NCBI GenBank assembly: GCA_965221955.1
Contig: CBDCTA010000028.1
Coordinates: 1-64,000 of the forward strand
DNA length: 64,000 nucleotides
Source of the DNA: Gammaproteobacteria bacterium
Lineage (GTDB): Bacteria > Pseudomonadota > Gammaproteobacteria > UBA4575
Reading direction: 5' to 3'
How positions within the stretch are numbered: the first letter of the stretch is position 1; each line of letters begins with the position of its first letter. Position numbers and translations under genes: made by a program. Of the stretch, positions 1-64,000 are shown in pieces. The notes beneath the pieces were generated by a model, which did not search any database, was not told the DNA's origin, and saw nothing but the letters and a program-made list of their open reading frames with translations.

Positions 1-171
1 GTTTTAATTGAATTATACAGCTAATTGTGGCTTCCAATTCGTCCATTATCTCTATGGATTTGCCACCTAAACAAATGTTTCAAAAGGAAATAACAAAATC
101 ATTAAATACTAGTTTGTTGTTTCTTTTATGGAAAAAAATACAAATTTATCAGATTTTTAAAGAATATTGCT

Positions 172-188
172 TGCACAAATATAGTGCA
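172..188. promoter_or_regulatory. NtrC-like box
   Basis: TGCACAAATATAGTGCA fits TGCAC-N7-GTGCA; no matching sigma54 promoter found nearby. Confidence 0.4.
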
Positions 189-285
189 TATGTAAGGTGC
201 TTACTTGAACTAGGCCAACAATGAAGCTTAGTCGGTACAAAACTAAATATAAAAATAAATTTCTCGTTTTTAGGAGGATCTAATT

Positions 286-807
286 ATGAAAAGTCTTGTA
301 GCATTATCAGTGAGTATTGGTGTTTTGGGCGGTATAGCCGCCGCATTATGTCTTGGCCCACTATCTGGAATAGTATTAATTTGGGTCGTTTTTATTGCAT
401 GGGCGTGCTTTTTTGCAATTGGTGGTGATGGTAAAGCGTTACAAAACACTATTGTTTGTAGTGTTCTTGGTGCAATTATTGCCTGGATTGCATTACTAAT
501 CATTCTCGGCATTCCATTAGCAAATACAATTACCTTGCCTATTTGGGGAGGAATCGTTGTAGGTGTAACAGTTTTAATAATGTGTCTATTAGCACAGATT
601 GATTTCTTTTCTTCAATTCCTGCTTCAGTTTTGGGTTATGCAAGTGTCGCAGGTTACTCGTTGCAAACACCTGATGCACTCACAATGGGTTCTCTGACTT
701 CTGGAAGTTTCGCGAATCCGCTAGTAATTGTTGTCGTCTCACTTGTAGTTGGCGCAATTATAGGCATGATATCTGGAAAAGTTGGTGATGCCTTAACCTC
801 TGCATAA
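286..807 (+). CDS. DUF1097-family membrane protein
   Basis: 173 aa, hydrophobic, WVVFIAWACFFAIGG motif; AGGAGG RBS upstream. Confidence 0.75.
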   Translation: MKSLVALSVSIGVLGGIAAALCLGPLSGIVLIWVVFIAWACFFAIGGDGKALQNTIVCSVLGAIIAWIALLIILGIPLANTITLPIWGGIVVGVTVLIMCLLAQIDFFSSIPASVLGYASVAGYSLQTPDALTMGSLTSGSFANPLVIVVVSLVVGAIIGMISGKVGDALTSA

Positions 808-842
808 TGATTATTTAAAAATTTTTTAATAACCATTAAATT

Positions 843-874
843 AATTACGCCCAACCATTGTTGGGCGTAATTTT
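843..874 (+). terminator. intrinsic terminator between convergent genes
   Basis: 13-bp perfect stem AATTACGCCCAAC/GTTGGGCGTAATT with a 4-nt loop. Confidence 0.8.
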
Positions 875-939
875 ATAGACAAGTTATCTCATATATTTAA
901 TGCCACTCTAACGATAAGTAGTAATTTGCAAACGATACA

Positions 940-2538
940 TTAAATTAGTTTTTCAATTTCTTGCGCTTCAAGTGCTGAATTAAAATAATACCCTTGCCCA
1001 TTATGGATTCCATACATTTTTGCAATTTTCAGCACTTCTTCATTTTCAACACCTTCTGCTGTAGTTGAAAGTTTCAATTGCTGAGCAATTTCATTTGCAT
1101 GTTGAATGATAGCTCTACTGTCTTCATCAGTTGCAGCATTCGCCATGAAGGATTGGTCAATTTTTAATTCGTCAAAGGGTAAACGTTTTAAATATTCAAG
1201 TGATGCATGCTTGGTACCGTAGTCGTCTAAACTAAAACTGAGTCCTCTGTTTTTGTAGTTGAGCATAGATTCATGAATTTCATCAATATGATCGATGCTT
1301 GAGGTTTCAGTCAGCTCGATTTTTAACTTGCTGGCTAACCATGAATGATTTTTCAGCTGTGAATTAAGCTCTTGCTGAAAATCTTTATTTAAAAACCCAT
1401 TGGCGGTGATGTTGAAGGCAATGAGTAAATGAATATTTTTTTCATACCACCCTTTTAGAAGAGTAACGACTTTATTAAGCAACCAGAGATTAATTTCGTA
1501 AATCAGCCCTGCTGCTTCTGCATAAGGGATAAATCTACCAGGATCTAACAAACCATAATGTGGATGTTGCCAACGAATAAGAGCTTCTACCGAAACCATT
1601 TTTTCATCACGTAACCGTATTTGGGGTTGGTATAACACGGTAAGTTGTTCATCTTGAATGGCGCGTTGCAGCATTCCGATGATATGGATGTCTTGTATTT
1701 GACTGTCTGCGGCATCTTCATCATAAACAAACACGGAATGCCCATGTTTTTCAGCCACCATCATGGCGTTACGAGCTTTTTCAATCAGTTCTACACTGTT
1801 TCTGGCATGTTTTGGATAAATCGCTACCCCTATGCAAACCCCTACATCTGCCGGCTTATCTTCAATGGCTAAAGGTTCTTGCACAGATTCTGCAATATTT
1901 TTTGAAATGGCATGGATGTGCCCTTGTGCTGACACAGGATTGATCAACACAACAAATTCATCGCCACCTAGCCGAGCAATTAAATCGGTTTTTCGTAAGG
2001 CCGAGCGTATGCGGTGCGCAATTTCTTCTAAAATGGCATCTCCCACAAAATAACCTAAGGTTTCGTTTATTACCTTGAAACGGTTCAAGCCAATAATAAG
2101 TAAGGCAAACTCGTCATCTTCTCTGCGTGAAATGTCTAATGTTTTTTCAAGCTGGTCATTAAAGAAAGTTAAGTTTGGCAATCCCGTAAGGTCATCATGC
2201 GTTGCATAGTAATGCTCTAATGCTTCGGATTTGGCAAGGTTCACTGCAGTTTCATGATGTGCGTGAATAGCAATTCTTACGAACACTGCTGTAATGAGTG
2301 CGCTAAGGGTAATGAAGTAATAGGCAGGCTCTATTTCATGTGTGAACGTTAGATAGAGTAGATACACAAAGGCAAAAAATAAAACAAAAGCTACAAAAAC
2401 AAGTAGGTTTACATTTTTATTTTCTTGCTGCATCTCTTGTAGATGCAGTAGTTTTTTTATTGCATAGATAAAGATGAGAAGAGCCACACACACCACCGCT
2501 GACAAAGCAAGATTTTGCCAGTGAAGTGCGGTGTTCAT
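940..2538 (-). CDS. membrane-anchored GGDEF-EAL diguanylate cyclase/phosphodiesterase
   Basis: N-terminal TM helices; HDDLTGLPN, RLGGDEF, EALIRW, DDYGT and EGVE motifs. Confidence 0.92.
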   Translation of the reverse strand: MNTALHWQNLALSAVVCVALLIFIYAIKKLLHLQEMQQENKNVNLLVFVAFVLFFAFVYLLYLTFTHEIEPAYYFITLSALITAVFVRIAIHAHHETAVNLAKSEALEHYYATHDDLTGLPNLTFFNDQLEKTLDISRREDDEFALLIIGLNRFKVINETLGYFVGDAILEEIAHRIRSALRKTDLIARLGGDEFVVLINPVSAQGHIHAISKNIAESVQEPLAIEDKPADVGVCIGVAIYPKHARNSVELIEKARNAMMVAEKHGHSVFVYDEDAADSQIQDIHIIGMLQRAIQDEQLTVLYQPQIRLRDEKMVSVEALIRWQHPHYGLLDPGRFIPYAEAAGLIYEINLWLLNKVVTLLKGWYEKNIHLLIAFNITANGFLNKDFQQELNSQLKNHSWLASKLKIELTETSSIDHIDEIHESMLNYKNRGLSFSLDDYGTKHASLEYLKRLPFDELKIDQSFMANAATDEDSRAIIQHANEIAQQLKLSTTAEGVENEEVLKIAKMYGIHNGQGYYFNSALEAQEIEKLI

Positions 2539-2558
2539 TTCATCCCTTACCTAAATTA

Positions 2559-2683
2559 TAAGAACCATTGATTTCTTTTTATACGAGGCAAATTATGGCA
2601 AAAAAACGCGGAGTGTATAGCGAATACATGAGCACTTTGAGTCCATAATTTAACGAAGTATAAAATTAAATCAGGGGTTCTTA
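2559..2683. mobile_element. ~120-bp MITE-like palindromic repeat, copy 1
   Basis: Terminal IR ATAAGAACCATTGATTT / AAATCAGGGGTTCTTAT (15/17) with TA flanks; internal GCGGAGTGTAT..ATACATGA shared with 52095-52214. Confidence 0.7.
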
Positions 2684-4075
2684 TTAGGCTTCTTGGATGC
2701 CGCCTTTCGTCAATGCCGCAGGATCTAGCAGTTTTTTGATTTGATCATCACTTAAGTCGGTCATTTCTTTTGCAACATCAAAAATGGGTCTGCCAGAGGC
2801 ATAAGCCGCTTTAGCAATCGCTGCACCTTTTTCATAACCAATGACTCGGTTCATTGCGGTGACTAATATTGGATTCTTTGCCAAAGCATCTTGAAGGTTT
2901 TCTTCATTCACTGTGAACTCTTTAATGGCCTTATCTGCCAATACTTTGCAGGAGTTGCTGAGCAGCTGAATGCTTTGTAATAGATTAAACGCAATAACGG
3001 GAAGCATAACGTTTAACTGAAACAACCCCGACTGCCCTGCCATAGTTATGGTGGTATCATTCCCAATTACTTGTGTGCTTACCATTGCCACCGCTTCCGG
3101 AATAACGGGGTTTACTTTACCCGGCATGATGCTGCTTCCTGGTTGCAATGCAGGTAGTGCAATTTCACCTAACCCTGCTAATGGACCAGAGTTCATCCAA
3201 CGTAAGTCATTTGAAATTTTCATTAAACTCACTGCAAGCGCTTTTAGTTGCCCACTCATTTCCACTGCTGAGTCTTGACTGGCTAAACCTTCAAATTTAT
3301 TTGCTTTTGATTCAAAGTTAACGTTGGTAAGCGATTTGAGTTCTTTGGCAACGAGTTCTCCAAATTTCTCATCTGCATTAATACCACTACCTACCGCAGT
3401 ACCGCCTTGTGCAAGTTGGCGTAATCGCTTTAATGAATCATCAATGCGTTCAATGGAATATTCAATTTGTTGCGCCCAAGCATCAATTTCTTGACCCATG
3501 GTAACTGGCATGGCATCCATTAAATGAGTGCGGCCGGTTTTAACAAACTTTTTGCATTCTGCTGCTTTGTTTTTTAACGTGCTGAACAAATGTGCGAGTG
3601 CTGGTTTGAGTTCTTCTTCTATTTGTAAACAAGCGCTGACATGTATGGCGGTTGGAATGATGTCATTTGAACTTTGACTCATATTCACATGATCATTAGG
3701 GTGCACTTCTGTGTCACCAAGATTGTTTGCTAAATGCGCAATCACTTCATTGGCATTCATATTGGTACTTGTACCTGAACCGGTTTGAAATACATCAATA
3801 GGAAAATGATCGTCATAGTCCCCTGCGGCTACCGTCATGGCCGCTTGCTTTACGACTGACTCCACATCCTTCGTCATTAAACCTAGTTCTGTGTTGGCGG
3901 CTGCGCATGCAGTCTTAATTAATCCTAATGCACGTATAAATTGTCTTGGCATGACCAAGCCACTTATAGGGAAGTTTTCTACGGCTCTTTGCGTTTGTGC
4001 GCCATAAAGTGCGTCTGCAGGCACTTTAAGTTCACCCATGCTGTCCTTTTCGGTACGAAAGTTCGAATCGCTCAT
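2684..4075 (-). CDS. fumC: class II fumarate hydratase
   Basis: QTGSGTSTNMNANE, GRTHLMDA and GSSIMPGKVNP signatures. Confidence 0.97.
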   Translation of the reverse strand: MSDSNFRTEKDSMGELKVPADALYGAQTQRAVENFPISGLVMPRQFIRALGLIKTACAAANTELGLMTKDVESVVKQAAMTVAAGDYDDHFPIDVFQTGSGTSTNMNANEVIAHLANNLGDTEVHPNDHVNMSQSSNDIIPTAIHVSACLQIEEELKPALAHLFSTLKNKAAECKKFVKTGRTHLMDAMPVTMGQEIDAWAQQIEYSIERIDDSLKRLRQLAQGGTAVGSGINADEKFGELVAKELKSLTNVNFESKANKFEGLASQDSAVEMSGQLKALAVSLMKISNDLRWMNSGPLAGLGEIALPALQPGSSIMPGKVNPVIPEAVAMVSTQVIGNDTTITMAGQSGLFQLNVMLPVIAFNLLQSIQLLSNSCKVLADKAIKEFTVNEENLQDALAKNPILVTAMNRVIGYEKGAAIAKAAYASGRPIFDVAKEMTDLSDDQIKKLLDPAALTKGGIQEA

Positions 4076-4133
4076 TTTTTTCTCTTTATAATTTCAGAAT
4101 ATATTGTTGATCTTGCGGGATTTATCAACGAGA

Positions 4134-4225
4134 TAGTGTATTTTGCACCCACAGAATGGTACAAAGTGTACCTAGAGAATAGTATAAAGTGCACCTACAG
4201 AAAGGTGTATTTTGCGCTCATAAAC
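4134..4225. repeat. four degenerate 23-bp tandem repeats in the fumC/purB divergent region
   Basis: TAGTGTATTTTGCACCCACAGAA / TGGTACAAAGTGTACCTAGAGAA / TAGTATAAAGTGCACCTACAGAA / AGGTGTATTTTGCGCTCATAAAC. Confidence 0.7.
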
Positions 4226-4237
4226 CACCGAATTTAA

Positions 4238-6705
<2,468 letters not shown>

Positions 6706-6727
6706 GCTTAAGTGATAAAACTGTAAT

Positions 6728-8623
6728 CTACACGCCCAATGCGTGTTTTCTTTTTCTTGAACGAATAACAGACAATATGAGTGCAAGAACAGAAATGATG
6801 ATAGGCACTAATCCGATATTGATAAATTTCAACTTCGATCCTAACTTCTCAATATCTTGATCTAAACTATGTCTAACTTGGCGTAGTTCTTTACGTACTT
6901 TGAATTTTTCTTGCTGGAAACGTTTAATCTCTGCTTCTTGTTCTGGAGACAACATAAGCTCATCACTATCGTCACGCGCTTTTTGTAGTTCTACTAATTT
7001 TTGCTCTGTTTCTGCAAGTTCGGCTTGCAGTCTTTGTTCGGTAGAGCGGAATTTTTGATCTGCGGCAAAACGCAAATCATTCACTAACTCAAATGGACGG
7101 GTTGAAGTTTCACGCCCGCGAATTCCAATCAGATCATTGCTGCCCGCAAAATTGTCTGCAGTATTAATAATCAAATCACCGTTATTTGCCCAGGCATTGA
7201 AAATTTGTTGGCCAAAGAATTCTTGTACTTGCACCCACATACGGTCACTCAACATATCCGTATCCGCAACGATAAATAAGTTGGCATCTTCTTTAGTACT
7301 CTCTAAGTGTTCGCCATATTTGGACTCATCCACATCTTTTGCTTCAGACATCACGGGTCTTCCGCTTTTAAATGCACTATCAAGCTTACCCTTCACTCTG
7401 GCGATGAAGGTATAGGGTTCTCCAGTAGGTTCAAACCCTTCACTGAGTTGGCTTAAATCAGGAAGAAAACGGAATCGAGTAGACTCAATTAACGCAACAT
7501 CATCACTCGATGTAACGATAGGAGTGAATTCAATAGTGGATCCTTGCTTTGCACTGAGAGCCCCCGCCACACCCATACTAATCACTTCTAATTCAGAAGT
7601 CGTAACATCTTCTGAGTCAATATTTTCTTGTGTGATCGCTAACAAGCCATAATGTCTAGCTTGACCCGAGTGTGCACCACCTACTGTCAGCGCATATTTT
7701 CGATCTAGCACGACTTTGGTGTTATCGAATTCAATACCCCAAGTGTCAAATAATTTTTTTAAGCTTGAAGCACGCCCACCTTCAACTTCTAATGGTGAAT
7801 TCTGCTGGCGCACAGGTATATCAACCTCAGAATGTGGATCGACAAAAAACATCGCCCTACCGCCACGCATTACGAATTGATCAATTGCATATTGCGTAGG
7901 TTCAGACAAATTTTTTGGATGCACAACCATTAATAAGTCTACATCGGCATCAATCACATCTGCGGTGATATCCAATAGCTTGACTTCAAATACTTGTCTC
8001 ATCTGCGCAATAATCGCCCACTCTTTTGTCATCTGTGTAGTCTCAACATCGAAACCACCAAACATCGGCAGCTGCGTGAGCACACCCACTACCGTCTTTT
8101 TAGGATTACCCAAGTTATATAGCAACTTGCTAATATCGTATTCTAAAAACTGTTCACGCTGTGGTTGAAAGAATGGTAATACTTCAGTATCACCCACCGC
8201 ATTGCTTGCCGCCAAACCAAAGTAAACATTATCACCTGTTGTACCAACAGGAATGGCTTGCAGTCCAAAAGAAGCTGCTTGATCTTCCTCTTCTGAAAAA
8301 GTTACCGGGTCTACAATATAGAGCACAACATTACCGTCGGATAACTGTTCGTATTCCTTTAGCAATTCTTTTACACGTGTAGCATAAGTGCGCAATTGCG
8401 GGACACCTTCACTGGCCTTATCCGAATAAAACAAGTACATGGTGATGGGCTCTTCAATATTCTTAACAATATTTCGCGTACCATCAGTCAAGGTAAAAAG
8501 CTCATTTTCGGTTAGATCAATACGAGAACTTGTAAAAAAGTTGTTACTCACCATATTGATCACTAGAAACAATATCGCCAATATGATTAAGCCAAGTACA
8601 GTTACGGATTTTGTTTTTTGCAT
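6728..8623 (-). CDS. GldG-family ABC transporter auxiliary protein
   Basis: RIDLTENELFTLT, LEYDIS, YAIDQFVMRGG; N- and C-terminal TM helices. Confidence 0.85.
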   Translation of the reverse strand: MQKTKSVTVLGLIILAILFLVINMVSNNFFTSSRIDLTENELFTLTDGTRNIVKNIEEPITMYLFYSDKASEGVPQLRTYATRVKELLKEYEQLSDGNVVLYIVDPVTFSEEEDQAASFGLQAIPVGTTGDNVYFGLAASNAVGDTEVLPFFQPQREQFLEYDISKLLYNLGNPKKTVVGVLTQLPMFGGFDVETTQMTKEWAIIAQMRQVFEVKLLDITADVIDADVDLLMVVHPKNLSEPTQYAIDQFVMRGGRAMFFVDPHSEVDIPVRQQNSPLEVEGGRASSLKKLFDTWGIEFDNTKVVLDRKYALTVGGAHSGQARHYGLLAITQENIDSEDVTTSELEVISMGVAGALSAKQGSTIEFTPIVTSSDDVALIESTRFRFLPDLSQLSEGFEPTGEPYTFIARVKGKLDSAFKSGRPVMSEAKDVDESKYGEHLESTKEDANLFIVADTDMLSDRMWVQVQEFFGQQIFNAWANNGDLIINTADNFAGSNDLIGIRGRETSTRPFELVNDLRFAADQKFRSTEQRLQAELAETEQKLVELQKARDDSDELMLSPEQEAEIKRFQQEKFKVRKELRQVRHSLDQDIEKLGSKLKFINIGLVPIIISVLALILSVIRSRKRKHALGV

Positions 8624-8632
8624 TGCTATAAC

Positions 8633-9367
8633 CTAGTCCGCTTTCTTTAACTCAACAATAATAGTGTTGGCATATAACCAAAAGCCAATTAAGGAGACAA
8701 AATAAATAATATCGCGAAGATCAATTACACCTTTCGCAATAGACCCAAAATGACTTAAAAAACTTAATGAAGAAATTGCATCCACAATATTTTGCGGCAA
8801 CAGTGTCTTGAAAAAGTCCAGTACGAGCGGTGTACCTGCTAATAAAAACAAAAAGCAAATTACTACAGTAATAATGAATGCGATAACTTGGTTTTTAGTC
8901 ATTGCAGATATACATGAGCCAATAGCAAGAAAACCTCCAGCCATTAAAAAACTACCTATATAGGCTGCAAAAATCACACCATTATCTGGATTACCTAAAT
9001 AATTTACCGTAATCCAAATTGGGAAAGTAAGCACTAAGGCTATGCCGATAAATACCCATGCTGCTAAAAATTTACCAATTACTGACTCACCAATTGTGAT
9101 TGGCAATGTCATTAATAACTCTATGCTTCCCGTTTTACGTTCTTCGGCCCATAAGCGCATCGCAATCGCAGGAACTAAAAATAAATATAACCAAGGATGA
9201 AAATTAAAAAACGGTACTAAATCTGCCTGGCCTCTTTCATAAAGATTTCCTAGATAAAATGTCATTGCGCCACTCATGATTAAAAAGATCACGATAAATA
9301 CATAAGCTACTGGTGTGGCAAAATAGCTACTGAGTTCTCTTTTAAATATGGTAATGGTGTTTTTCAT
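8633..9367 (-). CDS. ABC-2 permease (GldF-like)
   Basis: KRELSSYFATP, MRLWAEERKTGSIELL. Confidence 0.88.
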   Translation of the reverse strand: MKNTITIFKRELSSYFATPVAYVFIVIFLIMSGAMTFYLGNLYERGQADLVPFFNFHPWLYLFLVPAIAMRLWAEERKTGSIELLMTLPITIGESVIGKFLAAWVFIGIALVLTFPIWITVNYLGNPDNGVIFAAYIGSFLMAGGFLAIGSCISAMTKNQVIAFIITVVICFLFLLAGTPLVLDFFKTLLPQNIVDAISSLSFLSHFGSIAKGVIDLRDIIYFVSLIGFWLYANTIIVELKKAD

Positions 9368-9376
9368 ACGAGTTAT

Positions 9377-10099
9377 TTAAGAAATATTTCCACTGGTAAT
9401 TTCACGGAAAATATCATCCATCTTGTCACTAGATGATTTACTACGTAATCCTTCTGGTGTGTCATCAGCCAAAATTTTTCCATCTGCAATAATAATTGCG
9501 CGCGAGCAGATTGCGTCCACTTCACCAAGAATATGAGTTGAAATAACGATTACTTTCTCAGGCGAAATGCTTTTAATTAGCTCGCGTACTTCAAATTTTT
9601 GATTCGGGTCTAACCCATCTGTAGGTTCGTCTAGAATTAGAACTTCTGGATCATGCAAAATAGCTTGCGCTAAACCTACTCTTCTTTTAAAACCTTTAGA
9701 CAAAGTATCAATTGACTGATTCAAAACCTTATCTAAATGTAATCGTTCAATAACTTCCTTATTGCGATCTATTTTCTTTTGGCCACTAAGCTGCCTAACC
9801 TGTGCAATAAACTCTAAATATTGCAATGGTGTCATTTCACCATAGCTTGGAGCACCTTCTGGTAAGTAACCGATTCGTTGCTTTGCTTCAATGGGTTTAG
9901 CACTTACATCGAATCCGCACACTTCGATCTCACCTGAGGTAGGCGTAAGAAAGCCTGTGATCATTTTCATTGTGGTGGATTTGCCAGCACCATTTGGGCC
10001 TAGAAAGCCCAACACTTCACCTGGCTCTACCTGAAATGATATATCTTCAACGGCAGTTAAATGTCCGAATTTTTTACTTAGATTATTTATCTTTATCAT
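9377..10099 (-). CDS. ABC transporter ATP-binding protein (GldA-like)
   Basis: Walker A GPNGAGKST, signature LSKG, Walker B LILDEPT. Confidence 0.92.
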   Translation of the reverse strand: MIKINNLSKKFGHLTAVEDISFQVEPGEVLGFLGPNGAGKSTTMKMITGFLTPTSGEIEVCGFDVSAKPIEAKQRIGYLPEGAPSYGEMTPLQYLEFIAQVRQLSGQKKIDRNKEVIERLHLDKVLNQSIDTLSKGFKRRVGLAQAILHDPEVLILDEPTDGLDPNQKFEVRELIKSISPEKVIVISTHILGEVDAICSRAIIIADGKILADDTPEGLRSKSSSDKMDDIFREITSGNIS

Positions 10100-10405
10100 G
10101 ATTCAGATCATGCATTCTATTGAGTAATGCCTTCCTTAGCCCTCTTGGCGGGAAAATTTTACTGAGGAATTTTTATAATTCAAGCGTGATTTTTGGGGAC
10201 ACTATACGCGATATAATAATAAATTCCGAATAGGCTTCCTCATACATCATTTATAGAACTCATTGGAATATTAGAGAAAAATATAGTTCCCTTATACCTT
10301 TATACTGCCCTCACTGCGATTCTGGATCCGCTAGTTTATACTTCGTATCTGTATATTAATAATAATGATCAAATAATAAGGCCAAGAATATAAAGGTAAT
10401 CTTAA

Positions 10406-10933
10406 ATGGGGATCTCTAAAGATAATTTTTTCAAGAACTTCATTATTGGGCTCACGAGCGAATGTATGCAAATTGACACGCGCCAACTAAACCGTGATGC
10501 AATTTTGAAACTTTTATCCTCTGCGCAAAATAATGTTGTCATACTTAGCAGATATTTAGACCCTAGAATTTTTAGTAATGAAGATTTTATTCAAAATGCT
10601 TCTGAGTTCGTTCGTCGCACTAAGACAGCTAATATTAAGATTCTTGTACATGACACTCAGACAATTGTTAAAAATAATCATCGAATTTTAAATTTGAGCC
10701 AACGTGTTTCTTCTAAAATTGAAATTCGCACAATTTGCAATGACTATGCGCAATTCAATCAAGCATTTGTCGTCGCCGATTCTGTCGGCTATATCCATAA
10801 TCTGAAAGCAGATTTATATGATGCTGAGGTAAACTTTAGTGATATTGAGAAGTCTAAAGATCTAATGGAGACATTTAAGACCATTTGGGAGCTTAGTCAG
10901 CAGGATGCGGAGGTTAGAAGATTATGCATTTAA
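10406..10933 (+). CDS. conserved hypothetical protein (possibly PLD-like fold)
   Basis: 175-aa ORF overlapping the next gene; fold guess is inference only. Confidence 0.6.
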   Translation: MGISKDNFFKNFIIGLTSECMQIDTRQLNRDAILKLLSSAQNNVVILSRYLDPRIFSNEDFIQNASEFVRRTKTANIKILVHDTQTIVKNNHRILNLSQRVSSKIEIRTICNDYAQFNQAFVVADSVGYIHNLKADLYDAEVNFSDIEKSKDLMETFKTIWELSQQDAEVRRLCI

Positions 10934-11793
10934 CTAAACCGGCACTTACCTTTTTTTTATTTGCACTGTCTTTGGTAATAAGCGTTTCATTCGCTGATCA
11001 AAATGATCCTTTGCAGATTATCGATTTAAAAAATCGCCCTGCACAAGAAGTCATTCCTGTTATCAAGCCGATGTTAAAACCCAATGACGCCATTACTGGC
11101 ACAGGTTTCCAGTTATTTATCCGAACAGATACTAAAACGTTGGATGAAGTTACACGTTTACTACAAGTCATGGATAAAGCACCACGTAATTTAATTATAA
11201 AAGTGCGCAACAATGTAGATAGTTCTTCTAATTCAACAAATATTAATACTTCAGGTAATTATGAAATTGGTGATGATGTAAATGTTGTTGTGGGAGACCG
11301 CCCTCCTGGTGAAGAAGGCACTAAGGTGCGCATTAACAATACTAAAAATAGATCTAAAGATAATACTGAACACATGATTCGCGTGATTGAAGGTGGCGAA
11401 GCCTTTATCACAGCTGGACAAATTAGACCTTATGAACATCGCACAATAATCCGACATCGCTATGGAGTATCCGTTTATGACAGTGTTGATTATCAAGATG
11501 TCACCAGTGGATTCTATGTAACACCAAGACTAATCGGTAACGGCAAAGTTTCTTTACAAATTCAACCTCATTATCGCACTGCAAGTGATGACTACAGTTA
11601 TACGAGTGATGGCTATAGAGGAACCGTTGATGTTCAAGAAGCATCAACCACTCTAGAAGCAAAGGTTGGCGAATGGATTCAAATCGGCGGAGTAGATACT
11701 GACGCCAAATCTAAAGACAGTGGCATTCTCAGCACATCGCGAAATTCTGAAGAACTACAAAGCGCAATCTTTTTAAAAGTTGAGCTAGAATAA
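10924..11793 (+). CDS. NolW/secretin-like domain exported protein
   Basis: Signal peptide, IIDLKNRPAQEVIPVIKPML repeat, GFYVTPR..GEWIQIGG C-terminus. Confidence 0.7.
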   Translation: MHLTKPALTFFLFALSLVISVSFADQNDPLQIIDLKNRPAQEVIPVIKPMLKPNDAITGTGFQLFIRTDTKTLDEVTRLLQVMDKAPRNLIIKVRNNVDSSSNSTNINTSGNYEIGDDVNVVVGDRPPGEEGTKVRINNTKNRSKDNTEHMIRVIEGGEAFITAGQIRPYEHRTIIRHRYGVSVYDSVDYQDVTSGFYVTPRLIGNGKVSLQIQPHYRTASDDYSYTSDGYRGTVDVQEASTTLEAKVGEWIQIGGVDTDAKSKDSGILSTSRNSEELQSAIFLKVELE

Positions 11794-11795
11794 AA

Positions 11796-12389
11796 CTAAC
11801 TTGACCACTCTTTTCGGAGTGACTCACGTAATTGCATAAAGCTATAAATTGCAATCATTGGAATTGCAGAACGAATTTTACCTTCGCTCAACATATCAAT
11901 TGCTTTTGCGGATGAAACAACATGAACGCGAATATCTTCGCCTTCATCATCTAAACCCCCTATACCACCAAGATTGCTTGTATCGGTCTTACCAATATAA
12001 ACATGGGATAATTCTGAAAAGCCACCAGGTGTTGGATAAAACGAAGTTACATAATGCAGTTTTTCCAATTTGCAATTTGCCTCTTCTAAGGCTTCTCGCA
12101 TTGCAACATCCTCGTTATCTTCTCCTTCTTCAACCAAGCCAGCAACAATTTCCACCAACCAAGGGTTCTCATCATTGCCAACTGCACCTACCCTAAACTG
12201 TTCGATCAATACTACTTCATCACGAAAAGGGTCATAGGGTAATACCGCTACTGCATTTTGCCTTGATACTTGCTCGCGGATAAGTTTATTGCTCATCCCC
12301 CCTGAAAATAGCTCGTGCTGAATAGTAAGTTGATTTACTTTGAAATGACCATCGTAGTTACGAATATTTTCATGAACTTTCCACTTCAT
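11796..12389 (-). CDS. nudF: ADP-ribose pyrophosphatase (Nudix)
   Basis: AVLPYDP, EQFR, Nudix box GLVEEGE..AMREALEEAN. Confidence 0.9.
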   Translation of the reverse strand: MKWKVHENIRNYDGHFKVNQLTIQHELFSGGMSNKLIREQVSRQNAVAVLPYDPFRDEVVLIEQFRVGAVGNDENPWLVEIVAGLVEEGEDNEDVAMREALEEANCKLEKLHYVTSFYPTPGGFSELSHVYIGKTDTSNLGGIGGLDDEGEDIRVHVVSSAKAIDMLSEGKIRSAIPMIAIYSFMQLRESLRKEWSS

Positions 12390-12398
12390 AATAATGTT

Positions 12399-13133
12399 TT
12401 ACATTGAGCTTAATAGCTTTTCGTAATCTTCTTGAGTATCCACACCGATACCTGTAGGACTTTTACATGTTTCAACATAAATAACATAACCATTTTGCAA
12501 TGCCCTCAATTGCTCAAGTGATTCTTTCTTTTCATGCGATGATGGTGGTAGATTTGTAAAAGTATTTAAGAAGCCTACGCTGTAAGCATAGATTCCCAAA
12601 TGTCGGAATACTTTTTTCATATCCGTTACAGGATTTTTACAGTTTAGTTTTTCTACTTTTCGGCTAAAATTTAAAGCATGGTAATTATCATCAAAAATCA
12701 CTTTAACAATATTTGGATTTTCCAATTCACTCTCTTCAGTGATCGCAGCACACAAAGTCGACATACTAACTTCTGGATGATTCATTAAGTTTTCTGCTAC
12801 TTGTTTAATATTCTGTGATGGCATTTGTGGCTCATCCCCTTGCACATTTACAATTGCAGTATCGTTATCCCAATTATTTATTTTCGCAACTTCAGCAATC
12901 CGATCTGTGCCTGATTTATGCTGATTCGAGGTTAAGCAAATGTTGGCATTAAACTCTTTTGCAGCTTCTACAATTCGCTCATCATCTGTTGCAATAATGA
13001 CTTCATTTGCACCACTATCACATGCATTCTCGTATACATATTGAATAATAGGTTTATTGTTGATTTTTAGCAGCGCTTTACCAGGAAGACGGGTTGAGGC
13101 ATAACGCGCGGGAATAACAACCTTAAAAGCCAT
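12399..13133 (-). CDS. kdsB: CMP-KDO synthetase
   Basis: IPARYASTRLPGK, NVQGDEP, LEQLRAL. Confidence 0.96.
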   Translation of the reverse strand: MAFKVVIPARYASTRLPGKALLKINNKPIIQYVYENACDSGANEVIIATDDERIVEAAKEFNANICLTSNQHKSGTDRIAEVAKINNWDNDTAIVNVQGDEPQMPSQNIKQVAENLMNHPEVSMSTLCAAITEESELENPNIVKVIFDDNYHALNFSRKVEKLNCKNPVTDMKKVFRHLGIYAYSVGFLNTFTNLPPSSHEKKESLEQLRALQNGYVIYVETCKSPTGIGVDTQEDYEKLLSSM

Positions 13134-13172
13134 GATTAGGTTAGAGTATTAAATATAAAATTAATTACTTAT

Positions 13173-13367
13173 TTACATCGCTTTATATTTTTCATACTCA
13201 TCATCTGTGATAGCACGTGCTTCGTCTTCTAACATAACCGGAATTCCATCGCGAATAGGATATGCAAGGCGCGCTGAAGTAGAAATTAGTTCTTGACGTT
13301 CTTTATCAAACTTAAGCGGCCCTTTTGTAACTGGGCAAACCAAAATGTCTAAAAGTTGCATATCCAT
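13173..13367 (-). CDS. ycaR: Trm112-family protein
   Basis: [25 protein letters not shown]. Confidence 0.93.
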
Positions 13368-14344
13368 TAGCTTATATCCTCTAAAATTTTAAAAATACGA
13401 TTTTCTAATTTTGCATTCGGTACAATTGACATCGGAACGTACCAAGTGTTGTCTTTCCCAAACGGTTTACATTTTACGGCATCTTTCTCTGTCATGAGAA
13501 TCGCTAAATTATCGCCAAACTCTAAATCCATGAGACTATAACGATGGTGGTCTTCAAATGAATGTGTGATCACCTCAATATCAGCATTGCGTAACAGCGT
13601 AAAGAAACGTTCAGGGTAACCTATACCTGCAACCGCATGCACCTTAGCGCCCGCGAAAGAGCTTAAATCCTTAGTCGCAATCTTATCAGTTAACGAAACT
13701 ACATTTGTAACTATAGAGGTGTATTGGTACTCATATGCTGCGTTTTCTCCATTACTGATAACGAGATCAACTGAATTCAAACGAGACTTTGGCTCACGCA
13801 AAGGTCCAGCCGGCAAACATCTACCATTACCAAATTCTCGATCACCATCGACGACGACAATCTCAAAGTCACGTGGTAATGAATAGTGTTGTAAACCATC
13901 ATCCGAAATAATTACATCAAGCTCATATTTTTCAGTTAAATAGGTCGCAGCTTCATATCGATCTGCTGAAACAGCAACTGGGCATGAGGTTAGTTGTTTA
14001 AGCATTAGTGCTTCATCACCTACACTCTCGACTGCGCTGTCTTCAAGAACTTCTATAAGAATATTGTCATCGCGTTTATAACCACGCGATATAATTCCAA
14101 CTTTCAAACTGCGTTCTTTACATTTTTGTGCTAGATATGCAACAAAAGGTGTTTTGCCTGCACCCCCTACCGTTATATTGCCGACAACAATGTTGTATAC
14201 ATTTTTTATATGCTCATTAGAGCTTGTGGTTTTGTAGTAAAGACGTCTCGCACACACCACGAACTGAAATAACCACGATAAGGGCAATAACAATATTGAC
14301 GAAAAATTATTTGTGTACCAGAGTTTTTCGCTATCGATGTTCAA
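13367..14344 (-). CDS. lpxK: tetraacyldisaccharide 4'-kinase
   Basis: [33 protein letters not shown]. Confidence 0.96.
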
Positions 14345-16110
14345 GCTTCGACCAGTTTCGGTTCACTAATTTGCATCTTGTATAATGCTGCGTAGGCATC
14401 GTCGACTTTGAGTAATTCTTGATGACTGCCTATTTCGACTATCTTGCCTTTATCCATCACCACAATGCGATCTGCGTTCTCAATAGTTGAAAGCCTATGT
14501 GCAATGACTAACGTTGTGCGGTTTTTCTGCAAAACCTCTAAAGCTCTCTGAATATATTGTTCAGACTCAGTATCTAAGGATGATGTCGCCTCATCAAGAA
14601 TTAATATCGGTGCATCTTTTAATAATGCACGAGCAATCGCAATTCTTTGACGTTGTCCGCCCGACAATAACACACCATTTTCGCCGACAAGAGTGTGTAA
14701 TTTATCGGGAAGTTTGTTCGTAAACTCTAAAACACGTGCTGCCTCTGCCGCTTGAACAACTCGTTCATCACTGGCATCTAAGTCTTGTGCATAGGCGATA
14801 TTATTTGCAATAGTGTCGTTAAAAAGCGTGATATCTTGATTCACAATTGCGATTTGGTCTCGCAATGATTTCAAACTTAGTTCGGAAACATTAACTCCAT
14901 CAATGGTAATTACGCCTTCGTCAATATCATAAAATCTTGGCAGAATATTTACCATTGTCGTTTTACCGCTGCCCGATTTACCTACAAATGCGACAGTTTC
15001 TCCCGGCTCTACGACTAGATTGATGTGCTCTAGCGCATTCACATCACGCGATACATATCGAAAACATACATTTTTAAATTCAATTTTGCCATTGCAAGTT
15101 GATAAGGTTTTGCTAGCCGTATCTTTTTCTTTCTCAGAATCAATTAACGCAAACACACTCTGTCCTGCAGCAATACCAGTTTGCAAAATTTCATTAAGCA
15201 GAGTTAGCTTTCTGGCCGGAGTTAAGATCCACACCATTGCAACAATAAAACTTACAAAGCCCCCTGCAGTTTCTTCTGTGGCAATTTCAGGTTGAGCCGC
15301 AATCGCTAGCACCGCCACTAACACAAACCCCACCAACATTTGGATGACTGGTGTGCTAGCAGCTTTCGTCACTATTTTTCTCATATTATTGCGACGGTAG
15401 CGCTCATTCGCATGCTCGAATTTATCTATCTCGTATTGTTGTCCACCAAATATTTTGACAATTCGATGTCCAATAATACTTTCTTCAACAATATGCGTTA
15501 TTTTTCCTACAGATTTTTGCATTCTGGTGCTGAATTTTCGAAACAGTTTGCTGGTATATGCCACAACCCCAGCGATTAATGGCACAACAATTAGAAACAT
15601 GATTGTTAGTTTCCAATTATTGATAAACATTACCGCAAGTAAAAATATTATTTTCGATGTGTCCTCTACTAGGCTGCGCAAACTTTTAACTGCCGCACCA
15701 ATAACATGCTCAACATCGTAAGAAAATTTAGATAGCAGCGTACCTGTTGCTTGGTGATCAAAATAGTCAGTTGGCAAAAACTGTACTCGGTTAAACATAT
15801 CCTTGCGCAAAGTTTTAACTACATGTGCACCAACATAACCAATTAAATACGTACCAATGAAATTCATGCATCCACGCAATACAATAATGGCGAGCAATGC
15901 GAGCGGAATCCACTTAATTTCATCAAAGTCTTTATCAACAAAAGAACTGTCAATAAATGGCCCCAATAAGTAAGCCATCAACGCATCCATGCCAGAAAAC
16001 ACTAACAAGGCCAATGAACCTAATAGCAGATATTGCCATTTGGTGAAGGTATAACTAAGAAGCCGGCGATATATTTGCCAGCCAGTTTTATTTACGGCTT
16101 GTTCCGCCAT
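14341..16110 (-). CDS. msbA: lipid A export ABC transporter
   Basis: TMD plus NBD (GKSGSGKT, LSGGQRQR); adjacent to lpxK. Confidence 0.95.
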   Translation of the reverse strand: MAEQAVNKTGWQIYRRLLSYTFTKWQYLLLGSLALLVFSGMDALMAYLLGPFIDSSFVDKDFDEIKWIPLALLAIIVLRGCMNFIGTYLIGYVGAHVVKTLRKDMFNRVQFLPTDYFDHQATGTLLSKFSYDVEHVIGAAVKSLRSLVEDTSKIIFLLAVMFINNWKLTIMFLIVVPLIAGVVAYTSKLFRKFSTRMQKSVGKITHIVEESIIGHRIVKIFGGQQYEIDKFEHANERYRRNNMRKIVTKAASTPVIQMLVGFVLVAVLAIAAQPEIATEETAGGFVSFIVAMVWILTPARKLTLLNEILQTGIAAGQSVFALIDSEKEKDTASKTLSTCNGKIEFKNVCFRYVSRDVNALEHINLVVEPGETVAFVGKSGSGKTTMVNILPRFYDIDEGVITIDGVNVSELSLKSLRDQIAIVNQDITLFNDTIANNIAYAQDLDASDERVVQAAEAARVLEFTNKLPDKLHTLVGENGVLLSGGQRQRIAIARALLKDAPILILDEATSSLDTESEQYIQRALEVLQKNRTTLVIAHRLSTIENADRIVVMDKGKIVEIGSHQELLKVDDAYAALYKMQISEPKLVEA

Positions 16111-16126
16111 TGAAAATTAATGAAGG

Positions 16127-16540
16127 TTATTCTGGTTTTGAAGTCGCGATCGATAATTTCGAAATACCTACTTTAGCAACAGTATCCATTGCTGTAACTA
16201 CAGCTTGGTGTGGTGTTGCAGCATCTGCACGAATTATGACACTTTTCTCTTTGTCGCCTGCAACAATTTTCTGTAATGATTGAAACAGTGTATTTGCTTG
16301 GTTATTAGTGAGACCTTGACCATTGACGAAATACGCCCCAGAAGGATCTATAGTAATTTCAATAGGAATGACTTCCATGGCTTGCTCTTCTGACGAAGCC
16401 TCAGGTAAATCTACTCTTAGTTCTGCCTGCTGATTAAATGTAGTGGTCACCATGAAAAAAATCAGCAACAAAAACACCACGTCAATCAACGGCGTGATAT
16501 TTACATCTAAACGATCTTCTTCTGCTCGGCTAAAATTCAT
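16127..16540 (-). CDS. exbD: ExbD/TolR biopolymer transport protein
   Basis: NITPLIDVVFLLLIFFM. Confidence 0.9.
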   Translation of the reverse strand: MNFSRAEEDRLDVNITPLIDVVFLLLIFFMVTTTFNQQAELRVDLPEASSEEQAMEVIPIEITIDPSGAYFVNGQGLTNNQANTLFQSLQKIVAGDKEKSVIIRADAATPHQAVVTAMDTVAKVGISKLSIATSKPE

Positions 16541-16564
16541 TTAATATTTACACCAAACATGAGT

Positions 16565-17182
16565 TTATGAATTTGCTTTACGTTGACCATGCATCACTTC
16601 AACGAGCTTAATCGCCTCTTCTTCCATGCCTACTACTAAACCATCGACCCGTCTTCTGAAATAACGCACAAATATCAAACTTGGAATTGCAACACTTAGG
16701 CCAGCAGCAGTAGTAATCAAAGCTTTAGATATTCCTCCAGCAAGCTCGCCAGGATCCCCTACTCCGACACTTGTAATTACACTAAATACTTGAATCATTC
16801 CGATCACGGTTCCTAAAAGTCCAAGTAAAGGAGAAATTGCTGCAATCGTACCTAAAGTATTCAAGAAACGTTGTAATTCATAGGCTACATGCCGGCCGGT
16901 TTCTTCAATGCTTTCTTTCATAATTTCGCGGTCATAATTCTTATTCAGAAGACCTGCTGCGAGAATCCTACCTAGCGGAGAACTCTTACGTATTTGCAAT
17001 ATGCGATTTTCGTCTAATTTGCCTTCTTTGCTCCATTGCCAAATCTTGGCAGCCAGATATTTAGGTGCCACACGTTCTTTTTGAAGCGTCCAAAAGCGTT
17101 CAATAGTGATCGCTAACGCAACAATAGATGCAGCGATGATGGGTAGCATTAGCCAACCACCTGCCTTTATGATTTCATACAC
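16565..17182 (-). CDS. exbB: MotA/TolQ/ExbB proton channel protein
   Basis: PLLGLLGTVIGMI, GGISKALITTAAGL. Confidence 0.9.
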   Translation of the reverse strand: MYEIIKAGGWLMLPIIAASIVALAITIERFWTLQKERVAPKYLAAKIWQWSKEGKLDENRILQIRKSSPLGRILAAGLLNKNYDREIMKESIEETGRHVAYELQRFLNTLGTIAAISPLLGLLGTVIGMIQVFSVITSVGVGDPGELAGGISKALITTAAGLSVAIPSLIFVRYFRRRVDGLVVGMEEEAIKLVEVMHGQRKANS

Positions 17183-17280
17183 TTAGAATAACTCCTTGAG
17201 ATTTTACTTTGGCTTAAGGCTTAATAACTAGAGTTCGCCGGTGGACATAATGCTTGATTTAAATTCTATCTAAATATTGC

Positions 17281-19588
17281 TCAAGGCTTAGTGTGCCAAA
17301 AGCGTTGTCGCACTTCACGATATCCTGGCTGTAATTGCAATCCGTTTTTTTCAGAAAATTCAAAGCTAATCATACCTTGCATAGCCGAATTTACTAAGTC
17401 ACTACCAAACTCTTCGTAACGCGAGACTACTTTTTCATCGGGAAAACCATAGGGATTCCTATAGCCAGTAGTAAATACGACATAATCTGGCGAAGTGGCC
17501 TTAATAAAGGCAGCAGTAGAGGATGAATTACTACCATGATGTGGCGCAATCAGTACATCTACATTTAGCCTATTTGCATCGTGTTTGACCAAGCTTCGCT
17601 CAATAGGCTTTTCGATATCGCCTGTTAACAAAAGGCTACCAGACAGATGCTCGACGCGTAATACACATGAGCTATTATTTTTAGAGAGCTTACCTATGTT
17701 TTCATCCTCTAAGTCTCGCGCTGGATGTAAAAAAGTAAAATTTACTTCTTGCCACTGCCACTGCAGACCTTCTCTACAAGCGCTAAGTTCATCATGCTGA
17801 TAATCAGCCGTCTGGTTTACGATCAATTGTTTAACTTTTATATTCGCTAACAATCCATCTAGTCCACCTGCATGATCTTTATCCCCATGACTCACTACTA
17901 GCGTATCGATTTCATGAATCCCACGTTTGCGCAAATACGTGGCAACGATAGCTTCGCCTGCATTAAAACTATTACTAAATTTTGGACCGGTGTCATAAAC
18001 CAATACCTTTTCACCCACATGCAATACGACCGCAGTCCCTTGACCTACATCTAATACGGATAAAATAAGATCATTTTTAGAACCAGTTGGTGACTTAGCG
18101 AAAACGAGTGGACTCAATAATGCAATACTAAGCGCTTTTGCGGGCCAACCTTTTGGCATAAGTAAAAGTAGAATGCCAAATGCAGCTGGAATAAGCGCCC
18201 AGCTAGGAACCGCATGTTTCCAACTCGCAAAAGGCAAACTGTGCAAATAATCCAAAACAAACCAAAATATATCTAGAAAAACACCAACTACTTGCAAAAT
18301 CCAAGCACCAAAGCTCTCATTAATTAATAACAGCAAAGCACCAACCAAACTAAGCGGCACAACTAAAATACTTACCCAAGGAACTGCGAAAAGATTTGCA
18401 ATCGGTGAAATTAAAGAGGCTTGTTGGAAAAATAATAAAGTTATAGGCAGTAGCCCTAGAGCAAGCGCAAGTTGAATTTTAACAACATGCAAACCCCACC
18501 TTTCAGATGACTTCTTACCTTTGACTGAAAATAGAATAATTGCAACTGCGATAAATGATAACCAAAACCCTGGCGCTAATACTGAAAAAGGATTCCATAC
18601 CAATACACACAACAACGCAATCGCTAGAATATTCCAAGGTCGGAATGATTGCATGGTGTAGATAGATAAAAATACTACTGCTGCCATTACCATGGCACGT
18701 TGCGTGGGAATAGAAAATCCTGCAAGCATTGCATAAAATACTGCAGCGAAAATGGCTGCAATAGCCGCTACACGTTGTGCTGGAATATATAGACAACACC
18801 TTTCGCTACGCTTCCAACACCACACCACTAAAAAATATACAAAACCAGAAACAATTCCTACATGCAATCCGGAAATAGCGAGCAAATGATTCGTTCCTGT
18901 CTGCGTTAGCATTTGCCAGCGATCCGCATCCATTTGACCACGTTCACCTAACACTAAGGCTTTTATGATTGCAAGATGATTCTTTTTTGAGGATTCAAGC
19001 TTTTGATTTAGTTTTGCACGTAAATAATATGCAGGATTCGAGAGGCTTGTTTTTTTGATGCGTTGATTATTACCTTTTACTGCGTACATACCCAGTCGCA
19101 CGAATTTCACGCTCAAATAACCATTTCTCATAATCAAAGCTACCTGGATTAGCAAAACCCCAGGGGCGTTTTAAACGTATTCTTAATTGCCAAGTTTCAC
19201 CTAACTGGATGTCAGGCAAATTGCCATACCAGTTTAGCCTTACCTTTTTTGGCAAATTCACCAATTTGCCACGCCGATGGCCTTCTTCAATTACAAACTC
19301 AAATCTTAAACTGCGAGCTTGTCTTGCAGGGATTGAAACCACCTTACCAGATACTTCTAGATCAACTCCTTCAAGAGACTTATTTAATCCAGGGTGTAAA
19401 TTCAGGTGGGCATGCGCTAAAGCACAGAAAAAGCCGAGTAAAAGGCTAACCAGCAAAACACTACGAGGGTATTTCAACCCAATTAAGACTGTCGGTACAA
19501 TTCCAATAGCCCAATACCAATGCGGCAACGTAGTAAACACTGTTAAAATAGTGACGCCAAGTAAAAACGCTACCGCAACCTTAAGCAT
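17281..19588 (-). pseudogene. comEC: ComEC/Rec2 DNA uptake channel, split by a single frameshift
   Basis: 5' ORF (NPGSFDYEKWLF..ATGYV) stops at 19070. The 3' frame carries HLLAISGLHVG, DVGQG, SHGDKDHAGG and PHHGS. Removing one base from TTTT 19075-19078 joins them as YVRSKGNNQR. Confidence 0.85.
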
Positions 19589-19661
19589 GGATAACTTTCC
19601 CAACCAAATGTTATATTTTTATTTTAACCTAGATAAGCACCATAGATTCATATCCAGATAA

Positions 19662-20183
19662 ATGCCATTTAGATTTCTTAAAAAACACTTCGAAAATCGA
19701 GATCTAACAAAAGATAAGTCCTTTAGTATATTTGGTGAATTTATCCACGATCAAAACTTGTGGCATATGCGTAGGCGTTCGGTTGCCGGTGCATGTGCCA
19801 TTGGCTTGTTTTGCGCATTTATCCCTATACCCTTCCAAATGGTATTAGCAGCGGGTCTAGCCATTATCTTTAGATGTAACTTACCCATATCTGTTGCACT
19901 CGTTTGGGTAACCAATCCTGTAACCATGCCACCTCTGTTTTTCTTAGCTTATAAAGTGGGTACATTTTTAACCGAAACTAATTTAGGACCATTTGAATTT
20001 GAACTGAGCTTAAATTGGCTCTTTACTGAACTGCGCGAACGCTGGAAACCGTTTTTAGTCGGTTGCCTGTTTTCAGGAACGGTAGCGGGCTTATTTGGAT
20101 TTATCGTAGCAAGAATTTTATGGCGAATAAGAGTTGTTACATTTTGGAATAAAAGAAAACTACGCAAGTTAGGAAAAAAATAA
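19662..20183 (+). CDS. DUF2062 membrane protein
   Basis: NLWHMRRRSVA, PIPFQM, WVTNPVTMPP. Confidence 0.88.
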   Translation: MPFRFLKKHFENRDLTKDKSFSIFGEFIHDQNLWHMRRRSVAGACAIGLFCAFIPIPFQMVLAAGLAIIFRCNLPISVALVWVTNPVTMPPLFFLAYKVGTFLTETNLGPFEFELSLNWLFTELRERWKPFLVGCLFSGTVAGLFGFIVARILWRIRVVTFWNKRKLRKLGKK

Positions 20184-20255
20184 TTTTTTAGCTTTAATGC
20201 TCCAAAATACGATGCTTGATTAATTCTATAAAAGCCGTCATTTAATTACATCAAA

Positions 20256-20651
20256 TTATTTAATGCGCACTACTGTTGTTTGCTGGCCATCAGAAGATTC
20301 AAATGTAAATTCTTCATCGTTCACACTTATAATTTTATCTGATATTTTAAGACCCGGTTTTAAAAAGTCATTATTCGACTCAAGGACTTCAACATGGGAG
20401 TAACCATCTATCACTTCCCATTTTGAAATAATGTTATATTCTTCAACCAACTCTTGGTTAATAAATATTTTTCCATGTGTATTGATTGTCCCATCACTGT
20501 TATATCTTTCTGTAGCCTTTATCTGCATATCACCATCTGACACCTCAAACCGCCAATGTCCGACTAACTTATCAAATAATTTTTGATCTGAATCAGAAGC
20601 AAAAGATACTAATGCAAAGAAAACTAAAATTGTGATTGTAATAAACCTCAT
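20256..20651 (-). CDS. hypothetical exported protein (possibly lipocalin-like)
   Basis: Signal peptide then KLVGHW, beta-rich pattern. Confidence 0.6.
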   Translation of the reverse strand: MRFITITILVFFALVSFASDSDQKLFDKLVGHWRFEVSDGDMQIKATERYNSDGTINTHGKIFINQELVEEYNIISKWEVIDGYSHVEVLESNNDFLKPGLKISDKIISVNDEEFTFESSDGQQTTVVRIK

Positions 20652-20683
20652 AAGTAATACCTAAAGCATTAATTGCAAAATAA

Positions 20684-21358
20684 TTAACATGTGAGCACTC
20701 CATCTTCTAATGTATAGATCTTATCCATAGATTCTGCAATTTTTGTGTCATGTGTGACCATTACAATTGCAGTATTTAGCTCACGATTTAAATCCAGCAT
20801 TTCATTTTGTACTTGAACTGCATTTTTCTGATCCAAATTACCGGTAGGTTCATCCGCAAGAATTACTTTAGGGTTAGTAACCAATGCCCTAGCAATCGCA
20901 ACACGCTGTCTCTCACCACCTGAAAGCTCTGTGGGTTTATGCATTACGCGATTCTCTAAACCAACTTTAGACAACATTTTTTTAGCGCCAGCTTCTGCCT
21001 CTGAAACGGTTCCTTCACGAAGTAATAAAGGCATTGCCACATTTTCTAAAGCGGTAAATTCTGGCAATAAATGATGGAACTGATATATAAACCCTAAAGA
21101 TTGATTTCGTAATCTTCCTCTTTCTGCATCTTGTAATGCCGACATATCTTCCCCACAAACCTTGACGGTTCCTGAGGTGGGAACATCCAATCCACCTAAT
21201 AGATGCATAAGGGTGCTCTTGCCGCTACCTGAAGCACCTACAATGGCTACTCTACTTTTCTCTTCAACCGTAAAGTTTATATTTTTCAAAACCTCAACAC
21301 TTGCTGGACCACTTTCATAGGTCTTAGAAAGGTTTGTGCATTCTAGTACGAAAGTCAT
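20684..21358 (-). CDS. lolD: lipoprotein-releasing ABC ATPase
   Basis: [30 protein letters not shown]. Confidence 0.95.
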
Positions 21359-21385
21359 AATTTACTTCCCAGTGTACACATACCC

Positions 21386-22633
21386 TTACTCATACCTTAA
21401 AGCTTCTGCAGGTTGTGTACGTGCCGCTTTCCAAGCAGGGTATATAGTGGCTAGTACTGTAATAACAAAAGCAATAACACAGATAGTAATGACTTCACTT
21501 GGTACTACATCAGAAGGAAAATCGCTAATCGGATATACATCTTGAGAAAGAAATTTAGCTCCACGTATATTTTCTACCGCCCGAACCAAAGCTTCAATAT
21601 TAGAAGCCAAAAGCACACCTCCCAATGCGCCCAGCAACGTTCCCACTAAACCAATTACTGTTCCCTGCACAATGAAAATTCCCATAACACTTTTCGGCGA
21701 CACGCCTAATGTCCGCATAATGGCGATGTCACTTTGCTTTTCGGTTACCACCATCACTAGCATTGAAATGATATTAAATGCTGCAACAAAAACGATGATG
21801 ATCGTAATAATAAACATCATGGTTTTTTCCATTTTCAACGCACGGAAAAAATTTCTATTATGGTAAGTCCAGTCGGTTACCCAATAACTCCCTCCAAGAT
21901 ATTCACGTAAGCCATAGGTAATTTCGCGGGCATCAAACAAATCTTCAAATTTTAGACGTAGCCCCGTCACCGCATCGCCTAAACGAAATAACCGTTTTGC
22001 ATCGTCAATATGAATCGCTGCAGTATTTCGATCATATTGCGGCATGCCGACTGCATAAGTGCCAACAACGGTAAAACGTCTAAACTTGGGAACAATACCA
22101 GCAGGGGTAACAGTGGCTTCTGGTGTAATAACAGTAATCTTATCGCCTACGTCTGCGCCTAAGTAATTTGCCAAGTCTCTTCCAAGCAAAATACCAAATT
22201 CACCTGGTTTAAGTACGTCTAGGTTTCCATCTTCAAGATGCTCTCCAATTCGCGATACCTTGCTTTCAAGTTGTGGATTGATGCCATTTAACATTGCACC
22301 CGTTACTTGCTTGCCATACACGATCATACCTTGGCCTTGTACATACGGAGCCGAGCCATGAATTTCTGGTCGACCTTTGAGCTCGTCTTCAACCTTTTGC
22401 CAATCACGTAGCTTGCCATCGAGCTCTAACACAGTCGCATGAGCCGTCATGCTTAAAATGCGATCTTTAATTTCAAATTGGAAGCCATTCATTACCGACA
22501 AGACAGTGATAATCAATGTGATTCCGAGTGCTAAACTGAAAACGGAAATAAACGATATAAAAGAAATAAAATGGTTTCGGCGCTTAGCACGCAAATACCG
22601 TGATCCGATGAATAATTCGAGAGGCCTGAACAT
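21386..22633 (-). CDS. lolE: lipoprotein-releasing permease LolC/E
   Basis: RYLRAKRRNHFISFIS, SVMNGF, PAEALRYE. Confidence 0.9.
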   Translation of the reverse strand: MFRPLELFIGSRYLRAKRRNHFISFISFISVFSLALGITLIITVLSVMNGFQFEIKDRILSMTAHATVLELDGKLRDWQKVEDELKGRPEIHGSAPYVQGQGMIVYGKQVTGAMLNGINPQLESKVSRIGEHLEDGNLDVLKPGEFGILLGRDLANYLGADVGDKITVITPEATVTPAGIVPKFRRFTVVGTYAVGMPQYDRNTAAIHIDDAKRLFRLGDAVTGLRLKFEDLFDAREITYGLREYLGGSYWVTDWTYHNRNFFRALKMEKTMMFIITIIIVFVAAFNIISMLVMVVTEKQSDIAIMRTLGVSPKSVMGIFIVQGTVIGLVGTLLGALGGVLLASNIEALVRAVENIRGAKFLSQDVYPISDFPSDVVPSEVITICVIAFVITVLATIYPAWKAARTQPAEALRYE

Positions 22634-22898
22634 TAAATGATCGTTCGCTTTGTGGGTTAAATTAGATTAAATAGTATCTGTAATATATTGATTATTATAG
22701 AATCATTGTCGATGGATACATACACAATTTGAACTTAGGCATGAAGGTTAGTGATCTTGTTTATAATTCTGTAGCCTGTCCTAGAGCGACCCTTAGTCCG
22801 TTAAAACTCCACAATTATCGTGCTTCCTGTGAGCATTGATTCCAGCGAATAGTACGCAATGGTATGATCTAAAAAAGCTTAATACGGACCTTAGATTT

Positions 22899-23177
22899 AT
22901 GCGCATTTTTATTAGTTCAATACTCGCCCTATTTTTAGCAGTAAGCACCTTACAGGTAAACGCACAGGTAGTGAAGACGCCTGGTAGCAGCGCTCAAGTG
23001 GTCGTGAATTCAACTATGCCTCATCGAGGCCTTTCAAAACTACAGGTTGAAACCCGCTTTGGTCAGCCCGCATCAAAAGAAGGCCCAGTAGGCACACCTG
23101 CAATCTATCGCTGGAACTATAACAATTATTCTGTTTTCTTTGAGAATAATATCGTTATTCACTCTGTTGCGCATTGA
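22899..23177 (+). CDS. small exported protein (SmpA/BamE-like pattern)
   Basis: Start MRIFISS with signal peptide; PHRGLSK..FGQP..GTPAIYRWNY. Confidence 0.65.
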   Translation: MRIFISSILALFLAVSTLQVNAQVVKTPGSSAQVVVNSTMPHRGLSKLQVETRFGQPASKEGPVGTPAIYRWNYNNYSVFFENNIVIHSVAH

Positions 23178-23237
23178 TTCACATTGAATCAGCTCGCAAA
23201 ATAAAGCTTACATAAAAAAGCTTTTACATTATTCATT

Positions 23238-24284
23238 GTGACTTCATACCATCTCGCTCCCGAATGGGCGCGTCAAGATGCCGTTATTTTAGTTTGGCCA
23301 CATCAGCATTCTGATTGGGCACAAGCTAAGAATGACACAAAATTAGATCGTATTGAGAAAACCTATATCGAACTAACACGCTACATTTCAAGAAACCAGA
23401 AAGTAGTCTTAAACGCATATGACCAAACCCACATCGCGTATATACAAACATGCTTATCGAAAAGCGATAGCAAGTTTGAAAATATTATATTTACAGCTAT
23501 TCCAACCAATGACACTTGGGTACGCGACTACGGCCCCATTTGTGTTCGCTCTAACTCCGAAGATGTTTTACTAAATTTTAAATTCGACGCCTGGGGAAAT
23601 AAATACACTCATGAGAAAGATAATGCGTTTAACCAAGTACTAAGAAAAGAACTAGCTCTTGAAGCAACCCTCTTACAAGTTAAGAGCATATTAGAAGCAG
23701 GAAATATTGATGTAAATGATAAAGCGTGCTTGTTAAGTTCTAAATCCTGTTTTAAACGTAGCCAGTCAAATCAATCAACTGAAATACTATTAATAGAAAA
23801 CAATTTTAGAAGTTGGTTCGGTAGTGAGCATATTTTTTGGATTGATAAAGTTAAACTAATTGGTGACGATACGGATGGGCATATTGATACACTCGCCAGA
23901 TATTGTTCCGACAATATTATTGCTTATTCTGCAGTAGGACATGCATCAGACCCAAATAAAAATAATCTAACTACCTTGAATCAACAATTAATTGAGATAA
24001 AAACAAGCTGTGCAAATGATTTAGAATTAATCCCTATTCCACTCCCAAAACCTATTTTCGATCAAAATAAACAACTACCTGCTAGTTATGTAAATTTTTT
24101 AATTACTAATAAATATGTATTCGTTCCAGTTTTTAACGACAAACAAGATGAGTCAGCATTGAAAATTATTGATGACTGCTTTCCATCAAGAGAAATCATA
24201 GATATAGAGAGCAATGCTTTGATTCAGGAATACGGCGGGATACACTGTGCCACCATGCAAATACCTCAAGGGTTTCTATCATGA
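23238..24284 (+). CDS. aguA: agmatine deiminase family protein
   Basis: PEW, WPH, DTWVRDYGP, DTDGHID, GGIHCAT. Confidence 0.9.
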   Translation: MTSYHLAPEWARQDAVILVWPHQHSDWAQAKNDTKLDRIEKTYIELTRYISRNQKVVLNAYDQTHIAYIQTCLSKSDSKFENIIFTAIPTNDTWVRDYGPICVRSNSEDVLLNFKFDAWGNKYTHEKDNAFNQVLRKELALEATLLQVKSILEAGNIDVNDKACLLSSKSCFKRSQSNQSTEILLIENNFRSWFGSEHIFWIDKVKLIGDDTDGHIDTLARYCSDNIIAYSAVGHASDPNKNNLTTLNQQLIEIKTSCANDLELIPIPLPKPIFDQNKQLPASYVNFLITNKYVFVPVFNDKQDESALKIIDDCFPSREIIDIESNALIQEYGGIHCATMQIPQGFLS

Positions 24285-25168
24285 GTTTAATTGATGCCGC
24301 TCTCGTGCAACAAAAAATGAGTACGCACTACCAAAAAAATCTTGAGTACAGCCTCGCACAAATACAATTAGCTGCTGAAAAAGGTGCTGATCTTGTCGTT
24401 CTTTGTGAACTACACAGCCACTTATATTTCTGCCAAGAAGAGTCTGCACACAATTTCGAACTAGCTGAAACTATTCCTGGACCACTGACCGAAGCGCTGT
24501 CAAAAGCTGCAAAGCAAAATAATGTAGTTGTTATTGGTTCAGTTTTTGAAAAACGCACTGAAGGCCTCTATCACAACACTGCAGTGGTCATAGATAAGGA
24601 CGGTAGCTTGGCAGGTAAATATAGAAAAATGCATATTCCAGATGATCCGGGCTATTATGAAAAATACTACTTCGCCTTCGGCGACCAGGGTTTCGCTCCT
24701 ATCCAAACCTCATTAGGAAAACTTGGAGTATTGGTGTGTTGGGACCAGTGGTTTCCTGAGGCTGCACGTTTAATGACTTTAGCAGGTGCACAGTTATTAA
24801 TTTATCCGTCTGCTATTGGATGGGATCCGCGCGATGATGAAACTGAGCAACAACGCCAATTTCATGCTTGGCAAACTATTCAGCAAAGCCATGCCATCGC
24901 AAACAACTTGCCTTTAATTTGCACGAACCGCGTTGGACATGAACAAGACCCATCGAAACAATCTGATGGAATTAATTTTTGGGGTCAGTCTTTCATAACC
25001 GATACATTAGGTAAAATTGTTGCTCAAGCTTCTTCTTCAGATGCTGAAACCATATACTCGTCTGTCGACTTATCAGAAACAGAACAAACGCGCCAAATTT
25101 GGCCTTATTTGCGCGACCGACGTATTGATGAGTATGGAAATTTAACTAAACGCTTAATTGATGACTAA
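24281..25168 (+). CDS. aguB: N-carbamoylputrescine amidase (nitrilase family)
   Basis: E-K-C triad, YRKMHIPDDPGYYEK, VCWDQWFPE; coupled to aguA. Confidence 0.9.
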   Translation: MSLIDAALVQQKMSTHYQKNLEYSLAQIQLAAEKGADLVVLCELHSHLYFCQEESAHNFELAETIPGPLTEALSKAAKQNNVVVIGSVFEKRTEGLYHNTAVVIDKDGSLAGKYRKMHIPDDPGYYEKYYFAFGDQGFAPIQTSLGKLGVLVCWDQWFPEAARLMTLAGAQLLIYPSAIGWDPRDDETEQQRQFHAWQTIQQSHAIANNLPLICTNRVGHEQDPSKQSDGINFWGQSFITDTLGKIVAQASSSDAETIYSSVDLSETEQTRQIWPYLRDRRIDEYGNLTKRLIDD

Positions 25169-25398
25169 TTGTTATCTTTGTTTGCGCCAGTAAAAAATAA
25201 ATAAAAACTTTGCAGTGCAATGGCTAGAACAATAACCCCTAATAGCATTACCGCCAGCAACACTAAAAGCGCAATATTTCCTTCCCAATTAACGCCTAAA
25301 AGCTTTACTACATTCGTATCTTGATATTCTTTGTACTTGGGTATTAAGCGTGAAATGAATAGCGAGAAAATAAGCGTAAAGATAATCCCTCTTATCAC
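25165..25398 (-). CDS. small membrane protein
   Basis: 77 aa, two hydrophobic segments, GAGG RBS. Confidence 0.5.
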   Translation of the reverse strand: MIRGIIFTLIFSLFISRLIPKYKEYQDTNVVKLLGVNWEGNIALLVLLAVMLLGVIVLAIALQSFYLFFTGANKDNN

Positions 25399-25414
25399 AG
25401 AAATAACCTCATGT

Positions 25415-25654
25415 TCAAATGGCTCTCAATACTAAATAGGGTACTAGGAAAAATAAAAATATCATTAGCTTATATCCACCCATCAATGAATAGTGTATGG
25501 CATTAAACTTTTCGACTGGTAGAGAAAACCATTTTCCATGCAGCCTGTAAATCCAATCATGTGCGAGGAAAAATAATGCGGCCCATACACAAAGAATGAC
25601 AATATGAATTAACGAGCACCAAGCTAATAAGTGTAATAGTTCAGCTTTAGACAT
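25415..25654 (-). CDS. DUF6868-like small membrane protein
   Basis: HDWIYRLHGKWF..F.AIHY..MG.YKL. Confidence 0.7.
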   Translation of the reverse strand: MSKAELLHLLAWCSLIHIVILCVWAALFFLAHDWIYRLHGKWFSLPVEKFNAIHYSLMGGYKLMIFLFFLVPYLVLRAI

Positions 25655-25783
25655 ATCCGCCTCACTTCGTTGCTATGACAACACCCAGGATATGCGTTGA
25701 TTATAGCAGCAAACTTGTGATTCGCTGATTAATATTACACGAGATACAAAAGCTGAATTGCCCTTATTTAGAGATAATAAAAT

Positions 25784-26677
25784 TTATGCTGCAATCGGTT
25801 CTGCAATATCTTCAGAAATTTCAATATCAGAGGAGTCATAAGCATACACTCGATTGCGCCCATTTGAATCCGCACGTTTGATTGCTTTTTCAGCTACATC
25901 AGTCAAATCAAAACCACTCTTAATACGATCTTCTACGCATGAAACACCCACTGTAGCAGTAATACTTAAAGCGCCTATATCATGCTGATCTGAATTAGGA
26001 AGAACTTCTAATTGCTCAATTTCTGCACGAAGACGATCTGCAAGCATGATCGCCAAATCTGGTTTCGTTTGTGTTGTAGCAACAACTAATCTTTGTTCAT
26101 CATAACGTGCAACGATATCTGATGCACGTACTGAAGCTACCAAGAAATCACTTACTTTGCGAAGTACTACATCACCTACCAAATTACCTTGTTTCTTAAC
26201 AATAGATTCAAATTGATCAATTTCAAACAATAGAATTGAAAGTGGCTGATTATAACGACGAGATCGTTGCGTCTCTTCATCGACTCTACGATCAAAGTAA
26301 CGACGGTTATAAATATCTAAGATTGGATCAATAATACTTGCTTGATCCATTGCAATCGCTTGCCCGATATCACGTGTAGTTTGATAAGTCAGGAAACAAA
26401 GAAGTAGAACAAACCCTGAAGCAGCAAAACATATTGCTGGGAAAGTAATGTTAGCAAGCACAAGTTTGCCTGTAACAAGCATAAACATATACGTTGTATA
26501 GCCTACAATAAAACCCACTATAAAGAACGATAAAATCTTCCAGTTATTTCGAACTTCACCTAAAGGTAGCTTTTTTACTAATTGCTGAACAACAAAAAGC
26601 GAAGCCGCAAATAGAAAAATGCTGCTTAATAATAAAATATTAGCTAATAGAAACATGCTAGTAACTCCAAAAATCAT
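25784..26677 (-). CDS. membrane protein with degenerate GGDEF domain
   Basis: DPILDIYNRR; RASD I-site present; active-site loop reads RYDEQR. Confidence 0.85.
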   Translation of the reverse strand: MIFGVTSMFLLANILLLSSIFLFAASLFVVQQLVKKLPLGEVRNNWKILSFFIVGFIVGYTTYMFMLVTGKLVLANITFPAICFAASGFVLLLCFLTYQTTRDIGQAIAMDQASIIDPILDIYNRRYFDRRVDEETQRSRRYNQPLSILLFEIDQFESIVKKQGNLVGDVVLRKVSDFLVASVRASDIVARYDEQRLVVATTQTKPDLAIMLADRLRAEIEQLEVLPNSDQHDIGALSITATVGVSCVEDRIKSGFDLTDVAEKAIKRADSNGRNRVYAYDSSDIEISEDIAEPIAA

Positions 26678-26715
26678 CCTTAATTTTTTGAGAACGAGTT
26701 AGGCTAAATATTTAG

Positions 26716-27972
26716 TTAAGGCGCTAACTCACTTATTACTATATCCACTGTCTCGGACTGATTTGTTTTTACAGATTGGACACTTCCAAATAAGTCCCCA
26801 GATTGCATAACTGCTTGTCCAGACTTTGAAATCCTTGCAATAACCTCAACCTGCTCCATGCTGGATAAAGTCATGCTAGGCATCATTGAAACAGAATCAT
26901 CTAGGGTAACAGTAGCAGGTAGGTCTCCAGCGGTCATTTTAACTAGAGCTAAAGGCATCTTCGGTCCATTCATGGCGCGCGCATAAATAAATAGCGTGTC
27001 CGAGTTCACAGTATTTTTGTGTACTGCATCACTTATAGTCACGTTTACTGTTATCTTAGTTTCATAAGCTTTAGTTGATTTTGTGTTTGTGAGTTCGCCA
27101 GGATCGTCAACTGTTTGTGTAACTTTAATTCCAGCTTTTTGTTTAGCATCATTCAGATACTTTATTAATGCTGATTTTACATCAGCTTGATCATCAGGCA
27201 CTTGTTGAATCAATTTTTCCCAGTGCTTTACTGAAGCCGAATAGTTTTGTAACTGGTAAGCTGCCATTCCTGCATACCATAGTCCTCGCTCATTATTTGG
27301 TTCAATCTGCAAAGCCTTAGTAAATAGTGTTGAAGCACTTTCATCAAAATTATTACCCGCTGCAAAACCTTTAGCTTCACCAAATGAAATAAGAACATCA
27401 GGATCTGCGCCATTGCTTAATTCATTAGCCTTGGCATAAGCTTTTACAGCATCATCAAAACGCTGCGTGACTAGATAAGAACGACCTAACATTTTCCAGC
27501 TTTCAAGGTTATCAGGTTCTCGCTCTAAGTGTTGCTCAAGCTTTGTTATTGCTTCTTCAACTGAACCCACTTGATTAGATTGTTGAGCTAACATTTTTTT
27601 TTGAAACTCAGGATCTAGAGACTGCAGACCGTTCTCAAGTTGCAAATAGGTCAGCACAGCAGCCACAGGAATGCCTAATAAAATAATGATAGGTAGTATT
27701 TTATTGCTGGTTTTAAAAGCAACTTCTTTATGGTCTTCTAAATCATCGATTAATGATCGTTCTAAATCCGACTTAGCAATTGCATACTGTTCCGTATCTA
27801 TTAGATCATTATTTTTGTCACTTTCTAACTCTAAAAGCTTTTTTTCATATACTGCGCGATTAATCTTCTTTCGATCTAAATCTTTAAGCGCTTGCTTGGA
27901 TACTAAAGCAGGCAAAATAATTATCAATGCAACAACAATTAACAAGCCACATATGATCCAAAATGTATACAT
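26716..27972 (-). CDS. ccmI: cytochrome c biogenesis TPR protein
   Basis: TM helices, TPRs (WKMLGRSY), GPKMPLA, ARISKSG. Confidence 0.92.
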   Translation of the reverse strand: MYTFWIICGLLIVVALIIILPALVSKQALKDLDRKKINRAVYEKKLLELESDKNNDLIDTEQYAIAKSDLERSLIDDLEDHKEVAFKTSNKILPIIILLGIPVAAVLTYLQLENGLQSLDPEFQKKMLAQQSNQVGSVEEAITKLEQHLEREPDNLESWKMLGRSYLVTQRFDDAVKAYAKANELSNGADPDVLISFGEAKGFAAGNNFDESASTLFTKALQIEPNNERGLWYAGMAAYQLQNYSASVKHWEKLIQQVPDDQADVKSALIKYLNDAKQKAGIKVTQTVDDPGELTNTKSTKAYETKITVNVTISDAVHKNTVNSDTLFIYARAMNGPKMPLALVKMTAGDLPATVTLDDSVSMMPSMTLSSMEQVEVIARISKSGQAVMQSGDLFGSVQSVKTNQSETVDIVISELAP

Positions 27973-27979
27973 TAAGCAT

Positions 27980-28438
27980 TTACTCTTTTGGTTCGTTTAA
28001 AATCGAGTCTAGCTTCTTTCTTTCGTCATCAGATAATTCTACATTTGTAGAAATTTTTTGCTTTTTGACAAAAAGCAGTACTAATAACAACACTACGACT
28101 AAAAATAGAAATGGCCCAAACCATAATAAATAGGTTTTTGGTTGCACCAGAGGTTTATATAAGACGAAGTCTCCATAACGGTTCGCCATAAACTCAATGA
28201 TTTCAGAATCCGACGCACCTTGATTAAGCATCTTATTCACTTCAACCCGCAAATCATTAGCCAATTCTGAATTAGATTCTGCAATCGTTTGGTTTTGGCA
28301 AACCAAACATCTCAGCTCATTCAAGAGCGCGTGATAACGCTTCTCATATTCAGGTGCCACGATTAAAGGTTCTGCGATTACTGATTGCAACGCAAGAAAC
28401 ACAAAAATAATTAAATAATATAAATTATGATGCTTCAT
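27980..28438 (-). CDS. ccmH: cytochrome c biogenesis protein CcmH
   Basis: LRCLVCQNQ, RYGDFVLY. Confidence 0.95.
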   Translation of the reverse strand: MKHHNLYYLIIFVFLALQSVIAEPLIVAPEYEKRYHALLNELRCLVCQNQTIAESNSELANDLRVEVNKMLNQGASDSEIIEFMANRYGDFVLYKPLVQPKTYLLWFGPFLFLVVVLLLVLLFVKKQKISTNVELSDDERKKLDSILNEPKE

Positions 28439-28958
28439 TTCTTAATTGCTGAATCAGAGGAAGGATTCCTGCTTCCATTTCTTCTATCGTCAGCGGCCCA
28501 ATATGTTTATGACGAATAATTCCTTTTTTATCAATAATGAAGGTTTCAGGCGCCCCATATACCCCCCAATCAATCGCGACCCTTCCCTCTTGATCAACCG
28601 CATTACTAACAAAAGGATTACCAAAATCTCTCAAATAGGTTTTTGCTTGAACACTGTCATCTTTATAGTTCAACCCATATATAGGCGCAACATTTCTTTT
28701 CGCCAACTCTAACAGCACATGATGTTCTTGCTTGCATGCAAAACACCAAGTTGCCCATACATTCAAAATTGATACTTTCCCAATAAATTCTCGTTCCGAA
28801 AATATTTTGTCTGCTTGTTCTAACCTAGGAAGTGAAAACTCTGGTACGGGCTTACCTATCAACGGTGAATCAACTTTTGAAGGGTCTTTATATAACCCTA
28901 TGAATAGGAAGCCACATAACACAAAAAAAAGAACAACAGGCAATAGATATTTAAGCAT
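28425..28958 (-). CDS. ccmG: thiol:disulfide interchange protein CcmG/DsbE
   Basis: WATWCFAC, GVYGAPETF. Confidence 0.95.
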   Translation of the reverse strand: MLKYLLPVVLFFVLCGFLFIGLYKDPSKVDSPLIGKPVPEFSLPRLEQADKIFSEREFIGKVSILNVWATWCFACKQEHHVLLELAKRNVAPIYGLNYKDDSVQAKTYLRDFGNPFVSNAVDQEGRVAIDWGVYGAPETFIIDKKGIIRHKHIGPLTIEEMEAGILPLIQQLRNEAS

Positions 28959-28968
28959 GATGAATATA

Positions 28969-30975
28969 TTAAGAAGCAGCTTCTGCAGCTACTTTTTTAT
29001 CAGATTTAGATTTTACTAATACCACCTCTTCTCGCTTTAACTTAAGACGATAACGTCGATCCAAAGCAGCAAGCAATCCTCCTAGCGCCATTAAACCAGC
29101 ACCAATCCAGATCCATTGTATGAAGGGCTTATAGTATAGACGCATACCCCAAGCTTGATTATTTATTTTCTCGCCTAAAGAAACATATACGTCTCTTAAA
29201 AATCCTGAGTCAATCCCTGCTTCTGTCATTGGATTTTGTTGCACAAGATAGGTGCGTTTCTCAGGAAAAAGTGTTGCCACTTTTTTACTATTTTTAAATA
29301 CATCAACCGATGCTTTTTTAGATGAATAATTAGGTCCTTGCACAGCATCTACACTATTAAATCTAAATTTGTAACCTGCCATTTCAACTTCGCCACCGAT
29401 TTGCATTGGAATTTCTTTTTCTTCTTGAAATGCATTTACAAAAGTAACTCCGAAAACAAACACACCAATCCCTATATGCGCCAGCGTCATACCATATGTT
29501 GCCTTTGGAATTTTCTTTAAGTGTTGAAACGCATTATGTCTCGCATCACTACGTCCAATATTTTTGAGTAAGTAATAGAGTGCTGCAAAAATAGACCAAC
29601 TCCCTAATGCTATGCCTAAGACCACAAGTATTGAGGTTCTGCCTGCGATCACAAAAGGCAATACAAGTCCAATAATGAGCCCAATAACTACAACTTTTAC
29701 TAATTTTTTTAATGTTTCAGTGAGATTTGCTTTTTTCCACCGTAAAAACGGTCCAACACCTACTACTAACACTAACGGCAACATTAATGGCACAAATACT
29801 GCGTTAAAATACGGAGGCCCTACAGAAATCTTTCCTGCATTCAATGCATCTAAGAACAATGGATATAGTGTGCCAACTAAAATCGTAAACATTGCTACTA
29901 ACAGCAATACATTATTTAATAATAAAGCTGTCTCACGTGAGACTAATTCAAATTGACCAATTGATTTAATTTTTGGTGCACGTATTGCATATAGTAGTAA
30001 GGAGCCACCGATGACTACTGCCAAGAACAGCAATATATAAACTCCACGTGCAGGGTCTGTTGCAAATGCATGCACTGAAACCAATACGCCCGAACGCACT
30101 AAGAAAGTTCCTAATAAGCTCAACGAGAAAGCTAAAATGGCTAATAACACTGTCCAGTTTTTAAAGCTTGAACGCTTTTCCGTTACTGCTAGAGAATGTA
30201 TTAATGCAGTACCCACTAACCAAGGCATAAATGAGGCATTTTCCACTGGATCCCAGAACCACCAGCCTCCCCAACCGAGTTCATGATAAGCCCACCAACT
30301 TCCTAGTGCGATCCCGATGGTTAAAAAGACCCAAGCAAAGGTTGCCCATGGTCGAGACCATCTTGCCCATGCTGAATCTAGCTTTCCACCTAATAAAGCT
30401 GCGATCGCAAATGCAAATGCAACCGAAAACCCAACATATCCCATGTATAACATTGGAGGATGAATCACCAAGCCAGGATCTTGTAGTAAAGGATTTAGAT
30501 CGCGTCCTTCAAGTGGTACAGGGAAAATTCGCTCGAATGGGTTCGAAGTAAGTAGTGTAAACAGAATAAATCCAACACTTACAAAACCCATTACACCCAA
30601 CACACGTGCGACCATGTCGTTAGGTAGACTTCTACTAAAAATGGTAACCGCGAAGGTCCATGCCCCTAACATTAAAACCCAAAGCAATAATGATCCTTCG
30701 TGTGCTCCCCAAACGGCTGAGATTTTATATTGTAAAGGCAATGCAGTATTTGAATTATTTGCCACATACAAAACTGAAAAATCAGATGCAATAAAGCTAT
30801 ACGTTATGCAAACATAGGAAATTAATAGAAATAGAAACTGACCTCGAGCTGCAGGTTTAGCAACCGCTATCCATTGGCTTGTTTGAGTTTGCGCACCAAG
30901 AATTGGAATAATAGTTTGAACAATCGCCAAACATAGCGCTATGACTAAAGCAAAATGACCAATCTCTGGAATCAT
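28969..30975 (-). CDS. ccmF: heme lyase CcmF
   Basis: WGGWWFWDPVENAS, HPPMLY. Confidence 0.97.
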   Translation of the reverse strand: MIPEIGHFALVIALCLAIVQTIIPILGAQTQTSQWIAVAKPAARGQFLFLLISYVCITYSFIASDFSVLYVANNSNTALPLQYKISAVWGAHEGSLLLWVLMLGAWTFAVTIFSRSLPNDMVARVLGVMGFVSVGFILFTLLTSNPFERIFPVPLEGRDLNPLLQDPGLVIHPPMLYMGYVGFSVAFAFAIAALLGGKLDSAWARWSRPWATFAWVFLTIGIALGSWWAYHELGWGGWWFWDPVENASFMPWLVGTALIHSLAVTEKRSSFKNWTVLLAILAFSLSLLGTFLVRSGVLVSVHAFATDPARGVYILLFLAVVIGGSLLLYAIRAPKIKSIGQFELVSRETALLLNNVLLLVAMFTILVGTLYPLFLDALNAGKISVGPPYFNAVFVPLMLPLVLVVGVGPFLRWKKANLTETLKKLVKVVVIGLIIGLVLPFVIAGRTSILVVLGIALGSWSIFAALYYLLKNIGRSDARHNAFQHLKKIPKATYGMTLAHIGIGVFVFGVTFVNAFQEEKEIPMQIGGEVEMAGYKFRFNSVDAVQGPNYSSKKASVDVFKNSKKVATLFPEKRTYLVQQNPMTEAGIDSGFLRDVYVSLGEKINNQAWGMRLYYKPFIQWIWIGAGLMALGGLLAALDRRYRLKLKREEVVLVKSKSDKKVAAEAAS

Positions 30976-30995
30976 AATCTATGATGAGTAAACTT

Positions 30996-31457
30996 TTAGT
31001 AATTTTTCTTTGGAATGTTTTCTGGATGTGATGCGCCAGAAGCTTTTAGCGCCTCTGCCACCTCAGGAGGCATATAATTTTCGTCATGCTTGGCTAACAC
31101 TTCTTGGGCAACAATAGTTCCTTCCGAGTTGAGTTTGCCCTGCGCCACGATTCCTTGCCCTTCACGAAACAAATCTGGCAAAAGACCTTTATAGCGTACC
31201 GTTACAGTTCCCGAAGTATCGGTTAAATCAAATTCAGTCGTAACACCATCATTAAAACGATTTACACTTCCTTCAACCACTAAGCCACCTATCCTGAAAA
31301 GTTTATCTTGACTTACTTCTCCTGCAACAATTTCAGTTGGGGTATAAAAGTAGGTTTTATTTTTTTGTATGGCATAAACCCCAAGTGCTGTTGCAGCACT
31401 AAATCCTAATAGCACAATCGTTACAAATATCAAACGTTGTTTTCTTTTTGGTCGCAT
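30996..31457 (-). CDS. ccmE: heme chaperone CcmE
   Basis: LPDLFREGQG, LAKHDENYMP. Confidence 0.97.
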   Translation of the reverse strand: MRPKRKQRLIFVTIVLLGFSAATALGVYAIQKNKTYFYTPTEIVAGEVSQDKLFRIGGLVVEGSVNRFNDGVTTEFDLTDTSGTVTVRYKGLLPDLFREGQGIVAQGKLNSEGTIVAQEVLAKHDENYMPPEVAEALKASGASHPENIPKKNY

Positions 31458-31470
31458 CTTACTAGTTTAC

Positions 31471-31620
31471 CTATTCTTCCAAGCTTTCTTTAATTTCTTT
31501 AGTGAGTTTTTTCTTGCGCCGATTTGCAATCACTATACTCAATACAAGTGCCAACATTGTAATTCCATAAGAACTCCAAATATACATCCACTTACCATCC
31601 ATGTAGAAAAATTCTTGCAT
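31471..31620 (-). CDS. ccmD: heme exporter protein D (absent from the ORF track)
   Basis: Hand translation MQEFFYMDGKWMYIWSSYGITMLALVLSIVIANRRKKKLTKEIKESLEE*, between ccmC and ccmE. Confidence 0.9.
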   Translation of the reverse strand: MQEFFYMDGKWMYIWSSYGITMLALVLSIVIANRRKKKLTKEIKESLEE

Positions 31621-31622
31621 CT

Positions 31623-32360
31623 TCAACTTTCTGTTATTAGTTTCTTAACCCAGTTTGTAGAACGTTCGCGGGAAACAATTTCATTGCGTATGCGTATAAA
31701 CAGCACCCAAACAAAATATACTTTGAAAGCAATTGCCATGACCAATAACGGATAAAGCATACTTGGATCCATTGATGGTTTATCAGAAATAATTTCCATA
31801 TTAGGTTGATGTAATGAATTCCACCAGGTTACAGAATAGTGAATAATAGGAATATTAATCACGCCTACAATAGCTAACATGCTTGCAGCTTTTGCAGCTA
31901 CACGTTTATCTTCAATCGAAGAATAAATAGCGATTACACCAAAGTATAAAAACAATAATATTAGTTCCGAGGTTAATCTCGCATCCCATGTCCAGTACGT
32001 ACCCCAAGTAGGTTTACCCCATAACATTCCAGTAATCAGCGCTAGTGCTGTGAACACAGCACCAATTACTGCACATTCAGACACTACAATTTCGGAAATC
32101 TTTGTTTTCCATACCAATGCTACAAATCCTGCAACTGCCATCACCATATATACAAACATCGACATCCACGCTGCTGGCACATGAATGAAAATGATTCGAT
32201 AGGATTCACCTTGTTGATAATCCGTAGGTGCAACGACTAAGCCCCAATACAAGCCAATTGCCATTAGTATGAGCGTTATACCGCCTAACCACGGTAGCCA
32301 TTTACCCGACCACTCGTAGTAATATTTTGGTGAAGACAATTTATGAAACCAAGCCCACAT
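31623..32360 (-). CDS. ccmC: heme exporter protein C
   Basis: WGKPTWGTYWTWDARLT. Confidence 0.97.
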   Translation of the reverse strand: MWAWFHKLSSPKYYYEWSGKWLPWLGGITLILMAIGLYWGLVVAPTDYQQGESYRIIFIHVPAAWMSMFVYMVMAVAGFVALVWKTKISEIVVSECAVIGAVFTALALITGMLWGKPTWGTYWTWDARLTSELILLFLYFGVIAIYSSIEDKRVAAKAASMLAIVGVINIPIIHYSVTWWNSLHQPNMEIISDKPSMDPSMLYPLLVMAIAFKVYFVWVLFIRIRNEIVSRERSTNWVKKLITES

Positions 32361-32372
32361 TTATAACTTTCT

Positions 32373-33044
32373 CTAGTTCATACTAATTTTTAGTGAAGCA
32401 CCGATCGCTAGTGGTGCCAATATCAATGCCAGAATCAATCCAGCACCAAGCATTGCTAAGTGCCCAGAAGATGACATGCCTTCAATAGCTGTACTGACTG
32501 CAGCAGAAGCAAAAATCAACACCGGGATATACAATGGCAATACCAGCAAGCCTAATAGTACACCACCGCCACGCAAGCCTGCGGTTAATGCCACACCAAT
32601 TGCACCAATTAAGCTGAGTATCGGCGTCCCGATTAATACTGTTAACAATAATGTGGGTATTGCCTGCTGAGGTATATATAAGAGTAAGGCCATTAAAGGC
32701 ACTATGATCAACATTGGCAAACCTGTAATCAACCAGTGCGCAATGACTTTGCCTAAAATTAATAACGTCGGAGGATGTTGGCTTAAAAACAATTGCTCAA
32801 CACTACCGTCATCAAAGTCTTGCCTAAAAATACTTTCCATCGAAATTAATGCTGCAAGCAACGCAGTAACCCAAACTACACCTGGTGCTAACTGACTTAG
32901 AAAGTCCTTATCAGGACTCACTCCTAATGGAAACAAAGTTACTACAATCACATAAAATAGAATTGGATTCATTAATTCCGCACGTCGGCGAAATGCGACT
33001 AATAAATCGCGACGTATAATTGTGATAAGTGCATTTAACATCAA
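32373..33044 (-). CDS. ccmB: heme exporter protein B
   Basis: FRQDFDDGSVEQ, LPLYIPVLIF. Confidence 0.95.
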   Translation of the reverse strand: MMLNALITIIRRDLLVAFRRRAELMNPILFYVIVVTLFPLGVSPDKDFLSQLAPGVVWVTALLAALISMESIFRQDFDDGSVEQLFLSQHPPTLLILGKVIAHWLITGLPMLIIVPLMALLLYIPQQAIPTLLLTVLIGTPILSLIGAIGVALTAGLRGGGVLLGLLVLPLYIPVLIFASAAVSTAIEGMSSSGHLAMLGAGLILALILAPLAIGASLKISMN

Positions 33045-33051
33045 TTTATAT

Positions 33052-33687
33052 TCAACTAGACAGGTTAATACATTTCATTTTCTGCGAAGGAAGCACTAGT
33101 TCACGATGCGTGGTTACAATTAACATACCGTTATTTTCTAAATGCTTTTTCAACACATTTTCAAACTCAGTAACAAATTCTTTATCTAATGCAGTAAGTG
33201 GCTCATCTAAAACCCAAAGAATCCTTTCCTCTAGTTGCAAACGAGCTAATGCTACGCGGCGTTTTTGTCCTGCAGAAAGTTTACGTGTAAGCACGTTGCG
33301 TTGCTTAAACAATCCTACCGAACGAATAATGTCTTTAATTTCGCTCTCTTCTCTATTCGAACCTACTAAACGCTGTGCAAATACAAGGTTTTCCAATACG
33401 GTTAGATCCAATTTGACACCTGAAGCGTGTCCAATATATGAAATCTGCTGTTGATAATCTTCATGACCATCAATTGATTCACCACACCAGCTTATTTCGC
33501 CTTCAGTTGGATAATTAAATCCACATAAAATTCTAAGCAGACTGGTTTTACCGCTACCATTGCTGCCTTCAACAACTAAAGCTTCACCAGATTGAATTTC
33601 GAAATGAATTTTAGAGAATAGTTCAGTACTACCCTTCACACATTTAAGGTCATGTGCTTTGAGTACGCTTACCTCCTGTGTGCGCAT
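33052..33687 (-). CDS. ccmA: heme export ATPase CcmA
   Basis: GSNGSGKT, LSAGQKRRVALARL. Confidence 0.95.
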   Translation of the reverse strand: MRTQEVSVLKAHDLKCVKGSTELFSKIHFEIQSGEALVVEGSNGSGKTSLLRILCGFNYPTEGEISWCGESIDGHEDYQQQISYIGHASGVKLDLTVLENLVFAQRLVGSNREESEIKDIIRSVGLFKQRNVLTRKLSAGQKRRVALARLQLEERILWVLDEPLTALDKEFVTEFENVLKKHLENNGMLIVTTHRELVLPSQKMKCINLSS

Positions 33688-33914
33688 AGCATTCTAATAA
33701 TTAAAGAAAAATATAGGTTAAGATGGGTAACTCATTAATTACATAGGGATCTTAACACGTGGTGGCGTAGAAGCGACGAATGATGCTCTAACGCCGATAG
33801 CAGGTGGGACCCAATCTTTATAAAGACTAGCAAATCGCGGTTCCAGCCACCCATCACAATGAGTAGAATGTCGTGCTTTTTAACCATCTGTCATAAGCCC
33901 ATCTAGAACCTCAA

Positions 33915-36900
33915 ATGAGCATTTTTAATCCCCCACTGCCTGGAAACGAGCATAGTCATGTTACTTGGGGACGCACCTATGGCTGCAGCAAAGGATTAGC
34001 CTTAGCGAAAGCTGTAGAGCAATTCAACGGGCTGACGTTAATCATTACACCCGATATTCAGACTGCTCATAGCTTAGAAAGTGAATTGAAGTTCTTTTGT
34101 ATCCAGGGCATCAATATTTATTTATTCCCTGATTTGGAAACCCTTCCATACGATGTTTTCTCCCCACATGAAGATATCATTTCTGATCGCATTTTAGCCT
34201 TAAGCGCTTTACCCAAAACTCAGCAAGGTGCATTAATCATTTCCGCAGGGACAATTTTATCCAAGCTGGCTTCAAAAGATTTTATTTTAGGACAGACATT
34301 AAACTTAAAAATTAATGATCAATTACATTTAGAAAACTTCAAACATACACTTACTAAGGCAGGTTACCAATACGTGTCGCAAGTCGTCACACATGGCGAG
34401 TTTGCCGTTCGAGGTTCCATCATCGACTTATTTCCTATGGGATCAAATCATCCCTATCGAATTGATTTATTCGATGATGAGATTGAAACCATTCGAATCT
34501 TTAATCCAGAAACTCAAGTTTCTACAGATAAGGTAGGTACATTACAAGTTCTACCTGCACGTGAATTTCCAACAGACGAAAATGCAATTAAACGTTTTCG
34601 ACAAAACTATCGCATTCAATTTGAAGGCGACCCAAATAAGAGTGTAATCTATCGTGGTGTCAGCAATAATAATTTGCCTGCTGGAATTGAATATTACTTA
34701 CCTTTATTTTGCGAAGAAACCAGCACATTTTTTGATTTTATTCCAGAAAACAGCCAGCTGGTTTTGATTGAAGACATCGTTGATATTGCTATGGATTTTG
34801 AAAACGATGTGTTTTATCGCTACGAACAACGCAAATACGATTTAGAACGCCCACCATTGCATCCTAAGCAAGTATGGATATCAACTGATTTTTTTGAAAA
34901 GAATTTATTTAAATTCAACACCATTAAGTTACAACAATATGAATTAGAACATTTACATCGTGATCAATATAACTTTGATGCACAAGCACTCCCTACTCTT
35001 ACTATTAACTCACGCATCAAAGATCCTGCAAGTGAATTAATTCGTTTTATTGAATCCGGTACAAAGAAAATATTGTTTTTAGCTGAATCTGCTGGTCGTC
35101 GTGAATATATTCTAGATGTACTTAAAGGATTTAAAATTATCCCTACTGTTGTGGACTCATGGCCAGAGTTTTTATCTTCAGAACTTTCTTTAGCCATCAC
35201 ATTAGGGCCTTTAGATGATGGGTTGCTACTACAACAAGAAAATATTGCCATTATTACTGAAAGCAATTTATTTGGTGCAAAGGCAAAACAGAAACGCAAA
35301 CGACGTCGACAGATCCGCGATGCAGAATCTCTAATTAAGAACCTTTCAGATTTAAGCGAAGGTTCACCAGTAGTACATGAAGATCATGGTGTAGGAAGAT
35401 ATAAAGGCTTAAAAACGCTTAGCCTGAGTGGTACCGATACTGAGTTTCTCATTCTTGAATATGCGGAAGGCGATATTCTATATGTACCGGTTTCATCTTT
35501 GCACTTGGTCAGTCGATATAGCGGTGCCTCTGAAGAAAATGCGCCTTTACATCATTTGGGTGGCGATGCATGGAAAAATATTAAACGTCGTGCCGCAAAA
35601 CGAGCTCAAGATGTCGCGGCAGAATTATTAGACATTTATTCCAGACGTGAAGCCAAACAAGGTTTCCAATATAAAATCGATGTGATTGAGTTCAACGCTT
35701 TTTGCAATTCCTTCCCCTATGAAGAAACCCCCGATCAACTAAAAGCTATTGAGGATGTCATTTCAGACATGGAGTCGAAACGCCCCATGGATAGAGTTGT
35801 CTGCGGTGACGTAGGCTTTGGCAAAACTGAAGTGGCGATGCGCGCTGCATTTATAGCGGCAAATGCAGGAAAACAAGTTGCAGTATTGGTTCCAACCACT
35901 CTTCTAAGCTCACAACACTTTCAAAATTTCAGTGATCGATTCGCAGACTTGGCAATTGAAATAGAAACTCTATCAAGATTTGTTCCTGCCAAAAAACAAA
36001 AACAAGTACTAACCGGACTTGAAGACGGCCAAGTTGATATTGTGATTGGCACCCATAAACTATTTAACTCAGCAATTAAGTTTAAAAACTTAGGCCTTGT
36101 AATTGTTGATGAAGAGCAACGCTTTGGTGTTCGTCAAAAAGAAATACTTAAAAAAATGCGTACTGAAGTCGATATTCTCACATTAACTGCAACTCCAATT
36201 CCAAGAACTTTGAACATGTCTTTAAGTGGCTTACGTGATTTATCTATCATCGCTACACCACCTAATTTGCGCCTTGCAATAAAAACGTTCGTTGGTACAT
36301 GGAACGATGGCATGATTCAAGAAGCTTGTATGCGCGAAATGAAGCGTGGTGGTCAAGTATTCTTTTTACACAATGAAGTAAAAACCATCGAAAAAGCTGC
36401 CAAAGATATCCAGCAGTTACTTCCTGACAGCGCTATTCGTATTGCTCATGGCCAAATGCCAGAAAAAGAATTAGAACAAGTAATGTTAGATTTTTACCAT
36501 CAACGATTTAGCATTTTAGTTTGCACAACGATTATCGAAAACGGAATTGATATACCCACTGCAAACACCATTATTATTAACCGTGCTGATAAACTTGGAC
36601 TTTCACAGTTACATCAAATACGCGGTCGTGTAGGCCGATCACACCACCGTGCCTATGCTTATTTAATTGCCCCACCACGTCCAGCGATGACAGCTGATGC
36701 GGTTAAACGTTTAGAAGCGATTGAATCATTAGAAGACCTAGGTGTTGGCTTTACTCTTGCCACCCATGACCTTGAAATTCGAGGTGCCGGTGAATTATTA
36801 GGTGCTGAACAAAGTGGTCAAATCCATGAAGTAGGTTTTACATTGTATAACGAATTATTGGGTCGGGCAGTAGAAGCGTTAAAAGCAGGCGAAATACCAG

Positions 36901-37370
36901 ATTTGGATCAACCGATGGATCAAGGCATTGAAGTTAATCTAGGTGTGCCTGCGCTCATCCCGGATGATTATTTACCTGACATACATGGAAGGTTAGTCAT
37001 GTATAAACGCATTGCTAGCGCAAAAACCAGCGATGATTTAGATGATCTCGAAATCGAATTAATTGATCGTTACGGATTATTACCTGAATTTGCTAAAAAT
37101 TTATTCTTAGTCACCCATCTAAAACTGCTTGCAAGTAGCTTTGGTGTATCACGAATTGAAATGAGCCATGAAACAGCGCGCATTCATTTTGGCAAGTCGC
37201 CAAATATCGATACTACGAAGATATTAGAGCTTATTCTTGAGCAACCTGATACTTATAAGCTTGATGGCTCCGAAAAGCTCACGGTTTATACAGAAACTGA
37301 AAATATTGGGGAACGAATTGACACCATCGTGAATCTATTAAATGATCTACAATTAAAACAAGCTGCTTAA
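33915..37370 (+). CDS. mfd: transcription-repair coupling factor
   Basis: 1151 aa; GDVGFGKTEVA, DEEQRFG, TATPIPRT, DLEIRGAGELLG. Confidence 0.98.
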   Translation: MSIFNPPLPGNEHSHVTWGRTYGCSKGLALAKAVEQFNGLTLIITPDIQTAHSLESELKFFCIQGINIYLFPDLETLPYDVFSPHEDIISDRILALSALPKTQQGALIISAGTILSKLASKDFILGQTLNLKINDQLHLENFKHTLTKAGYQYVSQVVTHGEFAVRGSIIDLFPMGSNHPYRIDLFDDEIETIRIFNPETQVSTDKVGTLQVLPAREFPTDENAIKRFRQNYRIQFEGDPNKSVIYRGVSNNNLPAGIEYYLPLFCEETSTFFDFIPENSQLVLIEDIVDIAMDFENDVFYRYEQRKYDLERPPLHPKQVWISTDFFEKNLFKFNTIKLQQYELEHLHRDQYNFDAQALPTLTINSRIKDPASELIRFIESGTKKILFLAESAGRREYILDVLKGFKIIPTVVDSWPEFLSSELSLAITLGPLDDGLLLQQENIAIITESNLFGAKAKQKRKRRRQIRDAESLIKNLSDLSEGSPVVHEDHGVGRYKGLKTLSLSGTDTEFLILEYAEGDILYVPVSSLHLVSRYSGASEENAPLHHLGGDAWKNIKRRAAKRAQDVAAELLDIYSRREAKQGFQYKIDVIEFNAFCNSFPYEETPDQLKAIEDVISDMESKRPMDRVVCGDVGFGKTEVAMRAAFIAANAGKQVAVLVPTTLLSSQHFQNFSDRFADLAIEIETLSRFVPAKKQKQVLTGLEDGQVDIVIGTHKLFNSAIKFKNLGLVIVDEEQRFGVRQKEILKKMRTEVDILTLTATPIPRTLNMSLSGLRDLSIIATPPNLRLAIKTFVGTWNDGMIQEACMREMKRGGQVFFLHNEVKTIEKAAKDIQQLLPDSAIRIAHGQMPEKELEQVMLDFYHQRFSILVCTTIIENGIDIPTANTIIINRADKLGLSQLHQIRGRVGRSHHRAYAYLIAPPRPAMTADAVKRLEAIESLEDLGVGFTLATHDLEIRGAGELLGAEQSGQIHEVGFTLYNELLGRAVEALKAGEIPDLDQPMDQGIEVNLGVPALIPDDYLPDIHGRLVMYKRIASAKTSDDLDDLEIELIDRYGLLPEFAKNLFLVTHLKLLASSFGVSRIEMSHETARIHFGKSPNIDTTKILELILEQPDTYKLDGSEKLTVYTETENIGERIDTIVNLLNDLQLKQAA

Positions 37371-37382
37371 ATCAATCATTAC

Positions 37383-38045
37383 ATGCCTTACTTTAATAAA
37401 ATCTTTCTACTCTCTGTTCTACTCGCCTTTTGCAACAATGCTTTCAGCAAGGACTATATCGTTGAAATGGTGTTTTTCGCGAATATGAAAAGCAATGCGG
37501 GTTCCGTACATGTATCCAACCAAGCCGTTATACCTGATCTGGGCGGTGCAATCACCTTAAATGAAGCTTCGCAATCGAAAGGCTTTATTCCCTTAAGTTC
37601 TGACACATTTCAGTTAAGCAATAAAGCTGCTGCACTGAATAAGTCTGGTAACTATCGTGTAATTAAACATATGTCCTGGCTACAACCCGGGCTAGCAAAA
37701 GAAGATGCCATTGCAGTGCGTGTACATGCTGGCAAAAATTACAAAGATGAATTTAAAGAGCGGTCTTTTGCACAAGCAAATTTTAGTGACCGACAAGTTC
37801 CAATCAATCACCCTGTCAATGAATTAGATGGCACGGTAAAAATCGTACTTGGACGTTTTCTACATTTATACACCGACTTAGCCTATCGAAAAACATTTAA
37901 TATCTCTTCAGGAGATGCCCTAGGTAGAAACCGCGTGCTTGCAGATTTTCCAGTTAAAACACATCGTAAAATGCGCAGCAAAACCCTACATTATATTGAC
38001 CATCCCTACCTTGGAATTCTAATTGAAATCCGCCCTGCTGGATGA
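37383..38045 (+). CDS. csiV: CsiV-family periplasmic protein
   Basis: Signal peptide, H..WLQP, RKMRS..LHYIDHPYLG; directly follows mfd. Confidence 0.8.
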   Translation: MPYFNKIFLLSVLLAFCNNAFSKDYIVEMVFFANMKSNAGSVHVSNQAVIPDLGGAITLNEASQSKGFIPLSSDTFQLSNKAAALNKSGNYRVIKHMSWLQPGLAKEDAIAVRVHAGKNYKDEFKERSFAQANFSDRQVPINHPVNELDGTVKIVLGRFLHLYTDLAYRKTFNISSGDALGRNRVLADFPVKTHRKMRSKTLHYIDHPYLGILIEIRPAG

Positions 38046-38050
38046 GTGAG

Positions 38051-38162
38051 TCCATGGATGTGAGCGCAGGACGACGTGCATGGATGCACTAGTGTCTCGG
38101 GAGACAGGATGTAGGGAGCGACCGCACGAATATGAGATCCATCAGGAATGATGCAACTGATT
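38051..38162 (+). repeat. left inverted repeat of island with GGA hairpins and nested insert
   Basis: 38127-38162 matches the reverse complement of 40598-40633 at 31/36; TGTGAGCGCA 38059-38068 matches 40642-40651. Confidence 0.8.
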
Positions 38163-38177
38163 AAAGATCTTTATTTA

Positions 38178-38209
38178 AAATGACCGCTTTCAGTCAATAG
38201 CAGTCATTT
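38178..38209 (+). repeat. 32-bp cassette site S1
   Basis: AAATGACCGCT-TTCAGTCAAT-AGCAGTCATTT. Confidence 0.85.
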
Positions 38210-38576
38210 ACGTTCTTGCTGACTGGGACCAATAATCGAGCTCGGCGATAATGTAATTAGCTACGGCTTCCTCAATTGAATTAAATTCAATTCGTTTTTC
38301 TGGATTCTCAAATAGCCAAATTTCATTGGATTCCGGAACCAGTACCCACCCACTAGATGTTCGTTTGTCCTCACAAAATTGAATCCAATCGTCAACATAT
38401 CTACTTTCTTTTCGTATCTCCTTGACAAGATCCTCTGGAACAACCATTTCTCGAAGGCTTTTGTAATGTGTTTGGTCGATTGCTTTTCGTAAAGATATGC
38501 CCTTACCACGAATCGACACATCTCGGCCAATCGAAAGAATATTTCTCAGATCCTCGCTTTGTGCTTTGGCTGGCAT
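38208..38576 (-). CDS. hypothetical protein (cassette 1)
   Basis: 122-aa ORF whose stop codon overlaps S1. Confidence 0.65.
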   Translation of the reverse strand: MPAKAQSEDLRNILSIGRDVSIRGKGISLRKAIDQTHYKSLREMVVPEDLVKEIRKESRYVDDWIQFCEDKRTSSGWVLVPESNEIWLFENPEKRIEFNSIEEAVANYIIAELDYWSQSART

Positions 38577-38676
38577 GGCGTCTTACAATTAATTAAAGCG
38601 CATAAACTAAATTCTAATATGTTTTTAAGTGACAGAAATGTATTGCAATTGAAACCTTATATTTATACAGAATCTG

Positions 38677-38708
38677 CAACGTTCGCTTTGGGTCGAATGC
38701 AGTCGAAA
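38677..38708 (+). repeat. 32-bp cassette site S2 (degenerate)
   Basis: CAACGTTCGCT-TTGGGTCGAA-TGCAGTCGAAA. Confidence 0.7.
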
Positions 38709-38710
38709 TA

Positions 38711-39025
38711 TTATTTTGAATCATACATGGCATTATCATAAAGGTGGTGAAACATATCTTCTGTCAACTCAGGACAAATCCCTAGAATTGCTTTCATAAA
38801 ATCATCCTTCTCTATCTCCTTGCCCCAACGCTTAAATGATAACTCCCATAAGGCTTCATTCATTTTTACCCCTACTTTTATTGCTTCATCAATTTCTGTA
38901 GCGGAATAATTTGAATAATTTTGAAGTAGTATTGCTTTGGCTTCATCAAGCTTTCCTCTACGACTCAACCAACATGCATCAATATGAATGTTATTAAAAC
39001 TATTGTCGTATCCAAGTCCACTCAT
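38711..39025 (-). CDS. hypothetical protein (cassette 2)
   Basis: 104-aa ORF filling S2-S3. Confidence 0.65.
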   Translation of the reverse strand: MSGLGYDNSFNNIHIDACWLSRRGKLDEAKAILLQNYSNYSATEIDEAIKVGVKMNEALWELSFKRWGKEIEKDDFMKAILGICPELTEDMFHHLYDNAMYDSK

Positions 39026-39035
39026 ATCTTCAACT

Positions 39036-39067
39036 TTATGTACGCTTTGGGTCGTTAGTGATCATTT
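39036..39067 (+). repeat. 32-bp cassette site S3
   Basis: TTATGTACGCT-TTGGGTCGTT-AGTGATCATTT. Confidence 0.8.
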
Positions 39068-39375
39068 ATCCTTATCTTTGAGGACATAATTAGAATTAAA
39101 CCTACGATTAGGCTAATGATAAAAATTATAAGTGAGAAGGGTCTTTCTAACACCCAAAAAATTAATCTTTGCAACTCTTGCCAATCCATATCAAGTAATT
39201 TTGTGAAGTCAATATTTAATTTTTGGAGAACTTCATAAAACCGCAATGAAAACCACTCCCCATACTTAATCCAAAAATAACCTTGGTAAGCTAGAATCAC
39301 TAAAGTTGCGAAGAAGCCTGCACTAATAATAAATATTCCAGCATCACTTATTTTTTCCGATTGTTTAGTTCTCAT
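39055..39375 (-). CDS. hypothetical membrane protein (cassette 3)
   Basis: 106 aa, two TM segments; stop codon inside S3. Confidence 0.65.
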   Translation of the reverse strand: MRTKQSEKISDAGIFIISAGFFATLVILAYQGYFWIKYGEWFSLRFYEVLQKLNIDFTKLLDMDWQELQRLIFWVLERPFSLIIFIISLIVGLILIMSSKIRINDH

Positions 39376-39464
39376 GTTAATGCAATTAAAATATTAGAAT
39401 CTTTTTCCCAGTATTGTTTATTTATCGTTTTGTTCAGCTTGAATGATCAGATTAGCCTAACGTT

Positions 39465-39496
39465 AAATGTCCGATTAGGGTCGATAGCGGTCATTT
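39465..39496 (+). repeat. 32-bp cassette site S4
   Basis: AAATGTCCGAT-TAGGGTCGAT-AGCGGTCATTT. Confidence 0.85.
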
Positions 39497-39797
39497 ATTG
39501 ATATGTGAAATATTCAAACTCTCGATCTCTCGCAAATTGGGTTTTGCATAATTCATAACCCTTGTCCCATGCAGACGTGTACAAATCATCTTTTAAATAC
39601 GCCTCGCTTCGTTTAAAGGTTGACATAAAATTGCCTGCAACCTCCCAGCCACTGTTGCAACCATCTGTATAGCCTTGCTTATATGCCAATGGTGTATTCT
39701 CAGGTAGTGTATTTCTGTATTCATCATAGGCACCATAGGGGTCATTAGCACAAGAAATAATCATAACGATTAATATTGTGATAATTATATGTTTCAT
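39495..39797 (-). CDS. hypothetical lipoprotein (cassette 4)
   Basis: Lipobox IISC; YKQGYTDGCNSG; stop codon overlaps S4. Confidence 0.7.
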   Translation of the reverse strand: MKHIIITILIVMIISCANDPYGAYDEYRNTLPENTPLAYKQGYTDGCNSGWEVAGNFMSTFKRSEAYLKDDLYTSAWDKGYELCKTQFARDREFEYFTYQ

Positions 39798-39821
39798 ATA
39801 AATAAATGATATTCAGTTTGT

Positions 39822-39853
39822 AAGTGTCCACTTTCGGTCAATAACGGACATTC
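39822..39853 (+). repeat. 32-bp cassette site S5
   Basis: AAGTGTCCACT-TTCGGTCAAT-AACGGACATTC. Confidence 0.8.
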
Positions 39854-39880
39854 GTTATTTAAATTTTTATTCTCAATTAT

Positions 39881-39918
39881 TGCATCATCTTGGTGCTCAG
39901 ATGCAACATGATAGTGCA
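39881..39918. promoter_or_regulatory. tandem NtrC-like enhancer sites
   Basis: TGCATC-ATCTT-GGTGCT (39881-39897) and TGCAAC-ATGAT-AGTGCA (39902-39918). Confidence 0.7.
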
Positions 39919-39992
39919 GCTTCAATTGCGCACTAGCTAAAGTCTTTACCTTTTCAATTATAAGTATCTAATAACATTGAAATAGTAGGTAC

Positions 39993-40008
39993 TGGCATAA
40001 CTTGTGCA
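39993..40008 (+). promoter_or_regulatory. sigma54 -24/-12 promoter of cynS
   Basis: TGGCATAACTTGTGCA, exact GG-N10-GC spacing. Confidence 0.8.
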
Positions 40009-40042
40009 TTGAATTGTTGTTATTTGTTATGGAGGAAATGAA

Positions 40043-40528
40043 ATGAACGAAATAATGACAGAACCAGTATGTGTGGTAAATAAAGCCATGTCCAAAGAAG
40101 AAATGACCGATTTAATCATTTCTGCAAAAAAAACAAAGGGGCTTTCATGGAAATCTATAGCAAACGAATTGAATGTTGGAGAGGCTTGGATTGCCTCAGC
40201 CTGCCTTGGAATGAATAGTACATCAGAGGTAATTGCAAATAAACTTTGCGATCTCCTCGAATTAGACGACAGAGTATGCACCCTGCTACAAGAGTACCCT
40301 CATAAAGAATGGGCTAAAGCAATCCCTCAAGACCCAGTTATCTATCGACTTTATGAAATTGTCGGAGTATATGGTGACACTATTAAAGAAATCATTGCTG
40401 AAAAATTTGGCGATGGAATTATGAGTGCTATTGATTTTTCAATGGACATCGACAAAGAGGAAAATCCAAAAGGCGATCGTGTTGTGATTACACTTAATGG
40501 TAAATTTTTAAAATATACATCGTGGTGA
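40043..40528 (+). CDS. cynS: cyanate hydratase (cyanase)
   Basis: PQDPVIYRLYEIVGVYG, EKFGDGIMSAIDF, GDRVVITLNGKFL. Confidence 0.96.
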   Translation: MNEIMTEPVCVVNKAMSKEEMTDLIISAKKTKGLSWKSIANELNVGEAWIASACLGMNSTSEVIANKLCDLLELDDRVCTLLQEYPHKEWAKAIPQDPVIYRLYEIVGVYGDTIKEIIAEKFGDGIMSAIDFSMDIDKEENPKGDRVVITLNGKFLKYTSW

Positions 40529-40552
40529 TTATTGGACTAGATGAATAATTAC

Positions 40553-40584
40553 AAATGTCCGCTTACGACTCAAAGCGGACATTT
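40553..40584 (-). repeat. 32-bp cassette site S6, inverted orientation
   Basis: AAATGTCCGCT-TACGACTCAA-AGCGGACATTT; perfect arms; core reverse complement TTGAGTCGTA. Confidence 0.85.
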
Positions 40585-40597
40585 TAATTAAAAATAG

Positions 40598-40651
40598 AAT
40601 CGGTTGCATCATCCTTGATGGACATCATATTCGCACATCCATGCGCTCACA
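40598..40651 (-). repeat. right inverted repeat of island
   Basis: Reverse complement of the 38059-38162 repeat without the internal insert. Confidence 0.8.
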
Positions 40652-40672
40652 CATTTGGGTCGCATGCAGGAA

Positions 40673-41413
40673 TCACAAATTCGCAACTACAGAACTCAAT
40701 ATTGTTTTCACTAAAGCCATTCCCTTTTCTATTGCTTGCTCAATTTCTTCCATAGTAATTTCTTGATTGGTTTTACCTGCAGCCCAATTAACGCATAATG
40801 CGCAACACGCATAATGCAAACCTAGTTCTTTCGCTAACGCCGCTTCTGGCATCCCTGTCATACCGACAATGTCGCAGCCATCTTTTTCCATGCGATTAAT
40901 TTCTGATGCAGTTTCCAGCCGTGGACCTTGAGTGGCACCGTAAACACCACTTTGGTGTACATCGATATTTGAATGGGTCGCAGCATTTAATAGCTTTTTT
41001 CTAAGTGCTTCATTATAAGGATTTGTAAAATCAATATGGGTAACTTCAGATAAGTCGTCTTCGAAAAAAGTATGCTGTCGACCATACGTGTAATCGATAA
41101 TTTGGTCTGGAATGATAATTTTCTCTGGTGGAATGTCTTTATGTATCCCCCCTACTGCTGCCACTCCTATCACATCAGCCACTCCTAAACTTTTTAATGC
41201 CCAGATATTTGCACGGTAATTAATTTTATGTGGAGGAATAGTGTGATCATTCCCATGTCTCGCTAGAAAAACGACTTCATTTCCAGAAAGTTCTCCACTA
41301 ACGAGTGGCGCGCTCACTTCACCATATGGCGTCTCAATCGAATGAGTTTCGGTAATTGAAAGCTCATTGATGGCAGTAAGCCCTGTCCCTCCAATGATGG
41401 CAAGTTTTGTCAT
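40673..41413 (-). CDS. mtnP: S-methyl-5'-thioinosine/thioadenosine phosphorylase
   Basis: IIGGTG, ARHG..H.IPPH.INYRANI, QGPRLET, GMTGMPEA. Confidence 0.9.
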   Translation of the reverse strand: MTKLAIIGGTGLTAINELSITETHSIETPYGEVSAPLVSGELSGNEVVFLARHGNDHTIPPHKINYRANIWALKSLGVADVIGVAAVGGIHKDIPPEKIIIPDQIIDYTYGRQHTFFEDDLSEVTHIDFTNPYNEALRKKLLNAATHSNIDVHQSGVYGATQGPRLETASEINRMEKDGCDIVGMTGMPEAALAKELGLHYACCALCVNWAAGKTNQEITMEEIEQAIEKGMALVKTILSSVVANL

Positions 41414-41429
41414 TACTTATGGCTCTTTA

Positions 41430-41990
41430 TCAATCACTCTTAGCAATCGCGTAAATTGAAGACTGATTACGCAAATAACCTTTGTAATCCATCCCCCAAC
41501 CAAACACATAGCGATCTGTTACTTCCAACCCTAAAAAATCAGGCACCACGTTAACAGGTGTATTGGATAATTTTTTCTTTAGCAGTACAGCAGACAATAC
41601 ACGCTTCGCACCCTTTGCCTGACAATAGGCAATTAATTCTTGCAAGGTATATCCTTCGTCTAAAATATCATCAACGAGAACAACAATACGACCATCTAAT
41701 GATGTATCAGGTTCTTTATGCCAGTGGATACTACTGCCTTGAGTTTTATTACGATATCGATCGACGTGCACATAATCCAAAACCATAGGTGATTGAATAC
41801 GCTGCATTAATGCAGCGGTAAACATAAGCCCACCTTTCATTACGCACAATAAAATAGGCACTTCCCCATTGATCGTTGATTCAATTTGTTTCGCCACTAA
41901 ATCGATAGCGTTATTTATTTCTTGCTCAGAAACTAATACATCCGCATCGTCGCGAACTTGATTGACTTGTTGATGAGACAGATCTTCCAT
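41430..41990 (-). CDS. hpt: hypoxanthine-guanine phosphoribosyltransferase
   Basis: VLVDDILDEGYTL, YVFGWGMDY. Confidence 0.9.
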   Translation of the reverse strand: MEDLSHQQVNQVRDDADVLVSEQEINNAIDLVAKQIESTINGEVPILLCVMKGGLMFTAALMQRIQSPMVLDYVHVDRYRNKTQGSSIHWHKEPDTSLDGRIVVLVDDILDEGYTLQELIAYCQAKGAKRVLSAVLLKKKLSNTPVNVVPDFLGLEVTDRYVFGWGMDYKGYLRNQSSIYAIAKSD

Positions 41991-42003
41991 GAGCTACTTT
42001 TGA

Positions 42004-43122
42004 TCAATGATTGGCTTTTGTTAACACGCTGGTATCATTGTTTTCAATTTGAAGTACACGTGTAGGGAAAGCAATCTCTGCGTTATTTCTCTGAATAATA
42101 TCTGAAACCTTTAACAATACATCATGCTTAACTTCATGGAATTTAATCCAGTTCGTTGTTTTCGTAAATGTATAAATAAAGAAGTCAACTGAAGATTCAT
42201 TAAATTCATTAAAGTTGACGATCATTGTTTGATTGGTATCAATTTCTTCATGGTTGACTAACATTTCTTTTACATCGCTTACGATGGCATCCATCACAGC
42301 AATATCATTATATCGAATACCAATTGTTTCATAGATTCTTCTATGAGACATACGCGAAGGGTTCTCAACAATGATGTTCATGAAGATTGAATTGGGAACA
42401 TAAATAGGTCGCTTACTAAAAGTACGAATACGAGTTTGACGCCAACCAATTTCTTCCACAGTACCTTCTAATTTCTTATCAGGAGAACGGATCCAATCAC
42501 CGACTTTAAATGGACGATCTAAATAAATCATAAGCCCACCAAAGAAATTTGAAAGTAAATCTTTAGCAGCGAAACCAACTGCGATACCTCCTATACCTCC
42601 AAATGCCAAGACGCCGGAAATACTAAATCCAAGTGTTTGTAGCATAACAAGTGCAGCCGTTATAAAAATGGATGCGCGCACCAACTTTGCTAATGCATGT
42701 GTTGTGGTTAAGTCAACAGATTTACCTTTTTGGCGTTGCTGATAGACATAGGCTTTTTCAAATTCTTTTACAAAGCGAATTAAAAACCACACCAAAGTAG
42801 CAACAATAGTTACATTCCTTATTGGTTCTATTGCTCGAAAGATTTCTGCATCAGTTTGGCTAGCGACAATATCAGCAGCAAATAAAACACCAATAACCCA
42901 TACTAGAAGGCGGAAAGGTTTGTTCGCCGCTTGGATAAATGCATCGTCCCAGGGGTTAGCAGTATTTTCTGCTCTTGATGCTAATTTTCTTAAAAATAAT
43001 TTAAATGCAAAATTAACTAATAAAACAGCCAATACAATGATGAATACTTCCAACACCCATGGCTTGAAATACATCGCTAAACTTGAATCACCAAATAATT
43101 TTGTAATATCGATATTATTCAT
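42004..43122 (-). CDS. MscS-family mechanosensitive channel (YnaI-like)
   Basis: AFGGIGGIAVGFAAKDLLSNFFGG, PFKVGDWI. Confidence 0.92.
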   Translation of the reverse strand: MNNIDITKLFGDSSLAMYFKPWVLEVFIIVLAVLLVNFAFKLFLRKLASRAENTANPWDDAFIQAANKPFRLLVWVIGVLFAADIVASQTDAEIFRAIEPIRNVTIVATLVWFLIRFVKEFEKAYVYQQRQKGKSVDLTTTHALAKLVRASIFITAALVMLQTLGFSISGVLAFGGIGGIAVGFAAKDLLSNFFGGLMIYLDRPFKVGDWIRSPDKKLEGTVEEIGWRQTRIRTFSKRPIYVPNSIFMNIIVENPSRMSHRRIYETIGIRYNDIAVMDAIVSDVKEMLVNHEEIDTNQTMIVNFNEFNESSVDFFIYTFTKTTNWIKFHEVKHDVLLKVSDIIQRNNAEIAFPTRVLQIENNDTSVLTKANH

Positions 43123-43131
43123 TTTTTATTT

Positions 43132-44193
43132 TTATAGTGTGAGCTCACCGTAAGGTGAATCTTGATAGGACTCAATTTGTTTCACAGCATCTTGCCATTG
43201 TTTTGAATCTCGCAACGCGTGATATGAAATAGGTTCCTTACCCCCATGCATACGTGTTAAGCGCATTTGCGAGGCAGGATTGTTATAGTTTTTGAGTTGT
43301 TCTGCAACTAAGCAAGCATTTTCACTAGAATTACAAATTAGCGCCATATCGCAGCCAGCATTTAAGGCTTTTTGAGTGCGCAAAAGATAGTCCTCATTGT
43401 CATTCTCATTACAATGAGCTGCTTTCATGCTTAAATCATCACTAAAGATTACACCTTTGAACTCCATTTGTTTGCGCAAGATATCTTGCAGCCATAATTT
43501 TGAAAAGGTAGCAATTTCTGCATCCACATTTTTATATATTACATGAGCGCTCATCAAACCGGCCAAGCCTTGATTTATCATGCGTTGAAAAGGTATCAGG
43601 TCTTGCATGGCAATATCTTGAAACGCTCTATCATCAGTGGGTAACTCAATATGCGAATCTGCAACGACCGCCCCATGACCTGGAAAATGTTTCCCCACCG
43701 CTTGCATACCCGCACTTCGCATTCCTTGAATGTATTTCGCCGCTAAAGATGAAACGATTTCAGGATCTTTATGGAATGCACGATCTCCAATCACTTGGCT
43801 TACGCCATAATTTAAATCCAATATCGGAGCAAAACTAAAATCAACACCGATAGCTCTCAGCTCTGCCGCCATTAACCACCCCGTGGTAGAGGCGAGTTGA
43901 TACGCGCGCTTTGGCTCATCATCGTAGATTTCACCTAACCTATTTATAGCAGGAAGTTGTGTGAAGCCTTCTCGCAAACGTTGAACGCGTCCTCCTTCTT
44001 GATCAATTGCCACTAATAATCTCGGATGGCGAATTTCATGAATTTCTTTAATTAAAGCGATGAGCTTTTCAACAGAAGTAAAATTTCGACTGAATAAAAT
44101 TACCCCACCCACTTGCGGAGATGTAAGTAATTCTTGCTCTTTGGCAGAAATGCTATCTGCACAAAGATCAACCATGAGTGGACCTAGTGACAT
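43132..44193 (-). CDS. nagZ: beta-N-acetylhexosaminidase
   Basis: DQEGGRVQR, KHFPGHG..ADSH, SDDLSM. Confidence 0.96.
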   Translation of the reverse strand: MSLGPLMVDLCADSISAKEQELLTSPQVGGVILFSRNFTSVEKLIALIKEIHEIRHPRLLVAIDQEGGRVQRLREGFTQLPAINRLGEIYDDEPKRAYQLASTTGWLMAAELRAIGVDFSFAPILDLNYGVSQVIGDRAFHKDPEIVSSLAAKYIQGMRSAGMQAVGKHFPGHGAVVADSHIELPTDDRAFQDIAMQDLIPFQRMINQGLAGLMSAHVIYKNVDAEIATFSKLWLQDILRKQMEFKGVIFSDDLSMKAAHCNENDNEDYLLRTQKALNAGCDMALICNSSENACLVAEQLKNYNNPASQMRLTRMHGGKEPISYHALRDSKQWQDAVKQIESYQDSPYGELTL

Positions 44194-44235
44194 AGTGAAG
44201 TGATTATATGAGTATTCTGCTATTTTATTTCAGAC

Positions 44236-44264
44236 AAAAAAAAGGCCGCCAATATAGGGCGGCC
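44236..44264 (-). terminator. intrinsic terminator
   Basis: GGCCGCC stem (44244-50/44258-64) followed by U8 on the minus strand. Confidence 0.85.
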
Positions 44265-44332
44265 GAATCCAGGAGGAGTCGAGAATAACAACATGTCAAA
44301 TAGAGGATATTTGTATCATGTTGAGAGGCTCG
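44236..44332 (-). ncRNA. candidate sigma54-dependent small RNA
   Basis: Bounded by a sigma54 promoter and a U8 terminator; internal hairpin with UCCUC loop; CUCCUCCU motif; 5' end estimated. Confidence 0.65.
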
Positions 44333-44342
44333 TATATTAATA

Positions 44343-44358
44343 AGCATAATTGATGCCA
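44343..44358 (-). promoter_or_regulatory. sigma54 -24/-12 promoter
   Basis: Minus strand TGGCATCAATTATGCT (GG-N10-GC); IHF-like TTTCAGCCACTTA at 44378-44390. Confidence 0.75.
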
Positions 44359-44676
44359 ATATTTACAATTCCTTTATTTTCAGCCACTTATTAAAAGTAA
44401 GACGTAAAATTGTCGGTAATAACCCTATGATTTACGACAATTTTGGGCACTTTTGTGACAATTTATCGCATAAAAATTGCCCAAGTACTCTGATTCATAT
44501 AGGTTTTTGAAGTTTTATCATTACCAAAAAGCTTAAATTTTAAGCAAAAATTGGGATTTATTTAGAGATTCCGGCCTAAAGCGGGCTTTTCTATTTATAC
44601 TGATTGATTGAGCATTTGTTTTTGTATCTATGTACACCATAGATATTCGAGCACATAAAAATAATAACTTTGACCA

Positions 44677-45777
44677 ATGATTGAATCCGTATACCAAGCC
44701 CTGTTGGACAGTAATGAGTTGGTCGAAGACCCTAACCAAAAAAGTGTGATTCAAGCATTACAGATTCTTCATGATGAGCTAAGTGCCGACAACTCAGAAG
44801 ACTCCACCATTATCGATCGCTTTACGACATTTTTATCGCGAAAATCCAATACACGCAGCATCCAAGGTCTTTATATATGGGGCGGCGTAGGACGTGGCAA
44901 AACATTCTTAATGGATCTGTTTTTTTCTAATCTACACTTTCAAGACAAATTACGCTTACACTTTCATCGTTTTATGGATCAAGCCCATAAAATGCTAAAG
45001 AACCATCGCGACAAACCTGATCCACTTAAACTTGTTGCGAAAGAGTTTTCTGAGAAAGCCAAAGTTTTATGCTTTGACGAGTTTTTTGTGAACGATATTG
45101 GCGATGCTATGATTCTTGCAGGTTTGCTCGAAGGCTTATTTGAAAATAATGTGGCACTCATCGCGACTTCCAACGTAGAACCAAGCTTACTTTATAAAGA
45201 CGGCTTACAGCGTGAACGATTTCTACCAACCATTGATTTACTTCAAAAACATACAAAAGTGATTCATTTAGAAGGTGAAACTGATCATCGATTTGAATTT
45301 TTACAGAGTAATGACGTTTATAACTCCCCTATTGATGATAATTCACGAGATTGGCTAAAGCATAGTTTTCTTAACCTTGCGAACGAGCGGGTTGAACAGT
45401 CTTGGGAAAAAATTAAAATTAATGACCGTGAGATACAGACTATTCAACACACAGACACCGTAGCTTGGTTTGATTTTAAAGAAATCTGCGATGGACCACG
45501 CAGTAGTGCCGATTACATTGCTATTGCCAAGCAATTCAACACAGTTCTGATATCACATGTACCTATTCTAGAAGGTAAAGATGATCAAGCCAGAAGATTC
45601 ATTACTATGGTAGATGAATTTTATGATCGAAATGTAAAACTCATTTTGTCAGCAGAAGCTGCACCAGATAAACTATATGCCGGTTCGCGCTTAAATGCTG
45701 AATTTGAACGAACCACAAGTCGGCTCACAGAAATGCAGTCACATGAATATTTAGAAAAACAACATCATCCAGATTAA
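44677..45777 (+). CDS. zapE: AFG1/ZapE ATPase
   Basis: GGVGRGKT, HFHRFM, CFDEF, ARRFITMVDEFYD. Confidence 0.93.
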   Translation: MIESVYQALLDSNELVEDPNQKSVIQALQILHDELSADNSEDSTIIDRFTTFLSRKSNTRSIQGLYIWGGVGRGKTFLMDLFFSNLHFQDKLRLHFHRFMDQAHKMLKNHRDKPDPLKLVAKEFSEKAKVLCFDEFFVNDIGDAMILAGLLEGLFENNVALIATSNVEPSLLYKDGLQRERFLPTIDLLQKHTKVIHLEGETDHRFEFLQSNDVYNSPIDDNSRDWLKHSFLNLANERVEQSWEKIKINDREIQTIQHTDTVAWFDFKEICDGPRSSADYIAIAKQFNTVLISHVPILEGKDDQARRFITMVDEFYDRNVKLILSAEAAPDKLYAGSRLNAEFERTTSRLTEMQSHEYLEKQHHPD

Positions 45778-45798
45778 TTACACTTATCTTAAAGGAGA

Positions 45799-46779
45799 AT
45801 GAGTAAGATGAAATCCGCTGTAAGAGTTGCCATCACAGGCGCCGCAGGAAATATTGGCTATGCTGCTGCATTTAGAATTGCTGCTGGCAATATGCTTGGC
45901 ACAGATCAGCCCGTAATTTTACAACTGATCGAAATTCCACCTGCACTCGATGCGTTAAAAGGCGTGGAAATGGAATTGCGTGATTGTGCCTTTCCACTTC
46001 TTGAAGACATTATATGCACTGCAGATGTAAACCAAGGGTTTGGAGATGTAGATTATGTTTTATCTATTGGTTCTAAACCACGCACCAAAGGCATGGAAAG
46101 AGCGGATTTGCTAAGCGAAAATGGAAAAATATTTGGTCCACAAGGAAAAGCGATTAACGACAATGCTTCTAAAGATGTAAAAGTATTAGTCGTAGGTAAT
46201 CCAGCAAACACAAACGCGTTGATCGCATGTAACAACGCTCCTGACTTAGACCCTTCACAATTTACTTCTATGATGCGGCTTGACCATAATCGCGCTATTA
46301 GCCAACTTGCGTCTAAAACAGGTGCTTCAGTTACCAAAATTAATCAAATGGTGGTGTGGGGAAATCACTCACTTACCCAATATCCAGACATCAGTCATTG
46401 CACGGTAGATGGCAAAGAAGCTAAATCTTTAGTTGATGATGCTTGGTACAAAGATGAATTCATGCCAAGAGTACAAAAACGTGGCGCAGAGATTATTGAA
46501 GCTCGCGGTGCATCTTCTGCAGCTTCAGCTGCATCTGCTGCAATCGACCACATACGAGATTGGGTAGCTGGTACCAATGATTGGGTCAGCATGGGCATGA
46601 TCTCAAAAGGTGATTACGGTATATCTGAAGGACTCATGTATTCTTTCCCTGTGGTTTGTGAAAATGGAAACTATGAAGTCGTACAAGGCTTAAACCAAGA
46701 TGACTTTAGTGTTGAAATGATGAAAGCTACTGAGAAAGAATTACTTGAAGAAAGAGAGGCTGTAAAAGATCTACTTTAA
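45799..46779 (+). CDS. mdh: malate dehydrogenase
   Basis: [33 protein letters not shown]. Confidence 0.96.
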
Positions 46780-46792
46780 TTTTTTTATTATA

Positions 46793-47384
46793 GTGAATAA
46801 AAGGTTAGCCACAAAACTAAAAGAGCTTGTTGACCTAGATTTTAAGACTAGAGAAAAGTCACGTAAGAATAATCAACTGAACAGCAACTACCCGCAAGAA
46901 ATGCAAATTGTGCATACAAATAATGCACATACGCTTAATAACATTATTGAAAAACATGACTGGCAGGTATTTCATTAGTTGGAGAAGAAAGTGCAAAATT
47001 CGCATGTATACTCACGCAGCATGCAATTTGCACCCCCACCAACTTCAAAGAAAGTTTTTAAAGTATTCATCGAATGCCGTAGATAAAGATAACGCGCCTA
47101 AGCAACAGTTGGCATACTTAAGTGATCGCATTCGTTTTAACGAAGATAAACCACAACTTTATAGAACAGTGTTAGATTGGAATAAGGAAGACGAACTCTC
47201 TTATAAATTGGAAGATCCAATAAATGTAGATGTCCGCAGAAACAAAATGGACTAGCCGCCATTTCAGAAAACTTTAGAACAACATCGAAAAGAAGTTAAA
47301 GCGGAAGGTGATCGCCCTCCTTATAATTGTATTGAATACAAACAAGCAGCAAAGGATTGGGCTAAAAGTGTTGGCTGGTGTTAA
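46793..47384 (+). pseudogene. DUF6624-like gene remnant
   Basis: Fragments in shifting frames (IIEKHDW; LAYLSDRI..KPQLY..; DPINVDVRR) and an in-frame TAG at 47253 followed by 42 more codons. Confidence 0.7.
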
Positions 47385-47429
47385 AAATAATTGTACCTCA
47401 AGAATTTATCGCACCAGCAGCCATAAACA

Positions 47430-48191
47430 CTAAAACCTTATTTCTCTCTTTATCAACATGGGTTGATAGCCAAATATTGCACTCAGGTGATGAATAAAAG
47501 CATGTTGTCCTTCGTTTCTATATTTGTTTGTTACGTTGGTATTGACTTGTCTATACTCTTTCAATAAAAAATTAATATCATCAGATGTTTGGGGAGAATT
47601 TTGCATATCTGCAATGATTAGACCAAGCCAAAGCGAACTCACGCCCATAATATACGAAGGCCAATACTTTTGTATTTCTGGAGACCAATGTGAATCACTG
47701 GTTGCATTAATACTTTGATGCTTAGGGTTTTTTGGATTGTTCATATACACTTTATCAATGAGCTTCGCTTTAATTGAATCCTTTAATATTTCATTGTTAT
47801 TTATTGCAGCAAATACAGAGGATGCAATCTCTGGCTTGCTATAAAAAATAAAAGAAAATTTGTGCCCTGAACTATCGCGAACTGCTCTACGATGAAATCG
47901 CCAATATGGAAGACCATCTTCATGTTGGGATAAGACTGGCGCTACAACGGCATGAGCAAGTAGCAAATCCATAGCCCAATTAGGCTCTTCACCCTCTGGC
48001 CAATTCATTATGAACTGACACTTCCACCAGTATGAATCATCAATTACTGCCAAACCCGGCGGAAGGTTATAGGCAGACCCTATTACAACTGAATTCGTTG
48101 GAATGATGGAAGTGGCACAACCATAAATCAACAAAAGGGTTAAAGAAAAAAACAAGCAACGTACAGAGGCTGATTTACCATTAAAACTCAT
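47430..48191 (-). CDS. hypothetical lipoprotein
   Basis: Lipobox IYGC; 253 aa. Confidence 0.65.
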   Translation of the reverse strand: MSFNGKSASVRCLFFSLTLLLIYGCATSIIPTNSVVIGSAYNLPPGLAVIDDSYWWKCQFIMNWPEGEEPNWAMDLLLAHAVVAPVLSQHEDGLPYWRFHRRAVRDSSGHKFSFIFYSKPEIASSVFAAINNNEILKDSIKAKLIDKVYMNNPKNPKHQSINATSDSHWSPEIQKYWPSYIMGVSSLWLGLIIADMQNSPQTSDDINFLLKEYRQVNTNVTNKYRNEGQHAFIHHLSAIFGYQPMLIKREIRF

Positions 48192-48227
48192 TTAACGAAC
48201 CTGTAAGATAAAATTTTATTACCGAAT

Positions 48228-48254
48228 AAAAAAGGGCCTTTAGTAGGCCCTTTT
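48228..48254 (-). terminator. intrinsic terminator (possibly bidirectional)
   Basis: AAAAGGGCCT/AGGCCCTTTT stem. Confidence 0.8.
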
Positions 48255-48280
48255 CAAACAAAACTACTAAAAAATTAATT

Positions 48281-49138
48281 TTATAAACTAACACCTTCCC
48301 ATTCCGTTACAAAGTCATTGATATACTTTGCTACTTCATCTGGACGATCTTCTTGCACCCAATGTCCGGCACGTTCTAAATATTGCACACGAGTTGGGCC
48401 AGAGATTCTTTCTTTTAGTTTTTCAGCAGCCGTGCAAGACATAAAGTTATCTGCCACTCCCCACATTACCATGGTAGGACAAGTAATTTTACTATGATCT
48501 ACATCGGTATCTGAATTCTGTGGGTCTGCAGCAATACGAATTAAGGATTTAAATCCAGTCATACCCGGCCCACGACCCCAGAACTGTAGATAATTTTGTT
48601 TGCAGTTTTTATCAGTAAAGGGTGAACCATCATAACTGCCCATGCGCATCAATGCTGGAAATCCTGCCACTGCCTGCCCTAGCGCCATCTCTAACACCTC
48701 GTCTGGTGCACCATCTAGTGCTGCCAAGGCCTCCACTTCACACACTGGCCATTGGTCGAAGCAAACGGGATTAATTAACACGAGTCGAGAAATATAGTCG
48801 CAATACTTCGTTGCAAATACTTGCGCCACACCGCCGCCATGATCGTGAGCGACTAGTATGACTTTGCCTTTTAAACCTAGGCCTTCAATAACGCCTTTCA
48901 CAGCCTCCGCCTGATTCATGAACGAGTGCTTGAATTTATCTAATGGCATATCGGACTGGCCGTACCCCACCATGTCCATAGCAAGAGTTCGATATTGTGG
49001 GAGCATAGCCTGCACATGTCTCCATAGCCGCGCATTAGTAGGAATACCATGCACCATTAGTAACGTAGTATCTCCACTGCCACTTTCTTCAATATTTATA
49101 TTGATGTCCAAACCATCAACTGTGACTTGCTGCATCAT
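48281..49138 (-). CDS. alpha/beta hydrolase (epoxide hydrolase/dehalogenase clade)
   Basis: HGIP, GYGQSD, Asp nucleophile in AHDHGG, GHWVQED. Confidence 0.85.
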   Translation of the reverse strand: MMQQVTVDGLDININIEESGSGDTTLLMVHGIPTNARLWRHVQAMLPQYRTLAMDMVGYGQSDMPLDKFKHSFMNQAEAVKGVIEGLGLKGKVILVAHDHGGGVAQVFATKYCDYISRLVLINPVCFDQWPVCEVEALAALDGAPDEVLEMALGQAVAGFPALMRMGSYDGSPFTDKNCKQNYLQFWGRGPGMTGFKSLIRIAADPQNSDTDVDHSKITCPTMVMWGVADNFMSCTAAEKLKERISGPTRVQYLERAGHWVQEDRPDEVAKYINDFVTEWEGVSL

Positions 49139-49228
49139 AGTTGCTTCTCCTGTCTTCTTATCATTATTTATAGTTGTAATAAGGCTAATAATAGACCTTT
49201 TACAGAATTATGAACATATCGAGCAGGC

Positions 49229-49258
49229 AAAAAAAACCCGCTTATAAAGCGGGCTTTT
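49229..49258 (-). terminator. intrinsic terminator
   Basis: CCCGCTT/AAGCGGG stem with an A8 run (U tract on the minus strand). Confidence 0.8.
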
Positions 49259-49276
49259 CAACAATATTAGCTAATC

Positions 49277-49750
49277 TTAAGCTGCGGTTCGTTTAGGGAA
49301 CATATGACTTCGATTTCCGCCACTTGCTTGTTGCCTCAATGCTTGATACTCAGGTTTTTGAGTAAATTCACCAAGGGAAACATTATCTAGATAGTTGTAG
49401 ATCTTTGCGCTTAGCTCATCCCAAATCTGATGTGTGATACAGCGGTCATCAAATTGCACAGTCAACTCAGAATGCTCTTGCTGAGGCTGTACATTTTCAT
49501 CAATTGCGGTGATGACTTGAGCAACAGAAATTTCATTAGGTGAACGTGAAAGACGATAACCGCCCCCTGGTCCACGTACACCAACAACCAAACCACCTTT
49601 ACGTAATTTGGCAAATAATTGTTCTAAATATGACAAAGAGATCCCTTGGCACTGCGATATATCTGCGAGTGTTACAGGCTTATAGTTATCATTAATTGCT
49701 AAATCCATCATTGCAGTAATTGCATGACGGGCTTTTGTCGAGAGTTTCAT
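49277..49750 (-). CDS. Rrf2-family IscR-like regulator
   Basis: QGISLSYLEQLFAKLRK..VRGPGGGYRL. Confidence 0.9.
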   Translation of the reverse strand: MKLSTKARHAITAMMDLAINDNYKPVTLADISQCQGISLSYLEQLFAKLRKGGLVVGVRGPGGGYRLSRSPNEISVAQVITAIDENVQPQQEHSELTVQFDDRCITHQIWDELSAKIYNYLDNVSLGEFTQKPEYQALRQQASGGNRSHMFPKRTAA

Positions 49751-49889
49751 AATCTTTCACCTTCTACCTTGAATGGCAAAAATTTGGTTTAGCCTTCCAA
49801 AAACACTAATCTTGCGGTTATTTTAACACCAACTAGTGTATTGAAAATGTCGACTGAGCCAAATTCTAGGAATTATTCTTATTCTTATA

Positions 49890-49902
49890 TATCAACAAGT
49901 TA
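49890..49902. promoter_or_regulatory. IHF consensus site
   Basis: TATCAACAAGTTA matches WATCAA-N4-TTR. Confidence 0.5.
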
Positions 49903-49921
49903 CAAGATATAGGTAACTTGT

Positions 49922-50467
49922 TCACTCAATTATGGTACTGGAAGTGGCAGCGCCCTGCAACGGAATTTCCACATTTTTAGTAATAAGTTGATTTTTGGCC
50001 TGCTTAGCTCCGACATGAAAACTATGTCCCTGGCGGTCACAGAAGGCGAGCCATTTGAATAAAAAGCGATTCATTCTCCATCGCTTGAGTAAGGATGGGT
50101 CATGCGCGTGATTAAAGGCATGAAAATCAGGCTCTCGCCGCCTGTAAGCTTGGCTCATGACCTCTGCTTGCAAGGCATCATAATAAATCCTGATTTTAAG
50201 GTTTGGATAGGCTAGAAACCGTTCATTTACATCAGAGAAATAGTAAGTCAGCGCGATGGTAGAGGTATATTTAGTCTGATCAAGGACCTGAAGATATAAA
50301 TCCATACCTTGAGCAATTCTCGACACAGCAACAGCGGGTATATCGTTTTTATCGCCAAGCAATTTGCGTAAGCGAATGTAATTACCCTCGTACATCTCCA
50401 TTAACCCTGCAAATGAACTAGGCAAAGGCGTTGCGAGTATACGTCCTTGTTGAAGGGTCTGTATCAT
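49922..50467 (-). CDS. DUF1249 (YqiB-like) protein
   Basis: YEGNYIRL, IRIYYDA..AEV, RW.MNRFL.KWL.FC..QGH. Confidence 0.82.
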   Translation of the reverse strand: MIQTLQQGRILATPLPSSFAGLMEMYEGNYIRLRKLLGDKNDIPAVAVSRIAQGMDLYLQVLDQTKYTSTIALTYYFSDVNERFLAYPNLKIRIYYDALQAEVMSQAYRRREPDFHAFNHAHDPSLLKRWRMNRFLFKWLAFCDRQGHSFHVGAKQAKNQLITKNVEIPLQGAATSSTIIE

Positions 50468-50601
50468 CTTATTAGTGTGGCATGTGCATCCACTACCTCA
50501 TTTAAAAGTTAATAAAACAATTAAAATACGTTTTAAACAAATTTATATTCGCATAGTTTGAAGTTTCTCACAAAGTTGCAAACGTGTGAAATTGGTTTTA
50601 C

Positions 50602-51039
50602 TTATCGTTGGTTATTTAGAGACCGAAGGTATAAACGTAACGCATAGAATTGTTCTTGACTCAAAGCGTCTTTTGCGATAGTTAATTTAAATTTTTTCGA
50701 ATTACTTTGCAGCATTATTACTACAAAATAATTAAATAACCACGCTGCCGAAACTACTTTCGTTTGGTATACTTTACCGTTGTTAAGCTCTATTCTGCAC
50801 TTATTGTTCGCGATGCAGTTTAAATGTTTTATAGAATCATCTGATGCAATAAAAGCGTAATGTCTAATTACAATAAATGCCATCACGACAATCAGTAATA
50901 TTACTAAACATTTAATCCATATAGGAACTGAGATAAAAACCAGCGAGATGATTGCTAAAGCGTGAAGGAAAACAAAGCTTAAAAATAAAGCTTTGGAAGG
51001 TTTTGCCGAATAGCTGAGATTAAGCGTAGATTTGTTCAA
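50602..51039 (-). CDS. YgfX/CptA-like membrane protein
   Basis: Two TM helices; overlaps sdhE; D...EQFYALR.YLR. Confidence 0.75.
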   Translation of the reverse strand: MNKSTLNLSYSAKPSKALFLSFVFLHALAIISLVFISVPIWIKCLVILLIVVMAFIVIRHYAFIASDDSIKHLNCIANNKCRIELNNGKVYQTKVVSAAWLFNYFVVIMLQSNSKKFKLTIAKDALSQEQFYALRLYLRSLNNQR

Positions 51040-51250
51040 TCACTTTATTAATGTTTTGATCTGCAGAAGTTTGTCTGCCTATCAACAAGTCATATAATTC
51101 AGGATCTTGCATATCCAACATGCGTTCAAAGGCTTGTTGTAATTCTGGCGATGCAGATTGATAAAACTCATTAAGAAATTTCTGCATTAAAACATCCAGC
51201 TCTTTGGTGCCACGTCGACAGCGCCATGCTAGCTTATTTATATTCTCCAC
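51020..51250 (-). CDS. sdhE: FAD assembly factor
   Basis: WRCRRGTKELD, DPEL. Confidence 0.93.
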   Translation of the reverse strand: MENINKLAWRCRRGTKELDVLMQKFLNEFYQSASPELQQAFERMLDMQDPELYDLLIGRQTSADQNINKVIEQIYA

Positions 51251-51287
51251 GAGCTTCTAAATCAGAAAGAACCGAGTAGATTAAAAA

Positions 51288-52070
51288 TTAATTTCTTCGA
51301 GCAGCAATCAACTTTTTAATCTCTGCTATTGACTTTGCAGGGTTTAAATTTTTTGGACAAGTATTCGTACAGTTCATAATTGTATGACAACGATATAGCT
51401 TGAATGGGTCTTCAAGCTCATCCAATCGTTCCCCAGTTGCTTCATCACGACTATCAGCAATCCAACGATATGCTTGCAATAATGCTGCAGGACCAAGATA
51501 GCGATCACTGTTCCACCAATAACTAGGGCAACTTGTAGAACAACACGCACAAAGAATGCATTCTTCTAATCCTTCAAGCTTTTCACGGTCTTCCTTTGAC
51601 TGTAATCGCTCACGATCTGGTGGCGGTGGTGTATCTGCCTGCATCCATGGTTTCACAGATGCGTATTGCGCATAGAAATTAGTTAAATCTCCAACCAAAT
51701 CTTTGACTACTGGCAAGTGCGGTAAAGGGTAGATTTTTAAATCTCCTTTATAGTCATCCACAGCTTTAGTGCATGCCAATGTATTGGAGCCATTAATATT
51801 CATTGAACATGAACCACAAATTCCTTCACGACAGGATCTTCTAAAACTTAATGTAGGGTCCATTTCATTTTTGATTTTGATAAGGATATCCAAAATCATT
51901 GGGCCACAATCATCCATATCAACTTCATACGTATCTGTACGAGGGTTTTCTCCAGTATCAGGCTCGTAACGATAAACCGTTACTTTCTTAATATTGTTGC
52001 TATTCGTAGGGCACTTAAATGTTTTGCCCGGTTTAACAACAGAATTTGCTGGGAGTGTAAATTGCGCCAT
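51288..52070 (-). CDS. sdhB: succinate dehydrogenase iron-sulfur subunit
   Basis: [34 protein letters not shown]. Confidence 0.97.
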
Positions 52071-52094
52071 TCTCTTTACTCTAATGATTATTAA

Positions 52095-52214
52095 AGAATC
52101 TCTGATTTATTTTGAGATTAGGCAAAAAATATTTAAAAAGCGGAGTGTATATGAATATACATGAATATTTTGAAATATTTTTTAACGACATATTCAGAAT
52201 AAATCAGGAATTCG
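52095..52214. mobile_element. ~120-bp MITE-like palindromic repeat, copy 2
   Basis: IR GAATCTCTGATTTATTTTGA / TCAGAATAAATCAGGAATTC; same internal motifs as 2559-2683. Confidence 0.7.
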
Positions 52215-54005
52215 CTAGTATGTTCTGGCTTTAGGAGGAATCACCTCTACATCGTCGCTTTGTGTATACATATGCACAGGACGGTAGTCGATGGTTACAT
52301 TACCTTTTTCATCTACAGAAACTAAAGAATGTTTCATCCAGTTATCATCATCACGTTCTGGATAATCATCACGTGCTTGTGCGCCACGACTTTCAGTTCG
52401 GTTTAACGCAGATTGAGCCGTTGCTAATGCTTGTGGCATTAGGTTAGTAAGTTCCAAAGTTTCTACTAGATCTGTATTCCAAATCATTGAACGGTCAGTA
52501 ACTTTCAAGTCATCCATTTGATCATTCAAGACACGAAGTTTTTCTAAGCCTTTCTCAATGGATTCACCTGTTCTAAATACTGCAGCATGGTTTTGCATAG
52601 TTTTTTGCATTTCCATACGCAAGTCTGCGGTAGCAACACTGCCATTTGCATGACGCAACTTATCAAATCGATCTAGAACTTTATCTACCGCACCATTTTT
52701 TAATTCACTATGTGGTTGCTTTGGTTTTACAAGCTCTGCTGCACGTATTGCGGCAGCGCGCCCAAATACAACTAAATCAAGTAAGGAGTTAGAACCTAAT
52801 CGATTTGCACCATGGACAGATACACATGCTGCCTCACCAATTGCCATGAGTCCGGGTATGACCGTGTCCGGATCACCATCTTTAAGTGTGACTACTTCAC
52901 CATGATAATTGGTAGGAATTCCCCCCATGTTGTAATGCACAGTAGGAATAACTGGAATGGGTTCTTTTGTTACATCAACCCCTGCAAATATGCGAGCGGA
53001 CTCTGCAATTCCGGGAAGCTTTTCATTAATTAAATCCGCACCTAAATGTTCAAGGTGCAAATGAATATGATCCTTTTCTTCTCCGATACCACGACCTTCG
53101 TTTATTTCCACTGTCATAGAACGGCTGACTACATCACGTGAAGCCAAGTCTTTTGCATTCGGAGCATAACGCTCCATGAAGCGCTCACCATCAGAATTCG
53201 TTAAATAACCACCCTCGCCTCGTACACCTTCAGTAATTAAGCATCCTGCCCCATAAATTCCAGTTGGATGAAACTGAACAAATTCCATATCTTGTAAAGG
53301 AAGCCCGGCACGCAACACCATGCCATTGCCATCACCCGTACAAGTATGTGCAGAGGTACAAGAAAAATAAGTGCGTCCATAACCACCAGTGGCAAGAAGT
53401 ACCATGTGTGCGCGGTAAATATGCAAATCACCCGTGGCTAAATCCCAAGCCATCACACCTTTACAACTACCATCGTCATCCATCAACAAATCAGTCGCAA
53501 AATATTCAATAAAAAATTCAGCATTATGTTTTAAGGATTGCTGATACAAGGTATGCAAAATTGCATGACCTGTACGATCGGCTGCAGCACAGGTTCGTTG
53601 TGCAATTCCTTCACCATAATGCGTTGTCATACCTCCGAACGGACGCTGATAAATCTTTCCTGCATCAGTTCGAGAAAATGGCACACCATAATGCTCAAGT
53701 TCTACTACCGCAGGAATAGCTTCGCGGCACATATATTCAATTGCGTCTTGATCACCTAACCAATCAGAACCTTTTACGGTGTCATACATATGCCAACGCC
53801 AGTCATCTTCACCCATATTACCGAGTGCTGCACTCATTCCACCTTGTGCTGCAACAGTATGACTACGTGTAGGAAACACTTTTGTGATGCATGCAGTAGA
53901 TAGACCACTTACTGCCATACCTAATGTTGCACGCAAGCCAGCGCCGCCCGCGCCAACTACTACTACATCATAAGCATGCTCAATTACGTTGTACGCTTTA
54001 CTCAT
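52215..54005 (-). CDS. sdhA: succinate dehydrogenase flavoprotein
   Basis: [33 protein letters not shown]. Confidence 0.98.
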
Positions 54006-54015
54006 AGTTAAATTT

Positions 54016-54387
54016 TTATAAAAAGATTTTTAGTAACGCAACAATTCCAACCACTGCGAGCACAATACATAGAAAATTAATAATGACTAAAGTCGCTATT
54101 TTCAACCATCCATGCACATAGTCTTCAACAATTACCTGTAGCCCTAGCTGCGTGTGATAAAAAGTTGCCACAATAAATAAAATGAGTGCGACTACAACAT
54201 ATGGGTTTGATAACCAAGAAACTACAGACTCATAACTAGCATTTCCCAAACAAGCCACTGCAAAAACAAACCAAATAGCTAGCGGCACCAATGCAACTGC
54301 AGTGAGTCTTTGCAGCCACCAATGGCTTGCACCTTCTTTTGCAGAACCTAAACCTTTGGCTTCAGATAATGGTGTACGTAGTGACAT
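54016..54387 (-). CDS. sdhD: succinate dehydrogenase hydrophobic anchor
   Basis: Start reassigned to MSLRTPL; [26 protein letters not shown]. Confidence 0.92.
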
Positions 54388-54398
54388 AAGATTTAACT

Positions 54399-54776
54399 TT
54401 AGTAAGCTACCCACCACACAGCAATGGTGAGTATAAGTGTTGCAAGGATTACCCAAATACCAGATTTGAATGTTGTACCTTTTTCAAATCCATAGCCTGC
54501 GTCCCAAAATAAATGACGAATTCCATTAAAGAGATGTAAAAATAGCGCGAAGGTCCATAGAAACAAAAACGCTTTGCCAATTTTGCTTGCAAGAATTCCT
54601 CTGATCCACTCATAACACTCAGGATCTGAAGCCACTGAAACTAAAACCGCTACCATTAAAACAGCACCTATTGCGAGCGCAACACCCGTAACACGGTGAA
54701 GAATTGAAATTGCCATGGCTAATGGCCATTTATAAATTCCCAAATGTGGCGATAATGGCCGCTGACTACCCGCCAT
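54399..54776 (-). CDS. sdhC: succinate dehydrogenase cytochrome b556
   Basis: RPLSPHL.IY, SILHRVTG, NGIRHLFWD. Confidence 0.95.
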   Translation of the reverse strand: MAGSQRPLSPHLGIYKWPLAMAISILHRVTGVALAIGAVLMVAVLVSVASDPECYEWIRGILASKIGKAFLFLWTFALFLHLFNGIRHLFWDAGYGFEKGTTFKSGIWVILATLILTIAVWWVAY

Positions 54777-55046
54777 GAAGCTCCTCTTTAATACCTAGCT
54801 AATGCACCTCAGAAACCACTTATCCCGGTATCCATTTACCGTCATCCATTTAGTAGAGGTGATGAAATCGATTTATTATGGTCTGAATACTACCCGATTG
54901 ACACAGGATATTGAACATATCTCTAAAGAAATGCGAGTAATAACAATCGCTTAAATGATTTTAATTCTATGATTTATGATAGATTCTGAGTCTTAAACCT
55001 ATTTTACATGAAATAAAAGTTAGCTTGGTTACATTTTAAACAGCAA

Positions 55047-56099
55047 ATGAATAAAAACTGGCAAGAATTCTTATCTACTCAAGGAGCAGTGTTGGACAAC
55101 AACGTCGTTCAAGGCTTTGAGCCATTTGAGGCTCCTTACTATTCAGAGGAAGAAACTTACCTTTGTGACCTATCATCCTATGGAATCATTCAGGCTACAG
55201 GTGAAGATACACAATCTTTCTTACATGGCCAATTCACCAATGACCTCAACCACGTTACAGAAACAATAAGCCAAATAAGTGGTTACTGTAATCCTAAAGG
55301 AAGATTACTTAGTGTGTTTCGAGTATTTATATATGAAAACAAATATTTTCTACTCATGCCAAAAGATGTGCTTGAGCCTGTACTTAACAAACTCTCCATG
55401 TTCAAACTCATGGCAAAAGTAGATTTAACAGATGTTTCAAATGACTTTGCAGTTTTTGGGCTAGCTGGAGCCCGCACCGAATACATACTTGATGAAAACG
55501 AAATGCAGCTTCCTCTAAAGACTGATCACTGCATTCAATACGATGGAGCTACAGTAATCAATGTTCCTGGCGTAACGTCTCGTGCTCTTTTTATTTCTAC
55601 ACCTGAAAAAGCAGAGAAAATTTGGAATGCATTATCAGAAAAGTCAAAAAAAACATCATCAAATATTTGGCAGCTTTACGACATACATGCAGGTATTCCA
55701 CAAATAACTAGCGAAACATTTGAAGCGTTCACACCACAGATGGTGAACTTAGAACTCATTGGTGGAGTAAATTTTCAAAAAGGTTGTTATCCTGGTCAAG
55801 AAATTGTTGCAAGGACTCATTACTTAGGCAAACCTAATAGGAGGATGTATAAAATAGATAGTCTTGCAGAGCAAACTTTCCCGCCAAGCACTAATATATA
55901 CTCGGAAGAAGATGGTGAACAACCAGTTGGTAAAATTGTGAGCTGTGTTAGATTTACGAGAGACAATATTTCCGCGCTTACTGTATTAAGAACTGAAAGA
56001 GAAAATAGCAACCACCTAAAAATTGGAGCAATAAATGGCCCCACTGCATTAATCAGAACTTTGCCTTATGACCTTAATCCAAATGATTCCTCAACATAG
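55047..56099 (+). CDS. ygfZ: folate-binding Fe-S assembly protein
   Basis: KGCYPGQE motif. Confidence 0.93.
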   Translation: MNKNWQEFLSTQGAVLDNNVVQGFEPFEAPYYSEEETYLCDLSSYGIIQATGEDTQSFLHGQFTNDLNHVTETISQISGYCNPKGRLLSVFRVFIYENKYFLLMPKDVLEPVLNKLSMFKLMAKVDLTDVSNDFAVFGLAGARTEYILDENEMQLPLKTDHCIQYDGATVINVPGVTSRALFISTPEKAEKIWNALSEKSKKTSSNIWQLYDIHAGIPQITSETFEAFTPQMVNLELIGGVNFQKGCYPGQEIVARTHYLGKPNRRMYKIDSLAEQTFPPSTNIYSEEDGEQPVGKIVSCVRFTRDNISALTVLRTERENSNHLKIGAINGPTALIRTLPYDLNPNDSST

Positions 56100-56160
56100 G
56101 AATAAAATGTCTTCTATATCTATAGAAGTGTTTCAAATATTGATCAATTAACATTGAACA

Positions 56161-57297
56161 TTAAAACTCTATAGAGAATTGTGCGGCAAATAAATTACGG
56201 TCCTCAAGTTCTCTATCTTCATCATCAAAAACAAAACTTTTTTCAAATTTTCCATATAAATATTCTGCTGTAACACTTACCCTATCTTTAGGCCGCCATG
56301 TTGTGGATATACCATATTGGTTTTTAGGCTCATCAGAATATTCATGAGATTCTTCATAACGCAAAGAAAATTGTATAAGTGGATTATAAAAATAAGCTAA
56401 TTCAATATTAAATGCAGAGGGTTTATCCTCTTGTTTTTCAAACTCTCTAAAATGCCGCAATGCAGTAACATGTTCTGCAGTAATTTCAAAATGATTAATA
56501 CCCAACAATGCATAAACATTTAATGCATCTACTCTATTTTGGTAAATATTATTTTCATCTCTTAAAAATCTCTCATCACTTTCAGATAAATCAGAGAGGT
56601 AACCAATACCAAATCTAATAGATTCTGCCATCGACACAAACTCAAAATTTACACCCCAATCATATTCAGTATTTCTGTCTAATTTTTCTGAATCACTATC
56701 GATAACAAATGCACTGACCTCAAATTTTTCAAAAAAGGAATAATCAATTATTAGCCCATTCCTAATTGTTTCTCCAAATTCTAATAATGGCCCTGTTATA
56801 AAGTGACTGTAATATTCGCCAAAAGGAATAGAAAGTTTACCAACCTCGACCCCCAAACCGATCTCATCAAAATCTAAGTATACGAATGCCTCATCCATTC
56901 GTGCAGTATGCTTATCCCCATCATGTTCTACCTCATATACAATTTCTGAGCCAAACCACTCGGTAAAATTTAACTCTAACCCAAACTGAACAGTTGGGGT
57001 TGTATTACCATATTCGCGATTTTTTTTATTATTCTTTAAATTTTCTTCGAAATACTCTTTTTCAACTTCCAGCAATCCTGAAAACGCAAGCCACTCATTT
57101 AGTTCTGTTACTAGTCCTGCCTCTCTTCTCTCATCTGGGGTGCGATAAATTCGTGCTTTTTCAGATTCACTTGCTTGAAGCTCATTAGAAAACAATACAC
57201 CAACAACACAAACGATGGATGTTAATAAAATTAACAAGATTCGTTTTTTAAATTTTATGGCTTCTATCAACATCAGAATAAAAAGTCGAAAATACAA
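56161..57297 (-). CDS. outer-membrane beta-barrel protein (LbtU-like porin)
   Basis: SGLLEVE, DEAF, PFG.Y.SHFITGPL, C-terminal aromatic FSIEF; start uncertain. Confidence 0.7.
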   Translation of the reverse strand: MYFRLFILMLIEAIKFKKRILLILLTSIVCVVGVLFSNELQASESEKARIYRTPDERREAGLVTELNEWLAFSGLLEVEKEYFEENLKNNKKNREYGNTTPTVQFGLELNFTEWFGSEIVYEVEHDGDKHTARMDEAFVYLDFDEIGLGVEVGKLSIPFGEYYSHFITGPLLEFGETIRNGLIIDYSFFEKFEVSAFVIDSDSEKLDRNTEYDWGVNFEFVSMAESIRFGIGYLSDLSESDERFLRDENNIYQNRVDALNVYALLGINHFEITAEHVTALRHFREFEKQEDKPSAFNIELAYFYNPLIQFSLRYEESHEYSDEPKNQYGISTTWRPKDRVSVTAEYLYGKFEKSFVFDDEDRELEDRNLFAAQFSIEF

Positions 57298-57532
57298 TTA
57301 CCATCTACGCTATATTAAATATTTCTATATCTCAGTGATATAAATTAAAGTACCTTATAAAAATCACTAAAAGTTAACCATATGGTAATGTTTTATTGTA
57401 TGAATTGTCTTACCGTTACACTACAACATAGGAGTTTTTAGTAAAATTATTTAGAATACTCGTATTGGTGCTATAGCCCGAAATATCATAGGTTTAATCT
57501 AGATTCGGCTGTAATTTAAGAGATAGCTATCC

Positions 57533-58213
57533 ATGAAATTACTTTTAATAGAAGATGACTTAGTAATTGCAGATTTTATTCAAAAAGGGATGAAAGAAGC
57601 TGGATTTGCGATTGATCATATGCAAGATGGTCAAATGGGCCTAAGCGCTGCATTGAATTACACATACGACCTTGCGATTATTGACTTAATGCTACCTAAA
57701 CTTGATGGCATTTCAATTATTGACCGAATCCGCCAAAAAAAACTAAACCTACCCATCATAATTTTAAGTGCAAAAAGAACTGTGGATGATCGTATTGATG
57801 GTTTACAACATGGCAGTGATGATTACCTAACTAAACCCTTCTCGTTCAGCGAACTATTAGCAAGAGTAGAAGCAGTATTACGTCGGTCGAATAATACTAT
57901 AGAGCCCACAAACTTAAATATAAGCAATTTATCTCTAGACCTTCTAGCTCGTACTGTAGTGAGAGATAACAAAAAAATTGACCTTCAACCCAAAGAATTT
58001 GCATTACTTGAATATCTTGTAAGAAACACTGGTCACGTAGTTTCCAAAACGATGATTATGGAAAGAGTTTGGAACTACGACTTTGATCCTGGAACAAATG
58101 TAGTGGAAGCACGCATAAGTAAGCTCAGAGAAAAAATAGACAAAGGTTTTGACACACAACTGATCCACACTGTTCGAGGATTAGGGTACGTTCTTAAAGA
58201 AACATATGTTTAA
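57533..58213 (+). CDS. OmpR-family response regulator (CusR/CzcR-like)
   Basis: DLMLP, DDYLTKPFSFSELLAR, VWNYDFDP.TNVVE, IHTVRGLGY. Confidence 0.9.
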   Translation: MKLLLIEDDLVIADFIQKGMKEAGFAIDHMQDGQMGLSAALNYTYDLAIIDLMLPKLDGISIIDRIRQKKLNLPIIILSAKRTVDDRIDGLQHGSDDYLTKPFSFSELLARVEAVLRRSNNTIEPTNLNISNLSLDLLARTVVRDNKKIDLQPKEFALLEYLVRNTGHVVSKTMIMERVWNYDFDPGTNVVEARISKLREKIDKGFDTQLIHTVRGLGYVLKETYV

Positions 58214-59594
58214 ATCAAGACACACTTTATCATTCAGACTCACAGCATGGTTCACTGCTACCTTTGTTACTATTTTTATTATTGCTATAGGGCTACTATA
58301 TTTTTTAACTAATTCTGCGCTTAACAACCGTATAAACGACGATCTTATTGATGATATTGAAGAGTTTAGAACTCTATATAACAAGGGAGGAATCTCTGAG
58401 CTGAGACATGAAATAATAAATGAAATATTAACAGAGGATATGTCATCAGAATTTATAAGAATACTTGATGAAAATGGTGATCAAATATTTTCTTCTGACT
58501 TATCACACTGGAAGGGACTGCATACAATTGAAACGGTCTTGCAACGAGCAGTCGACGTTCATCCAAAACCTATTCTAGAAACTGTGAAATTTCGAGATCA
58601 GGAATACAAAACAAGAATAATCTATGGACTCATTGCTCCCAATATTATAGCTCAACTAGGCGAGTCGACTGAAGAAAAACAAGAAATTATGGAACTTCTT
58701 CCATTAGCACTGCTACCGTTATTTTTTATCATGTTGCCCTTTGCGTCATTTATTGGATGGCTAGTAGCAAGACAAGCTGTAAAAGATATACAAGAAGTAA
58801 GCGATGCAGTATTAGATATCGAGAAAGGTGAGTTTGATCGTCGCGTAACAATTAATTCTAAAAGCACTGAAATCCAAATACTTGCGAATACTTTTAACAA
58901 TATGGCAGCACGCATTCGTTCCCTGATTAATGAGATGAGAGAAATGATAGATAATATAGCTCATGACATGCGAAGCCCAGTTGGCAGAATTAGAGCGATC
59001 TCGGAAGGAGCTTTATCAAGTAAAGACTCAATAACTGAATACCAATCTGCAGCAGCGGATACTTTGGAAGAATGCGATCGACTTATCCAAATGATTAATA
59101 CAACGCTCGATGTAGCTGAAACAGAAGCTGGTGTTGGCAATATGCAGAAACAGGACATTAATGTTTCTGAACTTGTTGAAGGTGCATGTGAATTATTCAG
59201 CCCTGCTGCAGAAGAAAAAAATATCGATTTAACTTGCCAAGTATTACCAAATCGTCATATTCAAGGTAATGAACAAAATATTTTAAGGATGCTAGCTAAC
59301 TTATTAGATAATGCCCTCAAATACACACCTGAGAATGGCAAAGTAACCATAAATTTGACAAATAATCCTCAAACAGTACGTATTGCAGTGAAAGATTCTG
59401 GAATTGGTATACCAAAATCTGAACATAACAGAGTTTTTGATCGCTTTTACAGATGTGACAGTAGTCGTACTACAAATGGTTGTGGTTTAGGTTTAAGTTT
59501 TTCCATAGCTGTTGCGCGAGCACACAACGGTGATATCACGCTTGAAAGTTCTCCTAACATTGGAAGCACTTTTACAATTACTCTTCCAAAATAA
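58206..59594 (+). CDS. HAMP sensor histidine kinase
   Basis: Two TM helices, AHDMRSP, NLLDNALKY, DSGIGI, GCGLGL. Confidence 0.92.
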   Translation: MFKSRHTLSFRLTAWFTATFVTIFIIAIGLLYFLTNSALNNRINDDLIDDIEEFRTLYNKGGISELRHEIINEILTEDMSSEFIRILDENGDQIFSSDLSHWKGLHTIETVLQRAVDVHPKPILETVKFRDQEYKTRIIYGLIAPNIIAQLGESTEEKQEIMELLPLALLPLFFIMLPFASFIGWLVARQAVKDIQEVSDAVLDIEKGEFDRRVTINSKSTEIQILANTFNNMAARIRSLINEMREMIDNIAHDMRSPVGRIRAISEGALSSKDSITEYQSAAADTLEECDRLIQMINTTLDVAETEAGVGNMQKQDINVSELVEGACELFSPAAEEKNIDLTCQVLPNRHIQGNEQNILRMLANLLDNALKYTPENGKVTINLTNNPQTVRIAVKDSGIGIPKSEHNRVFDRFYRCDSSRTTNGCGLGLSFSIAVARAHNGDITLESSPNIGSTFTITLPK

Positions 59595-59611
59595 ATTTAT
59601 TCAATACACTT

Positions 59612-59651
59612 AGTTACTTTAATATTACTAAATAGTAATACTAAAGTAACT
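59612..59651. promoter_or_regulatory. long palindrome with ATTAC-N6-GTAAT core (CzcR/CusR-type box)
   Basis: AGTTACTTTAATATTACT-AAAT-AGTAATACTAAAGTAACT. Confidence 0.6.
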
Positions 59652-59715
59652 TTCAAGTTAGCTTTCTGACTTACCTTTATGGCTATGTTAATTTCATATC
59701 ATAGTTATAGCCATA

Positions 59716-60858
59716 ATGAAAATTGCGCATGTTCTAGGTTCATTTGATCGAACAGGTGTAACGACTGTTGTCTTAAGAATTTCTAAGTCCATGTCTGACT
59801 ATGGACATAATGTTGACATTATAGTTTGGAACGATAACAACATTCCCATATTGCCAAAAAATATAAATATAATTTTCATTAAAATTTTTGGGCTATCAAG
59901 AAGACCATTAATAGGTAAATATTTTAGAAAACTTCATAAACGTTTATTTAAAGATGTAATTTATAGTTTTTTATACTCTACATTCTTCTCAAGAAATTTT
60001 GACAAAGTTATAAATAAAAATCGATATGACATTATTTACTTTCATGGAATGAGATATTACCCCTTTCATAAGACAAAATTACCTCACATAGTTGTTGCGC
60101 ACAGCGTAAAATCTTTAAGCCTTCTAAATTCCTCCAACTCTTTAGTAAACTCATTAAACAATTTATGCTTAAAAAGAATATATAAAAACAAAACCATACT
60201 TACTGTTTCAAATGGAGTTAGAGAAGATTTAATAAATAATTTTTCTGCAAATAAAAATAAAATATTTTGCGTATATAATCCTTTCAATATACAAGATATA
60301 AAAGAAAAAGCTGACCATTTCGTTCCAGATATATATTCACCTCATGGCTACATAATCTCAATCGGAAGATCATGCAAAACAAAACGTTTTGACTTATTGT
60401 TGGATGCTTATGCTTTATCAGGAATAAAAGAACATTTGTTAATAATTGGATCCAATGCAAAACATTTTTCAAGATTAAAAAAATATGCGAAAAATTTAAA
60501 TATTGATAACTTGGTTCACTTCATACCACACCAAGAGAATATCTTTCCTTTTATTAAAAATGCAAAGCTGACAGTAGTCACGTCAGAATACGAAGGATTC
60601 GGAAATACGATTGTTGAGTCACTAATTTGTGGAGTACCTGTAGTTAGCACAGATTGTAACTTTGGCCCAAGAGAAATCTTGACAGGGAAAATGCAAAAAT
60701 ATCTAGTAAAAAATAATGACCCTAATGATATTAGTAAAAAAATACGAAAATGCTTAAATGAAAAACCTAAAATAGAATCACACAATTATAGAAGATTCGA
60801 AGACAAAAGGATTGTAACTAAATATTTTGAACATTCTATAAATATTACCAATCAATAA
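59716..60858 (+). CDS. GT4-family glycosyltransferase
   Basis: YNP, GR...KRFD, S.YEGFGNTIVESLICGVPVVSTDC..GPREI. Confidence 0.9.
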   Translation: MKIAHVLGSFDRTGVTTVVLRISKSMSDYGHNVDIIVWNDNNIPILPKNINIIFIKIFGLSRRPLIGKYFRKLHKRLFKDVIYSFLYSTFFSRNFDKVINKNRYDIIYFHGMRYYPFHKTKLPHIVVAHSVKSLSLLNSSNSLVNSLNNLCLKRIYKNKTILTVSNGVREDLINNFSANKNKIFCVYNPFNIQDIKEKADHFVPDIYSPHGYIISIGRSCKTKRFDLLLDAYALSGIKEHLLIIGSNAKHFSRLKKYAKNLNIDNLVHFIPHQENIFPFIKNAKLTVVTSEYEGFGNTIVESLICGVPVVSTDCNFGPREILTGKMQKYLVKNNDPNDISKKIRKCLNEKPKIESHNYRRFEDKRIVTKYFEHSINITNQ

Positions 60859-60934
60859 TCTTGTAATTATCTATAAGCAATGTTTTGCATGTAACTTCCT
60901 TATTGAATCAGTAAATCAAATACGGGAGAACAAT

Positions 60935-61960
60935 ATGAAAACATTTAAATCGAGAAATATATTTTTATATATTTTACCACTACTATTACTAATACCTTTC
61001 ACCTCAACAAGCTTATTTGCTAGCCATTACAATAAACAAGAACGTTCATGCACTAAGACAGCGAAATTCCTTAACTATGCATGTGGCTTCGAAGTTAGAG
61101 ATGACTATTTGGCAGGTATTGCGATTTGCTTAAATGAGTCAGATGAAGATGAAAAGCGCGACTGTCTAAAAGAAGCAAAAGTTACTCAACGTGAGTCATA
61201 TAATGAATGCCGCGAAGTGTTTAGAGCACGAAAAGCGTTATGTGGAGACATAGGTGAAGAACCCTATGACCCCCCATTCGGAGAGGATTTTGCCGAGAAT
61301 TTTGTAGACCCGACAGAGATTGGAAAGAGTATATCACCAAACCCTTACTTTCCATTAGTCGAAGGAAACAAATGGGTGCTTGAAGGTAAGGCAGTAAATG
61401 AAGAAGGCGAAGAAGAAGTCGAAATCATTACAGTTACAGTAACCGATCAAACTAAACTCATTGACGGTATCACATGTGTAACTGTAATTGATGTTGCAGA
61501 AGTTGACAAAGAAGTACAAGAAATTACAGATGATTGGTATGCACAAGACATTTATGGAAATGTTTGGTATTGCGGTGAAGTTTCACGCAATTTTGAATCT
61601 TTTGAGGGAGACGATCCTGAGTTTCCAGAACTCACAGATCTAGATGGCTCGTGGAAAGCTGGTCGTGATGGCGCTAAAGCAGGAATACTATTACCTTCAG
61701 TACCAGTTGTTGGCGATATATTTAGACAAGAAGTTGCATGGGGAGATGCAGAAGATGTAATCGAAATTCTAGCCACTGATGCTACTGAGTCAGCGCCTGG
61801 AGGATCATGTAATGGTAATTGTCTCCAAACAAGAGATTTCACTCCCCTTGATGCAGAAGCGAATGAAAATAAATTCTATTCCCCAGGTATTGGGTTGATT
61901 CTTGAAATTGATTTAGATACAGGTGATCGAGTAGAACTAATCGAATTCATTTCAAATTAA
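60935..61960 (+). CDS. secreted acidic hypothetical protein with Cys-rich N-terminus
   Basis: Signal peptide; NPYFPL, DWYAQD..GNVWY.GE, GSWKAG.DGA. Confidence 0.7.
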   Translation: MKTFKSRNIFLYILPLLLLIPFTSTSLFASHYNKQERSCTKTAKFLNYACGFEVRDDYLAGIAICLNESDEDEKRDCLKEAKVTQRESYNECREVFRARKALCGDIGEEPYDPPFGEDFAENFVDPTEIGKSISPNPYFPLVEGNKWVLEGKAVNEEGEEEVEIITVTVTDQTKLIDGITCVTVIDVAEVDKEVQEITDDWYAQDIYGNVWYCGEVSRNFESFEGDDPEFPELTDLDGSWKAGRDGAKAGILLPSVPVVGDIFRQEVAWGDAEDVIEILATDATESAPGGSCNGNCLQTRDFTPLDAEANENKFYSPGIGLILEIDLDTGDRVELIEFISN

Positions 61961-61973
61961 CTCTGAACAAGTT

Positions 61974-62000
61974 GTGGCGAGTGTGCATATCGCTCGCCAC
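61974..62000 (+). terminator. stem-loop after secreted protein gene
   Basis: GTGGCGAGTG/CGCTCGCCAC stem; weak U tract. Confidence 0.55.
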
Positions 62001-62034
62001 GCTATTAACTCAGATTATAAAGCAAAACTTTCAA

Positions 62035-62442
62035 ATGAATAAAAATATTTCTCCATTAGAAAGAACTGTGCTAAGACTACTGGCTTCACGAGCAGGAAAA
62101 CAAAAAGATTTAATACATACACAAATTTCACAAGCTAAAGTTGAGAGTAGACAATCTACTAATGTGGGCTTTATAACCAAATTTAGTTTGCCAAATACAG
62201 TCGATTCATTAAAAACAATGAGCAAAAGAAAAGTTTTAGAAATTTATGCAGAACACCCTCACACTCATGCAGGAGCAGAATTCTTATTATGGTTTGAATG
62301 TGGCAGACTAAAGTATTTAGAAGGCTATGTATTTATAGGCCATTGGCCTACTGAAGAATATAACTTCCACTTCTTAACTTATCATGATTCATTAAGTGCC
62401 GATTTAATTGAACGTAACAGCTCAATACACCAACACTATTGA
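62035..62442 (+). CDS. hypothetical protein
   Basis: Start reassigned to MNKNISPLE, downstream of the hairpin. Confidence 0.55.
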   Translation: MNKNISPLERTVLRLLASRAGKQKDLIHTQISQAKVESRQSTNVGFITKFSLPNTVDSLKTMSKRKVLEIYAEHPHTHAGAEFLLWFECGRLKYLEGYVFIGHWPTEEYNFHFLTYHDSLSADLIERNSSIHQHY

Positions 62443-62448
62443 AATAAA

Positions 62449-63939
62449 TCAAGAAGCTGGGCGCATATGAGGGAATAAAATTACATCTCGTATCGTATGC
62501 ATATTCGTAAATAACATCACTAAACGATCTATTCCAATTCCTTCTCCTGCAGTTGGTGGCAACCCGTATTCTAGAGCGCGGATATAGTCTTCATCGTAAT
62601 GCATCGCTTCTTTGTCACCAGCATCTTTTTCTACAACTTGTGCCTGAAAGCGTTCTGCTTGATCTTCAGGGTCGTTTAATTCTGAAAAACCATTTGCGAT
62701 TTCACGCCCACCAACAAAAAACTCAAAACGATCTGTAACAAAAGGGTCATCATCATTCCGCCTTGCAAGCGGGGAAACTTCTGTTGGATACGCAGTAATA
62801 AAGGTTGGGTCTTTTAAATTTTCTTCAACTGTTTTCTCGAAAATTTCAATCTGAATTTTTCCTAAGCCATAGGTTTTTTTAATCGGAATACCTAACTGCT
62901 CCGCCACCTTCTTAGCTTTTTCTATATCATCAAGATCAGCATCTATTAAGTTAGAATTAAAATGCAAAATGGATTCTTTTACTGTCATGCGTGCAAAAGG
63001 CTTACTAAAGTCATACGTATCATCACCGTATTCAATAGAAGTCGTGTTTAACACTTCACTACAAATACCACGCAACATCTCTTCGGTAAGATCCATCAGT
63101 TGACGGTAGTCAGCATACGCTTGATAAAATTCAAGCATAGTAAACTCAGGATTATGACGTGTTGATAAACCTTCATTGCGAAAATTTCGATTTATTTCAA
63201 ATACACGCTCTACTCCACCTACAACTAACCTTTTTAAATAAAGTTCTGGCGCAATGCGTAGAAATAAATCCATACCTAATGCATTGTGATGAGTCTCAAA
63301 AGGTCTTGCAGTAGCGCCACCAGGTATCGCTTGCATCATTGGTGTTTCAACTTCTACAAATTTTCGTTCGGCTAGAAAATCACGTAGGTATTGAATGATT
63401 TGAGTTCTCGTTCTGAAAACATTGCGCGTGTCTTCGCTCATAATCAAATCTACATAACGTTGGCGATATTTTTGTTCTTGATCTGTTAAGCCATGATATT
63501 TTTCTGGCAAAGGTCGCAAAGATTTAGTCAACAAAGAAACGGACTCCATCTTTATATATAAATCGCCTTTACCGGATTTATGTATGGGCCCTTGTACACC
63601 AATAATGTCGCCGATATCCCAAGTATCGATTTCTTTAACAAGGTCTTTTGCTAAACCTTTTCGATCAATATACGACTGAATCCGTCCGGACATATCTTGC
63701 AATACAAGAAATGGGCCTCGCTTAGCCATGACACGACCAGCAATAGATGCTGTTTGGTTTAATTCAACGAGTTCTTCTTTTGACTTATCACCAAATAAAT
63801 CCTGCAAGTCTTGAGCATAGCTATCGCGTTTAAAAACATTAGGATAGGCATTACCTTTTTCACGTAACTCATTTAACTTTGCACGACGTTGTGCAATGAG
63901 CTTGTTTTCATCTTCCATGTTTTGTTTATTGTCTGCCAT
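62449..63939 (-). CDS. lysS: lysyl-tRNA synthetase (class II)
   Basis: [38 protein letters not shown]. Confidence 0.98.
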
Positions 63940-63946
63940 AGTATTT

Positions 63947-64000
63947 CTATAAACCTGATTTAAGGCTTGCTTCTATAAATTGATCAAGATTTCCATCTAA
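63947..64000 (-). CDS. prfB: peptide chain release factor 2, C-terminal end (truncated by window)
   Basis: Hand translation [17 protein letters not shown], directly upstream of lysS. Confidence 0.9.

What the first reader, a model, noticed from the sequence alone, without database searches (positions are those of the whole stretch)
38178..40584. Integron-like gene-cassette array built on a 32-bp non-attC site
Seen: six copies of a fixed-geometry site with 11-bp inverted arms (consensus AAATGWCCGCT..AGCGGWCATTT) around an asymmetric 10-bp core (TTNRGTCRWW-like, GTC invariant), starting at 38178, 38677, 39036, 39465, 39822 and 40553. Each interval (499, 359, 429, 357 and 731 bp) holds exactly one gene, and the genes are unrelated. 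The four minus-strand genes end in or within 2 nt of a site. Two start only 10 and 24 nt from the next site, leaving little room for their own promoters. Known: integron attC sites are longer, variable in length and bounded by RYYYAAC/GTTRRRY; these are not. Arms around a directional core is the layout of tyrosine-recombinase sites (loxP, dif) or of HUH-enzyme hairpins (REP/RAYT). Inference: a gene-capture and shuffling system whose recombinase acts in trans, since none is encoded in the window. I cannot confirm novelty without a search.
Basis: partly seen in the sequence, partly recalled or inferred. Interest (0 to 1): 0.92.

Follow-up and report, generated by a model that had tools for sequence, protein, structure and literature searches.

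The report
Palindrome-bounded gene cassette arrays
A short palindromic DNA site, repeated about 170 times in this marine bacterium, fences off single genes into swappable cassettes at many chromosomal spots, like an integron but without an integron's site or enzyme, and what moves the cassettes is still unknown.

Summary
The six sites are real, though three of them are degenerate. They belong to a genome-wide family of about 170 imperfect palindromes of 28-32 bp. The family has two core classes (A and B) and occurs as single sites or as A-B doublets 73 or 83 bp apart. 158 of 172 sites lie within 3 kb of another site. 69 of 95 site-bounded intervals hold exactly one ORF, usually in a fixed orientation.

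The intervals behave as cassettes. Co-assembled strain-variant contigs differ exactly at sites. The csiV-mtnP gap ranges from 67 bp with no site to 3.9 kb across the genus. The window's cynS cassette recurs at 84% identity at another locus in two other species, and the match begins and ends at the window's sites 5 and 6.

The sites are not attC: there is no IntI, and true integrons in relatives use canonical attC. They are not REP/RAYT: no Y1 transposase was found. They do not resemble the genome's own dif.

No recombinase was identified. The same site also occurs in GC-rich genomes and in metagenome contigs, there in BIME-like tandem hairpins. Verdict: an integron-like cassette system on a REP-like site, with the mechanism unresolved.

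The parts
37383..38045 (+). csiV, the conserved left flank gene
   Evidence: Pfam CsiV, E 1.3e-33. The mfd-csiV ... mtnP-hpt order is conserved in the 10 fetched genus loci plus L023/L024.
38046..38162 (-). Inverted copy of the 'T' end repeat (core 38110-38162), interrupted by a GC-rich insert of about 60 nt. It abuts the csiV stop codon.
   Evidence: Inverted repeat I1. BLAST of both ends against the genome. 23 T copies, mostly at array ends. The same T(inv)+GC-rich end stands beside the cynS cassette in G004.
38178..38209 (+). Site 1 (B-like core TTCAGTCAAT)
   Evidence: DNA hairpin -5.6 kcal/mol, z -6.3.
38208..38576 (-). Cassette ORF 1, 122 aa, no known family
   Evidence: No Pfam or NCBIfam match. 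Only itself found in the protein search.
38677..38708 (+). Site 2 (degenerate class A, core TTGGGTCGAA)
   Evidence: 63% identity to the reference copy. No significant hairpin.
38711..39025 (-). Cassette ORF 2, 104 aa, no known family
39036..39067 (+). Site 3 (class A, core TTGGGTCGTT, arms decayed)
39055..39375 (-). Cassette ORF 3, 106 aa, no known family. Its stop codon lies inside site 3.
39465..39496 (+). Site 4 (class A)
   Evidence: Hairpin z -2.7.
39495..39797 (-). Cassette ORF 4, 100 aa, no known family
   Evidence: 72% DNA match in G019 (another genus); B- overlaps one end of the match, and the nearest A- site is about 530 nt beyond the other end.
39822..39853 (+). Site 5 (B-like core TTCGGTCAAT), between divergent ORF 4 and cynS
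   Evidence: Left limit of the cynS cassette shared with G004 and G002.
40043..40528 (+). cynS (cyanase) cassette gene with about 190 nt of upstream DNA
   Evidence: Pfam Cyanate_lyase, E 5.5e-37. NCBIfam cynS equivalog. The whole interval 39825-40564 is 84% identical at another locus in G004 and G002.
40553..40584 (-). Site 6 (class A, inverted; perfect 12-bp stem)
   Evidence: -12.3 kcal/mol, z -8.4. Its core is flipped relative to the homologous site in G004.
40598..40650 (+). 'T' end repeat, outer end towards mtnP
   Evidence: Found in 11 of 14 genomes of the genus, in none of the 10 other genomes in that search, and not in site-free G013.
40651..40672 (+). Half-site remnant (TTTGGGTCGCATGCAG) that abuts the mtnP stop codon
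   Evidence: Direct repeat D6 with site 2. The same 'T followed by a half site' is seen at other array ends.
40673..41413 (-). mtnP-like phosphorylase, the conserved right flank gene
   Evidence: Pfam PNP_UDP_1, E 2.9e-44. Present in 15 of 15 genus genomes.

Best explanation
The 2.6-kb block between csiV and mtnP is one of about 46 clusters of a genome-wide family of imperfect palindromic sites of 28-32 bp. In the broad consensus the site has 11-bp arms around a 6-bp asymmetric core. There are two core classes: A (GGGTCG) and B (CGGCCA). These sites act as the joints of single-gene cassettes.

Each cassette carries the inner half of the site on either side of it. Cassettes are gained, lost, moved and inverted by recombination inside the sites, which turns many intergenic spots into small arrays.

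I think the exchange is most likely catalysed in trans by a sequence-specific enzyme that has not been identified. It would cut in or at the core, with the two cores serving as heterospecific variants.

Shown: the site family, its clustering, the one-gene-per-interval rule, the fixed orientation, and break points and cassette limits that coincide with sites.

Inferred: that the exchange is site-specific rather than homology-driven, the position of the crossover, and the existence of the enzyme.
For: Site family:
- 152 matches against 3 for the reversed control pattern.
- 172 curated sites, 89 class A and 83 class B. 158 of 172 lie within 3 kb of another site. There are about 46 clusters of up to 24 sites.

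Cassette layout:
- 69 of 95 site-bounded intervals hold exactly one ORF; the median interval is 491 bp.
- ORFs lie in the canonical orientation 99 times against 23.
- An ORF end abuts a site in the expected orientation 77 times against 16 in the opposite orientation; random positions give 12.7 and 14.3.
- Cassette ORFs are mostly unrelated to one another and look like accessory genes: cyanase, GNAT, SbtA, Na/H exchanger, peptidases, HSP20, hydrolase.

Break points:
- The contig pairs C14/C23 and C10/C29 share 99% identical flanks but carry different arrays.
- 19 of 59 internal homology break points lie within 30 nt of a site, while only 0.56% of the genome does.

Moved cassettes:
- C5:756-1534 matches C26:70422-69643 at 86% identity, limited by sites.
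- A 1492-bp cassette sits at a different array position in C14 than in C23.
- The cynS cassette is 84% identical at another locus in G004 and G002. Homology starts in the core or right arm of site 5 and stops at the left-arm/core junction of site 6.
- Cassette 4 has a 72% DNA match in another genus; a B site overlaps one end of the match, and the nearest A site lies about 530 nt beyond the other end.

The hot spot:
- The csiV-mtnP gap is 67 bp with no site in G011 and up to 3.9 kb in other species, with different contents.

Sequence constraint:
- The same arms and cores occur in genomes of 38% and 54% GC and in metagenome contigs with a median GC of 56%. This argues for recognition by a conserved protein.
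Against: - No candidate enzyme was found. In G000 the family searches for IntI, Phage_integrase, Resolvase and Y1_Tnp found only XerC, XerD, one 437-aa integrase and one large serine recombinase.
- The complete, site-rich genome G010 has only XerC, XerD and one other integrase.
- No recombinase was found among the 20 array or array-flanking proteins scanned.
- Because all sites are nearly identical, the break points cannot separate site-specific crossover from homologous exchange within 28-110 bp of repeat.
- The singlet, doublet and tandem-triplet organisation looks like REP/BIME elements.
- In metagenome contigs the sites mostly follow paralogous ABC substrate-binding genes (27 of 80 loci), which need not be cassettes.
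- In an independent metagenome run, contigs bridge sites 3, 4 and 5 in the same order at about 99% identity, so this array is not in rapid flux.
- Three of the six window sites have decayed arms.
Confidence: 0.45

Rival explanations
1. The sites are REP/BIME-like repeats without a dedicated cassette enzyme. They would be host-maintained or selfish extragenic hairpins, perhaps mRNA 3'/5' hairpins with a promoter-like spacer in doublets. They would serve only passively as portable homology, so that genes flanked by them are exchanged by RecA-dependent or template-switch recombination after gene transfer among relatives.
For: - Singlets, 32 doublets with fixed spacings of 73 or 83 bp, and tandem triplets about 45 nt apart in metagenome contigs.
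- Position at gene 3' ends and between convergent genes.
- Presence across the genus and in several genera of the family.
- No recombinase beside arrays.
- A conserved TTGGAA-N16-18-NANNNT motif in 25 of 32 doublet spacers, facing the next ORF.
- REPs are described as typically arranged in pairs called REPINs (PMC5581495, passages read).
Against: - No Y1_Tnp/RAYT in G000. Only 1 of 14 genus genomes has one, and the complete site-rich genomes G010, G014 and G019 have none.
- Extreme clustering (158 of 172) rather than dispersal.
- The sequence is the same across families of very different GC content. From recalled knowledge, REP families are lineage-specific.
- The generic promoter and terminator scans show no enrichment: 20 found against 28.5 expected, and 4 against 3.1.
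- Local and cross-hairpin pairing in doublets are about equal: 7.2 and 7.3 against 8.1 and 6.7 of 9.
Confidence: 0.35
2. The arrays are integron cassette arrays or CALINs with an unusual attC, served by an IntI that is missing from the assembly.
For: - One co-oriented ORF per interval with the site at the ORF's 3' end.
- Doublets of about 101-111 bp could fold as one long hairpin.
- Bona fide IntI genes exist in 5 of 41 genomes of the family.
Against: - No match above the IntI cut-off in G000, nor in the complete genomes G010, G014, G001 and G019.
- G013 has IntI but no sites.
- The four integron loci fetched from relatives hold 0 sites. In the one examined for repeats (G426), the array repeats are canonical attC (..CCTAAC.. 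/ ..CTTGTTAGG).
- No RYYYAAC/GTTRRRY boxes at site or doublet ends.
- About 46 clusters rather than one platform.
Confidence: 0.03
3. The sites are Xer (dif-like) sites and the cassettes are chromosomal analogues of Acinetobacter dif modules, moved by XerC/XerD.
For: - The broad consensus has the 11-6-11 = 28 bp geometry.
- XerC and XerD are the only tyrosine recombinases shared by the site-rich genomes examined.
- One large array starts about 0.9 kb from xerD.
- dif modules are gene modules flanked by Xer sites (abstracts in the listing: PMC7399989, PMC6449649, PMC13141974).
Against: - The genome has a canonical dif at C4:59807 whose arms share nothing with the sites.
- Sites within arrays are in direct orientation. 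The alternating orientation of dif modules is recalled, not checked here.
- xerD sits in its usual place next to dsbC, so its adjacency to an array is probably chance.
- Site-free relatives also have XerC and XerD (G013, G017).
Confidence: 0.04
4. A large serine recombinase of a prophage-like module (LSR + DUF2924 + terminase + DUF5681 + methylase) uses the sites as attachment sites and drives the cassette exchange.
For: - The module is present in site-rich G000, G010, G011 and G019.
- It is also present in 3 of the 13 site-bearing IMG/VR contigs from GC-rich hosts (L131, L135, L136). In L136 the LSR stop codon is 105 nt from a site.
Against: - Found in only 4 of 41 relatives. Not found in G004 (204 sites), G002 (148) or G015 (142), nor in the complete genomes G014 and G001 (62 and 64 sites).
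- By my reading of the matches, at most 4 of the 80 best LSR-homologue viral loci carry a genuine site.
- In G019 the terminase and portal-like genes are split, which suggests a decaying prophage.
Confidence: 0.06

Closest known systems
Integron cassette arrays and CALINs (IntI / attC)
   Same: Arrays of mostly single, unrelated, co-oriented accessory ORFs, each followed by a palindromic site. Arrays differ between close strains. The same cassette turns up in different arrays.
   Different: - No IntI.
- The site is 28-32 bp (doublets about 105 bp) and lacks the RYYYAAC/GTTRRRY boxes.
- There are dozens of small arrays at ordinary intergenic spots rather than one attI platform.
- True integrons in the same bacterial family use canonical attC and none of these sites.
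REP / BIME / REPIN elements with RAYT transposases
   Same: High-copy extragenic imperfect palindromes at gene ends. They occur as singlets and as doublets with fixed spacing, in several sequence variants, and are inherited across a genus.
   Different: - No RAYT.
- Strongly clustered into one-gene arrays.
- Break points of strain variation and cassette limits fall on the sites.
- The sequence is shared across families of very different GC content.
Acinetobacter plasmid dif (pdif) modules moved by XerC/XerD
   Same: Small gene modules bounded by 28-bp sites with an arm-spacer-arm layout. The recombinase is encoded elsewhere. Modules are shuffled between replicons.
   Different: The sites are unrelated in sequence to the host dif. 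They are chromosomal and in direct orientation within arrays. Whether Xer acts on them was not tested.
Neisseria Correia elements and 'minimal mobile elements' (recalled, not checked in any call)
   Same: Short repeats with no known transposase that carry promoter and terminator functions, and gene-sized inserts that vary between conserved flank genes.
   Different: Different sequence and structure. There the exchange is attributed to transformation and flank homology, not to repeats that bound every gene.

Membership tests
Integron / CALIN | Integron integrase (IntI, TIGR02249 above cut-off) in the genome or beside the array | tested here: not met
   The best G000 matches are XerD and XerC at 83 and 77 bits against a cut-off of 265. 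No match at E<=1e-30 in G000, G010, G014, G001 or G019. IntI is present in G013, which has no sites.
Integron / CALIN | attC with R''/R' boxes (RYYYAAC ... GTTRRRY) bounding a 57-141 bp imperfect palindrome.
   The consensus of 32 doublets and of the single sites lacks the boxes. A real array in relative G426 shows CCTAAC / CTTGTTAGG repeats. IntegronFinder's attC model could not be run.
Integron / CALIN | One mostly promoterless ORF per site, co-oriented | tested here: met
   69 of 95 intervals hold one ORF. 99 ORFs are in the canonical orientation against 23 in the opposite.
Integron / CALIN | A single platform (attI + Pc) from which the array grows | tested here: not met
   About 46 clusters on 18 contigs.
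REP / REPIN-RAYT | High-copy extragenic imperfect palindromes | tested here: met
   152 matches against 3 for the control. The arms show systematic mismatches.
REP / REPIN-RAYT | Doublets that form one long hairpin (REPIN) | tested here: inconclusive
   32 doublets, spaced 73 bp (14 cases) or 83 bp (10 cases). Cross-pairing scores 8.1 and 6.7 of 9; local pairing scores 7.2 and 7.3 of 9.
REP / REPIN-RAYT | A single-copy RAYT (Y1_Tnp) gene, usually flanked by the repeats | tested here: not met
   0 matches in G000 (96.6% complete). 1 of 14 genus genomes has a match; G010, G014, G019 and G038 have none.
Xer / dif modules | Site resembles the host dif (XerC and XerD arms) | tested here: not met
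   The host dif at C4:59807 is canonical and unlike the sites.
Xer / dif modules | XerC/XerD bind and recombine the site | not testable with these tools
   Needs a binding or recombination assay.
Intrinsic terminators | GC-rich stem, loop of 3-8 nt, T tract | tested here: not met
   The 3 terminator-like hits in the window all overlap sites (6, 1 and 4), but only site 6 is called through its own arms. Counts are not above shuffles: 3 against 2.3, and 4 against 3.1. The site loop is 10 nt.
Large-serine-recombinase att sites | Consistent co-occurrence of the recombinase with the site | tested here: not met
   LSR found in 4 of 41 relatives. At most 4 of 80 LSR loci carry a genuine site.

The most novel reading that the evidence does not exclude
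A previously undescribed site-specific gene-cassette system. A conserved, still unknown enzyme recognises a 28-bp site with 11-6-11 geometry, present in two heterospecific core variants. It inserts, excises and inverts single-gene cassettes at dozens of chromosomal intergenic spots. This would amount to a distributed integron without integrase or attC, shared by unrelated bacteria of 38% GC and of about 54-56% GC.
Probability: 0.3. Interest if true: 0.9.

Novelty: new variant of a known kind. Interest (0 to 1): 0.72.

Why it matters
If the sites are true recombination joints, this is a second, integrase-free way for bacteria to build and shuffle libraries of single accessory genes. It would work at many chromosomal positions rather than at one platform. 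It is present in marine Gammaproteobacteria and, judging from metagenome contigs, in GC-rich bacteria elsewhere.

It would also give a function to a REP-like repeat family that has no RAYT.

Even under the passive-repeat reading, repeats that act as portable homology around single genes would explain how small flexible islands arise at many hot spots. They would also explain why assemblies of these organisms break there.

The system can be tested directly. Complete genomes of site-rich relatives exist. Natural negative controls also exist in the same genera: G013, and G255 for the second family.

Tried and rejected
**RNA and transcription signals**
- Rfam: no match at E<=1 in 36000-43000.
- The sigma-70 and terminator scans showed no enrichment in the window or in the C5 array. 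The promoter-like motif in the doublet spacers (25 of 32) therefore remains an inference.
- The T repeat does not fold better than shuffles.

**Enzyme candidates**
- IntI, RAYT, Xer and the large serine recombinase were each tested as the enzyme and not supported.
- Pfam scans of 20 proteins inside or beside arrays in G000 and G038 found no recombinase.
- A USS/DUS-like uptake signal is rejected. The 9-mer arm occurs almost only inside sites: 126 of 139 occurrences.

**Replication strand**
- 119 of 157 sites follow the local GC skew. Because sites are co-oriented with their genes, this may only mirror ordinary gene-strand bias. I do not use it as evidence for a single-strand mechanism.

**Sequencing runs**
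- No RNA holder was listed.
- Contigs of four runs were laid on the region. The only two joints (39058 or 39067 to 40598) have 21-30 nt on the short side. They connect a site to the T repeat, a junction that exists at other loci, so I read them as repeat cross-matches and not as excision.

**Database searches that gave nothing useful**
- The plasmid collection gave only two weak, irrelevant matches to a metagenome triplet.
- The protein search for cassette ORF 1 found only the query itself. This was word-limited and covered near lengths only.

**Literature**
- Five searches found no description of this site or of such arrays.
- The two long site strings occur in 0 papers.
- This covers only the held open-access library. 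Supplements were not consulted.

**Taxon**
- I did not establish the taxon. The nearest named relatives by MtnP similarity are Methylococcales-type Gammaproteobacteria at 60-65% identity.

Full report
**1. The observation**

The repeat finder returns a single family of six 32-nt copies at exactly the stated coordinates and spacings. The strict consensus with up to three mismatches finds three of them, against none in 100 shuffles.

The five intervals each hold one main ORF. Four are on the minus strand, with stop codons inside or within 2 nt of a site. The fifth is cynS on the plus strand, followed by the one inverted site. Relative to its gene, every site therefore has the same orientation.

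Pfam and NCBIfam name only the flanks (CsiV, PNP_UDP_1) and cynS. The four small ORFs have no family, and ORF 1 found only itself in the large protein search.

Three sites (1, 4 and 6) fold far better than shuffles as DNA hairpins. Sites 2, 3 and 5 have decayed arms.

**2. The family in the whole genome**

The arm pattern with up to two mismatches occurs 152 times in the 2.69-Mb assembly, against 3 for the reversed control. After filtering by core I count 172 sites.

The sites fall into two core classes: A (TTGGGTCGTT, 89 sites) and B (TTCGGCCAAT, 83 sites). Thirty-two pairs form A-B doublets. Their start-to-start spacing is 73 bp in 14 cases and 83 bp in 10 cases. The doublet spacer is conserved (GGTTGGAATCAAT...).

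158 of the 172 sites have another site within 3 kb. They form about 46 clusters of up to 24 sites. The assembly holds strain-variant duplicates, so some clusters are counted twice.

Of the 95 intervals of 150-3000 bp between consecutive sites:
- 69 hold exactly one ORF of at least 45 aa, 19 hold two, 6 hold three or more, and 1 holds none;
- the median interval is 491 bp;
- ORFs lie in the canonical orientation 99 times against 23.

An ORF end abuts a site in the expected orientation at 77 sites, against 16 in the opposite orientation. Random positions give 12.7 and 14.3.

Cassette ORFs are mostly unrelated to each other. Where they can be named they are ordinary accessory functions: GNAT, SbtA, Na/H exchanger, M48 and M23 peptidases, HSP20, hydrolase, TPR, cyclase.

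**3. Do the intervals behave as cassettes?**

The assembly contains pairs of contigs with 99% identical flanks but different arrays between them:
- C14 carries 4.1 kb where C23 carries 12.4 kb;
- C10 carries 1.4 kb where C29 carries 4 kb.

The homology ends on sites. Of 59 internal homology break points in the self-comparison, 19 lie within 30 nt of a site, while only 0.56% of the genome does. Many of the other 40 are simply places where the partner contig ends.

Cassettes have moved:
- A 1492-bp cassette is shared by C14 and C23 at different positions in the array.
- A 780-bp cassette is shared at 86% identity by the C5 and C26 arrays. The match starts in an A site and stops right after a B site.

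Across the genus the order mfd-csiV ... mtnP-hpt is conserved, but the csiV-mtnP gap varies:

| Genome | Gap | Sites found |
|---|---|---|
| G011 | 67 bp | none |
| G002 | about 216 bp | none |
| G014 | about 0.7 kb | none |
| five others | 1.1-1.4 kb | none |
| G004 | 2.0 kb | 4 |
| G000 (window) | 2.6 kb | 6 |
| G005 | 2.8 kb | 3 |
| G007 | 3.9 kb | none |

The contents of the gap differ between species.

The window's cynS cassette (39825-40564, from site 5 to site 6) is 84% identical at a different locus in G004 and G002. In other genomes only the coding part matches, at 67-76%.

In the alignment with G004, homology begins in the core or right arm of site 5. It ends at the junction of the left arm and the core of site 6, and the core itself is flipped. 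The same core flip is seen at one end of the cassette shared by C14 and C23.

Cassette 4 has a 72% DNA match in G019, a different genus. A B site overlaps one end of the match, and the nearest A site lies about 530 nt beyond the other end.

They place the exchange point between the two arms.

**4. What it is not**

*Not an integron.*
- The IntI model matches nothing above its cut-off in G000.
- Among 41 genomes of the family, 5 have a true IntI. One is G013, the only genus member without sites. The complete site-rich genomes G010, G014, G001 and G019 have none.
- The four integron loci I fetched hold none of these sites. The array of G426 shows canonical attC ends.

*Not REP/RAYT.*
- There is no Y1_Tnp match in G000.
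- Only 1 of 14 genus genomes has one.
- G010, G014, G019 and G038 have none.

*Not dif-like.*
- The genome has a canonical dif at C4:59807, unrelated to the sites.
- The recombinase next to the C23/C14 array is the housekeeping XerD, beside dsbC.

*Large serine recombinase module.*
- A module of LSR, DUF2924, terminase, DUF5681 and methylase lies 2.3 kb from two sites in G000. It recurs in G010, G011 and G019, and in three site-bearing viral contigs.
- It is found in only 4 of 41 relatives.
- At most 4 of the 80 best homologous viral loci carry a genuine site.
- I regard it as a neighbouring prophage.

**5. The end repeat**

A 53-nt repeat, which I call T, has 23 copies in G000. It sits at the outer ends of arrays. 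Its AATCTGTTGC end faces the array. It is often 20 nt from a site and followed by a half site. At three arrays it stands inverted at both ends: the window, C22:39.5-40.7k and C17:16.4-17.2k.

In the window the two copies abut the stop codons of csiV and mtnP. T was found in 11 of 14 genus genomes and in none of the 10 other genomes in that search. It is absent from site-free G013.

In G004 the same T end stands beside the lone cynS cassette. T may be a landing pad or an array terminus. I could not decide which.

**6. Distribution**

The site is abundant in 13 of 14 genus genomes (32-204 copies) and in five other genera of the family. It is at background level in five small-genome genera.

Among 400 genomes from 240 families of the class, only this family and one other are site-rich (G038, 34 copies, GC 54%). 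A few other genomes carry one to six genuine-looking copies. G038 shows the same gene-site arrays, downstream of rpoD, with larger cassettes.

Thirteen IMG/VR contigs of 54-62% GC carry the site, always within about 1 kb of a contig end.

In the 80 loci kept:
- the median GC is 56%;
- the consensus is ATGTCCGCTTT-GGGTCA-AAAGCGGACAT, that is 11-6-11.

In those contigs the sites often stand as tandem triplets about 45 nt apart with different loops. In 27 of the 80 loci they lie next to paralogous ABC substrate-binding genes.

This BIME-like layout is the strongest point for the REP-like rival. The identity of the sequence across such different genomes is the strongest point for a conserved specific protein.

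**7. Mechanism**

*Shown:*
- a conserved, clustered, oriented site family;
- cassettes whose limits and strain break points coincide with the sites.

*Inferred:*
- Recombination occurs in or next to the core, so that each cassette carries the right half of its upstream site and the left half of its downstream site.
- The palindromic arms allow inversion. This would explain the flipped cores and the inverted cynS cassette.
- The two cores keep A and B from recombining with each other.

I put 0.45 on a dedicated but unidentified site-specific enzyme. I put 0.35 on passive REP/BIME-like repeats exchanged by homology. The rest goes to LSR, Xer and IntI.

Points against rapid turnover or a dedicated enzyme:
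- An independent metagenome run holds contigs that bridge sites 3, 4 and 5 in the window's order at about 99% identity.
- No trustworthy excision joint was seen.
- No enzyme was found.

**8. Novelty**

Five full-text searches, including the site strings themselves, found no description. This covers only the held open-access library.

The closest known systems are:
- integron cassette arrays;
- REP/REPIN elements (PMC5581495, passages read);
- Acinetobacter dif modules (abstracts in the listing).

The finding fails a defining feature of each. I file it as a new variant of a known kind, palindrome-bounded gene cassettes. I give 0.3 to the reading that it is a categorically new recombination system.

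Noticed in passing
G000 contigs C14/C23, C10/C29, C11/C26, C3/C19, C6/C24, C12/C13, C8/C18: The assembly holds pairs of contigs at 94-99.8% identity, which look like strain variants or duplicated regions (estimated contamination 4.3%). Several pairs diverge only inside site arrays.
   Followed up: partly
window 38069-38136; also G000 C6:3284-3337, C3:17889-17952, C3:87068-87155, C29:283162-283216: A GC-rich element of about 60 nt in an AT-rich genome interrupts the left T repeat and has four other copies. It has no Rfam match and no significant fold.
   Followed up: partly
G000 C26:85307-90600 (L152:7305-12596): A prophage-like module of large serine recombinase, DUF2924, terminase, DUF5681 and methylase. 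It is about 70% identical to modules in G010, G011 and G019, and 37-50% identical to modules in GC-rich IMG/VR contigs. In G019 the terminase and portal-like genes are split.
   Followed up: yes
G000 C4:59807 (- strand): A canonical 28-bp dif site. A small site cluster lies 4-6 kb away (C4:64595-65817).
   Followed up: no
G013:C20, G015:C29, G426:C9, G436:C3, G438:C1 (L148-L151): Relatives carry classical integrons with IntI above the curated cut-off. Three of the four fetched loci (G015, G426, G438) show long arrays of small co-oriented ORFs; G426 shows canonical attC repeats.
   Followed up: partly
metagenome loci L245-L324: In contigs of about 56% GC the site forms tandem triplets of hairpins with loops GGGTCA, ACCCCCA and GTGCCA, about 45 nt apart. 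In 27 of 80 loci it lies next to paralogous PF04392 substrate-binding genes; in 6 of 80 it lies next to GAF histidine kinases.
   Followed up: partly
G000 C22:1-1926 and C29:662144-663592: Long tandem repeats with periods of about 339 bp and 294 bp, seen in the self-comparison.
   Followed up: no
G000 C20:17178-17385: A second, partial cynS copy (80% identity to the window's) at a contig end. cynS is also present in site-free relatives, so the window's copy looks like an extra, cassette-borne one.
   Followed up: no
G019:C1:1248531-1258175: Three tyrosine recombinase genes lie close together, with two sites between them. G019 has 21 Phage_integrase matches, against 3-5 in the other genomes searched.
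   Followed up: no
G000, all site clusters: Site orientation follows local GC skew at 119 of 157 sites. This means cassette genes mostly point with replication, and may be no more than ordinary gene-strand bias.
   Followed up: partly

Follow-up and report, generated by a model that had tools for sequence, protein, structure and literature searches.

The cyanase gene cynS of this gammaproteobacterium is probably a gene cassette that carries its own promoter. It was found in a stretch of 64,000 nucleotides (the window), where it lies between two palindromic sites, S5 and S6. A preliminary description of this DNA had proposed that a self-contained nitrogen-starvation module for cyanate use was captured here as a cassette. 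Our analyses support this proposal, because the S5 and S6 borders of the cassette are sharp in three species, each with a different surrounding context, the same locus is free of an array in 10 relatives, and CynS does not follow the tree of its genus. In addition, the same promoter layout precedes cynS genes that are not part of a cassette.

A cassette array between csiV and mtnP

The window is part of contig C28 of a 2.69-Mb genome (G000; 29 contigs, ~38% GC), with a completeness of 96.6% and a contamination of 4.3%. A 2.6-kb block separates csiV, encoding a CsiV-family protein (37383-38045, plus strand), from an mtnP-like gene (40673-41413, minus strand), the product of which is a purine-nucleoside/MTAP-type phosphorylase. 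From left to right, this block contains a terminal element (E), four minus-strand ORFs, the plus-strand cynS and an inverted copy of the terminal element (Table 1). The genes of the block are separated by six copies of a 32-nt palindrome, five of which were returned by a repeat search, while S2 was recognized by eye. ORF1 to ORF4 had no match in Pfam or NCBIfam.

Table 1. Features of the cassette array, with positions counted from the first nucleotide of the window
Feature	Position	Strand	Remarks
Left terminal element E, long form	38046..38162 (core 38126-38162)	+	directly after the csiV stop codon; left bound of the array
Site S1	38178..38209	.	C-type centre, P orientation; overlaps the ORF1 stop codon
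Cassette ORF1	38208..38576	-	122 aa; no family match
Site S2, degenerate	38667..38698	.	G-type centre TTTGGGTCGAAT; 6/10 positions matched per arm; missed by repeat tools
Cassette ORF2	38711..39025	-	104 aa; no family match
Site S3	39036..39067	.	G-type centre, P orientation
Cassette ORF3	39055..39375	-	106 aa; hydrophobic, membrane-like by eye; no family match
Site S4	39465..39496	.	G-type centre, P orientation
Cassette ORF4	39495..39797	-	100 aa; lipoprotein-like N-terminus by eye; no family match
Site S5	39822..39853	.	C-type centre TTTCGGTCAATA, P orientation; left border of the cynS cassette
NtrC-like enhancer box 1	39881..39897	+	TGCATC-N5-GGTGCT; kept in G004 and G002
NtrC-like enhancer box 2	39902..39918	+	TGCAAC-N5-AGTGCA; kept in G004 and G002
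Putative sigma54 -24/-12 promoter TGGCATAACTTGTGCA	39993..40008	+	predicted transcription start ~40019
Shine-Dalgarno GGAGGA	40031..40036	+	read from sequence; conserved in the G004/G002 comparison
cynS, cyanase (cyanate hydratase)	40043..40528	+	161 aa
Site S6	40553..40584	.	G-type centre, reversed; perfect 12-bp arms; right border of the cynS cassette
Right terminal element E	40598..40662 (core 40598-40634)	-	opposite in orientation to the left copy; terminates shortly before the mtnP-like stop codon at 40673

An intact cyanase gene standing alone

Judged from its predicted product, cynS is an intact cyanase gene. CynS scored above the Pfam gathering cut-offs for PF02560 (125.8 bits, cut-off 25, E = 5.5e-37) and for a second cyanase domain, PF21291 (52.6 bits, cut-off 27.1, E = 4.5e-14), and it matches solved cyanases with a best E value of 6e-30. 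Residues R102, E105 and S128 align with identical residues of the solved cyanase 6tv0, and we take them to be the catalytic Arg/Glu/Ser motif, assuming the E. coli numbering of these residues.

The gene had been described as standing alone between S5 and S6, with no cynT, cynX or cynABD in the window. A Pfam scan of the full set of 65 window ORFs that do not overlap and have 90 aa or more agrees with this, as no carbonic anhydrase, CynX-type MFS protein or component of a cyanate/nitrate ABC transporter (CynABD) was detected among them. No CynR exceeded the cut-off in G000 (best score 139 bits, cut-off 277), in a search whose E. coli control was also below the cut-off. In E. coli, the cynTSX operon is under the control of CynR, and the cynFABDS operon of Pseudomonas comes with a sigma54 activator. 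The cassette has the same enzyme as these cyn operons but, unlike them, no adjacent cynT, cynX, cynABD or cynR. Among the relatives, G011 (same genus) and G019 (another genus) retain a CynR gene upstream of cynS (342 and 374 bits; cut-off 277), as in the CynR-type cyn operons.

Cassette borders, genomic contexts and CynS phylogeny

The cynS gene is present in 7 of the 14 other genomes of the genus and in 18 of 36 genomes of the family. The closest CynS copies, with 86% amino acid identity, are those of the sister species G004 and G002; they were recovered only by the genome search, the contig-level locus search having returned nothing closer than 76%. Whether close cynS homologs are flanked by the same site had been put forward as a check of the capture reading, and this is what we observed: DNA homology of the window to G004 and G002 runs from S5 to S6 only and ends at the sites. 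The S5-S6 unit, ~760 bp in length, therefore occurs in three species at three different contexts. Its neighbours in G004 are ORFs of unknown function on one side and, on the other, genes for an M20 peptidase and a methylene-tetrahydromethanopterin dehydrogenase, while in G002 they are a split catalase gene on one side and a small ORF and a metalloprotease gene on the other. A terminal element adjoins the cassette on its 5' side in G004 and on its 3' side in G000. It should be noted that homologous recombination between repeats of ~30-110 bp could yield the same borders, which we count against the cassette explanation. A frameshifted relic of cynS was also seen at the end of contig C20.

The locus itself was compared among relatives. 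Within the flank that was fetched, 10 of 14 genus genomes have csiV and mtnP side by side in convergent orientation; three genomes without csiV within 1.5 kb and one with a contig end were left out of the comparison. No palindrome lies between the two genes in any of these 10 examinable relatives, in which the gap ranges from ~60 nt (G011, with nothing in it) to ~1.4 kb. In G000, this gap is filled by the five-cassette array flanked by inverted E copies, and these 10 relatives have no array there.

A comparison of the CynS and host phylogenies, also suggested in the preliminary description, showed that CynS departs from the genus tree. The three cassette copies group with CynS of G024, a member of another genus (support 93/86), and apart from the non-cassette copies of G011, G014, G001 and G006, which belong to their own genus. 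Monophyly of the genus for CynS was rejected (delta lnL 34.5, p-AU 0.003), the clade used in this AU test having been chosen after the identity ranking of the CynS copies was seen.

A putative NtrC/sigma54 promoter inside the cassette

Two NtrC-like boxes had been reported at 39881-39918. They were found there, 21 nt apart from start to start and ~110-130 nt upstream of the -24/-12 promoter of cynS. The promoter, TGGCATAACTTGTGCA, had been called exact; its position (39993-40008) and its GG-N10-GC layout stand, but its exactness does not, since it differs at two positions from the sigma54 consensus TGGCAC-N5-TTGCW. Upstream of glnA of the same genome, the boxes GCACC-N5-GGTGC and GCACT-N5-GGTGC are also 21 nt apart and are located ~100-125 nt upstream of the promoter TGGCACGCTATGTGCT. 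Both promoters have the GTGC form of the -12 element, whereas the textbook form is TTGC. A search for the sigma54 motif preceded, at a distance of 60-220 nt, by two or more GCA-N8-GTGC boxes retrieved only glnA and cynS in the 2.69 Mb of G000, and this composite pattern had no occurrence in 10 block-shuffled genomes. Both RpoN and a bona fide NtrC are encoded in G000, with scores of 504 and 727 bits, respectively, that exceed the curated cut-offs. No sigma70-like match was detected on the cynS strand between S5 and the ATG.

The paradigm for this type of layout is the glnAp2 promoter of E. coli. As in glnAp2-type NtrC/sigma54 promoters, two adjacent NtrC sites separated by two helical turns precede a GG-N10-GC element by ~100-130 nt; unlike in these promoters, the layout is predicted to drive a lone cyanase gene on a mobile cassette. 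The boxes and the promoter are conserved in the G004 copy of the cassette; in the G002 copy, the boxes are conserved, but the -12 GC is altered to GT. A homologous enhancer-plus-promoter layout is found before cynS genes of G024 and G019 that are not in cassettes, which suggests that the promoter travelled with cynS. On the basis of these sequence comparisons, we regard the upstream region of cynS as a genuine NtrC/sigma54 promoter that predates the cassette. Weaker look-alike layouts were seen in G033 and G030, with -24/-12 elements read by eye and not flagged by the pattern.

Under nitrogen limitation, phosphorylated NtrC at the two boxes would activate the sigma54 RNA polymerase, with transcription starting near 40019, and the cyanase would convert cyanate and bicarbonate into ammonium and CO2. 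Since CynR, CynT and a transporter are not attached, the module would respond solely to nitrogen status. The gene and its promoter are likely derived from a chromosomal cynS lineage that was already under NtrC/sigma54 control. Cyanate is a nitrogen source in the sea. Its use would be packed here as one ~760-bp unit with its own nitrogen-starvation switch, so that a recipient equipped with NtrC and RpoN would acquire the trait and its proper regulation at once.

The reversed centre of S6

Sites S1 to S5 share the centre orientation P, and S6 (orientation M) is the only reversed one of the six. Two earlier observations were thereby borne out, namely that S6 is the only reversed site, with perfect 12-bp arms, and that it has the same orientation relative to cynS as S1-S4 have relative to their genes. 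The further idea that the cassette is inverted or invertible was not supported, given the opposite orientation of the 3' site in G004, the different centres of S5 and S6 and the single orientation seen in public contigs. Indeed, the 3' site of the G004 cassette is an exact G-type site with a centre orientation opposite to that of S6, and the degenerate 3' site of G002 leans likewise. The arms of the 3' site are identical across the species and only the 12-nt centre is reversed. Because the 3' site of G004 and, less clearly, that of G002 point the other way, it appears that only the centre of S6 was flipped in G000. Degeneracy of the centre prevents a confident orientation of the 5' site in G004 (9 versus 8 of 12 positions, by eye) and in G002, so that the view of cynS as natively antisense comes mainly from the 3' site of G004.

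The reversed centre of S6 would then be a local flip, of the same kind as one seen at another array junction (see below). At least in G004, cynS would run against the direction of its 3' site, an arrangement that would be workable because cynS has its own promoter.

It is very improbable that the inverted S5/S6 pair allows the cynS segment to flip as a switch, even though the two centres are opposite in orientation and flipping of centres is seen at array junctions. S5 and S6 belong to different centre types, which are unlike at 4/8 positions (TCGGTCAA for S5 and, on the opposite strand, TGAGTCGT for S6), and a flip would leave expression unchanged because the promoter lies inside the segment. 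Among public contigs, one from a near-identical source spans 37900-41000 in the assembled orientation and one from a second study bridges S5 (39541-39914), while no inversion joint of the cynS segment was present in the contigs of four runs, a type of data in which rare variants are dropped. None of these four runs is recorded as RNA, and the gaps in the coverage by three of them (X1, X2 and X4) carry no information. Two apparent joints (39058 or 39067 to 40598) had sides of 21-30 nt and originated from other loci composed of a site and a terminal element. The inverted S5/S6 pair may also reflect a second array entering head-to-head, as both array ends are organized as a terminal element, 14-16 nt and a site.

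A family of 28-bp sites in co-oriented arrays

A scan of G000 revealed 140 palindromes, 134 of which have family-like centres, and a pattern search returned 60 forward and 55 reverse matches compared with 0 for the control. The profile built from 125 oriented sites consists of 9-bp arms (ATGTCYGCT / AGCRGWCAT) and a 10-nt asymmetric centre. This centre is conserved as strongly as the arms and exists as two discrete types, C and G, across genera. Stem mismatches are located at two fixed positions and have no wobble bias (43 G-T versus 37 C-A), which argues for recognition of the site as duplex DNA rather than as a folded strand. Single-strand folding of the sites was rejected on account of this lack of wobble bias. 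The Rfam search of positions 37000-42000, with E values up to 1, gave no match, and the sites and the terminal element thus do not correspond to known RNAs. A consensus terminator scan produced 3 matches versus 1.8 expected, and for S6 the only flag was on the strand that does not encode cynS.

Most of the sites are found in co-oriented arrays of small accessory genes, and they would bound ~100 cassettes of this kind in G000. We examined 68 inter-site intervals with a median length of 544 nt: the largest ORF runs along the site direction in 58 and against it in 3, while 7 have mixed sites, including the cynS interval. Similarly, 74 oriented sites have a stop codon within 60 nt, and their orientation agrees with the gene direction in 58 cases and disagrees in 11, with stop codons on both sides in the other 5. 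For 104 of the 129 sites with an assigned orientation, this orientation also follows the GC skew of the surrounding DNA. Twenty-three doublets comprise a C-type site, a conserved linker of 41 or 51 nt and a G-type site; 22 are co-oriented and one is ambiguous. No Pfam match was obtained for 45 of 78 cassette ORFs. The matched ORFs include GNATs, a glyoxalase, OsmC, a globin, HSP20, SbtA with a P-II protein, M23 peptidases and an ECF sigma factor with an ArsI-like protein.

The site family is present in all 15 genomes of the genus (1-174 copies each) and in 36 of 56 genomes of the family, in which the reversed-pattern control gave none. Sampling was extended to 199 other families of the class. 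Here, 26 copies were counted in a single genome, and 18 further genomes gave 1-2 matches each, with family-like centres in only some of them; the control of this sample gave one match in each of 5/201 genomes. A literature search, covering mostly abstracts, retrieved neither a cyanase cassette nor this site family.

Cassette turnover and the terminal element

Contigs C23 and C14 have flanks that are 99-99.5% identical and may represent two strains in one bin, in line with the contamination of 4.3%, rather than one genome. An extra unit in C14, measuring exactly 1059 bp from site to site, carries an HxlR gene and a flavodoxin-like reductase gene, and where C23 has an 11-kb cassette block, C14 has one of 1.5 kb. 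The breakpoints between the two contigs all fall within sites. At one of the junctions the centre is exactly reverse-complemented, which is the same signature as that of S6. A duplicated M23-peptidase cassette was also found in two arrays, with homology that starts at the centre of the 5' G-type site and runs through the 3' C-type site to its end. The cassettes would move by recombination at the 28-bp palindromic sites.

The left and right E copies at the array share a 36-nt inverted repeat (40598-40633 in the right copy) and are 86% complementary over it. The 37-nt core of E has 17 copies in the genome. It is followed by a site at 14-18 nt in 8 copies, at 56-57 nt via a linker in 3 and at 304 nt in 1, whereas 5 have none within 400 nt. 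No complete site was found behind any of the 17 copies, and half-sites abut several of them. Arrays flanked by inverted E pairs are present on C28, C22 and C17. E is GC-rich and contains many short hairpins with GGA in the loop; the RNA fold predicted for E plus S1 was not significant (z = -1.15).

Candidate enzymes and comparison with known systems

We tentatively propose that the palindrome is the site of a chromosome-wide, integrase-less cassette system of this family and at least one other, a reading that we regard as possible but short of probable. This system would have G-type 5' sites and C-type 3' sites, E caps and centre inversion at junctions, and would use Xer proteins or an unrecognised enzyme; the cynS cassette would show how cargo with a regulated promoter joins the NtrC regulon. 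As a case of cassette exchange, the cynS cassette is clean and datable, with an integron-like outcome but not integron-like parts. Identifying the enzyme would extend the known routes of gene capture, perhaps with a recombinase-site pair that is also new.

No dedicated recombinase linked to the sites was detected in G000. Its four tyrosine-recombinase matches are XerD on two contigs, XerC and a 431-aa integrase, and its only serine recombinase has 540 aa. The recombinase gene beside the largest array encodes the housekeeping XerD (402 bits, beside dsbC). Neither the 431-aa integrase, found in 5/56 family genomes, nor the 540-aa serine recombinase, found in 3/15 genus genomes, tracks the sites. 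XerC and XerD are the only recombinases common to all of the site-bearing relatives checked. The cassettes may be moved by XerC/XerD, by an unrecognised protein or by RecA-driven exchange.

That the housekeeping XerC and XerD move the cassettes, as has been proposed for the dif modules of Acinetobacter plasmids, seems unlikely to us. These are the only recombinase types of G000 that were not excluded by their distribution, and the site resembles dif in its 28 bp with two arms and a centre; its arms, however, are unlike those of the dif candidate of the same genome (C4:59807), and its centre has 10 nt and not 6. Arrays are located directly upstream of xerD in G000, G010 and G014, but none adjoins this gene in G001 or G019. 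Across genera, XerD has an identity of 89-98%, compared with only 63-75% for MTAP within the genus, which is in favour of Xer involvement. The dif modules alternate in orientation, in contrast to the array sites, which are direct repeats. The Acinetobacter modules (PMC6449649, PMC11705084, PMC13141974) likewise consist of genes bounded by 28-bp two-armed sites, have no dedicated recombinase gene and are suspected to depend on housekeeping Xer proteins. Compared with these modules, the sites of G000 are not dif-like, are direct and chromosomal, and are far more numerous (~134 per genome).

Another explanation, which we consider rather doubtful though deserving of attention, is that the palindromes are REP/BIME-like structural or RNA-stabilising repeats that accumulate behind genes and that their turnover is a by-product of RecA-dependent recombination between repeats rather than of a dedicated site-specific system; cynS and its promoter would work as described above. 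The repeats are indeed short, extragenic and present in high copy number, many are at gene 3' ends (the 58/74 oriented sites near a stop codon that agree with the gene), and no dedicated recombinase was detected. The two site types are joined by a conserved linker, as in BIMEs, but 22/23 doublets are direct and not inverted as in REPINs. PF01797 (RAYT, Y1 transposase) was detected in 8/56 family genomes, which do not include G000, G002, G004, G010 or G019, and no RAYT is thus present in 48/56, among them complete genomes with 42-150 sites. The conservation of the 10-nt centre to the level of the arms, with two discrete types across genera, also speaks against such repeats, and the unbiased mismatches at two fixed stem positions fit recognition by a protein better than folding. 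Few of the sites look like intrinsic terminators. Furthermore, the sites concentrate in the most variable DNA, while REPs are described in PMC3390384 as markers of stable regions. With REP, BIME and REPIN elements (PMC3390384; see also PMC3116915), our sites share the form of short extragenic high-copy palindromes, often behind genes and of two linked types, and they differ in the absence of a RAYT, the direct doublets, the location in variable DNA and the exact borders of exchangeable genes. The site family lacks three of the features that define REPs and REPINs (PMC3390384).

The preliminary description had implicitly assumed an integron, and this assumption fails. We give almost no credence to the array being an ordinary integron fragment (CALIN) with attC sites, despite its single, small, mostly unknown and co-oriented ORFs with a palindromic site at each 3' end. 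No match to the integron integrase model TIGR02249 exceeded the cut-off in G000, which is 96.6% complete; the best stretches (83 and 77 bits, cut-off 265) are XerD and XerC, so there is no IntI. An attC site has an R''-L''...L'-R' layout, extrahelical bases and a GTTRRRY border. The sites described here are near-perfect palindromes of 28-32 nt without the two-box R/L layout, the extrahelical bases or the GTTRRRY border.

The resemblance to chromosomal integrons and CALINs, some cassettes of which bring a promoter of their own, lies in the arrays of short, mostly single-gene and mostly unknown cassettes that differ between close genomes, in the co-oriented sites, one per gene 3' end, and in the fast turnover between near-identical haplotypes. 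A minority of integron cassettes are likewise reversed and self-expressed. Unlike chromosomal integrons, the system described here has no IntI and uses a 28-bp palindrome with an asymmetric centre of two types in place of a folded attC, and its arrays, spread over numerous loci, have a terminal repeat element as a cap instead of intI-attI-Pc at the head.

Array variation and a candidate recombinase

The cassette array adjacent to xerD occurs in two versions in the genome that contains the window, on contigs C23 and C14, with flanks that are 99-99.5% identical. The versions differ by a single 1059-bp unit and by a cassette block that spans 11 kb in C23 and 1.5 kb in C14. Every breakpoint between them falls within one of the 28-bp palindromic sites and, at one junction, the centre of the site in one version is the exact reverse complement of that in the other. 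These two versions may represent two strains binned together.

XerD, the housekeeping tyrosine recombinase encoded beside this array, shares 89-98% identity with its counterparts elsewhere in the family, both in other genera and in other species. By comparison, MTAP, the mtnP-like phosphorylase flanking the array of the window, reaches only 63-75% within the genus. For XerD, one of the proteins suspected of action on the sites, such conservation is unusually strong.

Genome-wide, site orientation matched the local GC skew for 104 of the 129 oriented sites; the arrays and their genes therefore run with replication.

Cassette contents and array ends

A second, decayed cynS copy, similar at the DNA level, lies at the end of contig C20. 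It is interrupted by a frameshift and by a premature stop codon, and lacks a site behind it. The copy of the cynS cassette in one sister species (G002) also looks to be decaying: both the sites and the -12 element of the cassette are degenerate, and the adjoining catalase gene is split into two ORFs of 189 and 304 aa. Other cassettes include an abutting pair encoding an ECF sigma factor and an ArsI-like glyoxalase, with palindromes on both sides, and, also within an array, an SbtA bicarbonate transporter with a P-II protein.

A terminal element that recurs at least 17 times in the genome caps the arrays, often as an inverted pair. An Rfam search with this element returned no match, and a fold test was not significant. 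It contains several hairpins with 5-bp stems and GGA in the loop, which we take to resemble CsrA/RsmA binding motifs.

The window also encodes a ComEC-type competence channel (Competence and Lactamase_B domains), so DNA uptake is a possible route of cassette entry.

Coordinates of the features discussed
Feature	Sequence	Position	Locus
xerD-adjacent array	C23	10823-23305	L155
xerD-adjacent array	C14	4284-8405	L154
XerD gene	C23	9193-10110	L009
cynS relic	C20	16950-17391	
Split catalase gene beside the cynS cassette	G002	6330-7817	L037
ECF/ArsI-like and SbtA/P-II (given jointly)	C29; C11	504572-505703; 5262-6460	L159; L153
Terminal element	window	38046-38162; 40598-40662	
Terminal element	C22	39520-39576; 40697-40751	
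Terminal element	C17	16453-17199	
ComEC-type gene	window	17281-19603

Follow-up and report, generated by a model that had tools for sequence, protein, structure and literature searches.

A predicted sigma-54-type small RNA gene with a conserved anti-Shine-Dalgarno tract between zapE and nagZ in an uncultured gammaproteobacterial order

Described small RNAs of similar design

Small RNAs transcribed from sigma-54, enhancer-dependent promoters form an established class to which Qrr, GlmY, NrsZ and CrcZ belong. In the part of the literature drawn on here, the Qrr1-5 RNAs of Vibrio are described as sigma-54-dependent RNAs of about 100 nt under LuxO, which have an activator site of their own upstream and exist as sibling copies (bioRxiv 10.1101/2021.07.01.450815), and NrsZ of Pseudomonas aeruginosa as a small RNA induced by NtrB/C in nitrogen limitation (PMC4253122). 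Unpaired CU-rich stretches complementary to ribosome-binding sites are reported, in the sections used here, for NmsR of Neisseria and for the double-hairpin RNAs of the betaproteobacterial "toxic small RNA" family RF02278 (PMC5688073). The latter include ncS03, ncS05, ncS27 and ncS62 of Burkholderia cenocepacia, and according to the same sections RF02278 RNAs occur in multiple copies per genome and slow growth when over-expressed (PMC5688073, PMC4603805).

The locus described here lies in a window (the whole stretch of 64,000 nucleotides that was analysed) from an uncultured gammaproteobacterial order. Its predicted small RNA is a new family of a familiar regulator type, resembling the known RNAs that occlude ribosome-binding sites (RBS) and belonging to none of them. 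The first-pass annotation had named an Infernal search against Rfam as a check; at gathering scores this search returned no small RNA match in the whole 64-kb window and hence no family, and a permissive Rfam scan of the loci of seven relatives gave nothing at E ≤ 0.01. The best Rfam match was RF02278, with 29.4 bits at 44237-44281 against a gathering score of 50, and the variant of the reduced genome G020 scored 23.1 bits against the same 50, so that by gathering score the RNA is not a member of that family. The 5' CUCCUCC, the GGAUUC linker and the terminator hairpin of RF02278 align to 44281..44237, but its first hairpin is represented by 1 nt here against 17 in the model, and the present RNA has a longer, different stem-loop at its 5' end. 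To judge from the portions of the RF02278 literature considered, the two share a small size, CU-rich stretches that stay unpaired and are complementary to ribosome-binding sites, and the occurrence of several homologous copies in some genomes. The hosts differ, being betaproteobacterial for RF02278 and members of an uncultured gammaproteobacterial order here, and the sigma-54 promoter of the present gene has no described counterpart in the portions of PMC5688073 and PMC4603805 considered.

The other systems are more distant in sequence. For Qrr there was no Rfam match even at E ≤ 10 in a 651-nt search, the seed sequence differs, and none of the seven sigma-54 activators of the genome reaches the cut-off of the LuxO model (best 368.7 bits against 800). 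NrsZ follows the same logic as the NtrC reading discussed below, but it gave no sequence or Rfam match, its genomic place and architecture differ as far as the part of its description used here goes, and glnA-type NtrC sites are not found at the present locus. NmsR and the NgncR_162-163 siblings of Neisseria, and MmgR (alpha-r8) of rhizobia, share the CU-rich unpaired stretches in the descriptions drawn on, but they come from other phyla or classes; mmgR/suhB ranked third among the Rfam matches, with 21.6 bits where the cut-off is 41. The regulators and targets of NmsR/NgncR_162-163 and MmgR presumably also differ from those of the present RNA.

Extent, fold and conservation of the small RNA gene

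The gap that holds the gene is bounded by zapE on the plus strand (44677-45777) and nagZ on the minus strand (44193-43132). The predicted small RNA of 97 nt, counted from the predicted +1 through the U8 tail, occupies 44236..44332 on the minus strand, which is also the strand of nagZ, and its 3' end lies 43 nt ahead of nagZ; the +1 was placed from the position of the -12 element and is to that extent inferred. Read along the minus strand, the order is a 32-bp block (44466..44435), TAAGTGGCTGAAAA, TGGCATCAATTATGCT, about 12 variable bases and then the 97 nt. The boundaries, promoter type, structure and distribution of the gene are established at the level of sequence, and we regard it as very probably a real small RNA gene. 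The proposal of an unannotated, independently terminated non-coding RNA gene was thus borne out by comparative evidence, namely conservation, covariation and the lack of a conserved open reading frame.

The 97-nt transcript is predicted to fold into a 5' stem-loop, an unpaired tract of 24 nt, UUAUUCUCGACUCCUCCUGGAUUC, and a GC stem followed by U8 as a terminator. Its minimum free energy is -33 kcal/mol against a mean of -15.1 for shuffled sequences (z = -6.7), a value that none of 200 shuffles matched. Folding reproduced what had been predicted from the letters, both stems with a UCCUC loop and an unpaired CUCCUCCU. The stem-loop (44289..44323, minus strand), which rests on the fold and on covariation, has an outer helix CAACAUG/CAUGUUG, an inner helix CAAAUA/UAUUUG and the loop UCCUC at 44307..44303. 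It is preceded by the pyrimidine-rich motif GCCUCUC (44323..44329, minus strand), which is largely unpaired and invariant in 19/19 orthologues; its version in genus g7 is GCCUCAC. The single-stranded tract UUAUUCUCGACUCCUCCUGGAUUC (44265..44288, minus strand), the proposed seed, shows little or no variation in any column across 19 orthologues, and it is unpaired in both the minimum-free-energy and the consensus fold except for a weak 3-bp helix. Within it lies the anti-Shine-Dalgarno core CUCCUCCU (44278..44271, minus strand). The predicted terminator is also present, at 44264..44236 on the minus strand (GGCCGCC-N7-GGCGGCC followed by T8, that is, a 7-bp GC stem, a 7-nt loop and U8), and its pairs covary.

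The first-pass annotation had proposed two seeds, and only one of them is general. CUCCUCCU is conserved across the family, and CUCCUCCUGG is retained in g7, its reduced genomes included, and in G203, a genome from outside the order; the UCCUC loop is confined to the clade of the window and is not retained in g7, g11 or G203. Across all clades only the unpaired tract and the 5' motif GCCUC(U/A)C are kept.

It is conservation that places the gene above chance, the -24/-12 match being weak evidence by itself: two matches to a degenerate form of the pattern were counted in the 64 kb of the window, where 0.64 would be expected, and two were also reached by 14 of 100 shuffles. A BLAST search with the 276-nt region found it in 19/24 other genomes of the family and in 0/16 genomes of other families, and the comparison of the nagZ-zapE region in relatives, which had been suggested as a check, revealed a strongly conserved RNA and promoter. 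In an alignment of 20 sequences, about 10 nt after the promoter vary and contain indels, and from GAGCC onwards the sequence is almost invariant up to the terminator loop. The onset of conservation coincides with the predicted +1, as expected for a sigma-54 start. Mean column identity was 89% for the 19 complete RNAs against 65% for the 346-nt region including flanks. The covariance model was built on these 19 RNAs, and pairs were counted in 38 model matches, an alignment of kin sequences that is fitted to the model; in it 93.3% of paired cells can pair, against 83.4% in column shuffles and 38-57% in slid controls, and 18/23 pairs show changes on both sides. Such changes affect 4/7 pairs of the outer helix and 6/6 of the inner helix in the 38-sequence alignment. 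In the terminator, two-sided changes occur within the family at 7/7 pairs, and 99.2% of cells are paired.

When orthologues were compared, no open reading frame was conserved on either strand, in line with the earlier impression that the RNA holds no convincing one. The AUG in the stem opens a frame of 7 codons in the window, of 22 codons in some relatives and none in others. Translation of a 15-codon frame on the plus strand had been put forward as a result that would speak against the small RNA; this frame shrinks to 3-4 codons in many orthologues.

The covariance model matched (31-124 bits) in 36/56 genomes and 7/11 genera of the order, for which the family is the whole order, since an order-level model search returned the same 56 genomes. 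Carriers are all 14/14 genomes of genus g1, 2/2 of g9, 15/16 of g7 and the 1/1 genome each of g2, g6, g8 and g11; the model found no match in g3 (0/13), g5 (0/3), g10 (0/2) and g4 (0/1). Outside the order, one of 149 other families of the class, each represented by one genome, gave a match (G203, 65.8 bits). The RNA is accompanied there by a -24/-12 promoter of its own and two CGACUCCUCC motifs, and it lies upstream of nagZ (54% identical), with zapE not the neighbour of the small RNA. In g7, zapE and nagZ flank the RNA as they do in the window; their proteins are only 48% and 54% identical, respectively, whereas the 24-nt tract has not changed. In 12 named nagZ loci, as in g7 and G203, nagZ is the next gene after the small RNA. 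Genera without the RNA retain nagZ and the zapE-nagZ gap, and a -24/-12 match within 600 nt upstream was present in 0/17 inspected nagZ loci that lacked a BLAST hit. Sibling copies of the RNA occur in some genomes, including G001, where one full copy with a sigma-54 promoter lies 3.4 kb from nagZ with other genes between; a sigma-70 scan of the sibling copies in G001 found no promoter directly upstream.

Promoter, enhancer and candidate activators

The sigma-54 type -24/-12 promoter that had been read at 44358-44343 is present there (TGGCATCAATTATGCT, 44343..44358, minus strand), and 20/20 aligned orthologues keep its GG and GC elements at the same spacing. The consensus of the 20 orthologous regions is TTGGCAY-N5-RTGCT, with the RNA starting about 12 nt downstream and with a variable spacer and flanks. 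An element of this kind also stands at the fixed distance in g7, g11 and G203. The sigma factor gene rpoN was found in the genome of the window and in the five relatives checked, and with the conserved -24 GG and -12 GC at the correct spacing this makes the gene a probable member of the sigma-54 small RNA class. We consider sigma-54 dependence highly likely, and transcription of the gene is predicted from these elements.

Between the promoter and the enhancer lies the IHF-like site TAAGTGGCTGAAAA (44377..44390, minus strand). The site was noted at first pass; its pattern TAAGTnnYTGAA is conserved in the clade of the window, and g7 has a counterpart, TAAnnnnTTGATT, at the same place, which we take to fit the IHF consensus as a putative site. 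An upstream enhancer had likewise been anticipated, and a conserved block of 32 bp, ATAAATTGTCACAAAAGTGCCCAAAATTGTCG (44435..44466, minus strand), corresponds to it. This block is nearly invariant across 18 sequences of the clade of the window (consensus ATAAATTGTCACAAATGTGCCCAAAATTGTCG) and contains two TTGTC(A/G) half-sites 21 bp apart, with its centre about -80 to -110 from the -24 element. A related enhancer block is carried by G203, and g7 and g11 have a variant, TTGGCAA-N4-TTGCCG followed by GGCAA-N5-TTGCCAC. The inverted repeats that had been proposed as activator sites (44406..44484, minus strand) do exist in the window, as I1 (15 nt, 87%; 44406-44420 with 44430-44444) and I2 (12 nt, 92%; 44443-44454 with 44473-44484). 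Only their inner arms overlap the conserved block, and the outer arms are unconserved in the 20-sequence alignment and specific to this genome or lineage; as activator sites the repeats are not supported in the form given at first pass. Searches of the genome of the window with the 30-mer enhancer block, with the double TTGTC spacing and with the dyad each returned no or hardly any second occurrence, and therefore they define no regulon.

The genome of the window encodes seven sigma-54 activators: NtrC, PilR, a FleQ-like and FleR-like pair, an NtrX-like protein and two orphans. The orphans were rejected, EBP5 having orthologues in only 4 genomes of the genus and EBP6 in 0, and so was the NtrX-like protein, which has no GAFTGA motif. 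The NtrC of this genome scores 727.6 bits against a cut-off of 558.6, and an NtrC orthologue with 63-93% identity is present in 36/36 carriers. As NtrC is the sole activator common to every carrier genome, it is favoured by elimination, and we would give it about even odds of being the activator. In six carriers (G043, G046, G051, G054, G055 and G020) the NtrC query matched nothing else at E ≤ 1e-60, and for two of these, G055 and G020, a search for PF00158 at E ≤ 1e-20 gave a single protein per genome; both retain rpoN. The six NtrC-only genomes are draft metagenome assemblies in which a further activator may be unassembled. An NtrC matrix derived from the family has its top-scoring position between -111 and -113 in the reduced genomes G020, G043 and G054, with 8.0, 9.0 and 17.5 bits, respectively, against a background with a 95th percentile of 6.2 and a 99th of 10.1 bits. 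Across the order the binding sites do not follow: with the matrix from 25 glnA-region sites, glnA-type NtrC sites exceeded the 95th percentile in 3/28 upstream regions of the small RNA, at scattered positions, and a search with an NtrC consensus at up to 4 mismatches gave no consistent site. In the genome of the window the NtrC matrix gives 14-23 at glnA, cynS and two further promoters, but 3.6 at that of the small RNA. NtrC is also present in 17/20 genomes without the RNA and therefore leaves the distribution of the RNA unexplained.

The enhancer motif points elsewhere. The same small RNA might be activated by PilR, which would make it part of the type IV pilus regulon, induced with pilin, at least in the clade of the window; we think this doubtful. 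The genome of the window has a pilS-pilR-pilA cluster, and about 120 nt upstream of the -24 element of pilA there is a palindrome, TGACAA-N3-TTTGTCA, conserved in 10/10 genomes of the genus inspected. In the clade of the window, the two best hits of a matrix of this pilA site are the two half-sites of the small RNA enhancer, 21 bp apart, and they exceed the 95th percentile of the background in 17/19 orthologues and the 99th in 10/19; the score in the genome of the window is only 5.5, however, and 234 sites genome-wide score above 6. TTGTCAC or its complement occurs at -240 to -40 of 3/73 sigma-54-like sites in the genome, which are those of the small RNA, pilA and the promoter beside glnA. PilR orthologues are found in 0/20 genomes without the RNA, and the activators of G001, G003 and G005 are only NtrC, PilR and the NtrX-like protein without GAFTGA. 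Against this, an intact PilR orthologue (E ≤ 1e-120) is missing in 10/36 carriers, comprising eight g7 genomes, one of them the complete one-contig G050, together with G007 and G019, in the last of which pilR is truncated and fused to pilC. The PilR-less G055 and G051 have the same g7 enhancer as PilR-bearing g7 genomes. Nor do the sites change together: the pilA site of g7 stays GTGACAA-N4-TGTCAC whereas its small RNA enhancer reads TGGCAA-N4-TTGCC, and in g7 and g11 alike the pilA sites keep TGAC/GTCA against GGCAA/TTGCC in the small RNA enhancer. Elimination, which favours NtrC, and the motif in the clade of the window, which favours PilR, are two lines of evidence in conflict. The first-pass annotation had left the enhancer-binding protein without a name; that is still a fair description, with the field narrowed to NtrC or PilR.

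Proposed action, alternatives and significance

Considering all the above results, we propose a trans-acting, probably Hfq-assisted anti-RBS small RNA of about 97 nt with a sigma-54 promoter and NtrC as its most likely activator, and we put the probability of this reading at about 0.6. In this model, sigma-54 RNA polymerase would bind the -24/-12 promoter of the gene, and an enhancer-binding protein about 80-110 bp upstream, brought over by an IHF bend, would open it. Transcription would end at the GC hairpin and U8, 43 nt ahead of nagZ, leaving the invariant CU-rich tract (core CUCCUCCUGG) exposed between the 5' stem-loop and the terminator. The tract could then base-pair at the ribosome-binding sites of certain mRNAs and so prevent initiation. 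If the activator is NtrC, the signal would be nitrogen limitation.

Action by anti-RBS pairing is itself probable. CUCCUCCU is the complement of the Shine-Dalgarno sequence, and hfq is present in the genome of the window; an unpaired CUCCUCCU as seed, a U-tailed intrinsic terminator and hfq together give the anatomy of an Hfq-type, base-pairing, RBS-occluding RNA. The highest Rfam scores, although below threshold, likewise belong to anti-RBS small RNAs, RF02278 and mmgR. With this anatomy the RNA is probably Hfq-dependent, and the identity of the activator and of its signal is inferred from the genomic comparisons. Single-genome target prediction, by a k-mer complement scan, by computing duplex energies between 3,224 candidate start regions and three unpaired segments of the RNA, and by the energy gain on co-folding, returned no coherent target set. 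The 21 top candidates are functionally unrelated (L25, FtsZ, cytochrome c, an L,D-transpeptidase, urease, a porin and others), and several of them are mis-called internal starts. Inspection of the glnA and pilA leaders by eye revealed no extended pairing with the seed.

The position of the RNA invites a cis-acting explanation, in which the sigma-54 promoter is that of nagZ, the hairpin is an attenuator and the RNA sets read-through into this peptidoglycan-recycling gene. The shared strand and the distance of only 43 nt agree with this, as do the constant place directly upstream of nagZ in the 12 named loci, in g7 and in G203, where zapE is not the neighbour, and a simple scan that found no separate nagZ promoter. 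The terminator, however, is strong, U8-tailed and maintained by covariation, the full sigma-54 copy in G001 is separated from nagZ by 3.4 kb and other genes, and genera without the RNA keep both the gap and nagZ. What is conserved, moreover, is an unpaired anti-Shine-Dalgarno tract and not a switch of alternative pairings, and we regard a leader function as improbable, although some read-through into nagZ may occur on top of a trans function. Still less probable, to the point of being very hard to credit, is that the RNA titrates a protein or encodes a micropeptide instead of pairing with ribosome-binding sites. Its 24 invariant unpaired nucleotides do exceed the needs of a short seed, and some orthologues have a frame of 7 to 22 codons from the stem AUG, but that frame has no Shine-Dalgarno sequence of its own and is absent in many orthologues, the RNA contains no repeated protein-binding motif such as GGA, and the invariant tract is the complement of the Shine-Dalgarno sequence.

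A broader and more speculative picture may be drawn around the anti-RBS reading with NtrC, although we think it unlikely as a whole: the RNA would be a nitrogen-starvation brake on translation, under NtrC acting through a second, non-canonical TTGYC class of enhancers, and a distant relative of RF02278 whose gene serves as an integration site for defence islands. If this were true, the TTGYC class would be shared with the sigma-54 promoter of a 39-residue membrane peptide beside glnA and would differ from the NtrC boxes at glnA and cynS, and the poorly understood RF02278 family would gain a physiological signal. Should the sub-threshold likeness to RF02278 stem from a common ancestor, RNAs of the "toxic small RNA" type would extend beyond Betaproteobacteria; otherwise, the locus represents another case of a common design, a sigma-54 promoter joined to an anti-Shine-Dalgarno small RNA.

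The six carriers that appear to have NtrC only, set against an enhancer unlike the NtrC sites in those genomes, pose a tractable question on the evolution of enhancer specificity. For the uncultured gammaproteobacterial order, the finding adds a well-delimited, conserved regulatory RNA with a covariance model, promoter parts and a clear seed, and it is therefore testable in a heterologous host.

Additional copies of the small RNA

The predicted 97-nt RNA encoded between zapE and nagZ (44236..44332, minus strand; hereafter the sRNA) is accompanied by additional copies in some genomes (locus L139, G001:C1:983500-990200; also loci L041 and L042). In three genomes (G001, G009 and G015), the partial copies consist of only the 3' ~80 nt of the sRNA, comprising the unpaired anti-Shine-Dalgarno tract that we term the seed and the terminator, and are without the sigma-54 promoter. 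A second covariance-model match was found in genome G041, at G041:C9:468753-468850. In G001, the full copy adjoins zapE, and the interval from there to nagZ contains two partial copies. The copies are kept apart by inserted genes, among them those for a ThsB-like TIR protein and a DUF3455 protein. The terminator loop is identical in all three G001 copies. The arrangement has the appearance of island integration at the 3' end of the sRNA gene; no integrase was seen.

Outside the order, a single match was obtained, in G203, a genome of another family (L224:1476-1600, contig G203:C7). This RNA lies upstream of nagZ, its other neighbour is not zapE, and a second CGACUCCUCC occupies the loop of its 5' stem-loop, resulting in two identical anti-SD motifs.

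The pilR-pilA region

The pilin promoter TGGCAYGATATCTGTAT (L123:6560-6700, contig G000:C29, minus strand; also loci L127-L135 and L197-L202) carries TGGCAY at -24, whereas at -12 GT replaces GC, a substitution kept in 10/10 genomes of the genus. A perfect palindrome begins a few bases past the pilR stop codon, and in g7, a genus of the same order, it overlaps that codon.

In the one-contig genome G019, pilR breaks off after residue ~237 and continues in frame into pilC, which encodes T2SSF domains (L137:1216-3018, contig G019:C1, minus strand). The fusion is flanked by pilS upstream and a prepilin peptidase gene downstream; therefore, the remainder of pilR, along with pilA and pilB, appears to have been lost by deletion. 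The sRNA and its conserved upstream enhancer block (44435..44466 in the window) are still intact in this genome.

Sigma-54 promoters at glnA and the cyanase gene

A conserved sigma-54 promoter, TGGCAT-N5-CTTGCT, is divergent from glnA (G000:C22:244000-244350; L185:245-446; L136:7500-7760), with an upstream box of the TTGTCAC type and a GACAA-N4-TTGTC dyad. Downstream of it are a hairpin and a hydrophobic 39-residue ORF (MGVSTDVFTTVYIVW...), which has a strong ribosome-binding site and matches no Pfam family. The promoter was present in 11 of the 13 genomes inspected, and was not found in the other two (G050 and G020).

Within the window, 4.3 kb from the sRNA, pattern matching located a second sigma-54 type promoter, TGGCATAACTTGTGCA (39993-40008, plus strand), which is predicted to drive a cyanase gene of 161 residues (40043-40528, plus strand; Pfam Cyanate_lyase and CYNS_N). 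Approximately 90-115 nt upstream of this promoter, TTGCATCATCTTGGTGCTC scored 16.4 with the family NtrC matrix, built from 25 glnA-region sites, and a second NtrC-like dyad was read by eye within the same stretch. Promoter region and gene together (39880-40528, plus strand) are a textbook nitrogen-regulated unit, which represents a useful contrast to the non-canonical enhancer of the sRNA.
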